Assembly: GCA_002084765.1 (NCBI GenBank)
Contig: NBMB01000012.1
Location: forward strand, 21,084-85,083
Source: Candidatus Cloacimonetes bacterium 4572_55
Lineage (GTDB): Bacteria; 4572-55
Length of the DNA: 64,000 nt
Direction: 5' to 3'
In this document: positions 1 through 64,000 of the stretch, one piece after another
Layout: each line of letters opens with the position of its first letter
Position numbering within the stretch: position 1 is the stretch's first letter
The notes under the pieces: model-generated
What the model was told of the DNA's origin: nothing
Database searches by the model: none
What the model saw: the letters and a program-made list of their open reading frames with translations, nothing else
Translations under genes and position numbers: made by a program

Positions 1-1
1 G

Positions 2-637
2 ACTATCGAGGCGGGCGCGGATTGTCTTGTGACATGGGACCCTCATACCTGGCAACTTCGAGGTTTTTACGGCTCTCTGTTGGTCTATATGTTGGAGTCG
101 CTTACTCTATTTATCAAAGTATTCGAGCGTTTTAGAGGACGGCGCGATGTGATAGCGATCTCGCCGGACGCCGGGGCTTCAAAATTTGTGACCCATTTCG
201 GACGGGCACTGAATCTGGATTGCGCTATCGGATCAAAATATCGTCCCAGACACGAGGTAGCGGAAATGACAGATATTATCGGAAATTTCCACGGAAAAAA
301 AATCGCTATTGTGTTAGACGATATGATCAGCAGCGGCGGCACCATGTTGGCTCTGATCGAGAAGTTGGCAAGTGAACATGAGTTGGAGGAAATTTATATA
401 GGATCTTCTCACAATCTCTGCTTAAATTCAGCATACGACCGGTTGTGTAAACTACACGAGTCGTATAATTTGAAAGAGGTGATTACCACAGATTCGATCC
501 CTCAAACGAAAAAATTTCTGGACTTGCCTTTTATTCGAGTCTGCTCATTGGCGGAGACGTTGGCGAGAACCATCAATCGCGTGCATTATAACCGGTCGGT
601 GAGCGAGGTGTTTTACCGACCAGGTGGGAAGGACTAA
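2..637 (+). CDS. prs: ribose-phosphate pyrophosphokinase (PRPP synthetase), 5-prime truncated by window edge
   Basis: Frame is open from position 2. PRPP-binding loop VLDDMISSGGT and flanking Prs-like blocks (ISPDAGASK, TTDSIPQ). Confidence 0.75.
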   Translation, partial: TIEAGADCLVTWDPHTWQLRGFYGSLLVYMLESLTLFIKVFERFRGRRDVIAISPDAGASKFVTHFGRALNLDCAIGSKYRPRHEVAEMTDIIGNFHGKKIAIVLDDMISSGGTMLALIEKLASEHELEEIYIGSSHNLCLNSAYDRLCKLHESYNLKEVITTDSIPQTKKFLDLPFIRVCSLAETLARTINRVHYNRSVSEVFYRPGGKD

Positions 638-707
638 ATTTCTTTCCGCGATATGGCGATGTGTGCCGCTCCCCATCCATCATCCGCCATTGCATATTTT
701 TCGGCTT

Positions 708-2159
708 TTATCTCGAAAATTGATCTTTGGTCCAGCGGTATATCTGTGTCTCAGTTGATTTTTTTTGAGAGACGTCCTCTTGGGAATCCGTGATACCCTC
801 CTCAAATTCATAGACTGCGAGTGCCGCTCCCTTCTTTTCCCATCTCCAACATCGGTATGCGTTTTCCATACAGGGATAAGATTCGATCTCGTGCGTCATA
901 TCCAGTTTATTATCATGGATACGATAAAATCGGGTGGCGTAAGCCTCCGCCGCGCCGCATAATCCCCGCCCCGTGCGAGAAAAATAGATACGGGTTACGG
1001 TAAATCCGGGCGAACCGTCGGCATAATGAAACGTCTCAAGACCGTAGGTCGTGGAGAACTGATGCCCGAAGTCTTGCACAGCGGCTTCGTCGAACCAACT
1101 GCCATAAGTCCGGTCCGCGCCGATAAGCAAGGCGTCTTTTAGGACGCTGTAGGCGACATTATCCTCATAACCGGCTGTCACGACCACATAGTCGTCCAGT
1201 TGATAGGCCGCAGTGATTTGGGGATAGAACTTCTTAAAATCGAACTTGAGGTTGCCCTGATCGTCCCATTCGGGTCGCAGCTCATGCAGGGTAAAACGCC
1301 ACTCCGAGCCGTCCCATTCCCAATAGCCGTTGGGATAGCAGCTGGGAAGAGGAGTTAAAGGGGACAACGCGGCTAATGCAGTTGGCTCAGAATTCTGTCG
1401 AAGAAGAGAGTGAATTTTATTGACTTGAATAGGTTGGCTGAGTTGAATCCAACTAAAAGTAGTCGGATCCGAGAACTTCCGCTCCGGCGAGGAGGAAAAT
1501 AGCATATCTTGCGCGGGTTTCTCGGGGTTGTCCGCGTCAATGACGTCGATCAGCGCGCCCAAGTCTGTGATTATGGGATCGGGTAGCTGAAAAAATCCTT
1601 CTGCAGACAAGGCGCACTCCAACCGATAGCCGGTCGATGTGGGAACCATGACGAATTGGATCGCGTCCAGAAGATCATCGCGATTTTCTGGAAGACAATA
1701 GGAGCTGATTCCGTCAAAACCAAACGCGATCTGGATCAGTCGGGTACGATCCACAACCAAAGTGGAAAGCTGTCCTTTATCATCTTCATTAGTGAACGAT
1801 TCTCGATCTTGATTCGGAATCGTGTCGAACCATATCTCGATATGATCGCTTTTCAATAACTGATCCGCGGACTTGGCTTTAACAAGAACATCGTCTGTTA
1901 CCACAACCGACAAATAGAGACGCTGCCGGTCAGAAGCCAGACTGTAGCTGAATTGTAAATCCTCAGCGCCTTCCCAGTTTCGCAATTTGAACACCGCATG
2001 GTTGCTTGTGGAGACAACGGTCTTTGGAAGGTCGTCCCAATCTGATAAGTCGCCATCTACGACGATCCCGCTCTCGGCAACCGCGGATATGATCGTGGGC
2101 TGGGCCCCGGCGAGGGCACTACTTGTACAAAAAATAATCAAAAAAAATAAAACTCTCAT
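708..2159 (-). CDS. secreted hypothetical protein
   Basis: Long ORF 708..2216. The signal-peptide-like MRVLFFLIIFCTSSALAGA begins at the internal Met (2159), so that start is preferred. No recognisable catalytic motif. Confidence 0.55.
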   Translation of the reverse strand: MRVLFFLIIFCTSSALAGAQPTIISAVAESGIVVDGDLSDWDDLPKTVVSTSNHAVFKLRNWEGAEDLQFSYSLASDRQRLYLSVVVTDDVLVKAKSADQLLKSDHIEIWFDTIPNQDRESFTNEDDKGQLSTLVVDRTRLIQIAFGFDGISSYCLPENRDDLLDAIQFVMVPTSTGYRLECALSAEGFFQLPDPIITDLGALIDVIDADNPEKPAQDMLFSSSPERKFSDPTTFSWIQLSQPIQVNKIHSLLRQNSEPTALAALSPLTPLPSCYPNGYWEWDGSEWRFTLHELRPEWDDQGNLKFDFKKFYPQITAAYQLDDYVVVTAGYEDNVAYSVLKDALLIGADRTYGSWFDEAAVQDFGHQFSTTYGLETFHYADGSPGFTVTRIYFSRTGRGLCGAAEAYATRFYRIHDNKLDMTHEIESYPCMENAYRCWRWEKKGAALAVYEFEEGITDSQEDVSQKKSTETQIYRWTKDQFSR

Positions 2160-2208
2160 ATCTCCCTCCAAAATTTTAATAGCGTGTTTTATGGGTCTAT
2201 CTAAAAAG

Positions 2209-2417
2209 TTATCCACAATTACGCGGAAGATCCCGTATAAAAAATTATCTATTTTTTGGATAAGAAAATGAATTTAATAGGTAAAATATTTTTTAAACAA
2301 CTTATTGATAAACCTATAGTTACCTAAAAACTTAACCTTTGTGTTATCTCTTAAATTTTCTGAAATCTTTATGGGTATCCCATATCGTTTTGTGGATAAC
2401 TTTTAGAGTTATCCACA
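2209..2417. promoter_or_regulatory. DnaA-box cluster with AT-rich tract (candidate oriC or DnaA-regulated region)
   Basis: Perfect TTATCCACA at 2209-2217 and 2409-2417, perfect reverse TGTGGATAA at 2391-2399, one-mismatch box at 2265-2273. AT-rich stretch 2225-2340 lies between them. Confidence 0.5.
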
Positions 2418-2449
2418 AAACCACCAACGGTTTGTGCGTAATCTACAGA

Positions 2450-2830
2450 TCAATCGTTATAACTGATCGTATGATCTGTTTCGTCGATTTGGTCGTTCAA
2501 CAGATCAAGGATTTCAAATGCCAAGATATTGACCAGGCTAATGGTATCGAAATCTGACGATTCTTTCAACAAGATGGTGTGCATTCCCTTCAGTTTTTTC
2601 TCAATAGAAAGGTCTTTATCATCTCCATATTTGATGTCTTCTATCACGGCGTCGATCACTTCCCCGATCCACATCAACAAAATCCGGCGCTTGTGCTTGT
2701 TATTCTGCACCTTCTTGACATCCAGATATTTGTCATTTTTTTGATTGGTGGTCATAAATCGGTCGCCTTGCGCTATTAAATTGTCGGCATACGCTTGTAA
2801 AACTTCGACCACACCCTCATGAATTTTCAT
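2450..2830 (-). CDS. hypothetical acidic protein (126 aa)
   Basis: Clean ORF with no overlap; no recognisable domain. Confidence 0.5.
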   Translation of the reverse strand: MKIHEGVVEVLQAYADNLIAQGDRFMTTNQKNDKYLDVKKVQNNKHKRRILLMWIGEVIDAVIEDIKYGDDKDLSIEKKLKGMHTILLKESSDFDTISLVNILAFEILDLLNDQIDETDHTISYND

Positions 2831-2995
2831 TGCATACTCCTTTTTTCAGGTGGTGACGGAAAGAGGACAATCACCGCGATAAATCACCCGATTCGTTCTT
2901 ACATTCGTTCATACAATAGCATAAAACAGCGGCGTAAATATATAAATTTTTTTTTGCAAATTTCCCAATATTTGAAATAGAATCTGATCCGTAAT

Positions 2996-3202
2996 TTAAT
3001 CTAATATAATGACATATTTTCTACGCACCATTTTCTGAACTCCATCATATTCAACCGTCAATATCTCTTGCCCATCTCCCTCTTTAATAACGGACAAAAC
3101 CTCTCCCTCTGGGATGACAATCCCGTCAACGAAGCGATGCGCTTGAATCGTTTTAATAACCACTAAAATTTCTCCTCTATTCATATCTAAAAATATCCAC
3201 AT
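2996..3202 (-). CDS. hypothetical small protein (68 aa)
   Basis: Short ORF in an intergenic gap; no motif recognised. Confidence 0.3.
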   Translation of the reverse strand: MWIFLDMNRGEILVVIKTIQAHRFVDGIVIPEGEVLSVIKEGDGQEILTVEYDGVQKMVRRKYVIILD

Positions 3203-3319
3203 CTAAAAAAAAATTTCCAACATAACTGTTACAATTGACCCGTTCCATAGAATTTACCCAAATTGAACAATTGCTGATTTCTGCTCTGATTATGTCATTA
3301 ACCGTCTTGTTTGTCAAGC

Positions 3320-4048
3320 CTAAATTTCTTTACTCAGAGAGGGTATCAAGTGATCGCCGGAAGGTCGCATATCAAAGCCGAGCAGGATAGACGGTAAGTC
3401 GCCCCCGCCGGTCTCCTTGCACATTTTTTGTGACAGCCCTTGAGCCAGCAATCGATAGACGGGTCTTAGCGGTAACGCGATCACAACCGGGTTACGTCGC
3501 GTTCCACAACCAACTGGGTCGCCTTCATAGACATGCGCGTCTCGACACGTCAGAGGGCGGTATTCGTAAATCATACAGCGTCTGTTATCCAGCAAAAAAA
3601 TACATGGGAGTTGCAGCCGATTTTGTTTCTCAATATGAGATTGATAACGCCGCTGATGCTCGTCGATTTGCATATGGACTGGAAAGATTTGAAATTTTTC
3701 ACGGAGAAGTCGGACGCGCTCACGCGACTTTTTCAAGATGTTCGGAAGGAGCGAGAACCGATTTAATCGGCAAAAAATATGATAAGCCTCTGCGTAGGAG
3801 ACAATAAGTGCTTGACAGCAACAATGACCGCATCCCGCGCCGCATAAAGGCGGATTTCCATACAATTTGGTCGCAGCATCGGTAGTTTGTCGAATCAATT
3901 CGTCAGCAAATAGATACAAGCTGTCCATCTTTTGGGCAAAGTTGGAGTCGTTCACTTGATCAAGTTCGCCGGTCAAAAAATGAATCATGGATTCAAGCGA
4001 ATGGAGACCGGATTGGAGCCGACGCGGCTCAGCGTTTGGAGCAATCAT
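3320..4048 (-). CDS. YkgJ-family cysteine-cluster protein (CxxCxxCC putative Zn/Fe-chelating domain)
   Basis: Motif CGAGCGHCC and downstream C...YRPLTCR, typical of the UPF0153/YkgJ family. Confidence 0.65.
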   Translation of the reverse strand: MIAPNAEPRRLQSGLHSLESMIHFLTGELDQVNDSNFAQKMDSLYLFADELIRQTTDAATKLYGNPPLCGAGCGHCCCQALIVSYAEAYHIFCRLNRFSLLPNILKKSRERVRLLREKFQIFPVHMQIDEHQRRYQSHIEKQNRLQLPCIFLLDNRRCMIYEYRPLTCRDAHVYEGDPVGCGTRRNPVVIALPLRPVYRLLAQGLSQKMCKETGGGDLPSILLGFDMRPSGDHLIPSLSKEI

Positions 4049-4299
4049 AGCGCAGTAACCGAGATAATGAGTTAAGGAGTGCCGCCATACAGCGCAAAAA
4101 TATGAAAACTAAATGAAATATAATCAGATTCTCATAAAATTGCTTGCGATTCTTAAAAAATTCGATAATTTCTAACCAAAATAATTCGTCACAAGAGGCA
4201 GTAAAGCATGGAAGGTGATCCGCAGATTACGCAAATTACCATAGAGTTTTGACGCAAAATTCGTCATTCGTCATTCATAGAAACATATTCGGCATTAAC

Positions 4300-4510
4300 A
4301 AGTGCCATAAGGCTTAATCGGGAAACCGGTGCGATTCCGGTACAGTCCCCGCTACTGTAATTGGTGACAAACCCAACCACGCCACTGTCCTGTAGATGGG
4401 AAGGCATGGGTGACGGATGATCCATGAGTCAGGAGACCTGCTTGATAATGCGCTGGACCGATCCTTCGGGGGGTGAGGAGAAGTGTCGTCGGCACAGTTG
4501 GATGAATCCA
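4300..4510 (+). promoter_or_regulatory. cobalamin (B12) riboswitch
   Basis: AATCGGGAAACCGGTGCGATTCCGG, GCCACTG, and B12-box-like AGTCAGGAGACCTGC at 4427-4441, immediately upstream of a TonB-dependent receptor gene. Confidence 0.8.
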
Positions 4511-4596
4511 CCGATAGTCGGCGCACAAAATAGAATAAGCCCGATCTCCAAGCCGCCTTTAGATTTGAATATCATGCTTATTCTATTTTATTAGCT

Positions 4597-6762
4597 ATGA
4601 AAAACGTTACTATTATTTTCCTCTGGATAGCATTTTTCCTCCCACCCTGGACAGTTCAAGCCGACGCGGTAAGCGGTCGATTGGTGGACGCGCAGACAGG
4701 ACGACCAGTTATCAGCGCGGAGATCCGATTCCATCTCGACCAATCGCTCTCCGAATATCGCGTCAGCGACGATCAAGGTCGCTTCTTTTTTGCCATAGAA
4801 AAATCCATCGCCTGTTCCCTGACGATCTGTCATATCGGATACAAAACCGTGACTCTGCCAGTTGATTATTCGACGACCATGAGAGTCTGTTTACAACCGA
4901 ATCTGCTTGAATCTCCGACTCTGCTGGTAACTGGATCCAGATTGCCCATGTTTGCCAACGATATCGCGGGTTCAATCAGCCTGATCACTTCCGAGGACTT
5001 GGCGCACGCAACGGGCTCCTCTCTGTCCGACGTGATGCGCGGGGTCGGGGGGATGACGCAACGAGCGTACGGAGGACCAGGAGGATTGCGCGCCTTATCG
5101 ATTCGAGGAGGCGCGACGCATCACACCGTAGTTTTGCTGGACGGCGTCCGCATCAATAGCGATCAAAATGGGATTCTGGACGGAAATATTTTGCCATTAT
5201 CGATTATCCGACAGATTGAGGTCTATAAAAGTGGCAATTCCGCGGTACATGGCGCGGACGCGGTCTCCGGCGTGATCAATATCTCGACGGAACAGCACCA
5301 AATTCCTGGATTTCGGATAGCTGCCAGCGTCGGTTCATTCGGCTATCGGGATATAAGCGGATCTGCCTCGCAATCTCACGATTCCTTCGGAGATCTGAGC
5401 ATGATTTTTTCCGATGAACGGTCGGACGGGGATTTCCCCTATCGTTACAGGGGGAAAGAACAGAAGCGGACACATGCCGATTATCACCGTCAAAATTTAT
5501 TGGTCAAATACAGCGTTAATCCATTTCAAAATCTATCTTTAAAATGGCAGACTCTTTATCATCAATCAGATGTCGGCGCGCCGAGACAGATCAGTCAAGG
5601 CGAAAGTTCTGCAAGCCAAGGCGCGCGCCAACATGATGAAAATTTGTTCGGGCAGTGCGTTGTGACATATCTGTTTCACAAAAAGCACTCGTTAGAACTG
5701 ACTCTGTTCGGTCAATCGGATGATCAGAAATACAATGACCCAAATATTGTTATCAACGGCGAAGTTCTCGATAGCCGTCACGAACCGAGTAGCGCGGGCG
5801 GGCGCGTCGATTTTCAGGCAAAAAATAGAGGAATTCATTCGTTCGATATGGGCTATGAATTTCGGATCGGGAAAATTCGCAGCACAGATGTCCGCGGAAC
5901 TATTCGTGGCCGACATAGCTTTTTTTTCCTGGATGTGATTCGCCCTCAAATTGGAGGGGAATCTGCGCGCGTCTCGTTGCAACCAGCTTTTCGTATCGAT
6001 CATTTTTCCGATTTTGGTGCTCAGTATAGCCCAAAGATCGGCATACTGGTATCGATAGGCTCAATAATGGATCGGGCACTCTCAATATCCAGTTATGCAA
6101 ATGTCGGACGTAACTTCCGAGCACCCACATTCAACGATATGTACTGGCGAGAAGGCGGCAATCCCGAGCTTGATCCGGAACAGGCTCTGCACGCAGAAGC
6201 CGGAGCTCTTGTGAGCCAGAGTCATGGTGCGATCAGGTGGGAAATCAAAGCCAGCACTTTTTTGAATCACATCAAAAACCAAATTATCTGGCAGCCGAAC
6301 AGCGACGGTATCTGGCGACCGCAAAATTTGAGCGAGGTTCATATCCATGGTTGGGAGAGCGACGTAACGCTGATTTTATTTCATAATCGCCTTAAATTAA
6401 ACGGTAACTGTAGCCGAGTCCTTTCTCGACATCACGCGCCGGGGCAACACACACACAACCAACAATCGCCTTATATACCGGAAACCTCGTGCAACTTCTC
6501 TCTTCAAGCAAAACAGAAAGGGTGGCGAGGATCAGTCTCGATTCATTATGAGGGACAGCGGTATATCACTCTGAACAATTCATCCTATCTCCCTGATTAT
6601 TACCGTGTTGACGGGCAGATCGGCTATCGATTTTTATGGAAAAATTACAAGCAGACCGTGGAAATCGAAGCACTGAATGTAACCGACGCCCGTTATGAGA
6701 CGATCAAATATTTCCCAGCAGTTAGCCGAGAATATAGGCTGCGATTTGTTATTTCATTCTAA
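4597..6762 (+). CDS. TonB-dependent outer-membrane receptor, probably cobalamin transporter (BtuB-like)
   Basis: Signal peptide, CarbopepD_reg-like N-terminus, plug-domain blocks (LLVTGSR, SIRGG, VVLLDGVRIN), C-terminal aromatic residue (…VISF), B12 riboswitch in leader. Confidence 0.85.
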   Translation: MKNVTIIFLWIAFFLPPWTVQADAVSGRLVDAQTGRPVISAEIRFHLDQSLSEYRVSDDQGRFFFAIEKSIACSLTICHIGYKTVTLPVDYSTTMRVCLQPNLLESPTLLVTGSRLPMFANDIAGSISLITSEDLAHATGSSLSDVMRGVGGMTQRAYGGPGGLRALSIRGGATHHTVVLLDGVRINSDQNGILDGNILPLSIIRQIEVYKSGNSAVHGADAVSGVINISTEQHQIPGFRIAASVGSFGYRDISGSASQSHDSFGDLSMIFSDERSDGDFPYRYRGKEQKRTHADYHRQNLLVKYSVNPFQNLSLKWQTLYHQSDVGAPRQISQGESSASQGARQHDENLFGQCVVTYLFHKKHSLELTLFGQSDDQKYNDPNIVINGEVLDSRHEPSSAGGRVDFQAKNRGIHSFDMGYEFRIGKIRSTDVRGTIRGRHSFFFLDVIRPQIGGESARVSLQPAFRIDHFSDFGAQYSPKIGILVSIGSIMDRALSISSYANVGRNFRAPTFNDMYWREGGNPELDPEQALHAEAGALVSQSHGAIRWEIKASTFLNHIKNQIIWQPNSDGIWRPQNLSEVHIHGWESDVTLILFHNRLKLNGNCSRVLSRHHAPGQHTHNQQSPYIPETSCNFSLQAKQKGWRGSVSIHYEGQRYITLNNSSYLPDYYRVDGQIGYRFLWKNYKQTVEIEALNVTDARYETIKYFPAVSREYRLRFVISF

Positions 6763-6818
6763 CCTATTTTGTTTTATTCTTTTTCACGAATGTTTCTTTT
6801 CACAAAGGAGGAAAACGC

Positions 6819-7919
6819 ATGCGTTTTCAAAATCGATCGATTTATTCACTCGCTGTGCTTATTGCTTTGACAGTGCTTTTCTGTTCCATGTCTTGCTCGG
6901 ATGATGAGGCTACTCAGGAGGAATTTCCGTTTCATGAAGACGGAATATTTATTGTAAACGAGGGGAATTTTAATTCAGGAAACAGCAGTCTTTCCTTTTA
7001 TAGCTTTGATAAAAATCGGATTTACAATGGATTATTTGAAAAATGGACTGGACAGGAGCTGGGTGATGTGGCGCAAAGTATGGTCATTGAATACAATATG
7101 GGCTATATTGTGGTCAATAACTCCGATAAGATCGAAATGATTCGGATAACCGACGGGGAATCGCAAGGGACTATCGAACTTGAGCAAGGCTTCAGCCCCC
7201 GGGACATCGTCTTTACGACCTATGGGGAAAAAGCCTATATTAGCAGCCTGTATCAAAACAAGGTGGCAGTTATCGACATGGATTCGCTGACCGTCTCGGG
7301 GACTATCCCGGTTGGCAATAATCCAGAAGAGATGGAGTTGATCGACGGGAAGTTGTATGTGGCAAATTCCGGCTTTGGTAGCGGAAATTCCATCTCCGTG
7401 ATCGATACGGAAAGTGATACAGTGATTGGAGAGATCGCGGTCGGGGACAATCCGGTGAATCTGGAATATACCGCTACCCTTACCTCTGGCACCCATTTGG
7501 TGATCTTATGCCACGGTAGTTACAATGACTTCGACGATCCGAACGACGATACTCCGGGACAGTTGGCGATTTATGACATCTCGTCCGAGTCGATTATCCA
7601 CACGCGGACCATCGACGGGCATCCAACGGATTTGGCGGTCAATTATCCTGGCGTGGGCTATTATATCCTGAACAACAAGGTGGTCTCGTTCAGCGTCTCG
7701 GATTGTTCTGTGATTAACGACAGCCTGATCGTTGTGGATTCTGGCGCGCTCTACAGTCTGGAAGCCCAGGGCGGTCGCATTTTTGTGGGAAATGCAATGG
7801 ATTTTGTCTCGAACGGAAAAGTAACTGTCTATGACGAGGAGGGCGTCCAGCTTTTTTCTGCCAATGTGGGCGTCAATCCCGGGGCGTTTGCTTTTGTCGG
7901 ATGGTTTACGATTGACTAA
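6819..7919 (+). CDS. YncE/YVTN-type beta-propeller surface lipoprotein (possibly BtuG-like B12-binding partner)
   Basis: Signal peptide with Cys-containing lipobox-like segment (LFCSMSC). Repeated YVTN-like blades (KLYVANSG...ISVIDTESD). Sits 57 nt downstream of the receptor gene. Confidence 0.65.
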   Translation: MRFQNRSIYSLAVLIALTVLFCSMSCSDDEATQEEFPFHEDGIFIVNEGNFNSGNSSLSFYSFDKNRIYNGLFEKWTGQELGDVAQSMVIEYNMGYIVVNNSDKIEMIRITDGESQGTIELEQGFSPRDIVFTTYGEKAYISSLYQNKVAVIDMDSLTVSGTIPVGNNPEEMELIDGKLYVANSGFGSGNSISVIDTESDTVIGEIAVGDNPVNLEYTATLTSGTHLVILCHGSYNDFDDPNDDTPGQLAIYDISSESIIHTRTIDGHPTDLAVNYPGVGYYILNNKVVSFSVSDCSVINDSLIVVDSGALYSLEAQGGRIFVGNAMDFVSNGKVTVYDEEGVQLFSANVGVNPGAFAFVGWFTID

Positions 7920-8236
7920 AAGCCTGCTCCGATCAATACAGAGCCGCGAGATTTCCCTTGCGGCTCTGAGATCTGCTGCAAGGGAACAACTCTTATACAT
8001 CGGGTTTATCCCATTTACTCTTGAGTCCACTCTAAAAAGGGTCTTTTTGCGAAAATTGCTGAAACCGTTTGTTGATATTGTTGAACTTACGACACGTAAA
8101 TTTAGCAAAATCACCCAAATTTTTAGTTTTTAGAGGGGACTCACTCTTGCTACAAAGTTTGTGAAATTCGCGAAATCTGCGGATACTTCGGATCACTAAT
8201 CTACGAAATTACGAAATAAGGAACGGATGCTTAACT

Positions 8237-9154
8237 ATGGATTACAAAGAGGATTTATACAAAGTTTTGGGGCTGGGTGAGGACGCAAGCCGGAAGGATA
8301 TCCGAAAAGCGTTCCGTAATCTGAGCAAAAAATATCATCCGGACAAAAACATAGGGGATAAAGCGGCTGAGAAGGAATTTAAAAAAATTAGCCAAGCCTA
8401 TGATATTCTAAAAGATGAGAAAAAGAAAAATCAATACGATCATATGAGAAAATATGGCTTTCAAGGCGGGACAGATCAGAATTTTCAAGACCTTTTTGGC
8501 GATAGTTTTCACCGCCAATATGGTTCCGGCGGGGAAGAGTTCACGTTTCATACCGGTGGATCAGGAGGCGGTTTAGAGGATGTTTTTGGCCAAATTTTTC
8601 AATCTTCCAAAAAAAGAAAGCAGCGGATTAAGGGAGAAGATATGCGGAGCGAGATCACGATTCCTTTTATGACCGCCGCGATCGGAGGATCGGTTGATGT
8701 GACGCTGCAGCAACCGGACAATTATACCACTCGAACCCTCAATATCAAAATCCCGTCCGGTGTAGACGATGACGAAAAAATCCGCTTGCGCGGACAGGGA
8801 AACCCTGGCATTCGCGGTGGAGCCAACGGCGATTTGATCGTGTCTCTGCATGTCGAGCCGCATTCTTTTTATCGGCGAAAAGAGTTGGATATTCTTGTCG
8901 AGATGAAGATCAACTTTGGTCAAGCTGTTTTTGGATCAACTGTCACCGTTGAAAGTATCCATAACAAGCGGGTAAATCTGAAAATTAAACAGGGAACACA
9001 GGGAGGGACGGTATTGCGAGTTCCGGGAATGGGAATTCAAAAGGGCTCTCGACGGGGAGATATGTTGATCACTCTACAAGTCAAAATTCCCAAATTTTTG
9101 GATGCCAAACAACAACAGTTGGTACAAGAACTCTGCGAAGTATTTGAATGGTAG
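8237..9154 (+). CDS. DnaJ-domain co-chaperone (CbpA-like, no zinc-finger region)
   Basis: N-terminal J domain with HPDKN motif, Gly-rich linker, DnaJ C-terminal substrate-binding region. Confidence 0.8.
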   Translation: MDYKEDLYKVLGLGEDASRKDIRKAFRNLSKKYHPDKNIGDKAAEKEFKKISQAYDILKDEKKKNQYDHMRKYGFQGGTDQNFQDLFGDSFHRQYGSGGEEFTFHTGGSGGGLEDVFGQIFQSSKKRKQRIKGEDMRSEITIPFMTAAIGGSVDVTLQQPDNYTTRTLNIKIPSGVDDDEKIRLRGQGNPGIRGGANGDLIVSLHVEPHSFYRRKELDILVEMKINFGQAVFGSTVTVESIHNKRVNLKIKQGTQGGTVLRVPGMGIQKGSRRGDMLITLQVKIPKFLDAKQQQLVQELCEVFEW

Positions 9155-9171
9155 AGTCGCAGTAGTTTCAA

Positions 9172-9205
9172 ACCCTTAGGGTTCATACCCTAAGGGGTTT
9201 TTTTC
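9172..9205 (+). terminator. rho-independent terminator
   Basis: Hairpin CCCTTAGGGT / ACCCTAAGGG followed by a T7 run, just after the DnaJ-like stop. Confidence 0.6.
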
Positions 9206-9220
9206 TTCAGAATATCGAGC

Positions 9221-10294
9221 CTACTTCACGGTTTTAGCTTTGTCCTCTTTCTCAAGATCCGGATTTGACTCAATCAATTCCAATTTTTCTCGGATTTCGG
9301 TATCGATAGCGTCGGAGATATTTTTATTTTCCAGCAAAAATTTCTTACAATTCTCCTTACCTTGTCCCAGGCGGGTATCCTTGTATGAATACCAGGTGCC
9401 GCTTTTTTGCAGAATTTTCATATCGGTTCCTATATCGATCAATTCCCCCTCTTTGGAGATGCCGATTCCATACATGATATCGAATTCCGCCTCTCGGAAG
9501 GGGGCGGCTAACTTATTCTTTACCACGCGGACGCGGGTTCGGTTGCCAACGACTCGATCCGACGTTTTTATCGAGGATGTGCGTCGAATATCGAGGCGTA
9601 CACTGGAATAAAATTTCAGAGCATTTCCACCGGTTGTCGTCTCCGGACTACCGAACATGACCCCGATTTTCATACGAATTTGGTTGATAAAAAAGAGGCA
9701 GGTTTTGGATCGACTTACTGCGGACGTCAATTTTCGCAACGCCTGCGACATAAGTCGGGCTTGCAGTCCCATGTGACGATCGCCCATTTCTCCTTCGATC
9801 TCACTTCTCGGGACCAAAGCGGCGACCGAATCGATGACCACAATATCCACCGCGTTGCTTCGGGTCAAAATTTCCGCTATCTCCAGAGCTTGCTCCCCAT
9901 GGTCGGGTTGTGAGATCAGCAGGTTTTTGATATCGATTCCGAGGGATCGGGCATATCGAGCGTCCAGCGCGTGCTCGGCGTCGATAAAAGCCGCAACTCC
10001 ATTCTTTTTTTGCACCTCGGCGATGGCGTGGAGTGCCAACGTAGTTTTCCCGGACGACTCAGGTCCATAAACCTCAACTACCCGTCCTCGGGGATACCCG
10101 CCGACGCCGATTGCCGCGTCCAGCGCGATACTTCCGGTCGGGATCACATCCACATTGATCTTGGCACTGTCATCGCCCAACTTCATAATATAACCCTTGC
10201 CGAACTGCTTCTCGATCTGAAATATCGCCTCTTCGACGGCTTTCATCTCATTCGTTTCGGTTGTGAGGGATTTCTTTTTTGCACTTGACTTCAC
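9221..10294 (-). CDS. recA: recombinase RecA
   Basis: Walker [10 protein letters not shown] and full-length RecA blocks. GTG start preceded by AAGGAGG. Confidence 0.95.
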
Positions 10295-10329
10295 GTACGC
10301 CTCCTTTTATGAATTACGAATTACGAATT

Positions 10330-11487
10330 TCAATGGCTGTTTGTCAGAACTACGATCTCGATGCGGCGATTTATAGCTCGACCAGAGTCGGAGTTGTTGT
10401 CAGCGATAGGGTGGCTCTCTCCATAGCCGACGACCCGAAAGCGAGAAGGATTAATTCCGAAACTTCGGCTTAGATAATCCGCTACGGACTGGGATCTTTC
10501 CTTGGACAACTTTTGATTATGATTCGTGTCGCCGGCATTATCGGTATGTCCTTCAATCACCGCCTGGTAGTTTGGAAATTTGATCAGAGCCTGCCCGGCT
10601 CTGTTGAGCGAAGGGTAGGACGAGGGTTTGATCATCGTGGAGTTGGCGTCAAACTGGATCGGATCAACGACCAGCCGCACCCCGCGTGAATTGGTCATAA
10701 CCGTCGAGGAGCGGCGTCCCTCTTTGGTAAAAATTACGGTCAATTCGGACTGCTTAGTCCCCTCGCTAAATTTCAGATCTTGGTAGTCGATCACATACCC
10801 ATCTTTTGTCACTCTTAGCTGGTCCATGGTCACCAAGTCCATATTCAACGTCATTGGCGTGGTTCCTTTGAACTCATTATTAAGGGTGACGGTCGCCCCT
10901 TCCGGCTCTGAATCGATGGAGACCAAATAAAGCTCGCCCAAATTCGGCATGTTCTCCTCCATAGTGACGCCGAGGAGCCGTTGCAACATGTCGCTGGCTT
11001 CGGTCAGATTCGAATCAAACTCCAGCGCATGACGCAAGGACTCGATCGCCTCTTCGATCTGACCTAGTTTCTCAAAAGCGATTCCTCGATAATAGTGCGT
11101 TTTGGAGATTTGGGGATTCAGTCGGATAGCGGTCTCAAAAGAATCCAGCGCGTGATGATACATCTCTTTTCCCAGATAGACCCGCCCCAGGTTGATATGC
11201 GCGGCGACGAACTTCGGATCAAAGGTAACTGCTTTCCGAAACTCCTCTTCCGCCTCATCCAATAGGCCGATTTGCAAAAATCCAAGACCCTTCTTGATAT
11301 TTTCTTGTGTATGCGTATACTCCTTTTCATGGAAAGCCTTCATCATATAAGTGCCTTCCTCGGCTACTTCAAATTCGGTCTTGATATTTTCCGACGGCGG
11401 CGGTGGTGGCGGCGAGCAGCCAACAGCCACCCAAAACAAAACGATTGGTAACAATAAAAGAGCTGGCAGGCGATAAATTTTTGACAT
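10330..11487 (-). CDS. lipoprotein with TPR repeats, PEGA domain and OmpA-like C-terminal domain
   Basis: Signal peptide with Cys, TPR-like repeats, PEGATVTL motif, OmpA_C block (IEGHTDNAGD...NRRIEIVV). Confidence 0.8.
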   Translation of the reverse strand: MSKIYRLPALLLLPIVLFWVAVGCSPPPPPPSENIKTEFEVAEEGTYMMKAFHEKEYTHTQENIKKGLGFLQIGLLDEAEEEFRKAVTFDPKFVAAHINLGRVYLGKEMYHHALDSFETAIRLNPQISKTHYYRGIAFEKLGQIEEAIESLRHALEFDSNLTEASDMLQRLLGVTMEENMPNLGELYLVSIDSEPEGATVTLNNEFKGTTPMTLNMDLVTMDQLRVTKDGYVIDYQDLKFSEGTKQSELTVIFTKEGRRSSTVMTNSRGVRLVVDPIQFDANSTMIKPSSYPSLNRAGQALIKFPNYQAVIEGHTDNAGDTNHNQKLSKERSQSVADYLSRSFGINPSRFRVVGYGESHPIADNNSDSGRAINRRIEIVVLTNSH

Positions 11488-11862
11488 AGATTAACCTCCA
11501 AACAATAATATGAGACAGAAACGTATAGACGTTGGTTACTTATAGCTTAAAGCGATGGTTTAAATAAAACGCATAACATGTTAATACCAAAACAATTACA
11601 AAAAAAATTGTAACATAATAAAAACAAATTGTCAAGCAGTTTTTTTATTTATTTTCACTCAGATTACAAAAAAAGCTATAATTCAAATACCGTGATGGAG
11701 ATGTGAAGATGTAAGACTCAATTTATTTAATGCAGATATGGGAACTTATTTAGATACTGTTCCTAAACAATAAATAATCGGAAATTATTTTTCGATGATT
11801 TTCGCAAAGCCATTTCGTGATATATAACTTAAACAAAAATCGTTTTAAATCGGAGGCTCTTC

Positions 11863-13407
11863 TTGAAAAATATTTTTATCCTCACACCGTTATGCATCCT
11901 TTTCATCACCAGCGCGGCTCATGCCCAGACCTATACCGGTATCTATGATCCGGATGATTGGCGCACCGTGACCAATCATAGCTACGTGACGGTGATCGCA
12001 TCGGAGATAAATTATGTCTACTTTGCGACGACCGGCGGGATTTTGATTTATGATGAAATAAAAGAGGAGTGGCGCGATTTTTGGCTACCAAAACAGATCG
12101 TTCGCATCGGCGTGGGTCCTTTTCGGCTCTATCTTGAGATTCGTCCAGAGCATATTGATGTTGGCGAGTTGCCTTATATTCAATTTGACAAGAAGAATTT
12201 TGAATGGAAATATGATTATAAACCGGCGTCTTATGAAGAGATCACATGGTTTGGCGGAGATTATGACGTCACGCGCTTGGAGAATCAATTTCCATTTGTC
12301 CATGACATTGACTTTATGGACAAATATCTCCGGCATAATCGGATCATTTCTTGGCAAACAGATCATTTTGGGGAGTTTTTATGGATCGGCTCCGACGGCG
12401 GGGGGCTCTATAAATATGAAATCAATACGGGTTGGTTTGAAAAAATTCGTTTTGGCTTGCTGGATCCGCATGTTAGTTCGATTTTGAAAAGCGGGGGTAT
12501 TTTTTGGTTCGGCGGAGTGGGAGAAAAGAGGGAGGACTATCGAGGCGTCACGATCTATGATCCGGGACAGGAAAGCTATCGATATATGGAGACTCGCTAT
12601 ATCAAAAAATTTCCCACAGCCACGGTTCGAGATATAGCGGAGAGCCGATATGACGTCTGGTTGGCGACGCCACAGGGTCTGGTTCGGTTCAACAAGGAGC
12701 GACACGGGTGGCAATCGTTCGACACCTTCAGCGGATTATCCGGCGACGACGTTGTCTCAGTGGCGACAACTAAGGATTATGTGTGGGTCGGGCTGCGGAC
12801 CGGTCTGGATTGGATGCGCGTGGACAAAAAGGGAGAGGTGAAGGAACGGGGAGAAGTCCCTCATAAGCTGAGCTATCTCACGATAAACGATCTGGAAAGC
12901 CATGAGGACATGGTTGTTGCCGCGACTGGGGACGGCGCGTTTAGCTATACTCTCGGCGACACTGGGTGGGTCATGCTGGACGCAGGCGCGCTGCCGTTAG
13001 TTGGACAAATCGACCAGGTCTGCATCGATAAGGACCATATCTATTTTGCTGTAGAAGAAGGGGTTATCGACTATGATAGGTCCCTTGAAAAATGGGACAT
13101 GCACTATTTTTTCACCAATATTCCAGAGACAGGGTCTCGGAATCCACCCTGCATTCGGGCGATTGCCGCCGACCGATTCAATCTCTGGCTGGGGACAGAC
13201 AACGGCATCTGGCGATTGAATAAAAAACGGGGTCTATGGCACAAATATCTACCACTCCCAGCGCAGAATAAATCCTCCCTGGTTTCTTCGGTCACTCTAC
13301 CGGATAAGACGATTAACGATATTGCGATCGATGGGAATTATATCTGGTTTGCCACAAAATTTGGCGTCACCCGTTTCTACTGGAACGACCCAAATCGAAC
13401 CTGGTGA
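11863..13407 (+). CDS. secreted beta-propeller-like protein
   Basis: Signal peptide. Repeated W/G-rich blades resembling two-component-regulator propeller repeats. Confidence 0.55.
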   Translation: MKNIFILTPLCILFITSAAHAQTYTGIYDPDDWRTVTNHSYVTVIASEINYVYFATTGGILIYDEIKEEWRDFWLPKQIVRIGVGPFRLYLEIRPEHIDVGELPYIQFDKKNFEWKYDYKPASYEEITWFGGDYDVTRLENQFPFVHDIDFMDKYLRHNRIISWQTDHFGEFLWIGSDGGGLYKYEINTGWFEKIRFGLLDPHVSSILKSGGIFWFGGVGEKREDYRGVTIYDPGQESYRYMETRYIKKFPTATVRDIAESRYDVWLATPQGLVRFNKERHGWQSFDTFSGLSGDDVVSVATTKDYVWVGLRTGLDWMRVDKKGEVKERGEVPHKLSYLTINDLESHEDMVVAATGDGAFSYTLGDTGWVMLDAGALPLVGQIDQVCIDKDHIYFAVEEGVIDYDRSLEKWDMHYFFTNIPETGSRNPPCIRAIAADRFNLWLGTDNGIWRLNKKRGLWHKYLPLPAQNKSSLVSSVTLPDKTINDIAIDGNYIWFATKFGVTRFYWNDPNRTW

Positions 13408-13440
13408 AAAAAATAAGCGAGGAGACTCCCCTCGCTTATA
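13407..13440 (-). terminator. rho-independent terminator downstream of rpsT
   Basis: Hairpin AAGCGAGG / CCTCGCTT followed on the minus strand by a T-rich run. Confidence 0.5.
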
Positions 13441-13453
13441 CATCCACTTTCTT

Positions 13454-13714
13454 TTATTGCGCTTTCAGTTTATTGACAAATTTCACCAATCGTGACGTGC
13501 TTCGCGCGGCTTTGTTCTTATGAATAAAGCCCTTACGCGCAGCCTTATCCAACGCAGATATAGCCTCGTGCAACGCTTTATCCGCTTTTTCCGGGTCAGT
13601 CGCTAACCGAACCTGCTTCACTTTTGTGCGCAACGTCTTTTTCGCAAACCGATTGCGAAGATTCCGCTTTGCATTCGTTTTTACTCTCTTCATTGCTGAT
13701 TTGTGATGCGGCAA
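13454..13714 (-). CDS. rpsT: 30S ribosomal protein S20
   Basis: 86 aa, basic, characteristic GFIHKNKAAR block. Confidence 0.9.
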   Translation of the reverse strand: MPHHKSAMKRVKTNAKRNLRNRFAKKTLRTKVKQVRLATDPEKADKALHEAISALDKAARKGFIHKNKAARSTSRLVKFVNKLKAQ

Positions 13715-13995
13715 AGGACATTCACCTCCTTTCTTAGAATTTTAAATTTTTTTTGCGCCTGGAACTGTCAATCGCCACTTTATTTCTCTTCTCCGTGATC
13801 TCTGCGGCGAATTATACAAGCTATAGGTCAAAAAAAAATCTCACAAGTTTCCGAAAATAACGTAACTGTCAATTCTTGTCAATAGTTTTTCATAATTTAC
13901 TTGATAATTAAAGATTATCAGGTTAAGATCAACAGGGAACTGTCTGTTGATAAGTAACAATTCACAATTGGTACGTTTGCTAATGGAGAATAAAA

Positions 13996-14767
13996 ATGTA
14001 TGCAGATAACGGAAACGATCCGATAAAAAAACGGCAACAAGAACAAATGTTGAAATTTGTGACGCAAAGCTTTTATCGGGAACTTGTCAATTATGGGGTG
14101 GATATTAACGATATTGTCCGAGTGACAAACAATCTTTTGGATCATGCCATCAACGACAGCGGCAATCCAGATGATACAAAAACCTATTATGACCGGATAT
14201 TAAAGGCAAAGCAAATCGTTGATCTGTGGGAAAAGGAAAAGCGGATTATGATCGGCGATGTGGGGATTGCGCCTTTAGAGCCGATATATATTCCTAAGAT
14301 ATGCGATTGGCTCAAACTGCCGAATAATCACAGCAATTTTATCGACCTATTTCCCAGAGGAGTGGACGAACTTCATTCCTATTTTTTCGAGAAACCCGAC
14401 TTAACGTACTTTTCCATATTTTATCAAAAAGAAAAATTCCTTGGGTTTATCGGCGGAGAAAATGTGGATGAACGATCAAGGAAAGTCGAGATGAAAAAAT
14501 TTGTGGGCGACGCGAATTATCGAAACAAAGGCATTGGGAAGAGAGCCACGCTTCTTTTTCTTTATCATTTTTTCCGTATAAAAAAAATTCAATAAAGTTT
14601 ATATCCATGCGATAGACACAAACATCACCAACATCAATTTAAATAGCAAATTTGGATTTGAGTTGGAAGGAATCAGCTTTGAAGACGTTTTCTTAAACGG
14701 AAAGTCCAGAGATGTTGTGAAAATGGGGCTACTGCGCTCCAGGTGGGAGCGGATTTTTGCTGATTGA
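13996..14767 (+). pseudogene. GNAT-family N-acetyltransferase with reading frame broken at an A8 homopolymer
   Basis: ORF 13996..14595 ends just after the GNAT motif-A-like NKGIGKRA. The C-terminal GNAT segment (KVYIHAIDTN...LEGISFEDVFLNGKSRDVVKMGL) continues in the +1 frame to 14767. Removing one A from the run at 14580-14587 joins them. Confidence 0.6.
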
Positions 14768-14814
14768 GTCGGATTACTATTTTTTTTTAAACTTTTCGAA
14801 CAAAAGGAGAAGAA

Positions 14815-15444
14815 ATGAATCGGATTTGGATATTTCTATTTTTACTTTCGATTCTTTTTTTCGGTTGCGGCGAAGAATCGACAGAGGATATCATCCACCC
14901 CCCGGATGAAATTCTTGCGCCTTCCTCCGACGGTCTTTTGCCACTGCGCATCGGGAACGAATGGGTCTACCAGCGAGCAACGACTCAGGGCGATATCAAA
15001 CTGATTCGCTGGACCGTCGCGGATACCAGCCGCATCAACACGGTCCTGACTTTTGAGATGAACTATTTTGAGGATGGCGAGCTGCAACCGTGGGCGAGGC
15101 ACTATCTTAATCATGGGAACGGGCTGTATGTGCATGGGGCAGTTGATCAAAATGGGGACGCTGTCGATATTGAAGAGCCGCGACTTTTTTTGCCCTACCC
15201 GATTTCCGAAACCGGTTCATTCCCTTGCTGGTCAGCGGAGCGAGCAAACTTCCGCGGGGCAAATAAAAATATCGGAGTTCCGGCAGGGTCGTTTCTCTGT
15301 CACAAGTACGAGCTTTATTTTGATATTGAGACGAATCACATGTGCAGCAGCTTTTGGTCTCCTCATGTCGGTATGATAGCGCAATTTGAATATATCGAAG
15401 GCGAATTGATTCGCAAATGGGAGCTAACCAGCTATAAAAGATAA
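14815..15444 (+). CDS. hypothetical lipoprotein
   Basis: Signal peptide ending FFGCG (lipobox-like); no catalytic motif. Confidence 0.55.
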   Translation: MNRIWIFLFLLSILFFGCGEESTEDIIHPPDEILAPSSDGLLPLRIGNEWVYQRATTQGDIKLIRWTVADTSRINTVLTFEMNYFEDGELQPWARHYLNHGNGLYVHGAVDQNGDAVDIEEPRLFLPYPISETGSFPCWSAERANFRGANKNIGVPAGSFLCHKYELYFDIETNHMCSSFWSPHVGMIAQFEYIEGELIRKWELTSYKR

Positions 15445-15588
15445 AGAGTTATCCGCAGATTCCGCAGGGAGGCTCTATCCGATTAATGCAAGCCAATTAA
15501 TTTTATTTTTTGAGTTGAATACTGTATTATTTGTAACTATTCAGCCTCGGAAGCCAAAGTAGTTATCATTTTTTATGGAGGTCAAATA

Positions 15589-18012
15589 ATGGCAACAATT
15601 TCTTTTTTCATTGCAATGCTCCTTTCACTCTTTTTTGCAGGTCAAATAAAAGCGGAGGAGCCGGTTTCGACTTCATATCAAACGCCCCCTTCGGAGATCG
15701 TGGAATTGATCGACGCGCCTCTCACTCCTCATATCAGCGTCTCGCCGGATCGGAGTGCCATGCTTTTGTTGGAGCGTCCTACACTGCTGACCCTTTTTGA
15801 TCTGGCGCAGCCGGAACTCAAACTTGCGGGGATACGGTTCAATCCCCACACTATGGGGTCGAGTCGAGTTCGATATTATCGAAAAATTGTCCTGAAGCGA
15901 ACGGCAGATTCCGTGGAGCAACCGCTTTTCAATATGCCGGAAAATCTCAAGGCAAGCGATGTGCAATGGTCGCCGGACAGCCGTCGCGTCGCGTTTATCC
16001 ACACTGTCGAGAATGGCGTTGAGTTGTGGGTGATCGAGATGGAGACTGGAGAGGCAAAGAGGTTGACCGAGCCGATAATCCACAACGCGTACGACTATCC
16101 ATATCATTGGGTTTCGGACAGCAAAACACTGATCTGCAAATTGATCCCGACTCACCGAGGAGATCCGCCTCCAGAGCCGACTCTCCCAGACGGTCCCATC
16201 ATTCGACAAAATTTGGGGGAAGAAACCCCGGGGCGCACATATCAAGATTTGCTGGAAAATCCGTATGACGAGAGCCTTTTTGAGTATTATTTCACCGCCC
16301 AACTCGCACGAGTCGATCAGGATGGGCGGATCGCTGAGATCGGTAAAAAAGGTATAATCAAATGGAGCGACTCCTCCCCAAATGGACGCTATCTGCTTGT
16401 GAAATCAACTCATGGTCCCTTTTCATACGCGGTTCCGGCGTATCGCTTTCCGGTCAAAATCCAGGTTTGGGACATTGAGGGAAAAATCATAAAGGAGCTG
16501 GCTGACCTTCCATTAGCCGACAATATACCGATCGCGAGCGGGTCTACGCGAGCGGGTCGCCGACAATTTTCTTGGCGAGCAGACGTCCCTGCGACATTGA
16601 TCTGGACAGAGGCACAGGATCAGGGCGATCCACGTATCGAGACCGATGTCCGAGACAAGGTATTCAGCCTGCCCGAGCCTTTTGATACCGAACCGAAACC
16701 GCTGATCTCGTTATCGATGCGGTATTATTCGATCCAATGGGGCCACGGCGATCTGGCACTTGTGAGCGAGGTGTGGAGAAAAACCCGTCAAACCCGAACG
16801 TGGATTATCCATCCTGATACGCCGAGGCATGATCCGGAAATTTTGTTCGATCGGAGTTGGGAGGATCAGTATAACAATCCCGGCAGACCTATGACTCGAC
16901 CGACAGAGTTCGGAACCCGAGTCTTACTGACCGAGAACCATACCATTTATTTATCTTGTGAGGGTGCTTCTCCGGAGGGAAATCGTCCGTTTGTCGATGA
17001 AATGGACTTGGAAACCAGAGAGACCACCCGTTTATGGCGTTCTGAGGCTCCTTATTATGAAAACCCAGTGAGCTGGATGGATTTTGAACAACGCCTGCTC
17101 CTGACGCGGCGAGAATCTGTTGACGAGCCGCCAAATTACTATATCAGGGATTTGAAAAGCGGAGAATTGAGAGAGCTGACCGAATTTCTCCACCCCACGC
17201 CCCAGTTGAAAGATGTGCAAAAGGAGTTGATTCGCTATCAACGCGCGGACAGTGTAGACTTAAACGCGTTGCTGTATCTTCCCCCAGGATACGATAAAGA
17301 AAAAGAGGGTCCCCTGCCGATGTTGGTCTGGGCGTACCCTCGTGAATTCAAAAGCGCAGACGCTGCGGGTCAGATATCTGATTCGCCCTATCGATTTGTC
17401 CGGGTGGGCTATTGGTCGCCGCTGCTCTGGCTGACACAAGGCTACGCGGTGTTGAGCAACGCGACCATGCCTATCATCGGCGAGGGAGAGGCAGAACCGA
17501 ACGACACGTATGTGGATCAACTTGTCGAAAGCGCGCAAGCCGCTGTGGACGAAGTTGCCCGGCGAGGCGTTGCAGACCCAGCCAGGATAGCGATCGGCGG
17601 ACATTCGTATGGCGCGTTCATGGCTGCCAATTTACTGGCTCATTCTGATATATTTTGCGCGGGAATCGCTCGGAGCGGCGCGTACAACCGCACCTTGACT
17701 CCGTTCGGATTCCAAGCTGAGGATCGAACGTTATGGGAAGCTCCTCAGGTCTATATCGGCATGTCTCCGTTCATGCACGCTGACAAAATCGAAGAGCCGT
17801 TGCTCTTAATTCACGGCGAGGCGGATAACAATTCCGGCACGTATCCCATGCAGAGCGAACGGTTTTACAGCGCAGTGAAAGGACATGGTGGAACTGTCCG
17901 TTTGGTTATGTTGCCGTATGAGAGCCATGGATACCGAGCCAGAAAATCCGTCGTGCACGGAGCCTGGGAAATCACTGAATGGTTGGATCGTTATGTGAAA
18001 AGAAGCCGGTAG
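15589..18012 (+). CDS. S9-family serine peptidase (prolyl oligopeptidase / acylaminoacyl-peptidase type) with N-terminal beta-propeller
   Basis: Signal peptide; catalytic Ser in GGHSYGAF, then HGEADNN and ESHGY completing the Ser-Asp-His triad. Confidence 0.85.
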   Translation: MATISFFIAMLLSLFFAGQIKAEEPVSTSYQTPPSEIVELIDAPLTPHISVSPDRSAMLLLERPTLLTLFDLAQPELKLAGIRFNPHTMGSSRVRYYRKIVLKRTADSVEQPLFNMPENLKASDVQWSPDSRRVAFIHTVENGVELWVIEMETGEAKRLTEPIIHNAYDYPYHWVSDSKTLICKLIPTHRGDPPPEPTLPDGPIIRQNLGEETPGRTYQDLLENPYDESLFEYYFTAQLARVDQDGRIAEIGKKGIIKWSDSSPNGRYLLVKSTHGPFSYAVPAYRFPVKIQVWDIEGKIIKELADLPLADNIPIASGSTRAGRRQFSWRADVPATLIWTEAQDQGDPRIETDVRDKVFSLPEPFDTEPKPLISLSMRYYSIQWGHGDLALVSEVWRKTRQTRTWIIHPDTPRHDPEILFDRSWEDQYNNPGRPMTRPTEFGTRVLLTENHTIYLSCEGASPEGNRPFVDEMDLETRETTRLWRSEAPYYENPVSWMDFEQRLLLTRRESVDEPPNYYIRDLKSGELRELTEFLHPTPQLKDVQKELIRYQRADSVDLNALLYLPPGYDKEKEGPLPMLVWAYPREFKSADAAGQISDSPYRFVRVGYWSPLLWLTQGYAVLSNATMPIIGEGEAEPNDTYVDQLVESAQAAVDEVARRGVADPARIAIGGHSYGAFMAANLLAHSDIFCAGIARSGAYNRTLTPFGFQAEDRTLWEAPQVYIGMSPFMHADKIEEPLLLIHGEADNNSGTYPMQSERFYSAVKGHGGTVRLVMLPYESHGYRARKSVVHGAWEITEWLDRYVKRSR

Positions 18013-18086
18013 CTCAACGGACTTGGACGTTTACGGCGAGCTGGATTAGTTTTCTTTATTTTCAAGTCCCTTACAGCATGTCGGCA

Positions 18087-20699
18087 TTATAGTATAGATA
18101 TTTTTTTGCGAATAGCACCCCAAATGACTTCTCCGGTTACTTTGATAAATCTGCCGACAAATATAACCAGAGGAGTTATACGGTGCCGGTTCAGGACAGC
18201 AATTGCCGAGCCGATCAATACGATAAACAGGCTGATCAGGTTGGTAACAGCGCGACGTAGCCACAAGCCGGTATAGGAAAATTTCAGCGGAAATGTCTCA
18301 TCCTGATCTACGACTTTTTTTTCAAACTTATAACGCAAGCCGGATAAAGGGAGATGGACTTTGACCGAATTAACGCCGATCGGTCCCATCAGAGCTTGAC
18401 GATTTTCGGCTCCATATCCTGAACTCTTTTTTTCACCGTCCAATTCAAATTTTATAACCTGACTAATCCACACGCCAACAGGCTTTCCGCGCTGAAGAGC
18501 CGGTTCGTACCTGCACTGCTTTACTGCTGCAATCGCGGCTTCATCGAGACCGGTATTCGGTACGCCTTTCATAACAAGCACATTTTTTACACTCCCATCA
18601 ATATCGATATATACGTTGAGAATGACTTTGCCCTCAATGCCGGCTTCCTGCGCCAATAGTGGATATATCGGTTTGATTTTCCCGATTATCTGCGGGGGGG
18701 TTTCATAAGGGATAAAAATGGGACTTTCCCATGGATTTACGTAAGAATTGAAGTCCGCATCTTCTGTCGGTGCAGTTGGATTTGGCTTGGCCATCGCTGA
18801 TGGAGATGGCTCTTTAGATTGTGTAATGGATTCAATATCATCATCGGGTACATCTAACATAAAGATTTTTACTTCTTCTTCCTCTTCCTCCATTGGAATT
18901 TCAAACTTGGCTCCAGATTTCGGCGCGGGTTCAGAGAGGAACCCGATTGATTCTGATTTATTTTGCTTAGGCTCATGCCTCAAATCCCACTCACCGTCAT
19001 CAAAATCATAATGGTATCCTTCTGGAACGTAAACATTTAGCTCTACCTTATTTGTGAAAATATCGCACCGAGGCAGAGCGCATGCATTATCCGACTTTAT
19101 GCCAAATTCTAAAATTGGTTGGGTATAAATTAGCTCGACGTCAAAAGGGCGGGCATGATCGCCGTTACCAGTTGAGCGCACCAAAGGGATGAGGATTTTT
19201 CCTTGTTCATTTCTAGAGGGCTTACCCCGCTTTCCGTCCACATAAACTGTCCAGATAGAAGCGTGTGGCGGCAGTTCCATTTCCATAAACTGCTTATATG
19301 TATTGCGAATTGAGTAAATGATTTGATAAAGCAGCTTACCTTCTGATAAATACAAAGCTGTTGCGTGGGCAGACTCAATGATTGTGCTAATTCCCTCCAT
19401 CCGCTCATGCTGCGTGATGCTGATATCCAGCTCGTATGGGTGTTTAGAGTAGAAAAACGCAAACAGAATAGGGCGAGAAGATTCAGACAAAATCCATTGT
19501 GGAAGATTGAGATAATCCATTTTGTTCAGGTCAAAACTTTCCTGGACTTGCACCTCGATCGCGCTCTCGGCAATGACAGCGATTTCTCCGGATTCACGGA
19601 CAGCGTCAATAACCTGCAATCCGGGATACGTCGCGGCCAACGCGCCGACTCCCAACATCTTTTCTGTCTGAACCGAAAAAGTCATGTTGCCTCTATGGAT
19701 TTCGTATAAAAAGGGAATCTCCAGCACGCTACCAATATCGGTTTCGCGCACGCGCCATTCGCTCAGGGCATGACCCTCGACCTTGACAACTTCATAATCA
19801 TCCGGAAGTTGCAGCGAGACGCTGGTCAAGCTATTTTGGATAATTTCAAGATCGACCCAAGTTTTTGCGCGCAAAATATCTCTATCGACAGATATAATCG
19901 TTCGCAGGTTGGCATTGAATCGTGCCGGTCTTTTTTCCCTCGGCTCAGTTTTACTCGCCCATCTGAATGTCATTGAAGATGTGGGCGGAAGGTAGCCAGT
20001 CAGATGTGACCCTGCGTCCGACTCATGAATCCTAGTATGGATTGCCGGCGAGACCTGGAGACCCAGATGATCATCAGGCAGCGTAAAATCAACCTGATTG
20101 ATCATAGCCCTGACCGTGGACAAGTTGACAAGTTGATCGCCCTGATCTACCGAGAAAATAGCTTTTATCTCATGATACCCGCTTTGTGTGACGCTGACAT
20201 GATGCCAGTTATTTTTTGTCACAATGACAGCGGGTTCATTGTTGATCCACAGATCTTCTAAGGCGACAAGAGAGTGGATCACAGGAATATTATGCTGAAC
20301 AGGGCCCCCACGGTCAAAAACATACACGGTAAAAATCGCTGTAAACCAAGCATTCATCTGACCAGCCTGACCCGTATAGCGACTTTTTGTGATGATATAA
20401 TTACACGGCGGAGTCGGAGGTGAGACCTGGATAGGCTTCATCTGGCTTAAAATTCGACGGAATTGATCCCGTTTGAGAGTCACAACGCCCTCTTTCAGCG
20501 AGACGTCTGTCTGGACATCTCCGCCCGCCTGCCGCATGATCAACTGAAATTCATCCCAACTCATCTGGATTTCATCAGAATCGAGTTTAAGCAGCTCTTG
20601 TAAGTCAGACCAATTCACACCCTGATATGCAGAACAGACATCTGGTATGACGATAATTATCAAGATCAACAAAAAAAATCCAAAAATATCTTTCATCAT
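18087..20699 (-). CDS. large envelope protein of unknown function with embedded TonB C-terminal-like domain and C-terminal TM helix; paralog of the adjacent gene
   Basis: Signal peptide. Shares blocks with the neighbour (IWTVYVDGKR, RPILFAF...LDISI). TonB_C-like segment PIYPLLAQEAGIEGKVILNVYIDIDGSV...YEPALQRGKPVGV near 18450-18740. Confidence 0.7.
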   Translation of the reverse strand: MMKDIFGFFLLILIIIVIPDVCSAYQGVNWSDLQELLKLDSDEIQMSWDEFQLIMRQAGGDVQTDVSLKEGVVTLKRDQFRRILSQMKPIQVSPPTPPCNYIITKSRYTGQAGQMNAWFTAIFTVYVFDRGGPVQHNIPVIHSLVALEDLWINNEPAVIVTKNNWHHVSVTQSGYHEIKAIFSVDQGDQLVNLSTVRAMINQVDFTLPDDHLGLQVSPAIHTRIHESDAGSHLTGYLPPTSSMTFRWASKTEPREKRPARFNANLRTIISVDRDILRAKTWVDLEIIQNSLTSVSLQLPDDYEVVKVEGHALSEWRVRETDIGSVLEIPFLYEIHRGNMTFSVQTEKMLGVGALAATYPGLQVIDAVRESGEIAVIAESAIEVQVQESFDLNKMDYLNLPQWILSESSRPILFAFFYSKHPYELDISITQHERMEGISTIIESAHATALYLSEGKLLYQIIYSIRNTYKQFMEMELPPHASIWTVYVDGKRGKPSRNEQGKILIPLVRSTGNGDHARPFDVELIYTQPILEFGIKSDNACALPRCDIFTNKVELNVYVPEGYHYDFDDGEWDLRHEPKQNKSESIGFLSEPAPKSGAKFEIPMEEEEEEVKIFMLDVPDDDIESITQSKEPSPSAMAKPNPTAPTEDADFNSYVNPWESPIFIPYETPPQIIGKIKPIYPLLAQEAGIEGKVILNVYIDIDGSVKNVLVMKGVPNTGLDEAAIAAVKQCRYEPALQRGKPVGVWISQVIKFELDGEKKSSGYGAENRQALMGPIGVNSVKVHLPLSGLRYKFEKKVVDQDETFPLKFSYTGLWLRRAVTNLISLFIVLIGSAIAVLNRHRITPLVIFVGRFIKVTGEVIWGAIRKKISIL

Positions 20700-20734
20700 T
20701 CCATCCCTAATTCGGATAAACCGAAAATTTCAAG

Positions 20735-23284
20735 TTATATTTCCTCTTCTTGAACATTTTGAACATCCGAAACCGGCTCTTGATTGACGTCTAATTCCAG
20801 CTCTTTTTGTTTTGGCAGCAGCCAGCCTGGTCGAAAACAAGCGGTTAAAAAGAGAATGAACAGTATAAAAAATAACAGTTTGGAGATATATAACATGATA
20901 ATCATGCCCACAAACAGGCAGGTGCGCATACCAGATTTTGCGCCGACAAAATTCCAAAATGACTCCCAAGAAGCGACCCAACCATAGATCGTCCCAACGA
21001 TTAAAAAAATGATTCTTCGGGAAAAGAAAAGTGCAAGCAAGATAATAAATATAATCACAATTTCCACAATAATGATAGTCCAGGGAGCCGAGAACCGGAC
21101 AGTAAGCGTGATAGGCTCGCTTTCTATCACAGTTTTATTAAACCGGTATAGTTGCCCGCTGGTTGGCATTTCGATTTTCATAAACTCGCCGGCGGACCCG
21201 GGCTGACCCAACCCTTTGTGCTGCTCAGTCTGAATCATTTGATCTAAGTCGGCTTCATTATTCAATTGCGCGGCCATATCCGATTTGTTGATCGCGTTAT
21301 TTTTAAACGAGGAAAATGAAAGCGAATACGCGTGGTCTTCGCTTTGCGTTTGGTGGCGATTTCCCCCAACTTTTTCCAAAGACTGAGCGGCTTCCCGGTA
21401 GGTCGAAACCATATCCAGATCAAAGTTACGCTTTTTCCCCATCAGCAGATTCATCGTGCCTGCCATCTTTTCCTTTTCCACATCGCCGGCAAAATGGAGA
21501 TAGCGATAATCTTGTGGCAAATAAACAGACCACAACATTTTGCTGATCATAATGTCGGCTAACGGAAAGTCAACCTTGCGCGTACCAATGAATGAAAATG
21601 GATTGCCCTTGTTGTAATACATTAAATTCACCGTAAAGCTATTCAGAACATCGCCATCCATATCGGATCGGGCAAGCGGGATCATGACTGTGCCTTCTTC
21701 ATTTTTCGAGGCGTTTTCCCGTTTACCATTCACATAGACCGTCCAGATTTCTGAGTCATAGGGCAACTGGAGTTCCAGAAACTGCTTCCATGTGTTTCGG
21801 ACTGTATAAACCACTTTTGTCAACAATTTGCCGTCCTCCAGCACAACCGTAATCACGCTTCCCATATCGATCACGCTGCTGATAGTCGGCAACTCGTCAT
21901 GCCTGGCGATGGAGAGTTCCAGGTTGAAGGGATGGCGCAGATAACGAAAACCAAACAACAGCGGTCTCTTCGACATATTGATCAACTCAAAGGGTAACTC
22001 CTTGATATCAATACGGTCCAGTTGATCGATTTTCGTTGGCGTAGCTTGTGCCGCGCTTTTCTTTTCCGCTCCGATATAGCCGGTCTCTCGGATCGCTTTG
22101 ATGACTTCAAATCCAGGAAAATTACATTCAATTTTTTCCTTTTCAAACAACCGCTCGGCGATAATGTGAACCACGGCATTGCCTTTCAATGGCGTATCAA
22201 AAGGGATTCTGAGCACAGTTCCACTATCTGTTTCCGAAGTCTGCCAATCTCGTATCTCCTGACCATTTTTCTGTTTGACGTAGAGAATGCTATACCCTGT
22301 CGGCACTTGGGTATCAACGTATGGAATCGAGTTTTGCAGCACATTCAGCTTAATCCGGCTGTTAATCCGCAGCGCGTCTTCCTCGATGGAGAGCAAATTG
22401 AAGGTTTCGACATAAATTTTCGATGGGATTTTCTCTTCAACATCGCTACTATCTTGCCCGTCTTCGACAATCGGCTTATATTTTCGATGCGCTATGACCG
22501 AGATTGAATTTGTCGACGGTAAAATCGCCTTTATATCTGTTTGACCATTTCCGGGTATGACTTCAATTTCTCGGGCATTGGCGATTTCCAGCTCGATCGT
22601 TTCGAGAGGAATCGATAATTCAAAAAGCGTGACCGCGGTTTTGATAATGGATAATTCAAAAATTTTCGGCCCTTTATTCAGATCAGAAGGGGCAAAAAAT
22701 CGGGCTTCTAACCTATGCTTTCCCACCTCGGACGTCGTCAGTTGATACCAGTTTCCTTTCTCAGTCACCAGAGCGGTTGATCCATTCAACGTCACTTCTG
22801 CAAGAGCCGCGCCTGCGGGAAGGAATGGGATTTGTTGATACCCCCCGCCCTCTTTTTCGAATATCTCGAAATAAAAAATCGCAGTAAAATCGGTATTATT
22901 CGCCTCCATTTTCCCCTTATATTCCGCTTTGGTGACGATATAATCCGCCGGAGATTTTGGTACAGCTTGAGGCGGGGGTTTCATGCGCTCCAACAATTGC
23001 CGGAACTGTTCACGCGGTAAGATGACAAAGCCATTTTTCACGGAATAATTAATCTGGACATCGTCGCCTGTCTGCTTCAAGAGCTGTTGAAATTCTTCCC
23101 ATGTCAGGCGAACGTCGTCTCTATTTATATCCAAAAGGTCTTGTAGCTCATCCCAGGTCAGCGTGACTTTGCTGGATTCATCCGGTTCGGCTGAGGCAAT
23201 AATCGGCGCGGATACGCCGTTTCCAATAAACAGGATAAGACAAATCCACATAAGAATATCCGCTCTATTTCGATACGTTTTCAT
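20735..23284 (-). CDS. large envelope protein of unknown function with C-terminal multi-pass TM region; paralog of the adjacent gene
   Basis: Signal peptide, shared N-terminal block (TWDELQDLL...REQFRQLLERMKP), about three hydrophobic helices at the C-terminus. Confidence 0.7.
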   Translation of the reverse strand: MKTYRNRADILMWICLILFIGNGVSAPIIASAEPDESSKVTLTWDELQDLLDINRDDVRLTWEEFQQLLKQTGDDVQINYSVKNGFVILPREQFRQLLERMKPPPQAVPKSPADYIVTKAEYKGKMEANNTDFTAIFYFEIFEKEGGGYQQIPFLPAGAALAEVTLNGSTALVTEKGNWYQLTTSEVGKHRLEARFFAPSDLNKGPKIFELSIIKTAVTLFELSIPLETIELEIANAREIEVIPGNGQTDIKAILPSTNSISVIAHRKYKPIVEDGQDSSDVEEKIPSKIYVETFNLLSIEEDALRINSRIKLNVLQNSIPYVDTQVPTGYSILYVKQKNGQEIRDWQTSETDSGTVLRIPFDTPLKGNAVVHIIAERLFEKEKIECNFPGFEVIKAIRETGYIGAEKKSAAQATPTKIDQLDRIDIKELPFELINMSKRPLLFGFRYLRHPFNLELSIARHDELPTISSVIDMGSVITVVLEDGKLLTKVVYTVRNTWKQFLELQLPYDSEIWTVYVNGKRENASKNEEGTVMIPLARSDMDGDVLNSFTVNLMYYNKGNPFSFIGTRKVDFPLADIMISKMLWSVYLPQDYRYLHFAGDVEKEKMAGTMNLLMGKKRNFDLDMVSTYREAAQSLEKVGGNRHQTQSEDHAYSLSFSSFKNNAINKSDMAAQLNNEADLDQMIQTEQHKGLGQPGSAGEFMKIEMPTSGQLYRFNKTVIESEPITLTVRFSAPWTIIIVEIVIIFIILLALFFSRRIIFLIVGTIYGWVASWESFWNFVGAKSGMRTCLFVGMIIMLYISKLLFFILFILFLTACFRPGWLLPKQKELELDVNQEPVSDVQNVQEEEI

Positions 23285-23370
23285 ATTGATTTTCCCTAAA
23301 AAGTTAGTAACTATTCAGCCGTGAGATGGGTTGGTAGTCTTAGATCGATACCTATTCCATTTCCGGGATT

Positions 23371-23402
23371 CAAAAAAAGGGCATGTCGTCTCCAACATGC
23401 CC
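23371..23402 (-). terminator. rho-independent terminator downstream of ssrA
   Basis: Minus-strand hairpin GGGCATG / CATGCCC followed by a T7 run. Confidence 0.5.
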
Positions 23403-23486
23403 AATTTACTCTTCGATTTTTTTTTAATTTCTTGAAATAAGCACCCATCTTACAGACAGGCAACACTTTTTCCAATTCACTCAAAA

Positions 23487-23879
23487 TGGTGGAGGCGGCG
23501 GGAATCGAACCCGCGTCCGAAAATACATCCAACCGATCTTCTACATGCTTATCCCGTATTTTTTTATCCCGTCCTATCAAATCCTTACGGGCGAGTCTTT
23601 AATAGGACAGATCCGCATTATTCTCATCTAAATAACGGCGAACGCGTTATCAGACCAGCCCACTTTACCGTCGTCCTTATCCGCCCACGTGGGCGAAGGC
23701 GGTAAGGACGGCCGCCTAAATTTAGGCGGCAAGCACCATCGAGTTGCCAGAGGCAACGGGATAGCTTGCAACATCATAGTTTGCAGTTAAATTTATCTCC
23801 CGCGAATTTTACGAGTTAGCGGAACTTACTCGACATGCCGACCAACCTTCGGTATCCCCGTCGAATCCAAGTCGCCCCC
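23487..23879 (-). ncRNA. ssrA: tmRNA (transfer-messenger RNA)
   Basis: 5-prime GGGGGCGACUUGGAUUCGACGGGG and 3-prime UUCGAUUCCCGCCGCCUCCACCA tRNA-like ends. Internal tag ORF ends ...MVLAA-stop (GTG CTT GCC GCC TAA). Confidence 0.9.
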
Positions 23880-23981
23880 ATTTTAAATAGTAAAGCTGGA
23901 ACATCTATATTTGGAATATGTTCCAGCTTTACTGAAAAATTGTATCCTTATTCACGTATTCAGTTCATTTTTTTTCTTTCT

Positions 23982-25181
23982 TTAATCGCTCACAATAATA
24001 TAATTACGGATACCTTTATTCTTTACCAAATTTTCAGCGGACAGCTTCGCCTCCTCCCTGCTACGATAATTTCCGACCCAGACTCGATACAGAATCTTTC
24101 CGCCGCCGGAATCTACCTGAACGATCGTGATCTCAGTTTCAGCGTCTTGGATCGTCGATTTCAGCAATTGAGCGTTTTCCGAACTTGAATACGCGCCGAT
24201 CTGAATATGAAATTGTTCACCAGACGCACTCCCATAAGTCCTTTTATCGTTGGACAGGGTCGGAGTCTCCGCTGAAGGCGTCACATCAACGGCTTCACGC
24301 GGGGGGGTATCCATTTTCGGTTTTGCCACCGCGGGAGGCTCTACGCGAGGAGGCGGACTTGGTTCGACATTCGTAACCTGTGGCGTTTTTTCCGTCTTGT
24401 TCGGCACCGGTTTATCCAAAATACTGAAGTCGAGATTCTTTCCTCGCACCATGGCGGCCTCAAAACTTTCCGGATAATTCTCTAACACCCGTTGGTACGC
24501 TGTCAGCGATTCCCGTTTGCGACCACTTTCCGAAAGGCTTTCTCCATACCGATAATACGCCACGCTCATCACGTCGCTGTTGGGATATTCTCTGATCAGC
24601 TGTTGGTATTTCTCAATAGCGGTTTTAAAATCTTTCCGCTGTTGGTAAATATAGGCGAGATCAAGCAAGGCCCACGACGCCTTTTCCGATAAAGGATAAG
24701 AGGTTATAGCACTGTTCAACGCATTTTTCGCCAACTCAATTTCGTCCGCCATGTAGAGCGAATTGGCACTCCAATATGCAGCTTCGGAACATAAATCGCT
24801 CTGTGGATAATCGACTGTAATACGATGATATAAATCCGCCGCTTTTTTGTAGTTTTTCTTGGCGTAATCATATTGAGCCAGTCCCAACAAGGCGTCGTCC
24901 GCAAAAGAGTGGGACGGATGTTCCTGTAAGATTTTCTCGAAATATTTAATTGCATGATCCGGATTCATCTCCAGTCTTGCCAGATACATATAGACATTCG
25001 GCATGTATTCCGAAGAGCCATACGTATTCACAAATTCCGAAAAAGTGCTTCGTGCATTATCAAGATCGCCTTGATTGTAGAGATCAACACCTTTTTGATA
25101 CGCCTGGTGATCGAGCGTTTGACTCCATGACATGGAGAATGACAGAAACAAAAAAATTAATACTACTACGAATTTTCGCAT
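23982..25181 (-). CDS. TPR-repeat protein with C-terminal SPOR (peptidoglycan-binding) domain
   Basis: Signal peptide, several TPR-like repeats, Pro-rich linker, SPOR-like block FHIQIGAYSS...YRVWVGNY. Confidence 0.75.
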   Translation of the reverse strand: MRKFVVVLIFLFLSFSMSWSQTLDHQAYQKGVDLYNQGDLDNARSTFSEFVNTYGSSEYMPNVYMYLARLEMNPDHAIKYFEKILQEHPSHSFADDALLGLAQYDYAKKNYKKAADLYHRITVDYPQSDLCSEAAYWSANSLYMADEIELAKNALNSAITSYPLSEKASWALLDLAYIYQQRKDFKTAIEKYQQLIREYPNSDVMSVAYYRYGESLSESGRKRESLTAYQRVLENYPESFEAAMVRGKNLDFSILDKPVPNKTEKTPQVTNVEPSPPPRVEPPAVAKPKMDTPPREAVDVTPSAETPTLSNDKRTYGSASGEQFHIQIGAYSSSENAQLLKSTIQDAETEITIVQVDSGGGKILYRVWVGNYRSREEAKLSAENLVKNKGIRNYIIVSD

Positions 25182-25376
25182 GGTAACTACCCCTTTCTCG
25201 TTAGGTTAATTGACTTCTTGACAATGTATTAGTATGGCACACTTAAAGTAATTTGTCAAGTGTATTTTTTACCAATCCTTCGACTTATTGACAAAAAAAG
25301 AAAATTGCTTTGGGAAGCGTCAATATTTTATGGCGAGAGGATCCGCACATTACGTGGATTAGGCAGAGGGTCTTCA

Positions 25377-26327
25377 TTACCAAATTCGTCCTTCCAAAAT
25401 TCTAAGCGTTTGACCCGCCCAATAAATTCCCTGTTTCGATCCGACGCCTTGGGTGACAAATATAACGATACCGATCCGAGGAGTATCTCCTGGATAAAAA
25501 ACAACGGTCCAGGCATGAGTTTTTGTATGATCCTCCACTCCGCCGAGGCGATAGGGAGCTGTTCCTGTCTTGACGAAAAGCGAGTCTTGATGTGTCGCGT
25601 TCTGGAGTCCGCTGCCGCTGCCGTATCGAAAAGACGCGGCCATTCCTCTGCGAATGAGGTCTCTAATTTTATCTGGCATAGAAATTTTTTTGAATGGCAC
25701 TCCCTCGCATGTCCAATCGAACAGGACTCCGTCATTATAGAACAGGCTGAGATATGTCAATATTTGCAATGGAGTCATTTTCAAGCTGGGATTGAGACCA
25801 ATCATCAGATCGATTTCATCTTCTGGCGTGAACGTCCGTGGCATGGAGTATCCCAAATTTTCCATGAATCGGGAGAATTCAGAAAATCTGAGCTTTTGCG
25901 CTGCATGGCGAAAATATGAATTGCAGGAATACGCGATCGCGTCGGTCAGATCGACTCGTCCATGTCCGTTAAGGTACCAACAGCGATTGAAATCACTGTA
26001 ACCGGATCGATAGCAATATATTAAGTCATTCGGATCAAGCGATCCTCTGATCAAACCCGCGCAGGCTGTTAGCGGCTTGATCAGAGACCCTATGGGAAAC
26101 GAGCGGTGTAAAGCCGTTTTCGATTGATGAACCGCGAGTATTTCACCGGTGTAAATATCGAGGATCACCGCGGCCACTGAGTCTGGGAGAGTTTTTTGTA
26201 ACAATTTCTCCACATCTGAATAGGGAGAATCCATCGCGTGTTCTTGGATCGACGGAGAACAATTTGAGCCTTGAATTTCACAATTTAAAATCTGAAATAA
26301 TATGAAAAAGACAAAAATTTGTTTCAT
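25377..26327 (-). CDS. penicillin-binding-protein transpeptidase / beta-lactamase-fold protein
   Basis: Motifs SLIK (SxxK), SCN (SxN) and KTGT (KTG). Start overlaps the upstream gene's stop. Confidence 0.65.
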   Translation of the reverse strand: MKQIFVFFILFQILNCEIQGSNCSPSIQEHAMDSPYSDVEKLLQKTLPDSVAAVILDIYTGEILAVHQSKTALHRSFPIGSLIKPLTACAGLIRGSLDPNDLIYCYRSGYSDFNRCWYLNGHGRVDLTDAIAYSCNSYFRHAAQKLRFSEFSRFMENLGYSMPRTFTPEDEIDLMIGLNPSLKMTPLQILTYLSLFYNDGVLFDWTCEGVPFKKISMPDKIRDLIRRGMAASFRYGSGSGLQNATHQDSLFVKTGTAPYRLGGVEDHTKTHAWTVVFYPGDTPRIGIVIFVTQGVGSKQGIYWAGQTLRILEGRIW

Positions 26328-28030
26328 CCCTCGATAGACGAATCAGAATCAAACGAGTTGTTCCTTTCGATTTGAATATCGTTCATTTTATCGCCGTTGA
26401 AAATTAGCGGAATCTCCAGTCCTTTGACCCAAGGTTGATATACCCAGGATTCGGTTCCGTGATAAAAGAAAACCCATGGTGCTTCTTGGATAATCAACTC
26501 CTCGGCAGCCTGATACAAAGTGATCCGATGGAGGGGGTCTTGCGTGGCTCGCGCCAGTTCAATCAATCGGTCAAATTTTTTATTTTTAAAATTCAGATTG
26601 GCTGTAGTGGGCTGTTCGGAATGAAAAATCGGATAGAGAAAATTTTCTGCATCCGGATAATCTGCTGACCACGCCCGATAATAACTATCGATCTCGCCCT
26701 TTCGGACAGCAGTCTTTAGCACGCTCCACTCATTTTGGACGATACTCGCCTCGATTCCCACCTCTTGCAGATAGCCTTGAAACGCCTCGCATATCGAGAG
26801 TGCGGATTTTTCTGTGGATTGCCAGATATCGAACGAGAAACCGTCGGGATACCCGGCTTGGCGCAGCAATTCCTTTGCCTTTTCTGGATTATATTCATAG
26901 CCTTTTGCCGATGAATTGTAAGCCCCCAGCCCCGGAGGAATAACACCGTGTGCCAATGTGCCTCGACCGTTCAGCAATCGTTCAAGAATGGTCTGGCGGT
27001 CAATTGCATGGTTCAACGCCTGGCGAACCAATACGTTATCAAACGGCGGCTTACCGCAATTCAGATTCAGTCCGTAGCTGTTCAGCATATTTCGAGAGAC
27101 AATGTGCGACGATCGCTTTGTATCCGAAATAATTCGTTGATATTCCGCATCCGGAATTGGTAAAAAGGAGAGATTGCCCAGCTCGAACTCAGCTAATGCG
27201 GTCAATTCCTCTTTGATAATCCGAAACTCCACGCTCTCTACCTTTGGTTTTTCGCCGAAATAAAGGGGATTGCGCTCAAAAAGAAGATAATAATCCGGCT
27301 GCCATTTTTTCAGCGTAAAAGGACCGGTTCCCACTGGATTCTGACCGTAATCTTCTCCCCATCGCTCCACCGCATCTTTTGAAATAATATAGGTTTGAGG
27401 CAAAGCCAATAGGCTCAAAAAAGGCGCGAACGGCTCTTGAATCTTCAGCTCAATCGTATAAGAATCAATCACCCGGATACCTGAGATTCTTACGCGCTTT
27501 TTGTTCACGAAAACCGAATCTTCTTGCGACTGCTCCATCTCCGAGCTATCCCGTATCGAGGAGACAAACTCCGTGGCTCCGACCAATCGCTCCAAAACCC
27601 AGCTTGATGGAGACTCGAGCAACAATCTCTCGAAACTGAACCGGACGTCGTTCGCAGTCAACCTCTGCCCATTGCTGAAAACCACTCCACGCTTCAAATG
27701 AAAAGTGTAGACCAAACCATTCGGCGAAATCAGGATAGAGTCCGCCAGATCTGGAATCACATTTCCTTCAATATCCGAGCGCGTCAACCCGTTATATAGC
27801 AACGCTGAAGTCCTTCCGTGAGAGGAGGCGTCCCACATCCGAACCGGATCATAAGTCGTCGGGTCCGACGTCAAAGGAACGACCAACTTGTTCGAAAGGG
27901 GATCATTTTTTGTCTCCTGCCAGCAGGAATACATAACGATCATCAACCCTACACATAAGAAAAGAAACGCAAATCGACTCTTTAGCCTACTTGGATTTCT
28001 ATAATTACTTTTTGAACGATTAAGCATCAA
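26324..28030 (-). CDS. ABC transporter substrate-binding protein, family 5 (peptide/nickel type)
   Basis: Signal peptide and SBP_bac_5-like architecture; start overlaps the pheS stop. Confidence 0.75.
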   Translation of the reverse strand: MMLNRSKSNYRNPSRLKSRFAFLFLCVGLMIVMYSCWQETKNDPLSNKLVVPLTSDPTTYDPVRMWDASSHGRTSALLYNGLTRSDIEGNVIPDLADSILISPNGLVYTFHLKRGVVFSNGQRLTANDVRFSFERLLLESPSSWVLERLVGATEFVSSIRDSSEMEQSQEDSVFVNKKRVRISGIRVIDSYTIELKIQEPFAPFLSLLALPQTYIISKDAVERWGEDYGQNPVGTGPFTLKKWQPDYYLLFERNPLYFGEKPKVESVEFRIIKEELTALAEFELGNLSFLPIPDAEYQRIISDTKRSSHIVSRNMLNSYGLNLNCGKPPFDNVLVRQALNHAIDRQTILERLLNGRGTLAHGVIPPGLGAYNSSAKGYEYNPEKAKELLRQAGYPDGFSFDIWQSTEKSALSICEAFQGYLQEVGIEASIVQNEWSVLKTAVRKGEIDSYYRAWSADYPDAENFLYPIFHSEQPTTANLNFKNKKFDRLIELARATQDPLHRITLYQAAEELIIQEAPWVFFYHGTESWVYQPWVKGLEIPLIFNGDKMNDIQIERNNSFDSDSSIEG

Positions 28031-29073
28031 AATTGCTCCAAAAATCGCACATCATTATCTAGGAATAGGCGAATATCATTAATTTGATAGCGTAACATCG
28101 CGATTCTTTCGACTCCCAATCCAAAGGCGTATCCGCTATATATTTCTGGATCATAGTTGACATATCGATACACCGCGGGGTCAACCATGCCGCATCCCAA
28201 TATCTCGACCCAACCAGTATATTTGCAAACCGCGCACCCCTTGCCGCTACACATCACGCAGGATATGTCTACCTCCGCGCTCGGCTCGGTAAAGGGGAAA
28301 AAGCTGGGTCGAAATCGCACCAAAAGATTGTCTCCGAACATTTGCCTGGAGAAATAGGACAAAACCCCTTTCAGATCTCGGAAAGTGACATTGTTATCCA
28401 CATAGAGGCCTTCGACCTGATAAAAGACTGCATGATGAGACGCGTCAATCGCTTCGTTTCGGTAGACTCGTCCCGGAACGATAATCCGTACCGGCGGTTG
28501 CCGACGTTCCATAGTCCGAATCTGCACCGGTGATGTATGAGTCCGCAAGACTGTCCGATCCGTCTGATCATCAATATAAAAAGTATCCCACATGTCCCGA
28601 GCCGGATGATCCTTTGGGATATTCAGGGCGTCAAAATTGTAATAGTCGCTCTCTATCTCGGGTCCGTCCGCTACCGAAAAACCCAGACCTTTGAAAATAG
28701 AGGAAATTTCGTCAAGGGTCTGTTGAATAATATGAATTTTCCCGGAGCGTTGCCGTACGCCTGGCAAAGTCACATCAATCCATTCTTTTCCCAACCGCTC
28801 CTGCTCAGCCCTCTGGCGAAGTTCCTCGCGTTTCTCTTCATATTTGGCACCAAATTCCGACTTAAAACTATTCACCAACCGACCGATCAGGGGACGATCT
28901 TTTGGATCGACACTCTTCAATCCCTTCATTATCGATTGAATAGCCCCCTTTCTGCCCATATATTTGATTCTCAGCCTATCCAATTCCTTTAATTGGCTTA
29001 ATTGATCAACCCGATTCAGGTCGGAAAAAGCCTCTTCCTTTAGCGATTTTATTTTATTTTTCAAGTCATCCAT
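28027..29073 (-). CDS. pheS: phenylalanine--tRNA ligase alpha subunit
   Basis: Class II aaRS motifs (FRPSFFPFTEPS, GLGVERIAML). Confidence 0.95.
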   Translation of the reverse strand: MDDLKNKIKSLKEEAFSDLNRVDQLSQLKELDRLRIKYMGRKGAIQSIMKGLKSVDPKDRPLIGRLVNSFKSEFGAKYEEKREELRQRAEQERLGKEWIDVTLPGVRQRSGKIHIIQQTLDEISSIFKGLGFSVADGPEIESDYYNFDALNIPKDHPARDMWDTFYIDDQTDRTVLRTHTSPVQIRTMERRQPPVRIIVPGRVYRNEAIDASHHAVFYQVEGLYVDNNVTFRDLKGVLSYFSRQMFGDNLLVRFRPSFFPFTEPSAEVDISCVMCSGKGCAVCKYTGWVEILGCGMVDPAVYRYVNYDPEIYSGYAFGLGVERIAMLRYQINDIRLFLDNDVRFLEQF

Positions 29074-29176
29074 ATTTTAGAACCCGCTATTGATAGTAAA
29101 AAAAACGCCCGATTCGGAATACTCCAATTGAATCGGGCGTTTCTTATAAAAAAATCTTATTCTTCAAAATTAACGG

Positions 29177-29533
29177 TTAAGCCGTTTGGGGCTCTTGAGT
29201 TTCCCGCACCAACTTTCCGAATGCTTCTAAATCATGCACAGCCAGATCAGCCAACACTTTCCGATCCAATAAGATGTTCGCCTTTTTCAAACTATTGATA
29301 AATCGGCTATAAGTTGTTCCGAACAGCCGACAAGCGGCATTAATTCTGACGATCCACAGGCGTCGAAAGTCTCGCTTTCGTGTCCGGCGATGTTTATATT
29401 CATTAGACATCGCCCGTTGAGCGGCTTCTCTCGCTGTACGATAGAGTCGATGACGCCCGCCTCGAAAACCTTTGGCTCGTTTTAACCACTTATTCCGTCG
29501 ATGTCGGGAAGCGGGCTTGCCAGTTGCTCTCAT
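29177..29533 (-). CDS. rplT: 50S ribosomal protein L20
   Basis: Characteristic basic N-terminus and [11 protein letters not shown] block. Confidence 0.95.
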
Positions 29534-29637
29534 CTTTTACTCCTTATACACATTTATATCCTAATTTTATATCTAAAATAACTAAATCGTATGCTTAAAT
29601 CTATATCCGATCTTGATTGGTTAGGATTCCCCTAACC

Positions 29638-29835
29638 TTAACCTAAAGTCAATTGGCGCAAGACACGGCTCACATCCGCCTTATTGACTAAGGTTGCTTT
29701 ATTCAAATTTCGTTTACGCTTTCGGGTTTTCTTCGTAAAAATGTGGTTGGCAAACGCCTTCTCTCGTTTAATCTTCCCTGAGCTGGTCAGTTTAAAACGT
29801 TTCTTCGCGCCGCTTCTGGTCTTCATCTTCGGCAT
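29638..29835 (-). CDS. rpmI: 50S ribosomal protein L35
   Basis: 65 aa, [14 protein letters not shown] start. Confidence 0.9.
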
Positions 29836-29952
29836 GTCGCGATACTCCTTAAATTATCCCTTCAAAACAACGTCAAAAAATCTCTCTTAATATCGATATT
29901 ATTTATAAAAATATTTGCAGAAAACAGAGCGATCAGCCCAAGTCGTCAATAG

Positions 29953-30474
29953 TTAGTTAACCTTTTTCTTGATCGGGATAAATGTCGCTGTCAGGTGTCG
30001 CCCCTCCATACGGGGTCTGTTCTCAAGATCGGCAATTTCCTTAACTTCATCGACCAGCCGATCCATCAAACCTTGACCAATTTCCTTATGGACAATCTCT
30101 CTGCCTCGATAGATGATCTGAATCTTTACCTTTGATCCATGTTTAATAAATTTAATTAGATTCGCTTTTTTAAAATTATAATCATGCGTCTCAATATTCG
30201 GTCGGAACTGAATCTCTTTCACCGAGACCTGATGCTGCTTCTTTTTCGACTGCTTTGCCCGCTTCGCTTGATCATACTTATACTTCCCGTAATCCATTAT
30301 TCGACAGACCGGGGGTCTCGCCATCGGTGCCACTTCGACCAAATCCAAATTTCTGCTGCTCGCCATCTCCAGTGCCCTTCTCGTGTCAATAATACCGACT
30401 TGCCCACCTTTTTCATCGATCAGCCTGACCTGCGGCACTCGTATCCGTTCATTGATTCGAACAAAATCTCGCAT
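29953..30474 (-). CDS. infC: translation initiation factor IF-3
   Basis: INERIRVPQVRLIDEKG and IF3 C-terminal domain blocks. Confidence 0.9.
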   Translation of the reverse strand: MRDFVRINERIRVPQVRLIDEKGGQVGIIDTRRALEMASSRNLDLVEVAPMARPPVCRIMDYGKYKYDQAKRAKQSKKKQHQVSVKEIQFRPNIETHDYNFKKANLIKFIKHGSKVKIQIIYRGREIVHKEIGQGLMDRLVDEVKEIADLENRPRMEGRHLTATFIPIKKKVN

Positions 30475-30513
30475 ACGATCTTTTCTTTGGATTGGAACCT
30501 CCCGATAATAATA

Positions 30514-32430
30514 TTATCTTTTTGACTCAATTTCGTCCTTAAACATTGCGATCAAGCTATCGATTGATTTGGCTCCCAAATTCCCCTTGCCGTGTCGACG
30601 TAAAGAAGCCGTACGAGACTCGGACTCACGACCGCCCACAATCAACATGTAAGGGACCTTGTGAACTTCGGCTTCTCGAATTTTAAGATTGACTTTCTCA
30701 TTTCGATCGTCAAGCTCCGTCCGAATGTCATGCTCCAGCAGAATCTGATGAAGTTCGGACGCGTATTTATGTTGTTTATCGGTGATCGGCAATATTTTTA
30801 CCTGAACCGGAGCCAACCACATCGGAAACGCCCCAGCATAATGCTCGATCAATACACCGAAGAATCGCTCTAACGAACCCAACAACGCCCGGTGAATCAT
30901 AATGGGTCGATGCGCTTCTCCGTCGGAGCCGATATAGAAAATATCGAATCGCTCAGGTTCGTTAAAGTCAACCTGAATTGTGCTGCATTGCCAGGATCGC
31001 CCCAACACATCTTTTATTTTAATGTCAATTTTCGGTCCGTAAAAAACGCCCTCGCCCGGATCGATTTTCCAATCCAACCCTGATTTCTCTAAACCGTTAC
31101 GAAGCGCGGCTGTCGCTATGTCCCAATTTTCCACATCGCCGACGAATTTTTCAGGGCGCGTGGAGAGATAGACGTCAAATTCTACAAAACCGAATGATTT
31201 GAGCATGTATAGAGAAAAATCTAAAGCTTTCTCAATTTCCGCGTCCAATTGTTTTGGTTGGCAGAAAATATGCGCGTCGTCCTGTGTAAACCCGCGCACC
31301 CGCATCAAACCATGCAACACGCCAGAACGCTCATAACGATAAACCGTGCCTAATTCCGCCCAACGTAGGGGCAGATCTCGATAGCTACGAATATCGGTTT
31401 TGTAAATCAATAGATGGAACGGACAATTCATCGGCTTGAGTTGGTAATCAATCTCATCGATGGACATAGGCGCGTACATATTTTCTTCGTAGAAATCAAG
31501 ATGCCCGCTGGTATGCCACAAATCCCGCTTGGCGATATGGGGAGAGTTTAGCAGATCGTATCCGTTTTTCAGATGTTCTTTTTGCCAGAAGCTCTCAATT
31601 AGGTAGCGAATCAACGCGCCTTTTGGATGCCACAAAATTAGACCGCTACCCAGTTCGCTGCTGACGCTATACAGGTCTAACTGTTTGCCGAGTTTCCGAT
31701 GATCTCGGCGTTTTGCCTCTTCCAATCGCTTGAGGTGCTCATTCAACTGCGATTTTTTAGGGTAGGACGTACCGTAAATCCGTTGAAGCTGAGGATTTTG
31801 TTCGTCTCCCCGCCAATAAGCTCCGGCTATGCTGATGAGCTTAAACGCTTTGATGTATTTTGTGGTAGGAAGATGGGGACCGCGACAGAGGTCGATAAAG
31901 TCGCCTTGGGAATAAAAGGAAATCGTTTCGTTCTGCGGAATCTCGCTTAAGATTTCTACCTTATATTCTTCACCGATTGAGCGGAAGAATTCGATAGCCT
32001 CGTCTCTGGGCATCACTTTCCGTTCTATTGGCAAATTTTGTTTAACTAACTCTGCCATGCGTTTTTCGATAGCTTCCATGTCTTCCAGCGTAAAGGGACG
32101 AAAGGCAAAGTCATAGTAGAATCCGCCGTCAATCGAAGGACCGATCGTTACCTGGGCATCGGGGAACAGTTGCTTGACTGCTTGCGCCATGAGATGCGCG
32201 GAGCTATGCCAATAAATCTGTTTGCCTTCATCCGACTGAAAGGTGATTATTTCTACCTCGGCACCGTTTTCAACGCATGCGCTCAGATCAACCAACTTCC
32301 CGTTGCTTTTGGCACCAAACGCCTCTTTAGCCAACCGGTGTCCGATGCTCTTGGCAAGGTCTTTATATGTAGAGCCGGAGGCCAGTGTCCTTTTCGATCC
32401 GTCCGGCAATTTGATCTCTATTTGTTCCAT
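30514..32430 (-). CDS. thrS: threonine--tRNA ligase
   Basis: TGS, editing and class II catalytic blocks (LPLRWAELGTVYRYERSG). Confidence 0.95.
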   Translation of the reverse strand: MEQIEIKLPDGSKRTLASGSTYKDLAKSIGHRLAKEAFGAKSNGKLVDLSACVENGAEVEIITFQSDEGKQIYWHSSAHLMAQAVKQLFPDAQVTIGPSIDGGFYYDFAFRPFTLEDMEAIEKRMAELVKQNLPIERKVMPRDEAIEFFRSIGEEYKVEILSEIPQNETISFYSQGDFIDLCRGPHLPTTKYIKAFKLISIAGAYWRGDEQNPQLQRIYGTSYPKKSQLNEHLKRLEEAKRRDHRKLGKQLDLYSVSSELGSGLILWHPKGALIRYLIESFWQKEHLKNGYDLLNSPHIAKRDLWHTSGHLDFYEENMYAPMSIDEIDYQLKPMNCPFHLLIYKTDIRSYRDLPLRWAELGTVYRYERSGVLHGLMRVRGFTQDDAHIFCQPKQLDAEIEKALDFSLYMLKSFGFVEFDVYLSTRPEKFVGDVENWDIATAALRNGLEKSGLDWKIDPGEGVFYGPKIDIKIKDVLGRSWQCSTIQVDFNEPERFDIFYIGSDGEAHRPIMIHRALLGSLERFFGVLIEHYAGAFPMWLAPVQVKILPITDKQHKYASELHQILLEHDIRTELDDRNEKVNLKIREAEVHKVPYMLIVGGRESESRTASLRRHGKGNLGAKSIDSLIAMFKDEIESKR

Positions 32431-32455
32431 GTGTAATTCTTTAGGGTAAAAAAAA

Positions 32456-32532
32456 TGGTGGGCGATATTGGACTCGAACCAACGACCCCTTGCATGTCAA
32501 GCAAGTACTCTAACCAGCTGAGCTAATCGCCC
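32456..32532 (-). tRNA. tRNA-Val (anticodon GAC)
   Basis: 77-nt cloverleaf read on the minus strand with encoded CCA; anticodon loop TTGACAT; 25 nt upstream of thrS. Confidence 0.85.
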
Positions 32533-32842
32533 ACACATAAATCAAATTAAATTTTTGTTATATCTTATCAATCTAAATCTTTTTGGCATGTTGTCAAGGC
32601 TTTTTTTGAAAATTCTATCCTGTTCCGCGTGAGATTGTTCATCTGTCCCCCAGCTACCAGCACTGTTCAGGGCGAGCAAGACCATATCCTTATTGAATTA
32701 TTTTCGTAAATTTTGAATCATTTATCAATTATTAGCGTGAATTCATGTTTTTTCTGAAGAACATGCTTATTTTTCCCCTTTTGATCACACACTTTATTAT
32801 AGTCGTAAACGGCATGAACTATCCCCATTCATGCCGCTTTTT

Positions 32843-33187
32843 CTATAACAGTCCCAGATCAAATCGGGCGGCTTCACTCATCATATCTTGGCTCCAGGGC
32901 GGATCCCAGACCACCTCGACGCGCGCGTCTTTCACTTCCGGCACCGTTTGGACCTTATTTTCGATAAACAGCGGCATCGATATAGCGACCGGACAAGCTG
33001 GCGTTGTGAGCGTCATCTTCACGGTCACATAGCGATCGTCGTCGATATCGATGCTATAAATGAGCCCCAATTCATAGATATCGACTGGTATCTCCGGATC
33101 ATAGCAGGTCTTAATCGCTTTGATAATATCTTGCTCAAGCTCTCTTTTATCCTTCATTTTTATTTCCTTTTTCCGGCAATAGCTCAT
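32843..33187 (-). CDS. sufT: Fe-S assembly protein SufT-like (DUF59 / MIP18 family)
   Basis: DUF59 blocks CYDPEIPVDIYELGLIY and TTPACP; last gene of the suf operon. Confidence 0.7.
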   Translation of the reverse strand: MSYCRKKEIKMKDKRELEQDIIKAIKTCYDPEIPVDIYELGLIYSIDIDDDRYVTVKMTLTTPACPVAISMPLFIENKVQTVPEVKDARVEVVWDPPWSQDMMSEAARFDLGLL

Positions 33188-33196
33188 AAAACGGCG

Positions 33197-33646
33197 TCAT
33201 TCTGAGGTGGCTCTATCTTTCTTTTTCAGAGAGGCTTCCAAGGCGTGCCAGACCAAAGTCGCGCACTTGACCCTTACCGGAAATTCTCGAACTCCTGCGA
33301 ACACCGCCAATTTTCCGAGTCCCTCAAAGTTGATCTCCATTCCCGGTTTTTGAGTCACCATCTCTTGAAAACGATGAAAAAGCGACTCTGCCTCTTCCAC
33401 AGTTTTGGATTTCAAAGCATCGGTCATCAGCGACGCTGCGGCTTTAGAGATCGCACAGCCGTGTCCCTGGAAACAAATATCCTCGATCCGACCCTCTTTT
33501 ACAACCAGATAGAGATGAACCTCATCTCCACAAAGCGGATTGTATCCTTTCGCGTCGTGTGTCGCAAAGTCTATCTTGCGAAAATTACGCGGGTCATTAT
33601 TATGATCCAGGATTACCTCCTGATACAACTCTCTCAAATCTTCCAC
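33197..33646 (-). CDS. sufU: Fe-S cluster scaffold / sulfur-acceptor SufU (NifU/IscU-like)
   Basis: Conserved Cys ligand blocks PLCGDEV and GHGCAISKA. Confidence 0.8.
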   Translation of the reverse strand: MEDLRELYQEVILDHNNDPRNFRKIDFATHDAKGYNPLCGDEVHLYLVVKEGRIEDICFQGHGCAISKAAASLMTDALKSKTVEEAESLFHRFQEMVTQKPGMEINFEGLGKLAVFAGVREFPVRVKCATLVWHALEASLKKKDRATSE

Positions 33647-33664
33647 AATATCGCCCCTCCGAAT

Positions 33665-34921
33665 CTAAAAAAACATTTTGAAAACTTTATCGATCCCTAT
33701 CATAAATCGGTCGATATCTTCCGTCGTATTATAGAATGATAGCGAAATTCGGGACGTTCCCGGAATACCGAAGCGTGACATCAGCGGCTGAGTGCAGTGA
33801 TGACCCGTGCGTATGGCAATGCCTTCGTGATCCAAAATAGTCCCGATATCATGTGGATGCGCTTTATCCGAAATAAAGGAAATGGTCGAAGATTTGCGCG
33901 CAGCCTTGCCAATAATCTTGACCGACTTGATCGTTGACATAGCGTCGGTAGCGTATCTCAGAAGACCTTGTTCATAGGGTTCGATATTCTCAAAACCGAG
34001 ACTGTCCAGATAATCGATCGCGGCTCCAAGACCGATCACTCCGGAAATATTAGGAGTCCCTGCCTCAAATCGATGTGGAAGCTCATTATAAATCGTCTTT
34101 TCAAATGAGACAGACAAGATCATATCCCCGCCGCCTTGATAGGGAGGCAAGGTCGAAAGCAACTCCTGTTTGCCGTATAATACGCCAACGCCGGTCGGAG
34201 CGCACATCTTATGCCCGGAAAAAGCATAAAAATCGCAGTCCAAGTCCAACACGTCTATCGCTGTGTGAGAAGTCGCCTGAGCACCGTCCACCAACACTCG
34301 CGCGCCATGTCGATGCGCAGCCTCAACCATCTGCTTTATCGGGTTTATCGTTCCTAACGAATTCGAGATATGAATCACGCTCACCAACTTTGTGCGATGG
34401 TTCAGCAATTTTTCATATTCCTCCAACATCAGCTCTCCATTGTCGTTGACCGGAATCACACGCAGGCGAGCACCGATCCGGTCACACAGAAGTTGCCACG
34501 GCACAATATTAGAATGATGCTCCAGATGCGAGATAAGAATCTCGTCCCCTTCACGGATATATTTTTGACCAAAGCTCGCGGCGACCAGATTGATCGCGCC
34601 TGTGGTTCCGCTACAGAAAACGATTTCCTTTGTCGAATCTGCATTGATAAAGTGCCGAACCTTTTCCCGGGACGCCTCGAAAGCATCCGTAGCCGCCTGA
34701 CTCAGATGATGCACGCCTCGATGAATATTCGCGTTAATCGTGCGATAATAATTCTCCACCGCCTGGATCACGGCACTTGGCTTCTGGGAAGTCGCGGCAT
34801 GATCAAAATAGACCAGCGGTTTCCCATTGATCTCTTGGTGCAACGTAGGAAAATCTCGGCGGATCGACTCGACGTCCAGTCCAGTCGAATTCGGGCTGTT
34901 TTTCTTTATATCCATAATCAC
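33665..34921 (-). CDS. sufS: cysteine desulfurase SufS
   Basis: Class-V aminotransferase; PLP-lysine block SGHKMCAPTG; C-terminal catalytic Cys region HHCTQP. Confidence 0.9.
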   Translation of the reverse strand: MIMDIKKNSPNSTGLDVESIRRDFPTLHQEINGKPLVYFDHAATSQKPSAVIQAVENYYRTINANIHRGVHHLSQAATDAFEASREKVRHFINADSTKEIVFCSGTTGAINLVAASFGQKYIREGDEILISHLEHHSNIVPWQLLCDRIGARLRVIPVNDNGELMLEEYEKLLNHRTKLVSVIHISNSLGTINPIKQMVEAAHRHGARVLVDGAQATSHTAIDVLDLDCDFYAFSGHKMCAPTGVGVLYGKQELLSTLPPYQGGGDMILSVSFEKTIYNELPHRFEAGTPNISGVIGLGAAIDYLDSLGFENIEPYEQGLLRYATDAMSTIKSVKIIGKAARKSSTISFISDKAHPHDIGTILDHEGIAIRTGHHCTQPLMSRFGIPGTSRISLSFYNTTEDIDRFMIGIDKVFKMFF

Positions 34922-34937
34922 CGTTCTCCAAAATTTA

Positions 34938-36251
34938 TCAATTTACATGTTCCTTGAATCTTTCCATCACTATTTCCTCGACGCGCTGTCGAGCGGTTTT
35001 GTTTCCGATGTGAGCAAGCACATCTTGAGCAAACGCATAGCGCAACATCGCGTGCGCATTCTCCTCGCTGATTCCACGCGTACGCATGTAGAACAGTGCC
35101 TCTTCGTCAAGCTCTCCGACCGTAGCTCCGTGACTACATTTGACGTCGTCGGCAAAAATTTTCAGGTGAGGTTTGGAATTTATTTTCGCATCTTGCGATA
35201 ACAAAAGAGTTTGGTTTTGTTGAAACGCTTTTGTTTTTTGCGCGTCTTTCCTGACCAAAACCTTGCCGCTAAAAACGCCGACAGCATGGTCGCTCAGGAC
35301 CCCTTTGTATAACTCAGCACTTTGACAATGGGGTTTTGCGTGATCAATAAATGTATGATTATCAACTAATTGACTGCCTCTTGCCAAGTAAAATCCATAC
35401 AGATTCGTCTCAATGCCCTCCGCGTCCAAGAGCACATTCAAGTCGTTTCTCGACAGCGATCCGCCCAAATCGATAGCGACCGAAGAGTAGAGGCTTCCCC
35501 GACTTTGACACACCTGTCGCGCGGCAATATGAAACGCTTGCTCATCCTCGGATTGAATCTTCAGATGCTCGACTCGGGCGTTATTGCCCAGGATAATCTC
35601 CGACGCGCAGTTGTTCAGATATGGGGATTTTCGCAGACTATGATAGCTTTCGATCAATTGAATCCGGCTATTGCGTCCCATAATAAAAAGGTGTCGGGGA
35701 TACGCGGTCGCGCGCTCATTATCCGACAGATGCAGGAGGTGGATCGGCTTCTCAACAATCGTGTGATCCGGCACATAAATAAAGATGCCGTCCGTCGCGA
35801 ACGCGGTGTTCAACGCGACAAACGCGCTGTTTTGAAAGCCGAGATGTTTTGCCAAATGCGTATCTACCAGATCTGCACGTGTCTCAGCGGCATGCGCCAG
35901 ACTGCAAGCGATTATTTCTTCGGAAATCCGGCTTAACTTCCTGTCAAATCGACCGTTGACGCAGACAACGAAATTCTCCTCATCGCCAAGAAGGAGAAAC
36001 GGGTCGATCGCCTCCTTCTTGAGCGAAACCGCCTCAGCAGTCTCGAATTGGCAGGAAAACAGCGAACGAATATCGGTATGTTTCCACTTTTCGTGACGTT
36101 TTGTTGGAAATCCGATCTCGGCAAATCGTGCCATTGCCGTGTCTCGGGTCCCGTTCAGGAGCCGCTGTTTTTTCAGATCGTCCCTTAATCTATCGAATTC
36201 CGAAGCGATCCTTGACAGATATAATGATTTAGCTCTATTATGATCTTTCAT
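34938..36251 (-). CDS. sufD: Fe-S cluster assembly protein SufD
   Basis: 437 aa, SufB/SufD-family beta-helix blocks, position between sufC and sufS. Confidence 0.85.
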   Translation of the reverse strand: MKDHNRAKSLYLSRIASEFDRLRDDLKKQRLLNGTRDTAMARFAEIGFPTKRHEKWKHTDIRSLFSCQFETAEAVSLKKEAIDPFLLLGDEENFVVCVNGRFDRKLSRISEEIIACSLAHAAETRADLVDTHLAKHLGFQNSAFVALNTAFATDGIFIYVPDHTIVEKPIHLLHLSDNERATAYPRHLFIMGRNSRIQLIESYHSLRKSPYLNNCASEIILGNNARVEHLKIQSEDEQAFHIAARQVCQSRGSLYSSVAIDLGGSLSRNDLNVLLDAEGIETNLYGFYLARGSQLVDNHTFIDHAKPHCQSAELYKGVLSDHAVGVFSGKVLVRKDAQKTKAFQQNQTLLLSQDAKINSKPHLKIFADDVKCSHGATVGELDEEALFYMRTRGISEENAHAMLRYAFAQDVLAHIGNKTARQRVEEIVMERFKEHVN

Positions 36252-36253
36252 CT

Positions 36254-37015
36254 TTAATTTACTCTTTTCTTGCTTTTTATCGCCCAGTCATAGCCATGTT
36301 TTTCAAGATGAAGAGCCAACTCCTTGCCGCCGGATTCGACAATTCTCCCCTTTACCAATACATGGACAAAATCCGGCGCAATATAGTCCAACAACCGTTG
36401 GTAGTGTGTGATTAAAACAACGCCGTTTTCCTTAGTATGAAAGCGATTAACGCCGTTCGCCACAATCTTCAGCGCGTCGATATCCAGCCCGGAATCCGTC
36501 TCGTCCAAAACCGCCAATCTTGGATTCAACATACTTAGTTGAAACACCTCGTTGCGTTTTTTTTCTCCTCCGGAAAATCCGTCGTTGACCGAACGCCGGA
36601 GAAATTTCGAGTCCATGTCCAGCATTTTCATCTTATCTTTGGCGAGAGTCAAAAACTCCATAGCATCGATTTTGGATAAGCCATGATACGCCCGAATATC
36701 GTTCACCGCACTCTTTAGAAAATTGGCGATAGATACTCCAGGAATTTCCACAGGGTATTGAAAAGCCAAAAAAAGTCCTTGGCAAGCCCGCTCTTCGGTT
36801 GACATATCCAGCAAATTTTTTCCGTCAAACAAGACCTCTCCGCCCGTCGCTTCATATCCTTCTCGACCTGAAAGAAGATTCGCCAGCGTGCTTTTCCCGG
36901 AACCGTTCGGTCCCATAATAGCGTGAACCTCGCCCCGATTCACTTTCAAATTGATCCCTTTCAGGATTTCAGTATCCTTAACCGACGCTCGTAACTCTTT
37001 AATTTTTAATAACAT
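36254..37015 (-). CDS. sufC: Fe-S cluster assembly ATPase SufC
   Basis: ABC ATPase: Walker A GPNGSGKST, signature FSGGEKKR, Walker B AVLDETDSGLD. Confidence 0.95.
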   Translation of the reverse strand: MLLKIKELRASVKDTEILKGINLKVNRGEVHAIMGPNGSGKSTLANLLSGREGYEATGGEVLFDGKNLLDMSTEERACQGLFLAFQYPVEIPGVSIANFLKSAVNDIRAYHGLSKIDAMEFLTLAKDKMKMLDMDSKFLRRSVNDGFSGGEKKRNEVFQLSMLNPRLAVLDETDSGLDIDALKIVANGVNRFHTKENGVVLITHYQRLLDYIAPDFVHVLVKGRIVESGGKELALHLEKHGYDWAIKSKKRVN

Positions 37016-37060
37016 ATTAAATTTTTCCGATTTTAAACCTAATTTTTATAAACAACAAGA

Positions 37061-38536
37061 TCACCCTACGCTACCTTCTAAACTCACTGCCAGAAGATTT
37101 TGCGCTTCCACCGCGAACTCCATCGGCAGTTCTCGAAATACCTCTTTACAATAGCCGTTTACAATCAGACTAATAGCGTCTTCGGTAGATATCCCCCGTT
37201 GATTGCAATAGAATATTTGGTCTTCTCCGACCTTTGAGGTCGTGGCTTCATGCTCTACCTTTGCCGTTGGATTATTGACCTCAATATAAGGAAACGTGTG
37301 CGCGCCGCATTGATCCCCGATCAACAGCGAGTCGCACTGAGAAAAATTTCTAGCGTTTTTCGCGTTTTTTGCCACCTTCACCAATCCCCGATAAGAATTT
37401 TGGCTATATCCTGCGGAAACCCCCTTAGAAATAATCGTGCTATGCGTATTTTCCCCCAGATGAATCATTTTTGTGCCGGTATCAGCCTGCTGATAATTAT
37501 TCGTCACCGCGACCGAATAGAATTCACCGATAGAGCGATCTCCTTTTAAGATCACGCTGGGATATTTCCATGTAATCGCAGACCCAGTTTCCACTTGGGT
37601 CCAGGAAATTTTGGCGTTTTTATGGCATATTCCCCGTTTGGTGACAAAATTATAAATTCCTCCCCGACCCTTTTCATCTCCGGGGTACCAGTTCTGGACA
37701 GTCGAGTATTTTACCTCAGCGTCTTTGTGAGAAACGATCTCCACCACCGCGGCGTGCAACTGATTTTCATCCCGCATCGGAGCGGTGCATCCCTCCAGAT
37801 AGCTGACATACGCGCCCTCTTCCGCTACAATCAAGGTGCGCTCAAACTGACCCGTATTCGCAGTATTTATGCGGAAATAGGTGGATAATTCCATGGGACA
37901 GCGGACGCCCTTGGGAATATAACAGAACGACCCGTCGCTGAACACTGCCGAGTTTAACGCAGCATAAAAGTTATCCGTATAGGGAACCACAGTGCCCATA
38001 TATTTTCGTATCAGTTCCGGATGATTTCGGATCGCTTCGGAGAAAGAGCAAAAAATAATGCCCAGTTTGGACAGATCTTTTTTAAACGTAGTCGCAACCG
38101 AGGCACTGTCCATAATCGCATCGACCGCTACGCCGCTGATACGTTTCTGCTCTTCAATCGAAATGCCTAGCTTATCAAAAGTTGCCCTCAGCTTTGGGTC
38201 CACCTCGTCGAGACTGTCCAATTTCGCCTTCTTTTTCGGCGCGGCATAATAGATAATATCCTGAAAATCGATAGCGGAATACGAGACGTGAGGCCACGTC
38301 GGCTCGATCATACTCAGCCAATGGCGATACGCGCGCAACCGCCATTCCAACATAAATTCCGGCTCGTTCTTCTTTGCCGAGATCATCCTGACCACGTCCT
38401 CGCTCAATCCTTTGGGGATCGTATCGGTCTCAATATCGGACGTAAATCCATATTTATAATCCGATTTTGTGATCCGTTTCAAGGTCTCTTGCTGATCCTT
38501 GGATCCAAATTTTCCCTCATAATCATCTTTTTGCAT
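37061..38536 (-). CDS. sufB: Fe-S cluster assembly protein SufB
   Basis: 491 aa with SufB-type blocks; first structural gene of the operon. Confidence 0.95.
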
Positions 38537-38580
38537 TTTTCGCCCTTTTTACCGAAATTCTTAAATGAATCACGACAATA

Positions 38581-38944
38581 TCAAATTTTTGGTTTTTTTA
38601 CATCCGATAGAAACATCTTTTTCAAATAATTAATGAGCTCTTGCTGAATACCCACCATCATTGTTTGGATATTGCAATTATCGTGTCGATTACAGGCGCG
38701 GTCTCTCTCCTCCTCGCACAGACAATATACCAAGCCGACCGGTCCGTCAATCGCGGATAAAATTGAATAGAGGCTGATCCGCCCCGGGTCATTTTCTTTT
38801 AGACAATAACCGCCCTTTACGCCCTGCACGGAATTGAGCAGACCTTTTTTTTTGAGCGCCTGCATTACTTTACCCAAAATCTCTTTCCGTCAAGTCAACC
38901 ATGACGATCAGTGCATATTCGAACCGTTTGCTAAATTTTAACAT
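38581..38944 (-). pseudogene. Rrf2-family (IscR/SufR-like) regulator, apparently disrupted
   Basis: C-terminal part (KKKGLLNSVQGVKGGY, three-Cys cluster) is in ORF 38581..38877. An Rrf2-like N-terminus MLKFSKRFEYALIVMVDL is encoded from 38944 in a different frame and stops at 38870. About 19 aa of the expected helix-turn-helix is missing. Confidence 0.5.
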
Positions 38945-39146
38945 CTATCGTATCCAATACCGGACTCATTTTGTCGTATTTACAAGGAGTGCTTACGACC
39001 CATGAATATGCTATGTTCCCGAAATCTTATATATTTTTTGGTGGACTCTGGACAGCTGAACAGAACCCTAAACTCCCATCAGCGGCTTGATTTTTCTTTT
39101 GACAAAAAGATAGCCGAAATGAGCCTATATTTCAACAACAATATAG

Positions 39147-39761
39147 CTACAAAAACCACCCGGATAACTGCAAATAACACCGTTTTTCCGCATCTGGTTC
39201 GTCGTGTGGGTGCCACCAACGGCAGAGCGAGACACGCAGCAACGCGCCTGCGGGGATTTCTGGGATCGAGTCCGCCACGCCGACATATGACAGATTCATT
39301 TCGTGGGATTTCAGAGAATATCGAGTGCGACCGCGAGCGTTGGTATACAGGATGAGCTCCTCGTCTGGCTGCCAGAATGCGACGCTTTGTTCTGGAATAC
39401 CATTTTTTTCAGAGATATAGAGACTGCCTCCGCGAGATCGATTCAGCATGCCATGAAAAAGTGTGTCGGGACCCCCGGAACTGATCTGCACGCGGTTCTG
39501 CAACGTTTGTTTAAGATCCCGCGCCCGACCCAGATATTCGCTATGGTAAACGATCACATCCTCCACATGTGGAGGAAACTTTTCTTCCTGCGACGGTGAA
39601 AAGTCCATGTCCCACACCTGACCGACCTCATATTTGGTCGTTATCGGCTGATTTTTGCATCCGGGCTTCATCAGTCGAATATTTTTATTGGTATCCTTAG
39701 CCAGAGCTCCCACACAAAATTTTCCGACCATGTGGGTTTTAGCGACAATGAGAACTCTCAT
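39147..39761 (-). CDS. hypothetical protein (204 aa), last gene of the ATPase/DUF488 operon
   Basis: Start ATG at 39759-39761 overlaps the upstream stop by 4 nt (ATGA). The ORF track extends to 39854 but that part overlaps the upstream gene. No recognisable motif. Confidence 0.55.
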   Translation of the reverse strand: MRVLIVAKTHMVGKFCVGALAKDTNKNIRLMKPGCKNQPITTKYEVGQVWDMDFSPSQEEKFPPHVEDVIVYHSEYLGRARDLKQTLQNRVQISSGGPDTLFHGMLNRSRGGSLYISEKNGIPEQSVAFWQPDEELILYTNARGRTRYSLKSHEMNLSYVGVADSIPEIPAGALLRVSLCRWWHPHDEPDAEKRCYLQLSGWFL

Positions 39762-40246
39762 GGCAAAATATGCTCCGTGTGTATGTTCAAATCCATTTCT
39801 AAACGGTCTGTAATGAGAGACCGGTGACATGCTTTCGGATCTTGTTCCACACAAAATAGAACAACAACGAGATCGTGGATCCCAAAGCTATCAACAAATT
39901 TTTGCGCGTTAAAGTCAGTGAGACACGCGGCGTTATAGGCTTTGATAAAAGCAGGGCTGAGCGCGGCTCGATTCCGTTTTGTTATTTTTTGGCACTGGTC
40001 GTCCGCCCGTTGCACATCACGAATCGCGTTGTTGGGTGCCAGGTCTTTGCGATGGATGTAGCCTATGCCTAATGCTTTCAGTTTTTTTTGTAAGTAGATA
40101 CTGTTGACAAAGGCATACTTTGCCCCGCGCATGCCTCGACGATACCGAATGTCGCAAAACAGACCCACGTTATGCCGAATCAGGGCGTCGAAAAAAGTGG
40201 ATTCGTCAAAGCCATACACGCCAATAGTCATAAATTTCAATATCAT
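39758..40246 (-). CDS. DUF488-like protein (divergent paralog)
   Basis: N-terminal MTIGVYGF...CDIRYRRG and shared C-terminal CHRS motif; 4-nt overlap with the upstream gene. Confidence 0.6.
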   Translation of the reverse strand: MILKFMTIGVYGFDESTFFDALIRHNVGLFCDIRYRRGMRGAKYAFVNSIYLQKKLKALGIGYIHRKDLAPNNAIRDVQRADDQCQKITKRNRAALSPAFIKAYNAACLTDFNAQKFVDSFGIHDLVVVLFCVEQDPKACHRSLITDRLEMDLNIHTEHILP

Positions 40247-40812
40247 AATTTCCTCTTATTTTTGCGATAGGATTTCACAGAGCCAAACGTGTGGCCAAAC
40301 AAACCCTGTTGCCCTCCAGTTAGTCGCCGCATCACCTCTGACTGGCTTTTGAGTTCCCCCAGCTCATCAATGTGCCGCACGTCAATTCCGTTCTGAACCA
40401 GTGTTTCACTGATCAACTTACTCCGATGACACTGCTCTGGTTTGAGTTCGGAACACATCAAGGCGACCCGATATTTTTTGTCCAGCGCAGTTGCGAGGCG
40501 AGAAATACCGTCACGATAAAAAGGAGCTCGGCTCAGCTTGGCATAATCGATTTTCTCATTGGTAAAATATTTCATATCATCGGGTTTACCGCCCAACTGC
40601 CGCCCTATAAACAGATACCCGACGCCGTTTTCCTTCAGACGCCTTTCCAATTTAATTTTTGAAAAGTCCTCATTAAACGCGGAAAACGGCGCAGATCGAA
40701 CGTCTGCCACATAGTCGATTCCATAGCATTTTATCAGAGCTATAAAATCGCCAATAGCGCGGTTGCCGTATCCAATAGTATAGATACTGTTCAGGGTATT
40801 CGGTTCGGTCAT
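40243..40812 (-). CDS. DUF488-family protein (YeaO-like)
   Basis: Hallmark N-terminus TIGYGNR...VADVRSAPFS, GVGYLFIGRQLGG, and CHRS motif. Confidence 0.7.
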   Translation of the reverse strand: MTEPNTLNSIYTIGYGNRAIGDFIALIKCYGIDYVADVRSAPFSAFNEDFSKIKLERRLKENGVGYLFIGRQLGGKPDDMKYFTNEKIDYAKLSRAPFYRDGISRLATALDKKYRVALMCSELKPEQCHRSKLISETLVQNGIDVRHIDELGELKSQSEVMRRLTGGQQGLFGHTFGSVKSYRKNKRKL

Positions 40813-40847
40813 TGGATCAAAAGAATGTTTGGAATTTAGGCTTTCAC

Positions 40848-55940: not shown

Positions 55941-55969
55941 GTGACGGAAAGTTCCCGCGTCACTTTTTT
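55941..55969 (+). terminator. plus-strand intrinsic-terminator-like hairpin with T6 tail
   Basis: GTGACGG / CCGCGTCAC stem followed by TTTTTT; overlaps the last codons of the minus-strand glycoside hydrolase gene. Confidence 0.4.
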
Positions 55970-58900
55970 AGTAATACCATCCGTTTTTCGATTTTTCCTT
56001 CAGGCGTGACCAGTTGATAGAAGTAGAGACCGCTCCCCACAACTGATCCTCGGTCGTTTCGACCATCCCATGTAGTTATGTGCGCGCCGCTCTCCTGCGT
56101 TTCATTGACAAGCGTGCGGACAAGCCGACCGGACATGTCATATATATTTAGCTTTACCCGCGAGTGAGCCGGCACGTTGTAACGGATTTTCACTTGCTCT
56201 CCGGTCATGAAGGGGTTGGGGTGATTTTGATCCAGACGGAATCCGGATTCCGCGGCGAGATCGGGCGTGTCTTCTATGCCTAATGGATACGAGAAATCTA
56301 TGTATATCCACGCGGTAGATGCTGGAATTGTCACATTTGCCGCGTCTGACAGCACCGTGAGAGAGTCCTCTCCCATGACCCTTGCCCAAACGCCGGTATG
56401 TGGGAAGGGGATGTCCAACGTCTCTTCCTGATTATTGAAATTTGCCGCTATCACCGAGGAGCGATCCTCGTTTTGTCGCCAATAAACAATCGATTTTTTG
56501 TCGTTATCCGCCAGTGGGAAGCTGATATCGCCTGTGCGAAATAGGGGAACCCGCAGACGCAGATCGATCAAGGCACTATAGTAATCGAACATCTCGCTGC
56601 CTTCGGGCTGATCAAGATTTTCCCATTGCAGAGGCTGAGGCTGGATATTTCCGTTTGGATCGCGGCTCACCCCGTTCTGGGCAAATTCCTGGCCAGCGTA
56701 TATCATAGGCATGCCCCAGCCGGTCATCAAAATCGCGGCACCCAGCTTTGACTTTTTGAGAGCGATTTCATAGCTCATATTTTGATAGGCCGTTGCCTCG
56801 TAAATCACCCGAGTCTCGTCGTGGCTCTCGATATAATTCAGCGGCCCATGAGGACTCTGGAACTCCGACGAGTATATCTGGTTCTGAAGCCGATCCATAT
56901 CGCCCCAATTAAAACCCGCGTCATGAATCTGCTGGAGATTTGCCTTCATCGCGTGAAAATAGGAATAATTCCAGCCCGCATCCACGTCGTTGAGCCGCAC
57001 TCGGACCGGGTTATCTTCCTCGATGATCTGAATAACTGTCGAGTCCAGATCATCGACAAAGTCAGAATAAAAAGCCATACCTTCTTGATCGTAACCGATC
57101 CAGCCCACGCCTTCGGTATGATCATAACGAAACCCGTCGAAATGGTATTCTTGGATCCATGTCTGCAGTGCGTCGGTCACGTATTTCCAAGTGCGGTACT
57201 GTTTTCCGTCCGCTACATGCCAATGCTGCAGACGGTAGCCCCACGGCGAAGGATCGTTCTTAAAATAGGGGCAGTTCTCATAATCGTGATCTTGATAGTT
57301 GTAATTTCCCACTGGCTGGTACAACTGGAACAGGGGCGCGCTACCCCACAGATGGTTAAAAACCACATCAAGTAACACCGCGATATTCCGCTCATGGAAC
57401 GCATTGATCAACATTTTCAACTCTTCCGGCGATCCATACGCTGTCTCCGGCGCAGAATAAAACGAGGGATTATACCCCCAACTATTCGCTCCTTCAAATT
57501 CGATAACAGGCATCAATTCGACTGCGTTGACGCCCAGTTCTTCAAAATAGCCGGATTCCAATATCTCCAGAACTTCTTGAAATGTGCCGATTGTTCCGTC
57601 GGTATGTCCGACAAAATCGCTGACGTGCATCTCATAGACCACAAGGCTGTCTACCGACGGGCGAACAAAGTCCTGGTCGCTCCAGTCAAACGGTTCCTCG
57701 CCGACAACAAAGCGAGTTGCCGCGTGTTGATAGTCGCCGGATTCCCACCCCCCAACTGGGTCTTTCCATTCTACGTCCTTGCTCCAGGGATCCGCAATAT
57801 ATTTTATCCCCTCCAGATTATATTGATACAAATATTCTCCGTCCGGCAGCGTCTTTGTTAGCCACCATAACGTATCGCCGGACGCTTTCATCAACTCGCC
57901 GTTCGGATACTCGGACGCATTGAAATCACCTTTTAGTGCCACGAAATTTTTTGCTGGCGCATAGAGCGCAAATGTAACCTGACTCCCATCGACAACCACG
58001 CCATCCTCGATCCCTTCCGGTGCTGGCTCATGGATGATACCGGGAACCACCTGGACTCTCACCCTATCAAAACCGTAACGGTCTGTCGCATTATACGCTC
58101 GAGCGATGATCTCCACATGGCCCCAGCTATCCATATCGGGCGACCAATCGATCTGGTAGGGATTTTCTCCTCCTGTCAAATCGGCCAACATCTCGTCTCG
58201 GACCCATATCTCCACGCCGTCCGCATCGGTTATATCCACTGAAATCTCGGTGGTCCCGCCAATATCCTGATCCTGGACTGGATGTGTGACAGTCGGGATC
58301 GGATCGCCTTGCTCTGGCGTGTAGTCAAACGCAATGTCATAAAGCGCGTCTTCCCATGATCCGTCCGCCCAACGAATTCGAAATTTGATAATGTCGATCA
58401 GTTGCACCGGGTTGACAAAGGACCCCAAATCGAGATAATAGTCCCCTGCCTCATCCGGTCCCTGCATCGGGGATTCCACGGATTGTTCATCGTCGGAAAG
58501 TTGGCTCCCATGGGGCCAATACGCCTCGATCGGAGGTTGAAATACCGCGTTGGAGAGTGTATACCAGATAAAATCGCCGGTTTGATCGCTGTTCCGTATC
58601 GTGATGTGGATCGTGTCGTTCGGATTGGGATTCAGAGGCGACCAGGTATAATTCAAGCCGATATGCCAATCTACGCCTATGCCGCCATTATTGTCCCAAT
58701 TTCCATTGAGATCGGTAAAGACAAAGTCGATTACCTCTGCGTCGTTGGGGATCAGATACGCGTATTCCCACCACCCGTCCTCAGAATATGGCAACATCTC
58801 ATAATCCTGCGTCCCTTGCCAATTGTTATACCCCAGATGGATATAGACTGGATTGGTTTGGTCTGGCAGCGCGCCTTCAATTATATTATAGTAGATCGTG

Positions 58901-59013
58901 ACCGTGCCGCCGGGAGTCGGAGAGGGCGGATCCCAATAGACCGAGACAGCTTGCGCTGAGACCGCATAAATCAGGGTGAAAGCCATTGAAAGAAGAGTAA
59001 GGTAACGCCTCAT
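55960..59013 (-). CDS. GH13-family alpha-amylase-type glycoside hydrolase with T9SS C-terminal sorting domain
   Basis: Signal peptide; GH13 blocks (VLLDVVFNH, GFRYDHTEG); C-terminal NPF...KLNIYDMSGRLV...GLYFYQLV...KRMVLLKK. Confidence 0.85.
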   Translation of the reverse strand: MRRYLTLLSMAFTLIYAVSAQAVSVYWDPPSPTPGGTVTIYYNIIEGALPDQTNPVYIHLGYNNWQGTQDYEMLPYSEDGWWEYAYLIPNDAEVIDFVFTDLNGNWDNNGGIGVDWHIGLNYTWSPLNPNPNDTIHITIRNSDQTGDFIWYTLSNAVFQPPIEAYWPHGSQLSDDEQSVESPMQGPDEAGDYYLDLGSFVNPVQLIDIIKFRIRWADGSWEDALYDIAFDYTPEQGDPIPTVTHPVQDQDIGGTTEISVDITDADGVEIWVRDEMLADLTGGENPYQIDWSPDMDSWGHVEIIARAYNATDRYGFDRVRVQVVPGIIHEPAPEGIEDGVVVDGSQVTFALYAPAKNFVALKGDFNASEYPNGELMKASGDTLWWLTKTLPDGEYLYQYNLEGIKYIADPWSKDVEWKDPVGGWESGDYQHAATRFVVGEEPFDWSDQDFVRPSVDSLVVYEMHVSDFVGHTDGTIGTFQEVLEILESGYFEELGVNAVELMPVIEFEGANSWGYNPSFYSAPETAYGSPEELKMLINAFHERNIAVLLDVVFNHLWGSAPLFQLYQPVGNYNYQDHDYENCPYFKNDPSPWGYRLQHWHVADGKQYRTWKYVTDALQTWIQEYHFDGFRYDHTEGVGWIGYDQEGMAFYSDFVDDLDSTVIQIIEEDNPVRVRLNDVDAGWNYSYFHAMKANLQQIHDAGFNWGDMDRLQNQIYSSEFQSPHGPLNYIESHDETRVIYEATAYQNMSYEIALKKSKLGAAILMTGWGMPMIYAGQEFAQNGVSRDPNGNIQPQPLQWENLDQPEGSEMFDYYSALIDLRLRVPLFRTGDISFPLADNDKKSIVYWRQNEDRSSVIAANFNNQEETLDIPFPHTGVWARVMGEDSLTVLSDAANVTIPASTAWIYIDFSYPLGIEDTPDLAAESGFRLDQNHPNPFMTGEQVKIRYNVPAHSRVKLNIYDMSGRLVRTLVNETQESGAHITTWDGRNDRGSVVGSGLYFYQLVTPEGKIEKRMVLLKK

Positions 59014-59180
59014 AAATCAAACCTCTTGATTAAAAAATAGTGATTAAAGAGAATTATTTCACATCGGAGCTCTCAGGACTCGTATCCGAAAAATCAGCGG
59101 ATCCTTTTGCCCGTGTTTTAATTTACAATTTTTTGCCCGTCAGCGCAATTATATTTTATGAGTTATCCAATGAATAGGGG

Positions 59181-59209
59181 TTGACATTTTTTTGTAAATT
59201 CAATACTAT
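59181..59209 (+). promoter_or_regulatory. candidate sigma70-type promoter
   Basis: TTGACA (59181-59186), 17-nt spacer, TACTAT (59204-59209), upstream of the STAS-domain gene. Confidence 0.3.
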
Positions 59210-59374
59210 CTTAATAGCGATTAAAATTCGAGGAATATTTTTGTCGCCAAAACACCAGGAATCAAGGAGAAGACAACGGATGTTTTGATAAAAAAATTCC
59301 GTTTGTGACGCCATTCGTTACAAAAAGGCGGAGAGAATACATTTTTTTTTAAGACGGAAGCCGGGGGAAAGTTA

Positions 59375-59773
59375 ATGAAATTTTTAGATTCGGTCAAAAA
59401 TAGCGAATTGGTTATTAATTGTATTGAGAACGATAGGGAGACGCTGGTGATCGCTTTGCGGGGGAAAATTTCCTCCTCTTTCACCGGTTCAATATTGACA
59501 AAGGATTTGAAATCTTTTAATGAACATGTCTATAATCGCTCTCCGAGTTGGGACCGTGTGGTGATCGACTTTCGGGGGTTGACGTATGTCAACTCGATAG
59601 GTGCTGGCATGATTATCAGTCTATATCGAAATTTTAAAGAGAGTCTTTCGAAAATTGTGCTTCTTTTTAAAAGGGGAAGCATGGTTTCCGAGACATTGAG
59701 CGCCATCGGTTTTTTTAAGATTTACCAACCGCAAGTGGTCTGGGATAAATATGACCAGGCTATAGTCAGTTAG
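59375..59773 (+). CDS. STAS-domain protein (anti-sigma-factor antagonist-like)
   Basis: SpoIIAA-like block VIDFRGLTYVNSIGAGMII. Confidence 0.7.
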   Translation: MKFLDSVKNSELVINCIENDRETLVIALRGKISSSFTGSILTKDLKSFNEHVYNRSPSWDRVVIDFRGLTYVNSIGAGMIISLYRNFKESLSKIVLLFKRGSMVSETLSAIGFFKIYQPQVVWDKYDQAIVS

Positions 59774-59813
59774 AAATTTTATTAAAAATCTTAAACGGAA
59801 GACCGGATATTTT

Positions 59814-61823
59814 ATGAAGTTGATTAAAATCGCGGCGGCTGTTCTGAATCAAACCCCTCTGGATTGGGAAGGCAATAAAAATCGAATCCTGCAGGCGATC
59901 CGAATCGCGCGGGAAGAAAAGGTGTCGATCATCTGTATGCCGGAGTTATGTATCACCGGTTATGGATGCGAGGACGCGTTCCACTCATCGGGCTTGCAGC
60001 GCACCGCATGGCAGATTCTGAGAGAAATTCTTCCAGAGACAAAGGCCATGATCGTCTGTCTGGGGATGCCGTTGAGCTATCAAAACAGCATATTTAACGT
60101 TGCCGCAATAGTGGTTGACGGGCGCATCCTTGGCTTTACGGCAAAGCAATTTCTTGCTGGAGACGGGGTCCATTATGAGCCTCGCTGGTTCAAGCCGTGG
60201 CCAAATAACGCGCGCGGCGATGTGACGATCGAGGGTCAGAGCTACCCTATTGGCGACATCTACTTCGACATTTCCGGAATCAAGGTTGGCATAGAGATTT
60301 GCGAGGACGCCTGGGTTGCCCGTCGTCCCGGCGCTGAGTTGGCACTCAAAGGCGTAGACCTGATTCTGAATCCCAGTGCCAGCCATTTTGCGTTTGGAAA
60401 GCACGAGATTCGGAAAAGATTCGTGGTAGAGGGTTCCAGAGCCTTTTGCGTCTCCTATATCTACGCCAACCTGGTGGGATGCGAGTCCGGCAGGATCATC
60501 TACGACGGCGGCGCGCTGATCGCGTCTGACGGAAAACTCATGGCTCAGGGACCCCGATTCAGCTATGAGGACGCGCAGATAGCGGTCGCTGTGGTTGATG
60601 TGGAAAAAACCCGGCTGAGCCAATTTCGGTCAGGCAACTTTCAACCGGATTTTATCAGCAGACCGGATCGAATCGTTTATCAAAATTTTGATTTTCCCGA
60701 ACTCAAAGAAGCGGTGACAGATGTTGACGCCAACTGGTACGCGCCGCCACTGCCCAAAGAGGACGAATTCGCGCAAGCTGTCGCCTTGGGTCTATTCGAT
60801 TATCTCCGCAAAAGCCGATCCTGTGGATTCGTAGTCTCCCTCAGCGGAGGCGGCGACTCTGCAGCCGTATCCTGCCTGGTCTCACTGATGGTCAAACTCG
60901 CGATCAAAAATCTCGGGGTGGATCGTTTTCGACAAAAATTATCCCATATTAACGATATTAAAGATAGTGCTTCCGACGAGCCGGAGATCGTCAACCGTGT
61001 TTTGACCTGTGTCTATCAAGCGACACGTAATAGCGGCGAAACGACTCGAAACGCGGCGGAAAAGTTGGCGAAATCGCTGAACGCCTGTTTTTTGCAGTTT
61101 CAGATCGACGGGCTGGTGGAGAGCTATGTCCGGATGGTATCCGACAATATCGGCAGAGAGCTGACATGGGATCAGGACGATATCGGGTTGCAAAATATTC
61201 AAGCTCGGGTCCGTGCGCCGGGAGTGTGGTTGATCGCTAACATCAAGCGGGCACTGCTTCTCACCACCAGTAACCGGAGCGAGGCGGCTGTGGGGTACGC
61301 CACGATGGACGGCGATACGTGCGGCGGATTGTGTCCCATCGGAGGGATAGATAAGGCGTTTCTGCAAAAGTGGTTGAGAAAATTAGAGAAAATAGGATTT
61401 CGAGGTATTGAGCCGATTCCGATCTTGAAATTGATCAACGAGCAGCAGCCTACCGCGGAACTGCGACCCAAAGATCAAAATCAAACAGATGAATCCGACT
61501 TGATGCCTTATACGGTTTTGAACGCGATCGAATCCGCGGCAATTCGGGATAAAAAAATGCCGATTCAGGTCTTTAAATTGATCCGATTCGAGTTCGGCGA
61601 TCAATACGCCGCGGAGGATTTGCATCTGTGGGTACAGCGATTTTTTCGTCTCTGGAGCTACAACCAATGGAAACGGGAACGATACGCGCCGTCGTTTCAT
61701 CTGGACGACAAAAATCTGGACCCAAAAACATGGTGCCGTTTCCCGATCCTTTCCGGCGGCTTTGACCGAGAATTGGCGGAGTTGCAGAGATATATTGATA
61801 ATGTGGGCTATGGCTTGCCATAG
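59814..61823 (+). CDS. nadE: glutamine-dependent NAD+ synthetase
   Basis: N-terminal CN-hydrolase domain (CMPEL, catalytic Cys in EICEDAW) and C-terminal synthetase domain with PP-loop SLSGGGDSA. Confidence 0.9.
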   Translation: MKLIKIAAAVLNQTPLDWEGNKNRILQAIRIAREEKVSIICMPELCITGYGCEDAFHSSGLQRTAWQILREILPETKAMIVCLGMPLSYQNSIFNVAAIVVDGRILGFTAKQFLAGDGVHYEPRWFKPWPNNARGDVTIEGQSYPIGDIYFDISGIKVGIEICEDAWVARRPGAELALKGVDLILNPSASHFAFGKHEIRKRFVVEGSRAFCVSYIYANLVGCESGRIIYDGGALIASDGKLMAQGPRFSYEDAQIAVAVVDVEKTRLSQFRSGNFQPDFISRPDRIVYQNFDFPELKEAVTDVDANWYAPPLPKEDEFAQAVALGLFDYLRKSRSCGFVVSLSGGGDSAAVSCLVSLMVKLAIKNLGVDRFRQKLSHINDIKDSASDEPEIVNRVLTCVYQATRNSGETTRNAAEKLAKSLNACFLQFQIDGLVESYVRMVSDNIGRELTWDQDDIGLQNIQARVRAPGVWLIANIKRALLLTTSNRSEAAVGYATMDGDTCGGLCPIGGIDKAFLQKWLRKLEKIGFRGIEPIPILKLINEQQPTAELRPKDQNQTDESDLMPYTVLNAIESAAIRDKKMPIQVFKLIRFEFGDQYAAEDLHLWVQRFFRLWSYNQWKRERYAPSFHLDDKNLDPKTWCRFPILSGGFDRELAELQRYIDNVGYGLP

Positions 61824-61904
61824 CTGAATAGTTACCAATTTGTAATTCATAGCGGTTTTCTGCAAACCGAGAATAAGAACCGAGAAAATAAGAAAGGAAG
61901 ATGG

Positions 61905-63572
61905 ATGAAATCAAAAATTGTCGTTTTACTTTTATTATGGCTTATGAGTGGATTCGCTGGTTTTTCATCAGCGAATCCCTATGCAGAATTAATTTTTCAG
62001 GACAGCTCTTTTCCGTATCTTTTTGATGATACGTATGGATTTTTCCAAAATAATGGCGCGCTACCTGGGCTGAAAGCCGTCGCGCCGCTTAACTATCTCC
62101 ATCAGGAGGTGTATCAAAGACCGTTGACGCTTGACGCGCAGATGACAGAGGATTGTTATGCCGGCGGGCTTTCCTATCGTCTCGGAAAATTGCGCGGCTT
62201 GGACACTGGTCTGGGGATGCGGGCTTATTATTATAAAAATGGCGGTATCGAGCTGAATTCGTTTCGCGCGGCTTTCTCCGTGAGTCGTGAGATTTATGCA
62301 ACCGGAGGCGCGATGTCGCTGGCGGAAGGGCGGGAATATTTTTATCACCGAGTCTATATCGGTATCCGACCGGAACTGAATCATCTGACGCTGAGTGACT
62401 CTTCCGCAAATCATATTCAATTTTCGCCCGGGATTTATGGGCGGTTCTTCGAGAACAAAAAGAATTTTATCCGATACGTCTCGCTCGGATTCAATATCAA
62501 CAATATGTTTGTTATAGAGACTGGAGACGATATCGACGCGTCTGACGCAGAAGTGAGGATGACCGGATCCGCGCTGTTTAAACCGAGCCGATTTATCGAC
62601 GATTATCTGCTTGTCGGCTTTCAGATGGGCGAGAAACGGTTCAGCTACGTTCTGGATTATCGATTGCAACCGTCGCTCACAGTGAGTCTGGGTCAGACAC
62701 TTTTTACAGATGGCGCGGCTCTATCCACGTTTGACGTTGGGGTCTCGAAAGCACTGCCCGGGAAAACGGTGTACGCGGTTTTGCAAAATCTAGGCGGATG
62801 GACTCCTGCGCTTCGGGTTTATCTCACCTATTTTACGGGCGAAAAAATTGAGCCAACGGATCGGTTGCCGATCTTGAAAAGCATCGATTTTCGGATTAAG
62901 AATGATTGGAATCCGATTCAACTCTCCTCGTCGTCCCAGCCCAGGACCATATCGCCTTATGCCGCGCCAAGGGTTGCGTACCGGATTGAGTTCAAGATTC
63001 GGGAAAGCACAGATATGACCCAGCCCGTCTCCGTACAATGGAGTTCCAAGTCGAGCAAAGAGGTGCAATCGGTCAAGCTTGATTATGGCAAAACTGACAA
63101 AAATCGCGCGCTCACTATGGATATACCGCTGCCCCTTGCGGTTCTTGATAAAATGGATAATAAGCACCCGGATCAGTATTCTACCGAAGCTTGGGAGATG
63201 ACGGTCTATTGGGGGGACGCCCAGATTTATCGGCAAAAAAAGGCAATCCAATCAGAACCCCTGTCACCGGAGTCGTATCAGGAAAATATTGACGAGCTGG
63301 AGGCGATCACTGATGAAAAAAAGGATCTGTATCGGATTTCGCAGGACTATTTCCCAAAAGCGATCCGGCTTTTTTATCACTGCGGAGAATATCTCTCCAA
63401 ACAAGATAGCGAGGAAAATTCTTGGATGTGCGACTGTTTCCGCCGAGTGATTGAGCTGGGCGATATGCCGATCCAAGAGCTGGAAGATAAAGATATTCGC
63501 TCGGCTCAGGTCAACCAGATGGTGGAGGACGCCCAATATTATCTGGAGATGCTTTGCCCAAAAGAGAATTGA
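61905..63572 (+). CDS. secreted hypothetical protein (555 aa)
   Basis: Signal peptide; no recognisable catalytic motif. Confidence 0.55.
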   Translation: MKSKIVVLLLLWLMSGFAGFSSANPYAELIFQDSSFPYLFDDTYGFFQNNGALPGLKAVAPLNYLHQEVYQRPLTLDAQMTEDCYAGGLSYRLGKLRGLDTGLGMRAYYYKNGGIELNSFRAAFSVSREIYATGGAMSLAEGREYFYHRVYIGIRPELNHLTLSDSSANHIQFSPGIYGRFFENKKNFIRYVSLGFNINNMFVIETGDDIDASDAEVRMTGSALFKPSRFIDDYLLVGFQMGEKRFSYVLDYRLQPSLTVSLGQTLFTDGAALSTFDVGVSKALPGKTVYAVLQNLGGWTPALRVYLTYFTGEKIEPTDRLPILKSIDFRIKNDWNPIQLSSSSQPRTISPYAAPRVAYRIEFKIRESTDMTQPVSVQWSSKSSKEVQSVKLDYGKTDKNRALTMDIPLPLAVLDKMDNKHPDQYSTEAWEMTVYWGDAQIYRQKKAIQSEPLSPESYQENIDELEAITDEKKDLYRISQDYFPKAIRLFYHCGEYLSKQDSEENSWMCDCFRRVIELGDMPIQELEDKDIRSAQVNQMVEDAQYYLEMLCPKEN

Positions 63573-63596
63573 TCGTATGTGCATAAATTCGTTTTT

Positions 63597-63642
63597 AGGC
63601 TCTAAAAGGTTTTGCAAAATTTTTTAGAGCCTGTTTTTTTTT
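63597..63642 (+). terminator. rho-independent terminator
   Basis: Stem AGGCTCTAAAA / TTTTAGAGCCT followed by a T9 run. Confidence 0.6.
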
Positions 63643-63776
63643 AATTGTTCACATTTTCATCAACAAAACCAATTGCTAAATTTTTGATAAGATATTAACT
63701 TAGCAGCGCGGAACGACTTTTCGTTTGCGATCTGTTTCTCTTATACCCGAATATACCCGAAAAAAGGAAAAATATA

Positions 63777-64000
63777 TGGCTAAAAAAAGCGAACGCAGCG
63801 CGCTCCTTTCTCATGAATATCGTCATGGGATGGACGTGGAATCATTAAAGGAATCTTTTAAGGATCGACTTTTGTATTCAGTGGGTAAGGATCGGTTTTC
63901 CGCGACTGACTTAGATTATTACACCAGCTTAGCTTATGCAGTCCGCGACCGGCTGATCGAGCGTTGGATGCATACCCAGCAGACATATTATAATCAGGAT
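63777..64000 (+). CDS. glgP: alpha-glucan (glycogen) phosphorylase, 3-prime truncated by window edge
   Basis: N-terminal block LLYSVGKDRFSATDLDYYTSLAYAVRDRLIERWMHTQQTYY matches the GT35 phosphorylase N-terminus. Confidence 0.8.

Follow-up and report, generated by a model that had tools for sequence, protein, structure and literature searches.

A conserved, regularly spaced cluster of DnaA boxes beside an orphan gene in an uncultured Zixibacteria-related lineage

The locus and its flanking genes

We analyzed a stretch of 64,000 nucleotides ("the window") from MAG 4572_55. Near its left end, an intergenic region with several matches to the DnaA box separates an orphan gene of 126 amino acids from a gene for a secreted protein with a CBM9 domain (Table 1). 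Both gene calls are identical on the public contig (109,798 bp), and the two proteins are identical to the hypothetical proteins B6244_04315 and B6244_04320 of this MAG. In a phylogenomic study, MAG 4572_55 was not part of Cloacimonadota but a sibling of Zixibacteria (bioRxiv 10.1101/2021.10.08.463351).

Table 1. Features of the DnaA-box cluster and its surroundings (positions within the window)
Feature	Position	Strand	Sequence or remark
CBM9-domain secreted protein, 483 aa, signal peptide	708-2159	-	downstream of the cluster
Whole intergenic DnaA-box cluster	2160-2449		flanked by the 126-aa gene's stop codon and the CBM9 ATG
Box F, perfect	2209-2217	+	TTATCCACA; 49 nt upstream of the CBM9 ATG; 3' end towards the AT-rich tract
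AT-rich spacer between the two box groups	2236-2350		GC 0.20-0.23
Box E, one mismatch	2255-2263	-	TTATCCAAA
IHF-like consensus	2298-2310	-	TATCAATAAGTTG; mid-spacer, single match
Box C/D remnant, decayed	2358-2378	-	ATACCCATA (3 mismatches) and ATTTCAGAA (5 mismatches), from alignment with relatives
Perfect 13-bp inverted repeat, boxes A and B with flanks	2388-2420		TTTTGTGGATAAC-N7-GTTATCCACAAAA, read from the sequence
Box B, perfect	2391-2399	-	TTATCCACA; 9 bp from box A; 3' end towards the AT-rich tract
Box A, perfect	2409-2417	+	TTATCCACA; outer half of a divergent pair; 32 nt past the stop codon of the 126-aa gene
126-aa orphan gene	2450-2830	-	always precedes the cluster; no Pfam match
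rRNA operon, complete: 16S, tRNA-Ile, tRNA-Ala, 23S, 5S	47890-52797	-	

The same sample has been assembled independently (ENA), with -20.9 to +51.5 kb of the window's coordinates on one scaffold and about 51.8-79.4 kb on another. Using the NCBI and ENA contigs together, we could read the region from -9.3 to +73.6 kb. At about 51.5-51.8 kb, the ENA assembly is interrupted within the 16S gene, and only the NCBI contig joins the sequence across the rRNA operon. When ENA scaffold_3103 (L139) is compared position by position with the window at 51.9-61.9 kb, the identity before 61.9 kb is only 78%, so the two assemblies must differ by one or more indels. One example is the ORF at 55190-55585, which encodes 131 amino acids in the window and 159 amino acids in the ENA gene call.

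The 126-aa protein has only eight homologues, with 44-63% identity. When 1.84 billion representatives were searched exhaustively with a profile, only the protein's own cluster was returned, an alignment of the family had no match in metagenomes, and the protein had no match among plasmids and phages. Its AlphaFold model is helical, with a mean pLDDT of 64.7, and had no fold match in the PDB with E below 1. At the 3' end of the gene there are four GATC sites within 60 bp (2448-2506), which arise from the Asp codons of the protein's conserved acidic tail (LDLLNDQIDETDH). The window as a whole contains 461 GATC sites (7.2 per kb), or about 1.8 times the 1/256 expectation. As for the CBM9 protein, only two distant matches were found in the genome collection (29-31% identity), and near both of them there were neither perfect boxes nor clustered one-mismatch sites.

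Two other parts of the window have recognizable content. A cobalamin riboswitch (4283-4459, plus strand, 124 bits) lies directly 5' of the gene for a TonB-dependent receptor (4597-6762, plus strand), which is a BtuB-like arrangement. Possible defense-related genes are found at 39147-41924 and 53637-54539 (both on the minus strand; low-GC stretch). They encode a DuOB-domain protein, a DUF488 protein, an AAA_21/AbiEii-like ATPase, and an HsdM-like N6-methylase that, at 300 amino acids, looks truncated.

Clustering of the DnaA boxes

An initial annotation of this DNA, made without database searches, had reported three perfect DnaA boxes and a one-mismatch box within about 210 bp of intergenic sequence. 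We found all four where they had been placed (boxes A, B, F, and E), and together they span 209 bp. The annotation had also estimated that less than one perfect 9-mer would occur by chance in the window, and this was borne out: the expectation is 0.48, we counted seven, and none of 100 shuffled sequences reached seven. The remaining four perfect boxes (at 7594, 15995, 24802, and 28394) are scattered and all lie within genes. The 11-mer GTTATCCACAA is common to the three clustered perfect boxes and is absent from the four scattered ones. Overall, the boxes are clustered non-randomly, and a cluster by chance is far from likely. (Two of the scattered boxes belong to copies of a 15-mer, AGTCGATTATCCACA, at 7588-7602 on the plus strand and at 24802-24816 on the minus strand, in unrelated genes.)

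The boxes do flank an AT-rich stretch, as had been claimed. The GC content is 0.23 at 2200-2299 and 0.20 at 2250-2349, as compared to about 0.45 for the window. AT-richness is not unique to the cluster: other intergenic DNA is similar, with for example a GC content of 0.26 at 2900-2999.

Conservation in relatives

A cluster of boxes follows the stop codon of the 126-aa gene in all six of the relatives for which enough downstream DNA is available. (In another relative, L013, we saw no box, with only 100 nt visible downstream of the gene.) Thus, seven members of the lineage have the cluster: the window, L014, L011/L012, L010, L015/L016, L017, and L143. The distance from the stop codon to the cluster ranges from 33 to about 210 nt, and the relatives have four to seven boxes.

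Reading in the direction of the 126-aa gene, the members share a common plan: box A (inverted), 9 bp, box B, 13 bp, box C, 2-3 bp, box D (...CCACAAGTTATCCACAA), about 110-130 bp of AT-rich DNA, and then further boxes. In the relatives, boxes B, C, and D point in the same direction, with the 3' end of D towards the AT-rich tract and the opposite box at the far end. Where the corresponding boxes are present, the spacing is constant. The gap between A and B is 9 bp in the window, L014, L011, and L015 and 8 bp in L017 and L143 (L010 does not have the inverted box A); the gap between B and C is 13 bp in four lineages (L014, L011, L015, and L010), with differing sequence inside; and each of the six relatives has 2-3 bp between C and D. 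Little of the remaining spacer can be aligned between members.

The individual boxes of the window can mostly be matched to those of its relatives. Orthologues of box A are present in L014, L011, and L015. At the place of the decayed C/D remnant, the relatives have TTATCCACA-AG-TTATCCACA. Box E is TTTTCCACC in L011 and L015 and TTATCCACC in L010; the window's own box E lies just before the place of the relatives' conserved TT(T/A)TCCACC box, so that its orthology, as judged by alignment, is approximate. L011 and L015 have a second inverted pair, TGTGGAGAA-N9-xxxTCCACA. Box F is orthologous to the TGTGGAGAA of this pair, and box G, the partner of box F, has decayed in the window. Among the copies that we compared, only the window has lost the tandem C/D; it retains perfect copies of A, B, and F, and a box E with one mismatch.

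The genes around the cluster vary. On the upstream side, L011 has trkA-trkH, L010 has trkH, and the window has hypothetical genes. On the downstream side, the CBM9 gene is found in the window and in L010, and L015 has an ABC-3 permease operon. As the neighbors vary on both sides, the boxes must have been selected in their own right, with the 126-aa gene as their fixed partner. The cluster is evolutionarily conserved, with fixed spacing, and is linked to the 126-aa gene. This conservation is a new result of our analysis.

Two further observations concern the relatives' contigs. L143 is a second, divergent member of the lineage from the same Guaymas sample; its 126-aa protein is 45% identical to that of the window, and it has an intact cluster of its own. 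In a relative with 42% (CBM9) and 56% (126-aa) identity, all five Logan contigs (L005-L009) begin exactly 105 nt upstream of the CBM9 gene, and the contigs with the 126-aa gene and the cluster (L011/L012) stop about 535 nt past the cluster; the two sets do not visibly overlap. A break that recurs in this way suggests that, in that relative, the cluster and the CBM9 gene are separated by an element that is repeated or variable.

Is the cluster a replication origin?

The initial annotation proposed that the region is either a replication origin or under the control of DnaA. The part about DnaA has held up well, given the conservation of the cluster and its fixed spacing across seven members, but the part about the origin, as far as it could be checked on this DNA, has not, because of the GC skew and the head-on genes that we describe below. 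Still, the cluster could be the chromosomal oriC of this Zixibacteria-related lineage, unlinked to dnaA, and its anatomy gives some reason to think so. In that case, a DnaA oligomer on boxes B, C, and D would open the adjacent AT-rich tract, and the copy in the window would operate in a simplified form, from boxes B and F, both of which face a tract with 20-23% GC. The four to seven boxes of the relatives are phased and conserved, and the AT-rich tract begins 13-35 bp beyond the tandem boxes; in L011 and L143, it contains (TA)n runs. It is the 3' ends of the tandem boxes that face the tract, which is the orientation of R1 relative to the DUE in E. coli. Furthermore, the 126-aa gene always reads into the cluster, and transcription into the origin region is also seen for mioC at the oriC of E. 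coli and for dnaA at incC of B. subtilis. The genes next to the cluster are locally divergent from it, and in L015, all 10 kb downstream of the cluster are co-oriented away from it.

We also scanned metagenomes with the phased three-box DNA pattern. There were at least 120 matches, and 22 of those listed have dnaA or dnaN no more than a few hundred bases away. The 126-aa family was absent from the listed matches. The three-box pattern is thus widespread; it fits origins but is not specific to them.

Other aspects of the anatomy count against an origin. We searched for DnaA-trios by the rule for the basal unwinding system (BUS), namely a box, a spacer of 0-16 bp, and at least three trios, or NAN repeats (PMC8287927). 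We found only minimal matches with three trios, which were at non-homologous places and were equaled in 16-40% of shuffled sequences, so the matches are at the level of chance and are not conserved. (About 15% of predicted origins have no trios; PMC8287927.) Also, the tandem boxes, which are the best conserved part of the cluster elsewhere, are lost in the window genome. On the origin-like side, tandem boxes that are 2-3 bp apart, as in the relatives, are the most common arrangement in the BUS (PMC8287927).

The genomic context is harder to reconcile with an origin. The initial annotation had noted that dnaA is not in the window, and this was correct over a wider region: with the E. coli proteins as queries, tblastn gave no match to dnaA, dnaN, recF, or rpmH between -9.3 and +73.6 kb, and Pfam scans of the ORFs agree, so the usual neighbors of an origin are absent from this region. 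The minus-strand genes on the right of the cluster include the rRNA operon, tmRNA, tRNA-Val, pheS, infC, thrS, and the suf genes, and rpoC lies on the left, on the plus strand; all of these are transcribed towards the cluster. If replication began at the cluster, then its forks would run head-on into the transcription of rpoC (9 kb left of the cluster) and of the rRNA operon (45 kb right of it), as well as of thrS-infC-pheS, the suf genes, and tmRNA, and about two-thirds of the coding length from 2.4 to 64 kb would be on the lagging strand. To be head-on to the fork is rare for either the rRNA operon or rpoBC.

The GC skew gives a similar picture. The raw skew follows the strand of the genes, and the cumulative skew has a shallow local minimum near the cluster (about -1.3 to +3.7 kb), which would favor an origin, but it falls steeply from 18 to 58 kb. 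We used four-fold degenerate sites to separate the transcription and replication terms of the skew. On the left side, the strand-corrected skew was +0.136 (CI -0.06 to 0.25; 3 plus-strand genes); it was +0.066 at 2.4-18 kb and -0.148 at 18-59 kb (2 plus-strand genes). Thus, across the 83 kb covered, with few genes per class, there is no change from negative to positive at the cluster, and the skew switch that the initial annotation had expected of an origin is absent once the strand of the genes is accounted for. This result counts against an origin but is not decisive, since there are few genes per class. Four-fold skew on the short contigs of the relatives was too noisy and gave contradictory results.

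Near 18 kb, where two genes converge (about 18012-18087), the positive corrected skew does turn negative, and both rpoC (from the left) and the rRNA operon (from the right) point towards this zone. The change is either terminus-like or marks a rearranged block. No dif-like site was found for it with the proteobacterial/firmicute consensus. We found no inverted repeats bounding the 18-59 kb block, and hence there is no sign that this segment is invertible or misassembled.

Overall, the cluster has an origin-like anatomy, but its context speaks against an active oriC, which it probably is not. We consider it rather unlikely, though worth keeping in mind, that the cluster is the oriC of this lineage. 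If it were, then the origin would be unlinked to dnaA and would have head-on rRNA and rpoBC genes, which would be unusual.

Other explanations for the cluster

Alternatively, the cluster may be no more than a promoter region under the control of DnaA, which would thereby couple the downstream gene (here, CBM9) to the status of replication. DnaA is a known transcription factor, and the promoters that it controls include those of dnaA, nrdAB, and sda (PMC3245932). Box F is close to the start codon of the CBM9 gene, and the arrangement of the 126-aa gene and the CBM9 gene with boxes in between recurs in L010. However, the downstream gene is not conserved. The initial annotation's suggestion that the boxes might regulate the adjacent secreted-protein gene is weakened by the permease in L015 and by the fact that the constant partner of the boxes is the 126-aa gene. 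Also, four to seven phased boxes across about 250 bp go far beyond what the known DnaA-regulated promoters need, and a promoter scan found no minus-strand promoter in 2160-2300 and nothing above the shuffled expectation. So, a role that is limited to the regulation of a promoter seems unlikely to us. We give still less credence to the idea that the cluster is a relic, that is, an oriC in the relatives that lost this function here after a rearrangement and kept some binding of DnaA. A relic would account for the decay of boxes C, D, and G in the window while the full architecture is intact in relatives, for the varied flanking genes on both sides, and for the 18-59 kb block, whose strand bias and skew are opposite to those of its flanks. 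However, none of boxes A, B, and F has a mismatch, and they are nearer to the consensus than in L011, which implies that selection persists; the boundaries of the block have no inverted repeats; and nothing places the origin at the cluster in the relatives either, as their skew is too noisy. We view a relic origin as very unlikely.

The perfect inverted repeat around boxes A and B is of the kind that dimeric regulators bind, so one might also imagine that the cluster is the palindromic operator of some other dimeric DNA-binding protein, if it did not arise by chance. The shuffled sequences argue against chance. As for an operator, the relatives also retain the 9-mer as single copies and as tandem copies with one orientation, which fits an asymmetric site that is bound by a monomer, such as the DnaA box, and not a palindromic operator. 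Both of these ideas are highly improbable. Finally, the 126-aa protein and the cluster could form a lineage-specific module, or else the cluster could be a true origin that tolerates the head-on rRNA operon and rpoBC; we think that this is quite doubtful, if less so than a relic. In the case of a module, the 126-aa protein may act on DnaA or on the cluster, by analogy to YabA, DiaA, HobA, or SirA, and there would be a new kind of control of initiation in an uncultured Zixibacteria-related lineage.

A putative DnaA-assembly locus outside the origin

We tentatively favor, as close to an even call, that the cluster is a conserved, non-coding, putative DnaA-assembly locus outside the origin, similar to the DnaA-box clusters (DBCs) of Bacillus subtilis or to datA of E. 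coli. Judging from the sequences of the seven members, it is probably a real and selected DnaA site, and a function in binding DnaA is strongly supported. As the surroundings in the genome are unlike those of an origin, a secondary site for control by binding of DnaA is more likely, and it is from this context that we infer that the locus is not the origin. The window genome itself is in favor of a locus outside the origin: boxes C, D, and G have decayed and boxes A, B, and F have stayed perfect. Against a titration site, the anatomy is more origin-like than such a site would need.

We propose that DnaA would occupy two groups of boxes that flank the AT-rich spacer, with the high-affinity pair A and B at one end and boxes E and F at the other. 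In the relatives, the same-orientation boxes B, C, and D have starts that are 22 and 11-12 bp apart and could support a head-to-tail oligomer of DnaA. The spacer of 110-135 bp, being AT-rich and presumably flexible or bent, might then bring the two groups of DnaA into contact. Such a complex would keep DnaA from the origin, or else it would modulate DnaA. As a side effect, it might cover the promoter region of whichever gene is downstream, which here is the CBM9 gene. In this scheme, the binding of DnaA, its oligomerization, the bending of the DNA, and the effects on the availability of DnaA or on transcription are all predicted from the arrangement of the boxes.

DnaA-box clusters outside of the origin are understood in only a few model bacteria, and this would be a conserved and rigidly spaced example from an uncultured Zixibacteria-related lineage in the FCB superphylum (Fibrobacterota-Chlorobiota-Bacteroidota). 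Its seven natural variants of a single architecture, one of them without the tandem boxes, make it a concrete test object. It also illustrates that the clustering of boxes should not by itself be used to call origins on contigs from MAGs.

Comparison with known systems

With oriC and the BUS, the cluster shares a phased array of same-orientation boxes, the last of which faces an AT-rich tract, with an opposite box at the far end (PMC8287927, PMC6669920). The spacing of 2-3 bp between the tandem boxes of the relatives is also BUS-like. Unlike oriC, it has no convincing DnaA-trios, no skew switch, and no dnaA or dnaN nearby; highly expressed genes converge on it; and in the window genome, the tandem boxes are missing.

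Several clusters of DnaA boxes outside oriC are known: there are six multi-box clusters in B. subtilis (PMC3245932), and E. coli has datA, DARS1, and DARS2 (PMC5742627, PMC6868365). The cores of DARS1 and DARS2 resemble our cluster in that they have at least three boxes, with an oppositely oriented pair that is followed by boxes in the same direction (PMC6868365). When we read DARS1 and DARS2 from the MG1655 genome, both had a convergent pair, TTATCCACT-N5-TGTGGATAA-N3-TGTGTATTA. A site of the DARS type is ruled out because the pair in our cluster is divergent with a 9-bp gap (TGTGGATAA-N9-TTATCCACA), whereas the two boxes of the DARS pair converge across a gap of 5 bp.

The E. coli datA locus is also a non-coding cluster of boxes, perhaps needing a site for a DNA-bending protein between the boxes (PMC5742627, PMC10380432). 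Our cluster does have an IHF-like match in the middle of the spacer. In contrast to datA, this match is single, and the orthologous stretch in L015 is off the consensus by eye; moreover, the IHF-like consensus WATCAANNNNTTR has 12 matches in the window, this one included, as compared to 4 expected. The match is a weak hint of a datA-like design. The DBCs of B. subtilis are, like our cluster, intergenic groups of several consensus DnaA boxes that lie away from dnaA; they affect the timing of initiation by binding DnaA, and some of them regulate neighboring genes (PMC3245932). In contrast to the DBCs, the boxes in this lineage have a fixed spacing, form two groups around a conserved AT-rich spacer, and have a single orphan gene as their partner. 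The cluster more likely belongs to a kind that is already known in model bacteria.

Follow-up and report, generated by a model that had tools for sequence, protein, structure and literature searches.

Paired envelope proteins of an undescribed bacterial superfamily, one carrying a rare internal TonB C-terminal domain

Within the 64,000-nucleotide stretch of Candidatus Cloacimonetes bacterium 4572_55 DNA analysed here (the window), two adjacent genes, A and B, encode paralogous envelope proteins of a family undescribed in databases, and in B a TonB C-terminal domain (TonB_C) is present as a rare add-on. We tentatively propose, with a probability of roughly 35%, that A and B form a non-catalytic platform in the periplasm that passively docks to outer-membrane TonB-dependent receptors and is not an energised TonB. 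The observation of the initial annotation, which had described the pair from its sequence, was confirmed and its interpretation was supported. The gene pair and its boundaries are as follows.

20735-23284, minus strand: gene A, the upstream paralog, an intact ORF of 849 aa
18087-20699, minus strand: gene B, the downstream paralog, an intact ORF of 870 aa
23379..23402, minus strand: intrinsic terminator of the tmRNA gene (10-bp stem then T7), upstream boundary of the A-B unit
15589-18012, plus strand: convergent S9 peptidase gene, downstream boundary of the A-B unit

The adjacent minus-strand pair of the initial annotation was recovered as ORFs at exactly these positions. B starts 35 nt past the stop of A, as read from the intergenic sequence, and a TAGGGA-type ribosome-binding site lies ahead of both genes. 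Gene callers elsewhere set the start of gene A at Met12, giving a product of 838 aa. BLASTP aligned the two proteins with 32% identity and 56% positives over 588 aa (E 3e-114), which is far beyond chance, and the alignment spans the DELQ..LL, REQFR..LL, RPLLFGF and IWTVYVNGKR blocks that had been noticed as shared at low overall identity. In agreement with the claim that they are old paralogs, the first genes of 16 gene pairs formed one clade in a tree and the second genes mirrored its branching. Each protein has a signal peptide, a three-repeat N-terminal module, a three-domain body, a hairpin and a C-terminal transmembrane (TM) anchor, which were located in A as follows.

23189..23284, minus strand: signal peptide, residues 1-32, MKTYRNRADILMWICLILFIGNGVSAPIIASA / EP (hydropathy and sequence; putative cleavage site)
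22976..23167, minus strand: conserved N-terminal module, residues 40-103 (sequence and DSSP of the model)
21479..22951, minus strand: all-beta body, residues 112-602
21185..21478, minus strand: helical insert, residues 603-700
21086..21184, minus strand: conserved pre-membrane beta-hairpin, residues 701-733, KIEMPTSGQLYRFNKT...LTVRFS
20825..21085, minus strand: about three TM helices, residues 734-820, then an acidic cytoplasmic tail (hydropathy and model)

The signal peptides assigned earlier to both proteins were borne out by hydropathy and by eye, since an N-terminal hydrophobic segment ends in a small-x-small site in A (..IASA/EP) as well as in B (..VCSA/YQ). The N-terminal module of A consists of three strand-helix repeats (VTLTWDELQDLL, VRLTWEEFQQLL and FVILPREQFRQLL) and ties with D3 as the lowest-entropy globular region (1.01 among 26 orthologs). 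The AF2 model of A has a mean pLDDT of 84 and an all-beta body, which is made of three beta-sandwich domains at about residues 112-268, 287-430 and 431-602. An origin of these three domains by internal duplication was considered and rejected, with no sequence-level repeat and hhalign probabilities <9%. The hairpin contains P707, which is invariant superfamily-wide, and G710 and F715, which are nearly so. That A ends in about three TM helices, as first described, was found both by hydropathy (hydrophobic stretches 727-768 and 786-824) and in the AlphaFold model (helices 734-817); the acidic tail that follows is roughly 30 aa long. All 72 close homologs of A are unnamed or 'hypothetical'.

The corresponding parts of B, together with its TonB-like segments, are as follows.

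20628..20699, minus strand: signal peptide, residues 1-24, ..IIVIPDVCSA / YQG, no lipobox (hydropathy and sequence)
18975..20618, minus strand: A-homologous N-terminal repeat module and three-domain beta body, residues 28-575
18702..18968, minus strand: disordered spacer, residues 578-666, acidic and Pro-containing (model and composition)
18441..18671, minus strand: TonB_C domain, residues 677-753, with canonical YP and RYEP motifs
18267..18350, minus strand: conserved pre-membrane beta-hairpin, residues 784-811, PLSGLRYKFEKK...FPLKFSY
18090..18254, minus strand: single TM helix, residues 816-839, then a basic amphipathic cytoplasmic helix (hydropathy and model)

The TonB_C-like segment had been put forward together with the possibility that profile or structure comparison would fail to support it. 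It proved to be real: residues 677-753 match PF03544 with an E of 1.3e-19 over the full profile (3-79/79), in agreement with TIGR01352 (E 7e-16, 58 bits, cutoff 27) and, among solved TonB C-terminal domains, with that of Pseudomonas aeruginosa TonB, 6fip (E 1e-8). The full-length TonB model NF008082 aligns to residues 589-755, that is, to the spacer plus the C-terminal domain, at a score far under its equivalog cutoff (41.8 vs 265 bits). The spacer contains 12 Pro and 20 Asp+Glu in 89 aa and has a pLDDT <50. While the AF2 model of B has a mean pLDDT of 77 and an all-beta body, confidence for the TonB_C is low (about 50-70), owing to the small number of sequences that span it. The domain sits inside the chain, joined to the body on one side and to the hairpin on the other. 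As the initial annotation had stated, a TM helix lies C-terminal to the TonB_C (residues 816-839 by hydropathy; the cytoplasmic helix after it is roughly 30 aa) and the topology is opposite to that of canonical TonB, with a signal peptide at the N-terminus and the sole anchor at the C-terminus. This helix contains no His and no SHLS motif (S...H......L...S). In B the TonB head thus stands on an entirely different chassis, a signal-peptide protein that is anchored at its C-terminus and has no motor motif.

The TonB_C lies in a variable loop of B that adjoins the membrane, at the position taken in A by the helical insert. The insert before the hairpin is fixed at about 110 aa among A-type orthologs and ranges from 62 to 267 aa in B. 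Among 13 close B orthologs, the loop holds a TonB_C in two, a CarboxypepD_reg domain instead in one and nothing in 10; the TonB_C is present in the window and in locus L003, and the CarboxypepD_reg domain in P0074, the closest relative. No TonB_C was found in 10 other B-type partners, among 243 collected family proteins or in 43 metagenome loci. We therefore rejected the TonB_C as a family-wide feature, given its absence from most close orthologs and from these wider sets, and the loop of B appears from the sequences to be a site of domain swapping. Since accessory domains are missing from 10 of the 13 closest orthologs of B and from almost the entire wider family, receptor docking cannot be the core function of the pair. 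A CarboxypepD_reg-type N-terminal extension has been implicated in TonB interaction in Bacteroides receptors (PMC12204202), and the window encodes a TonB-dependent receptor with such an extension (4597-6762). TonB_C and CarboxypepD_reg both belong to the contact between TonB and its receptors; if the proposed reading is true, their occurrence at the same site suggests that B has an exchangeable cassette for docking to TonB-dependent receptors.

Apart from this graft, both bodies were without assignment to a known family, as the initial annotation had put it: searches against Pfam, NCBIfam, PADLOC and PDB sequences gave no match to either body, including no anti-phage defence model at the PADLOC cutoff of E<=0.01, and neither a 61-sequence profile nor 35 diverse members matched a known family. 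Weak matches of one to three members to DUF2207 and DUF7713 (E 0.003-0.06) were judged to be noise or driven by TM segments. A literature search found no description of such proteins. By exhaustive profile search, with relatives counted as clusters at 50% identity, 6394 clusters were obtained at E<=1e-3 and 2312 at E<=1e-30. This superfamily includes fused doublets and giants of 2000-2600 aa, and its invariants are R399, P431, P441 and P590 in A numbering and a hairpin of the form P.xG..Y.F.K. Accessory domains in the giants were dropped from consideration, as one giant had sub-threshold STN and Secretin_N matches and four others had none. That >6000 clusters, almost always occurring as ordered paralog pairs, are represented in none of Pfam, NCBIfam and PDB would mark a major gap in the knowledge of bacterial envelopes, and the superfamily is well placed for family curation and structural study.

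The pairing of A and B is conserved well beyond the window. The A-then-B adjacency is kept across >20 loci from several candidate phyla, and the order holds in every informative locus (a fetched locus with enough downstream DNA) except L020, where an A-type gene has no adjacent partner. All-against-all clustering of the flanking ORFs of 26 loci returned only the A/B pair as shared, with no conserved partner gene. Distant planctomycete-type relatives are adjacent pairs too, and some relatives are single-chain fusions of two bodies, one of which occurs in nine NCBI assemblies with no second paralog adjoining. About four hydrophobic segments lie between the bodies of these fusions, in keeping with three TM helices and, from the second body, its signal-anchor. 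Together with the mirrored trees, the conserved order and the fusions suggest that A and B act together, possibly as a heterodimer.

The outer-membrane proteins encoded in the window, namely the TonB-dependent receptor, an OmpA-domain protein and T9SS-type parts, indicate a two-membrane host, in which the C-terminal helical anchor would put the bodies of A and B in the periplasm. In the AlphaFold models, the best structural matches of both bodies by two methods were Ost1/ribophorin I and M1 aminopeptidase N-domains, with Ost1/ribophorin I ranking first for A and among the highest for B. Matches to integrin-leg and pilin-like beta-sandwiches were also obtained and would suit surface proteins of adhesin-like or S-layer-like type, but they were weaker and generic for beta-sandwich arrays, and the TonB_C is a periplasmic module; given the host envelope and the anchor as well, we regard a surface location as highly improbable. 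Neither protein contains the catalytic motifs HExxH or GxMEN or matches the Peptidase_M1 Pfam. In known settings, the Ost1/M1-N fold is a non-catalytic partner-binding module, and the predicted likeness to it says little on function.

Following the proposed reading, cleavable signal peptides would direct the export of A and B, and C-terminal stop-transfer anchors, of three helices in A and a single helix in B, would hold the two as subunits at the periplasmic side of the inner membrane. Each subunit would display its small repeat module together with the three beta-sandwich domains, which have the Ost1/M1-aminopeptidase-N-domain fold, after which the polypeptide would make a loop excursion and return as the beta-hairpin before the membrane. 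The loop would be a fixed helical subdomain in A and a flexible, variable tether in B, and in this lineage the tether may have captured the periplasmic part of a TonB (spacer plus C-terminal domain). By beta-strand addition, the TonB_C would then bind either a TonB-box-type strand of a receptor or some other partner in the outer membrane or wall, and through this contact the platform would be joined to the outer membrane with no transduction of energy. B would offer a natural test of the TonB_C as a passive tether.

TonB itself is anchored by an N-terminal TM helix whose SHLS/His motif binds the ExbB/ExbD motor. The initial annotation had suggested a search for such motor genes nearby, and none emerged: no MotA_ExbB or ExbD domain is present among the annotated ORFs of the 64-kb window, and no ExbB/ExbD genes were found in the annotated related loci. 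B could nevertheless be an energy-transducing TonB with inverted anchoring, driven through its C-terminal helix by an ExbB/ExbD or TolQ/R-like motor encoded elsewhere, with the A/B bodies as a rigid strut that spans the periplasm and replaces the proline-rich rod. The canonical TonB_C and TonB-like spacer, the use of TonB-dependent receptors by the host and the recent proposal of unconventional motor-driven transducers (PMC12204202) fit this possibility, which we nonetheless consider very unlikely, as the helix is opposite in orientation to that of TonB and lacks the SHLS/His motif, no motor gene accompanies the pair in the loci just named, most orthologs keep the same anchor while missing the TonB_C, and pulling by the anchor on a domain tied at both ends would be geometrically unlike TonB.

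The same tethered, un-energised geometry would suit sequestration or static tethering, so the TonB_C of B may instead be a decoy or regulator that either binds peptidoglycan or vies with the real TonB for receptor TonB boxes. In that case the pair would limit uptake or tether the inner membrane to the wall. Not all proteins with TonB_C-like domains bind TonB boxes, and TolA/TonB-like domains can bind peptidoglycan. Besides the domain evidence itself, envelope genes encoding a CpoB-like TPR-SPOR protein and a transpeptidase-domain protein lie nearby, but beyond the tmRNA gene and its terminator, and an operon with the upstream CpoB-like gene was rejected because these two elements intervene. 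As no regulatory partner or conserved neighbour is associated with the pair, peptidoglycan binding by the TonB_C is a prediction, and the conserved core would be given no role, we judge a decoy or regulator to be unlikely.

A bolder form of the docking reading, in which A and B are an ancient and widespread two-subunit inner-membrane machine, homologous to Ost1, that in this lineage plugs into receptors via a captured TonB head without ExbBD, seems improbable to us. If it were true, the members of this machine, from those of candidate phyla up to giant proteins of PVC type (planctomycete, verrucomicrobial), would number in the thousands, the 'eukaryote/archaea-only' Ost1 subunit would gain a bacterial relative, and the docking would amount to a new coupling of inner to outer membrane that needs no ExbBD motor.

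Compared with known systems, A and B have the same topology as Ost1/ribophorin I (PF04597): a signal peptide, a beta-sandwich ectodomain and a C-terminal anchor, with no catalytic motif. This likeness raises the question of whether they are bacterial relatives of a non-catalytic OST/translocon subunit, and they might be bacterial counterparts of Ost1 acting as substrate-facing accessory subunits of a membrane glycosyltransferase or of the Sec translocon that would handle nascent exported chains or glycans where these meet the membrane. We find this quite improbable. A and B are larger than Ost1, having in addition the hairpin before the membrane and the repeat module at the N-terminus, and they have neither its cytoplasmic ribosome-binding bundle nor a linked catalytic subunit of an STT3/AglB OST. 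There is no detectable sequence relationship: PF04597 gave no match to A or B at E<=0.01 and was not among the families at E<=1 for the 35 diverse members. Reports of OST1 are confined to eukaryotes and to TACK and Asgard archaea, whereas the host of A and B is bacterial.

The fold is likewise shared with the N-domain relatives of M1 aminopeptidases, including LTA4 hydrolase, ERAP1, TAF2 and M61, and with the VIT domain of ITIH1, lpg2210 and BDI_1141 (PDB 3kd4); A and B differ from these in having no peptidase domain and no sequence similarity, and in carrying the fold as part of a membrane-anchored three-domain array. To TonB, B is similar in its full-length TonB_C with YP and RYEP and in the acidic, Pro-containing disordered spacer ahead of it, but it has a signal peptide in place of the N-terminal anchor, lacks SHLS/His, carries the domain internally behind a beta body of about 575 aa, has no exbB/exbD nearby, and belongs to a set of orthologs most of which miss the TonB_C. 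Finally, the modules of the B loop are the same as those of TonB-receptor extensions, the CarboxypepD_reg N-terminal extension of Bacteroidota SusC-like receptors and the TonB_C-type extension of MxcH (B also matches NF038079, the MxcH model); the receptor extensions sit on an outer-membrane barrel, whereas the modules of B sit on a protein whose predicted anchor is in the inner membrane.

The initial annotation had described two adjacent minus-strand paralogs, and this reading was borne out: genes A and B are both intact open reading frames (ORFs) with TAGGGA-type ribosome-binding sites and a gap of 35 nt between them, and their products are 32% identical over 588 aa (E = 3e-114). A tmRNA gene and its terminator separate A from the upstream TPR-SPOR gene, and a convergent S9 peptidase gene lies downstream of B, so that A and B are most likely transcribed as a separate two-gene unit.

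20735-23284, minus strand: gene A, intact ORF, 849 aa
18087-20699, minus strand: gene B, intact ORF, 870 aa
22976-23167 (A) and 20430-20618 (B), minus strand: N-terminal repeat module
23487-23879, minus strand: tmRNA (ssrA) gene upstream of A, tag peptide ANYDVASYPVASGNSMVLAA
23379-23402, minus strand: strong intrinsic terminator of the tmRNA gene, between it and A

The window is ordinary chromosome of a bacterium with two membranes, containing an rRNA operon, recA, aminoacyl-tRNA synthetase and Suf genes, an OmpA-domain protein and T9SS-type parts. The TPR protein (23982-25181, minus) matched Tol-Pal YbgF/CpoB at 129.5 bits (NCBIfam cutoff, 90.1) and ends in a SPOR peptidoglycan-binding domain; its gene adjoins one for a penicillin-binding transpeptidase-domain protein of 316 aa (25377-26327, minus), an interesting cell-wall pairing of a CpoB-SPOR fusion and a transpeptidase. 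The rRNA operon is complete (47890-52797, minus; 16S at 51246-52797, tRNA-Ile, tRNA-Ala, 23S and 5S) and is adjoined by a 300-aa ORF (53637-54539, minus) that has HsdM_N but matches the N6_Mtase profile over no more than its first 184 positions; this ORF probably encodes a type I restriction-modification methylase that has been truncated. Clustered at 39147-42541 (minus) are genes for a DuOB (dual OB) domain protein and two DUF488 proteins, along with two ORFs that overlap and together look like one frameshift-split AAA_15/AAA_21 (OLD/AbiEii-type) ATPase; the cluster may be the leftover of a defence or toxin-antitoxin island. We also found a secreted 1063-aa M14 zinc carboxypeptidase with CarboxypepD_reg, He_PIG Ig-like and dockerin-type domains (43817-47008, plus).

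As had been noted from the sequence, both paralogs have a signal-peptide-like segment at the N-terminus and hydrophobic helices at the C-terminus, one in B (residues 816-839) and about three in A (734-820). AlphaFold2 models computed from an alignment of 61 sequences had pLDDT values above 90 over the bodies (about 100-575 in B and 115-600 in A). The parts follow in this order: signal peptide, N-terminal module, three beta-sandwich domains without detectable sequence repeat, a loop, a beta-hairpin and the membrane anchor. The N-terminal module is a triple strand-helix repeat of about 60 aa (x-h-x-h-[TS]-W-[DE]-E-[FL]-x-x-L-L), at which three B-type relatives (second genes of the pair) weakly matched DUF7713 (E about 0.004). 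This module, the third domain and the hairpin (P-x-x-G-x-x-Y-x-F-x-K) are the best conserved parts, with P707 invariant and G710 and F715 nearly so across the superfamily. A helical subdomain, constant at about 110 aa, makes up the loop in A-type proteins; that of B-type proteins is largely charged and disordered and ranges from 62 to 267 aa.

Neither protein could initially be placed in a family, in agreement with our searches: the bodies had no Pfam, NCBIfam, PADLOC or PDB sequence match, whether queried as single proteins, as a profile or through 35 diverse members. The close homologs are all unnamed or 'hypothetical' and come from MAGs of Aminicenantes (which hold the closest relatives of A), WOR-3, Stahlbacteria, FCPU426, Cloacimonadota, Elusimicrobiota and others. 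An exhaustive profile search found relatives in 6394 representative clusters (50% identity) with E<=1e-3, of which 2312 reached E<=1e-30. The clusters include doublets, 1400-1750 aa long, and giants of 2000-2600 aa in which 6-8 stretches matched; none of the 10 scanned doublets and giants had a Pfam domain above the gathering threshold. The proteins thus belong to a very large superfamily outside the curated libraries. One verrucomicrobial giant (P0133) carries the NCBI label 'GspH family'.

Conservation of the gene pair, which the initial annotation had proposed examining, was evident: wherever a fetched locus extended far enough downstream, the A-type gene is directly followed by a second paralog, the sole exception (L020, 9723-12248) having none in its 2.1 kb of downstream sequence. 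Another A-like gene is encoded on a different contig (L025) of the WOR-3 MAG to which that locus belongs. When flanking ORFs from 26 loci were clustered, no other gene was shared, and the ExbB/ExbD domains also proposed for search were absent from all annotated loci. In a tree of 16 pairs, the first genes formed one clade and the second genes repeated its branching, indicating by sequence a single old duplication followed by co-divergence, as the early description of old paralogs had it. A natural two-body fusion (P0143; L029, 3979-8637; 1552 aa, nine NCBI assemblies) has no extra paralog alongside, and about four hydrophobic segments lie between its bodies, as expected for the three membrane helices of A plus a signal-anchor by which the second body re-enters the periplasm; this supports the predicted topology and a joint function. 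Single-chain fusions in relatives span 1500-1750 aa (P0143, P0092). Very distant relatives again form adjacent pairs of one protein of about 1200 aa and one giant; in a Planctomycetaceae MAG (L028, 3138-14098) and a metagenome contig (L027, 8001-18043), the giants have 2100-2400 aa, several body repeats and internal membrane-helix clusters.

The TonB_C-like segment reported in B proved to be a full-length domain (residues 677-753; Pfam E = 1.3e-19, also TIGR01352) in which the YP and RYEP motifs are retained and which can be aligned to TonB C-terminal domains of solved structure (6fip, E = 1e-8). It is preceded by a disordered, acidic, proline-containing spacer of 89 residues, and the full-length TonB model NF008082 aligned to residues 589-755, so that the graft looks like the complete periplasmic portion of a TonB. 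Of the 13 close B-type orthologs, just two carry TonB_C, B itself and that of L003; the closest relative (P0074, L005) has CarboxypepD_reg in the corresponding loop, and 10 have a linker only. Ten more distant B-type partners had no Pfam domain, the TonB_C segment of B was unmatched in 243 collected family proteins besides B itself and in 43 metagenome loci, and among 87 single-body proteins only the two domain-bearing inserts were long enough for a domain. TonB_C is therefore an accessory graft. It lies close to the hairpin end of the loop in B and close to the body end in L003, and the two are about 34% identical, making repeated capture or rearrangement possible.

A CarboxypepD_reg-type extension of Bacteroides receptors has been implicated in TonB interaction (PMC12204202), and we regard both inserts as TonB-receptor interface modules. 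The window itself encodes such a receptor under riboswitch control in what looks like a B12 uptake locus, showing that this genome uses the Ton system.

4283-4459, plus strand: cobalamin riboswitch (124 bits), directly upstream of the receptor gene
4597-6762, plus strand: TonB-dependent receptor with CarboxypepD_reg N-terminal extension
6819-7919, plus strand: DUF5074 protein, after the receptor

We tentatively favor, at a probability of about 0.35, a model in which A and B would assemble into a heteromeric, non-catalytic platform at the periplasmic face of the inner membrane. B would use its variable loop as a flexible tether, whose TonB head, in this lineage, would dock by beta-strand addition, either to a TonB-box-type segment of a receptor in the outer membrane or to a different partner there or in the wall; the platform would so be tied to the outer membrane with no input of energy. 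What the analysis shows is the paralogy and architecture of A and B, their predicted fold, pairing and fusions, how rare the graft is and that motor genes are lacking; complex formation, topology, ligand and cellular role are inferred. Most members of the superfamily have no docking module at all. That B acts instead as a decoy or wall tether appears unlikely, and a surface adhesin is the least probable of the roles considered.

All statements of the initial annotation were upheld and its interpretation is supported, including the predicted reversal of TonB topology. B contains the head and spacer of TonB, which would suit an inverted yet energised TonB, but its orientation is wrong, it lacks both the N-terminal anchor and the SHLS/His motif, and its neighborhood contains no motor gene; it thus does not qualify as a TonB, and this reading is very improbable. 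For both paralogs, two methods returned the same best structural neighbors, Ost1/ribophorin I and the N-terminal domain of M1 aminopeptidases. With the latter, A and B have only the non-catalytic fold in common. [quoted passage not shown] That A and B act as Ost1-like accessory subunits of a translocon or glycosyltransferase is quite unlikely. One lineage offers an isolated case that bears on it: a TMEM260-like gene (GT-C fold, protein O-mannosyltransferase family; L006, 13894-16608; L007, 11350-14064) lies 1.5 kb beyond the pair on its downstream side, with a PIN/RHH toxin-antitoxin pair in between. Known from sequence and models, A and B represent well-defined, phylogenetically broad and unannotated envelope biology with an unusual TonB graft. 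Their building blocks are familiar. The architecture, the family itself and the obligate pairing of the paralogs had not been described before, and there is a real but unproven chance that the pair is a new kind of envelope complex.

Follow-up and report, generated by a model that had tools for sequence, protein, structure and literature searches.

RisR (MXAN_1152) of Myxococcus xanthus is an Rrf2-type regulator of Fe-S homeostasis encoded in the risR-sufBCDSUT operon (PMC9973013). The footprint of holo-RisR holds a GAC-N7-GTC element with AT-rich flanks, found upstream of both risR-sufBCDSUT and isc, and both operons are repressed (PMC9973013). In E. coli, the IscR type-1 site, ATASYYGACTRWWWYAGTCRRSTAT, is bound only by holo-IscR, which represses isc (PMC3899308). 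The DNA-binding domain of Rrf2 proteins, the H-wHTH, consists of helices 1-3 and a beta-hairpin wing, and Lx3Gx6Gx2GGx2L is its helix-3/wing motif (PMC9338935).

An operon comparable to that of RisR occupies the minus strand of the 64-kb window analyzed here, a stretch of 64,000 nt from a metagenome-assembled genome (MAG). An rrf2 gene, present in the window as two fragments, is followed by sufB (37061-38536, starting 44 nt past the rrf2 stop), sufC (36254-37015), sufD (34938-36251), sufS (33665-34921), sufU (NifU_N; 33197-33646) and sufT (FeS_assembly_P/DUF59; 32843-33187). The last four genes were assigned by a Pfam scan, and matches to SufBD_N and SUFBD_core (SufB) and to ABC_tran (SufC) are on record for the identical proteins of a second contig that carries an intact rrf2 allele (see below). 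The spacers within the operon are 2-45 nt long, and tRNA-Val and thrS come after sufT. As in M. xanthus, the regulator gene heads an rrf2-sufB-sufC-sufD-sufS-sufU-sufT operon and its product has three conserved cysteines, and the palindrome upstream of the gene, matched here in silico, shares the GAC-N7-GTC core and the A/T-rich flanks. In contrast to the M. xanthus system, the locus belongs to another phylum, the window has no isc operon, and the window copy of the regulator carries a 59-nt deletion. By gene order, cysteines and operator, the protein may be likened to RisR. This uncultured bacterium of the Guaymas Basin (Candidatus Cloacimonetes bacterium 4572_55 in GenBank) thus has an unremarkable rrf2-sufBCDSUT operon that is RisR/IscR-like and probably autoregulated.

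The predicted operator, AAATACGAC-AAAATGA-GTCCGGTATT (38956-38981, minus strand), is a GAC-N7-GTC palindrome that is identical in the intact allele. A position weight matrix trained on related loci only, with the window left out (training range 16.7-40.1), gave a single top match in the 64 kb, at about 38956-38982 (28.9 bits); the next, unrelated site scored 9.7. Among the relatives, GAC-N7-GTC occurs within 130 nt upstream of rrf2 in 50 of 76, the background being 0.02 per 130 nt. These copies have the consensus TAAATAGGACTAAAATGGTCGTATTTT, also written AAATAsGAC-N7-GTCGtATTT, and are mostly found 30-40 nt 5' of the rrf2 start. The core GACTAAATTAGTC of the relatives' operator agrees with that of the IscR type-1 site, GACTRWWWYAGTC, but the outer ATA/TAT arms of the consensus are 2 nt nearer the core than in the E. 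coli IscR consensus. Some of the related loci have two operator copies (for example L088, L090, L094, L099 and L115), and a GGAATAAA box recurs in many of them some 30 nt 5' of the operator. A scan for sigma-70 promoters was uninformative and did not locate the promoter, with four matches found and 2.1 expected; only one match precedes the rrf2 start, some 125 nt upstream of the operator.

The predicted operator lies 12 nt from the rrf2 ATG, and this position, together with the precedent of the described regulators, suggests autorepression by an Fe-S-loaded dimer. By analogy, such a dimer of the intact protein would bind the GAC-N7-GTC element just 5' of its own start codon and repress its own operon as long as cluster supply suffices, and loss of the cluster would lift repression. 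Repression would presumably be by occlusion, a suggestion drawn from the operator position and precedent. Cells with the deletion would then express suf constitutively.

The family profile matched the structures of Rrf2-fold proteins, namely 4CIC with an E value of 3.6e-20 and the IscR entries with values of about 1e-15, and the protein shares this fold with IscR from E. coli and Thermincola potens (PDB 4HF0-2, 4CHU and 4CIC). Unlike iscR, however, the gene is linked to suf and not to isc, and the product of the intact allele falls short of the IscR equivalog models TIGR02010 (63.9 versus 207.55 bits) and NF008110 (47.2 versus 275 bits). The same logic of an rrf2 gene upstream of suf holds for TIGR02944, a SUF system Fe-S cluster assembly regulator of the gammaproteobacterial Rrf2 type. 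This was the best specific model after the superfamily model, with 69.3 bits for the intact allele and 78-97 for the relatives, against a cut-off of 110.65. Since the cut-offs of both the IscR and the TIGR02944 equivalogs are missed, we file the protein as a RisR/IscR-like suf regulator of the Rrf2 family and as a member of neither equivalog. SufR of cyanobacteria and actinobacteria (COG2345) is reported to have the same role as an Fe-S-sensing repressor at the head of a suf operon, but it belongs to an unrelated protein family; the protein described here is an Rrf2 protein (PF02082, 111 bits).

In the window, the rrf2 gene is read in two frames. The 5' fragment (38870-38944, minus strand) begins with an ATG at 38944, runs for 24 codons and ends at a TAA at 38872-38870; its translation is MLKFSKRFEYALIVMVDLTERDFG. 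Of these codons, 1-21 belong to the genuine gene and encode helix 1 (MLKFSKRFEYALIVMVDLTER), and the final three (DFG) are read out of frame. The 3' fragment (38581-38889, minus strand; stop at 38583-38581) is in the +1 frame relative to the 5' fragment and is preceded by a TGA at 38892-38890. It reads RKEILGKVMQALKKKGLLNSVQGVKGGYCL...KPKI, or RKEILGKVMQALKKKGLLNSVQGVKGGYCLKEN...KPKI, and contains helix 3, the wing, the three conserved cysteines and the dimerization helix. Two internal starts are possible within it, a TTG at 38877 (98 aa) and an ATG at 38865 (94 aa), and the latter ORF is annotated in GenBank as OQY29250.1 ("hypothetical protein B6244_04475", on a contig of 109,798 bp).

The C-terminal piece matched Pfam Rrf2 (PF02082) over profile positions 38-129 of 132 (E 2.6e-20; 73.3 bits against a cut-off of 30), and the N-terminal piece shares 17 of 21 residues with the start of the closest relative (E 1e-10). 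As judged by these similarity scores, both pieces lie far beyond chance. Thus, two points of the initial annotation hold, that an Rrf2-like C-terminus with three cysteines is intact upstream of sufB and that the N-terminus lies in a different frame and runs into a stop at 38870. Scanning the window in six frames with a family HMM, built on an alignment of nine rows (A1) of which one is the window's own merged sequence, returned only these two pieces, at HMM positions 1-21 and 40-136, and no second Rrf2 paralogue in the 64 kb. The closest non-self relative (P0003, 236 aa) has a 73-residue extension ahead of the canonical MLKFSKKFEYAL start, which is probably due to a mis-called start codon.

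The two pieces do not add up to a complete protein. Relative to 132 full-length homologues, the window copy has gaps at 19 columns that are occupied in more than 80% of them (consensus PDGELVSAREIAEKYNIPF), exactly the number of helix-turn-helix residues that had been estimated as missing. A phmmer search against 1.84 billion representatives produced 2440 matches, among which identity to the nearest relatives other than the query itself reaches only 48-49%, and residue 3 of the query falls at position 40-41 of most of them. The shorter matches that were examined lack helix 1 and keep helix 2; none joins helix 1 to helix 3, and they have the appearance of gene calls that were truncated or begun at the wrong start. 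A scan of metagenomes with the C-terminal fragment alone gave 312 stretches, none of which was confirmed, and a rescan with alignment A1 succeeded. The deleted segment is present in all 80 metagenomic relatives, of which about 45 have sufB downstream of rrf2, and in one Calditrichota locus (L012); aligning the merged query with any of these 81 loci opens 20 or more gap columns. A conserved short architecture, the alternative under which orthologues would share the form seen in the window, was therefore excluded, as it is found in 0 of 81 related loci and 0 of 132 full-length homologues.

The missing segment was found in a second assembly, which stems from the same study of the sediment. At 90% identity, the annotated 94-aa fragment clusters with one other protein, an intact one of 140 aa (P0152; sources Logan and ENA) that consists of MLKFSKRFEYALIVMVDLTER, ESDAPITARSLAERYHIPN and EILGKV...KPKI. 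Residues 1-21 of this protein are identical to codons 1-21 of the 5' fragment, and residues 42-140 are identical to the 3' fragment. The allele lies on a contig of 72,373 bp (ENA ERZ23491059, sample SAMN06288063, "DOMB18-1_SAMN06288063_METAG-scaffold_237") with the same neighbors and gene order as in the window, and another contig encodes exactly the same 140-aa product, so that two contigs have an intact gene. A look-up with a short flanking sequence did not recover the second of them. The initial annotation had held that a canonical ORF of about 140 aa, if restored by re-sequencing, would refute a disrupted regulator, and in effect this independent assembly supplies one.

Alignment of the DNA of the two alleles showed identity at 451 window positions and a single gap of 59 nt in the window. 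When the 10.4-kb locus around the lesion was compared by blastn, it gave one segment of 5065 nt at 100% identity and another of 5307 nt with two mismatches. Both mismatches fall inside the 8-nt overlap of the HSPs (window 38880-38887), leaving zero SNPs over 10.4 kb. The identical flanks indicate that the two contigs share one clonal background and possibly overlapping read sets. At the junction (38880-38887, minus strand), the window reads GAAAGAGA followed by TTTTGGG (in longer form, ...GACGGAAAGAGA followed by TTTTGGGTAAAG...), and the 59 nt absent directly 3' of it are AGTCGGACGCGCCGATCACTGCCCGATCTCTGGCGGAGCGGTATCATATCCCGAATGAA, positions 5066-5124 of the intact-allele locus (L161). A loss of 59 nt, 19 codons plus 2 nt, shifts the frame by one base. 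From the frames alone, a loss of 3n + 2 nt had been predicted, most likely of 59 nt and with a junction at about 38884-38879. The deleted segment ends, in the intact allele, in GAATGAAA, an imperfect copy of the retained GAAAGAGA (6/8 match). This repeat at the ends of the deletion is only suggestive; the exact microhomology at the breakpoint amounts to 1 nt only. Folding of the deleted region as single-strand DNA revealed nothing unusual in the way of a hairpin (z = +0.72).

The position of the lesion at 38887-38880 also disposes of the proposal that the two frames could be merged at a run of T. This run (A9 on the coding, minus strand; 38845-38853) encodes KKK, lies downstream of the stop of the N-terminal frame and has the same length in the intact allele.

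The consequences for the protein were read from an AF2 model of the intact 140-aa allele, made from a 3-row alignment (mean pLDDT 70.6, with block means of 79-92 for residues 21-60). The model has helices H1 (6-20), H2 (29-36) and H3 (40-52), wing strands at 56-58 and 65-68, and a long C-terminal helix (112-129). On this model, the lost residues, 22-40, extend from the H1-H2 loop through the whole of H2 and the turn to the first residue of H3. With helix 2 deleted and the frame shifted, the window copy cannot form the DNA-binding domain, and it cannot yield a regulator competent for DNA binding. The complete H-wHTH set of elements is found in the intact allele but not in the window copy, which lacks helix 2. 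In line with this, the intact allele matches Pfam Rrf2 (PF02082) with 111.2 bits over profile positions 2-129 and scores 94.3 bits against TIGR00738 (cut-off 73.3), whereas the merged window product scores 66.3 and stays below that cut-off. Elsewhere, the gene shows no decay. The wing motif is present in the C-terminal frame (LKKKGLLNSVQGVKGGYCL, which conforms to Lx3Gx6Gx2GGx2L), C75, C85 and C91 of the merged sequence are all kept and fall in columns that are 100% Cys in the 132 homologues, and 17 of 18 family-conserved columns (at least 70%) keep the consensus residue in the window copy. The operator and the downstream suf genes are intact as well.

We conclude that a single 59-nt deletion in the window is set against a coexisting intact allele, and almost certainly the lineage as a whole has not lost the regulator. 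Whether the deletion exists in cells or only in the assembly is a closer matter. The source MAG was obtained from Guaymas Basin sediment with reads of 2 x 125 bp (PMC5569505). It was assembled with IDBA-UD (mink 75, maxk 105) from two pooled depths of dive 4572, 0-3 cm and 12-15 cm (PMC5569505). Pooling of the libraries means that SAMN06288063 may have other allele frequencies. A de Bruijn assembler run at k = 75-105 should emit only junction k-mers that occur in reads. We slightly favor the reading in which, taken as a whole, the deletion is a real and very recent allele in the read pool of dive 4572 and not a fixed trait, and it is the expectation that the junction k-mers come from reads that makes us lean this way. 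The proposition that the suf repressor has a true loss-of-function allele coexisting with an intact one in a single clonal population of a hydrothermal sediment we consider to have an even chance.

The main alternative is that the 59 nt were dropped during the IDBA-UD co-assembly of the two depths, for example by a local mis-join at a low-coverage, G+C-rich stretch, and that the organism has the intact gene only. We regard this as a distinct possibility, though a somewhat improbable one. It agrees with the intact gene on two other contigs that come from other pipelines (ENA and Logan), with the absence of decay in the remainder of rrf2, with the pooled origin of the MAG and with the minimal microhomology (1 nt) at the breakpoint. 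The flanks, 100% identical and with zero SNPs over 10.4 kb, are also as an artefact would leave them, but they fit a very recent mutation equally well. Conversely, on general knowledge of assemblers, the junction k-mers at k of at least 75 should stem from reads, and an imperfect repeat of 8 nt cannot collapse a de Bruijn graph. Nor is the MAG assembly generally prone to indels. ORFs of 800-1063 aa elsewhere in the window are intact, and the only other split gene, that of an AAA ATPase, recurs in the independent assembly. Exact-product look-ups of the 94-aa and 98-aa fragments and of SufB returned no record in the index searched, which is incomplete. Since that index is without the window SufB, although an identical SufB is encoded by the intact-allele contig, these negatives say nothing on the frequency of the deleted allele.

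A different possibility is pseudogenization at the level of the lineage, in which Rrf2 control would have been lost and constitutive suf expression become a fixed trait. The gene is indeed broken in the deposited MAG, and suf operons with no adjacent Rrf2 gene are common. When genome contigs were scanned with SufB, the relatives were at most 80% identical, and among the best 80 genome loci by SufB similarity, mostly from Bacteroidota, just two have an Rrf2 gene directly upstream of sufB. Against this, the intact allele lies on an identical haplotype, and the operator and conserved residues are intact. An intact regulator is present in the population whether the deleted allele is real or an artefact, and a loss of Rrf2 control by the lineage is therefore unsupported; we consider it very improbable. 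Thus, what the initial annotation called a disrupted regulator stands for the window copy, in which helix 2 is gone and the frame is shifted. The release of suf from Rrf2 control throughout the organism does not, given the intact allele on an otherwise identical contig. The lesion is in an ordinary, known type of operon and is not a property of the whole organism. The two genome loci with Rrf2 upstream of sufB are L012 (Calditrichota) and L079 (a gammaproteobacterial MAG); in L048, the Rrf2 gene is downstream. Evidently, the phylogeny of SufB does not track that of Rrf2.

We likewise consider it very improbable that the 3' fragment is expressed as such, in the form of a truncated product of 94-98 aa from the ATG at 38865 or the TTG at 38877 that would serve as an Fe-S-binding or dimerization module devoid of the helix-turn-helix. 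The ORF is open and is called in GenBank, the cysteine ligands and the dimerization helix are present, and the distance of 4 nt from the TAA of the 24-codon ORF to the ATG means that the product could perhaps arise by re-initiation. However, no convincing ribosome-binding site is visible, and this architecture is absent among the 2440 phmmer matches, the short ones examined being N-terminal truncations that contain helix 2. Finally, a programmed +1 ribosomal frameshift at GGG-TAA-A, of the kind known from prfB, could be imagined to join the frames, as the C-terminal frame is +1 of the N-terminal one and GGG followed by a stop is a conceivable shift site, but such a fusion would still be 19 conserved residues short, a single ORF encodes the protein in the intact allele and in all relatives, and the 59-nt gap relative to the intact allele contradicts it, so that this reading is barely credible.

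If the deletion is a real allele, then it would provide a small natural experiment on constitutive suf expression. If true, it would represent a natural regulatory polymorphism, constitutive versus Fe-S-sensed suf, along a steep gradient of sulfide and redox, and the deleted allele might be more frequent in one of the two pooled layers (0-3 cm and 12-15 cm) than in the other. A caution for the use of MAGs also follows, as the regulator gene that appears to be a pseudogene in the deposited MAG (OQY29250.1) has an intact counterpart when the same population is assembled independently; a loss of regulation claimed from a single MAG needs a check at the level of the reads. With its conserved predicted operator, the rrf2-suf subfamily, which occurs in Calditrichota and in numerous uncultured lineages from sediments, adds to the phyla in which a known regulatory logic is seen.

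Directly upstream of rrf2 (39147-42541, minus strand) are genes for a DuOB (dual OB) protein, for two DUF488 proteins and for the split ATPase, a cluster that looks like an accessory or defense-type island. The ATPase (AAA_15/AAA_21; 40848-42541, minus strand) is divided into 41876-42541 (221 aa, the Walker A end) and 40848-41924 (358 aa). The halves overlap by 49 nt in different frames, near runs of G5 and A7, and the split is identical in the independent assembly; it is a real frameshift or pseudogene, or else a deliberate shift. Further along the window is a complete and ordinary rRNA operon (47890-52797, minus strand) with 16S, tRNA-Ile, tRNA-Ala, 23S and 5S genes. The tmRNA gene (23487-23879, minus strand; tag ANYDVASYPVASGNSMVLAA) and a cobalamin riboswitch (4283-4459, plus strand) are likewise ordinary.
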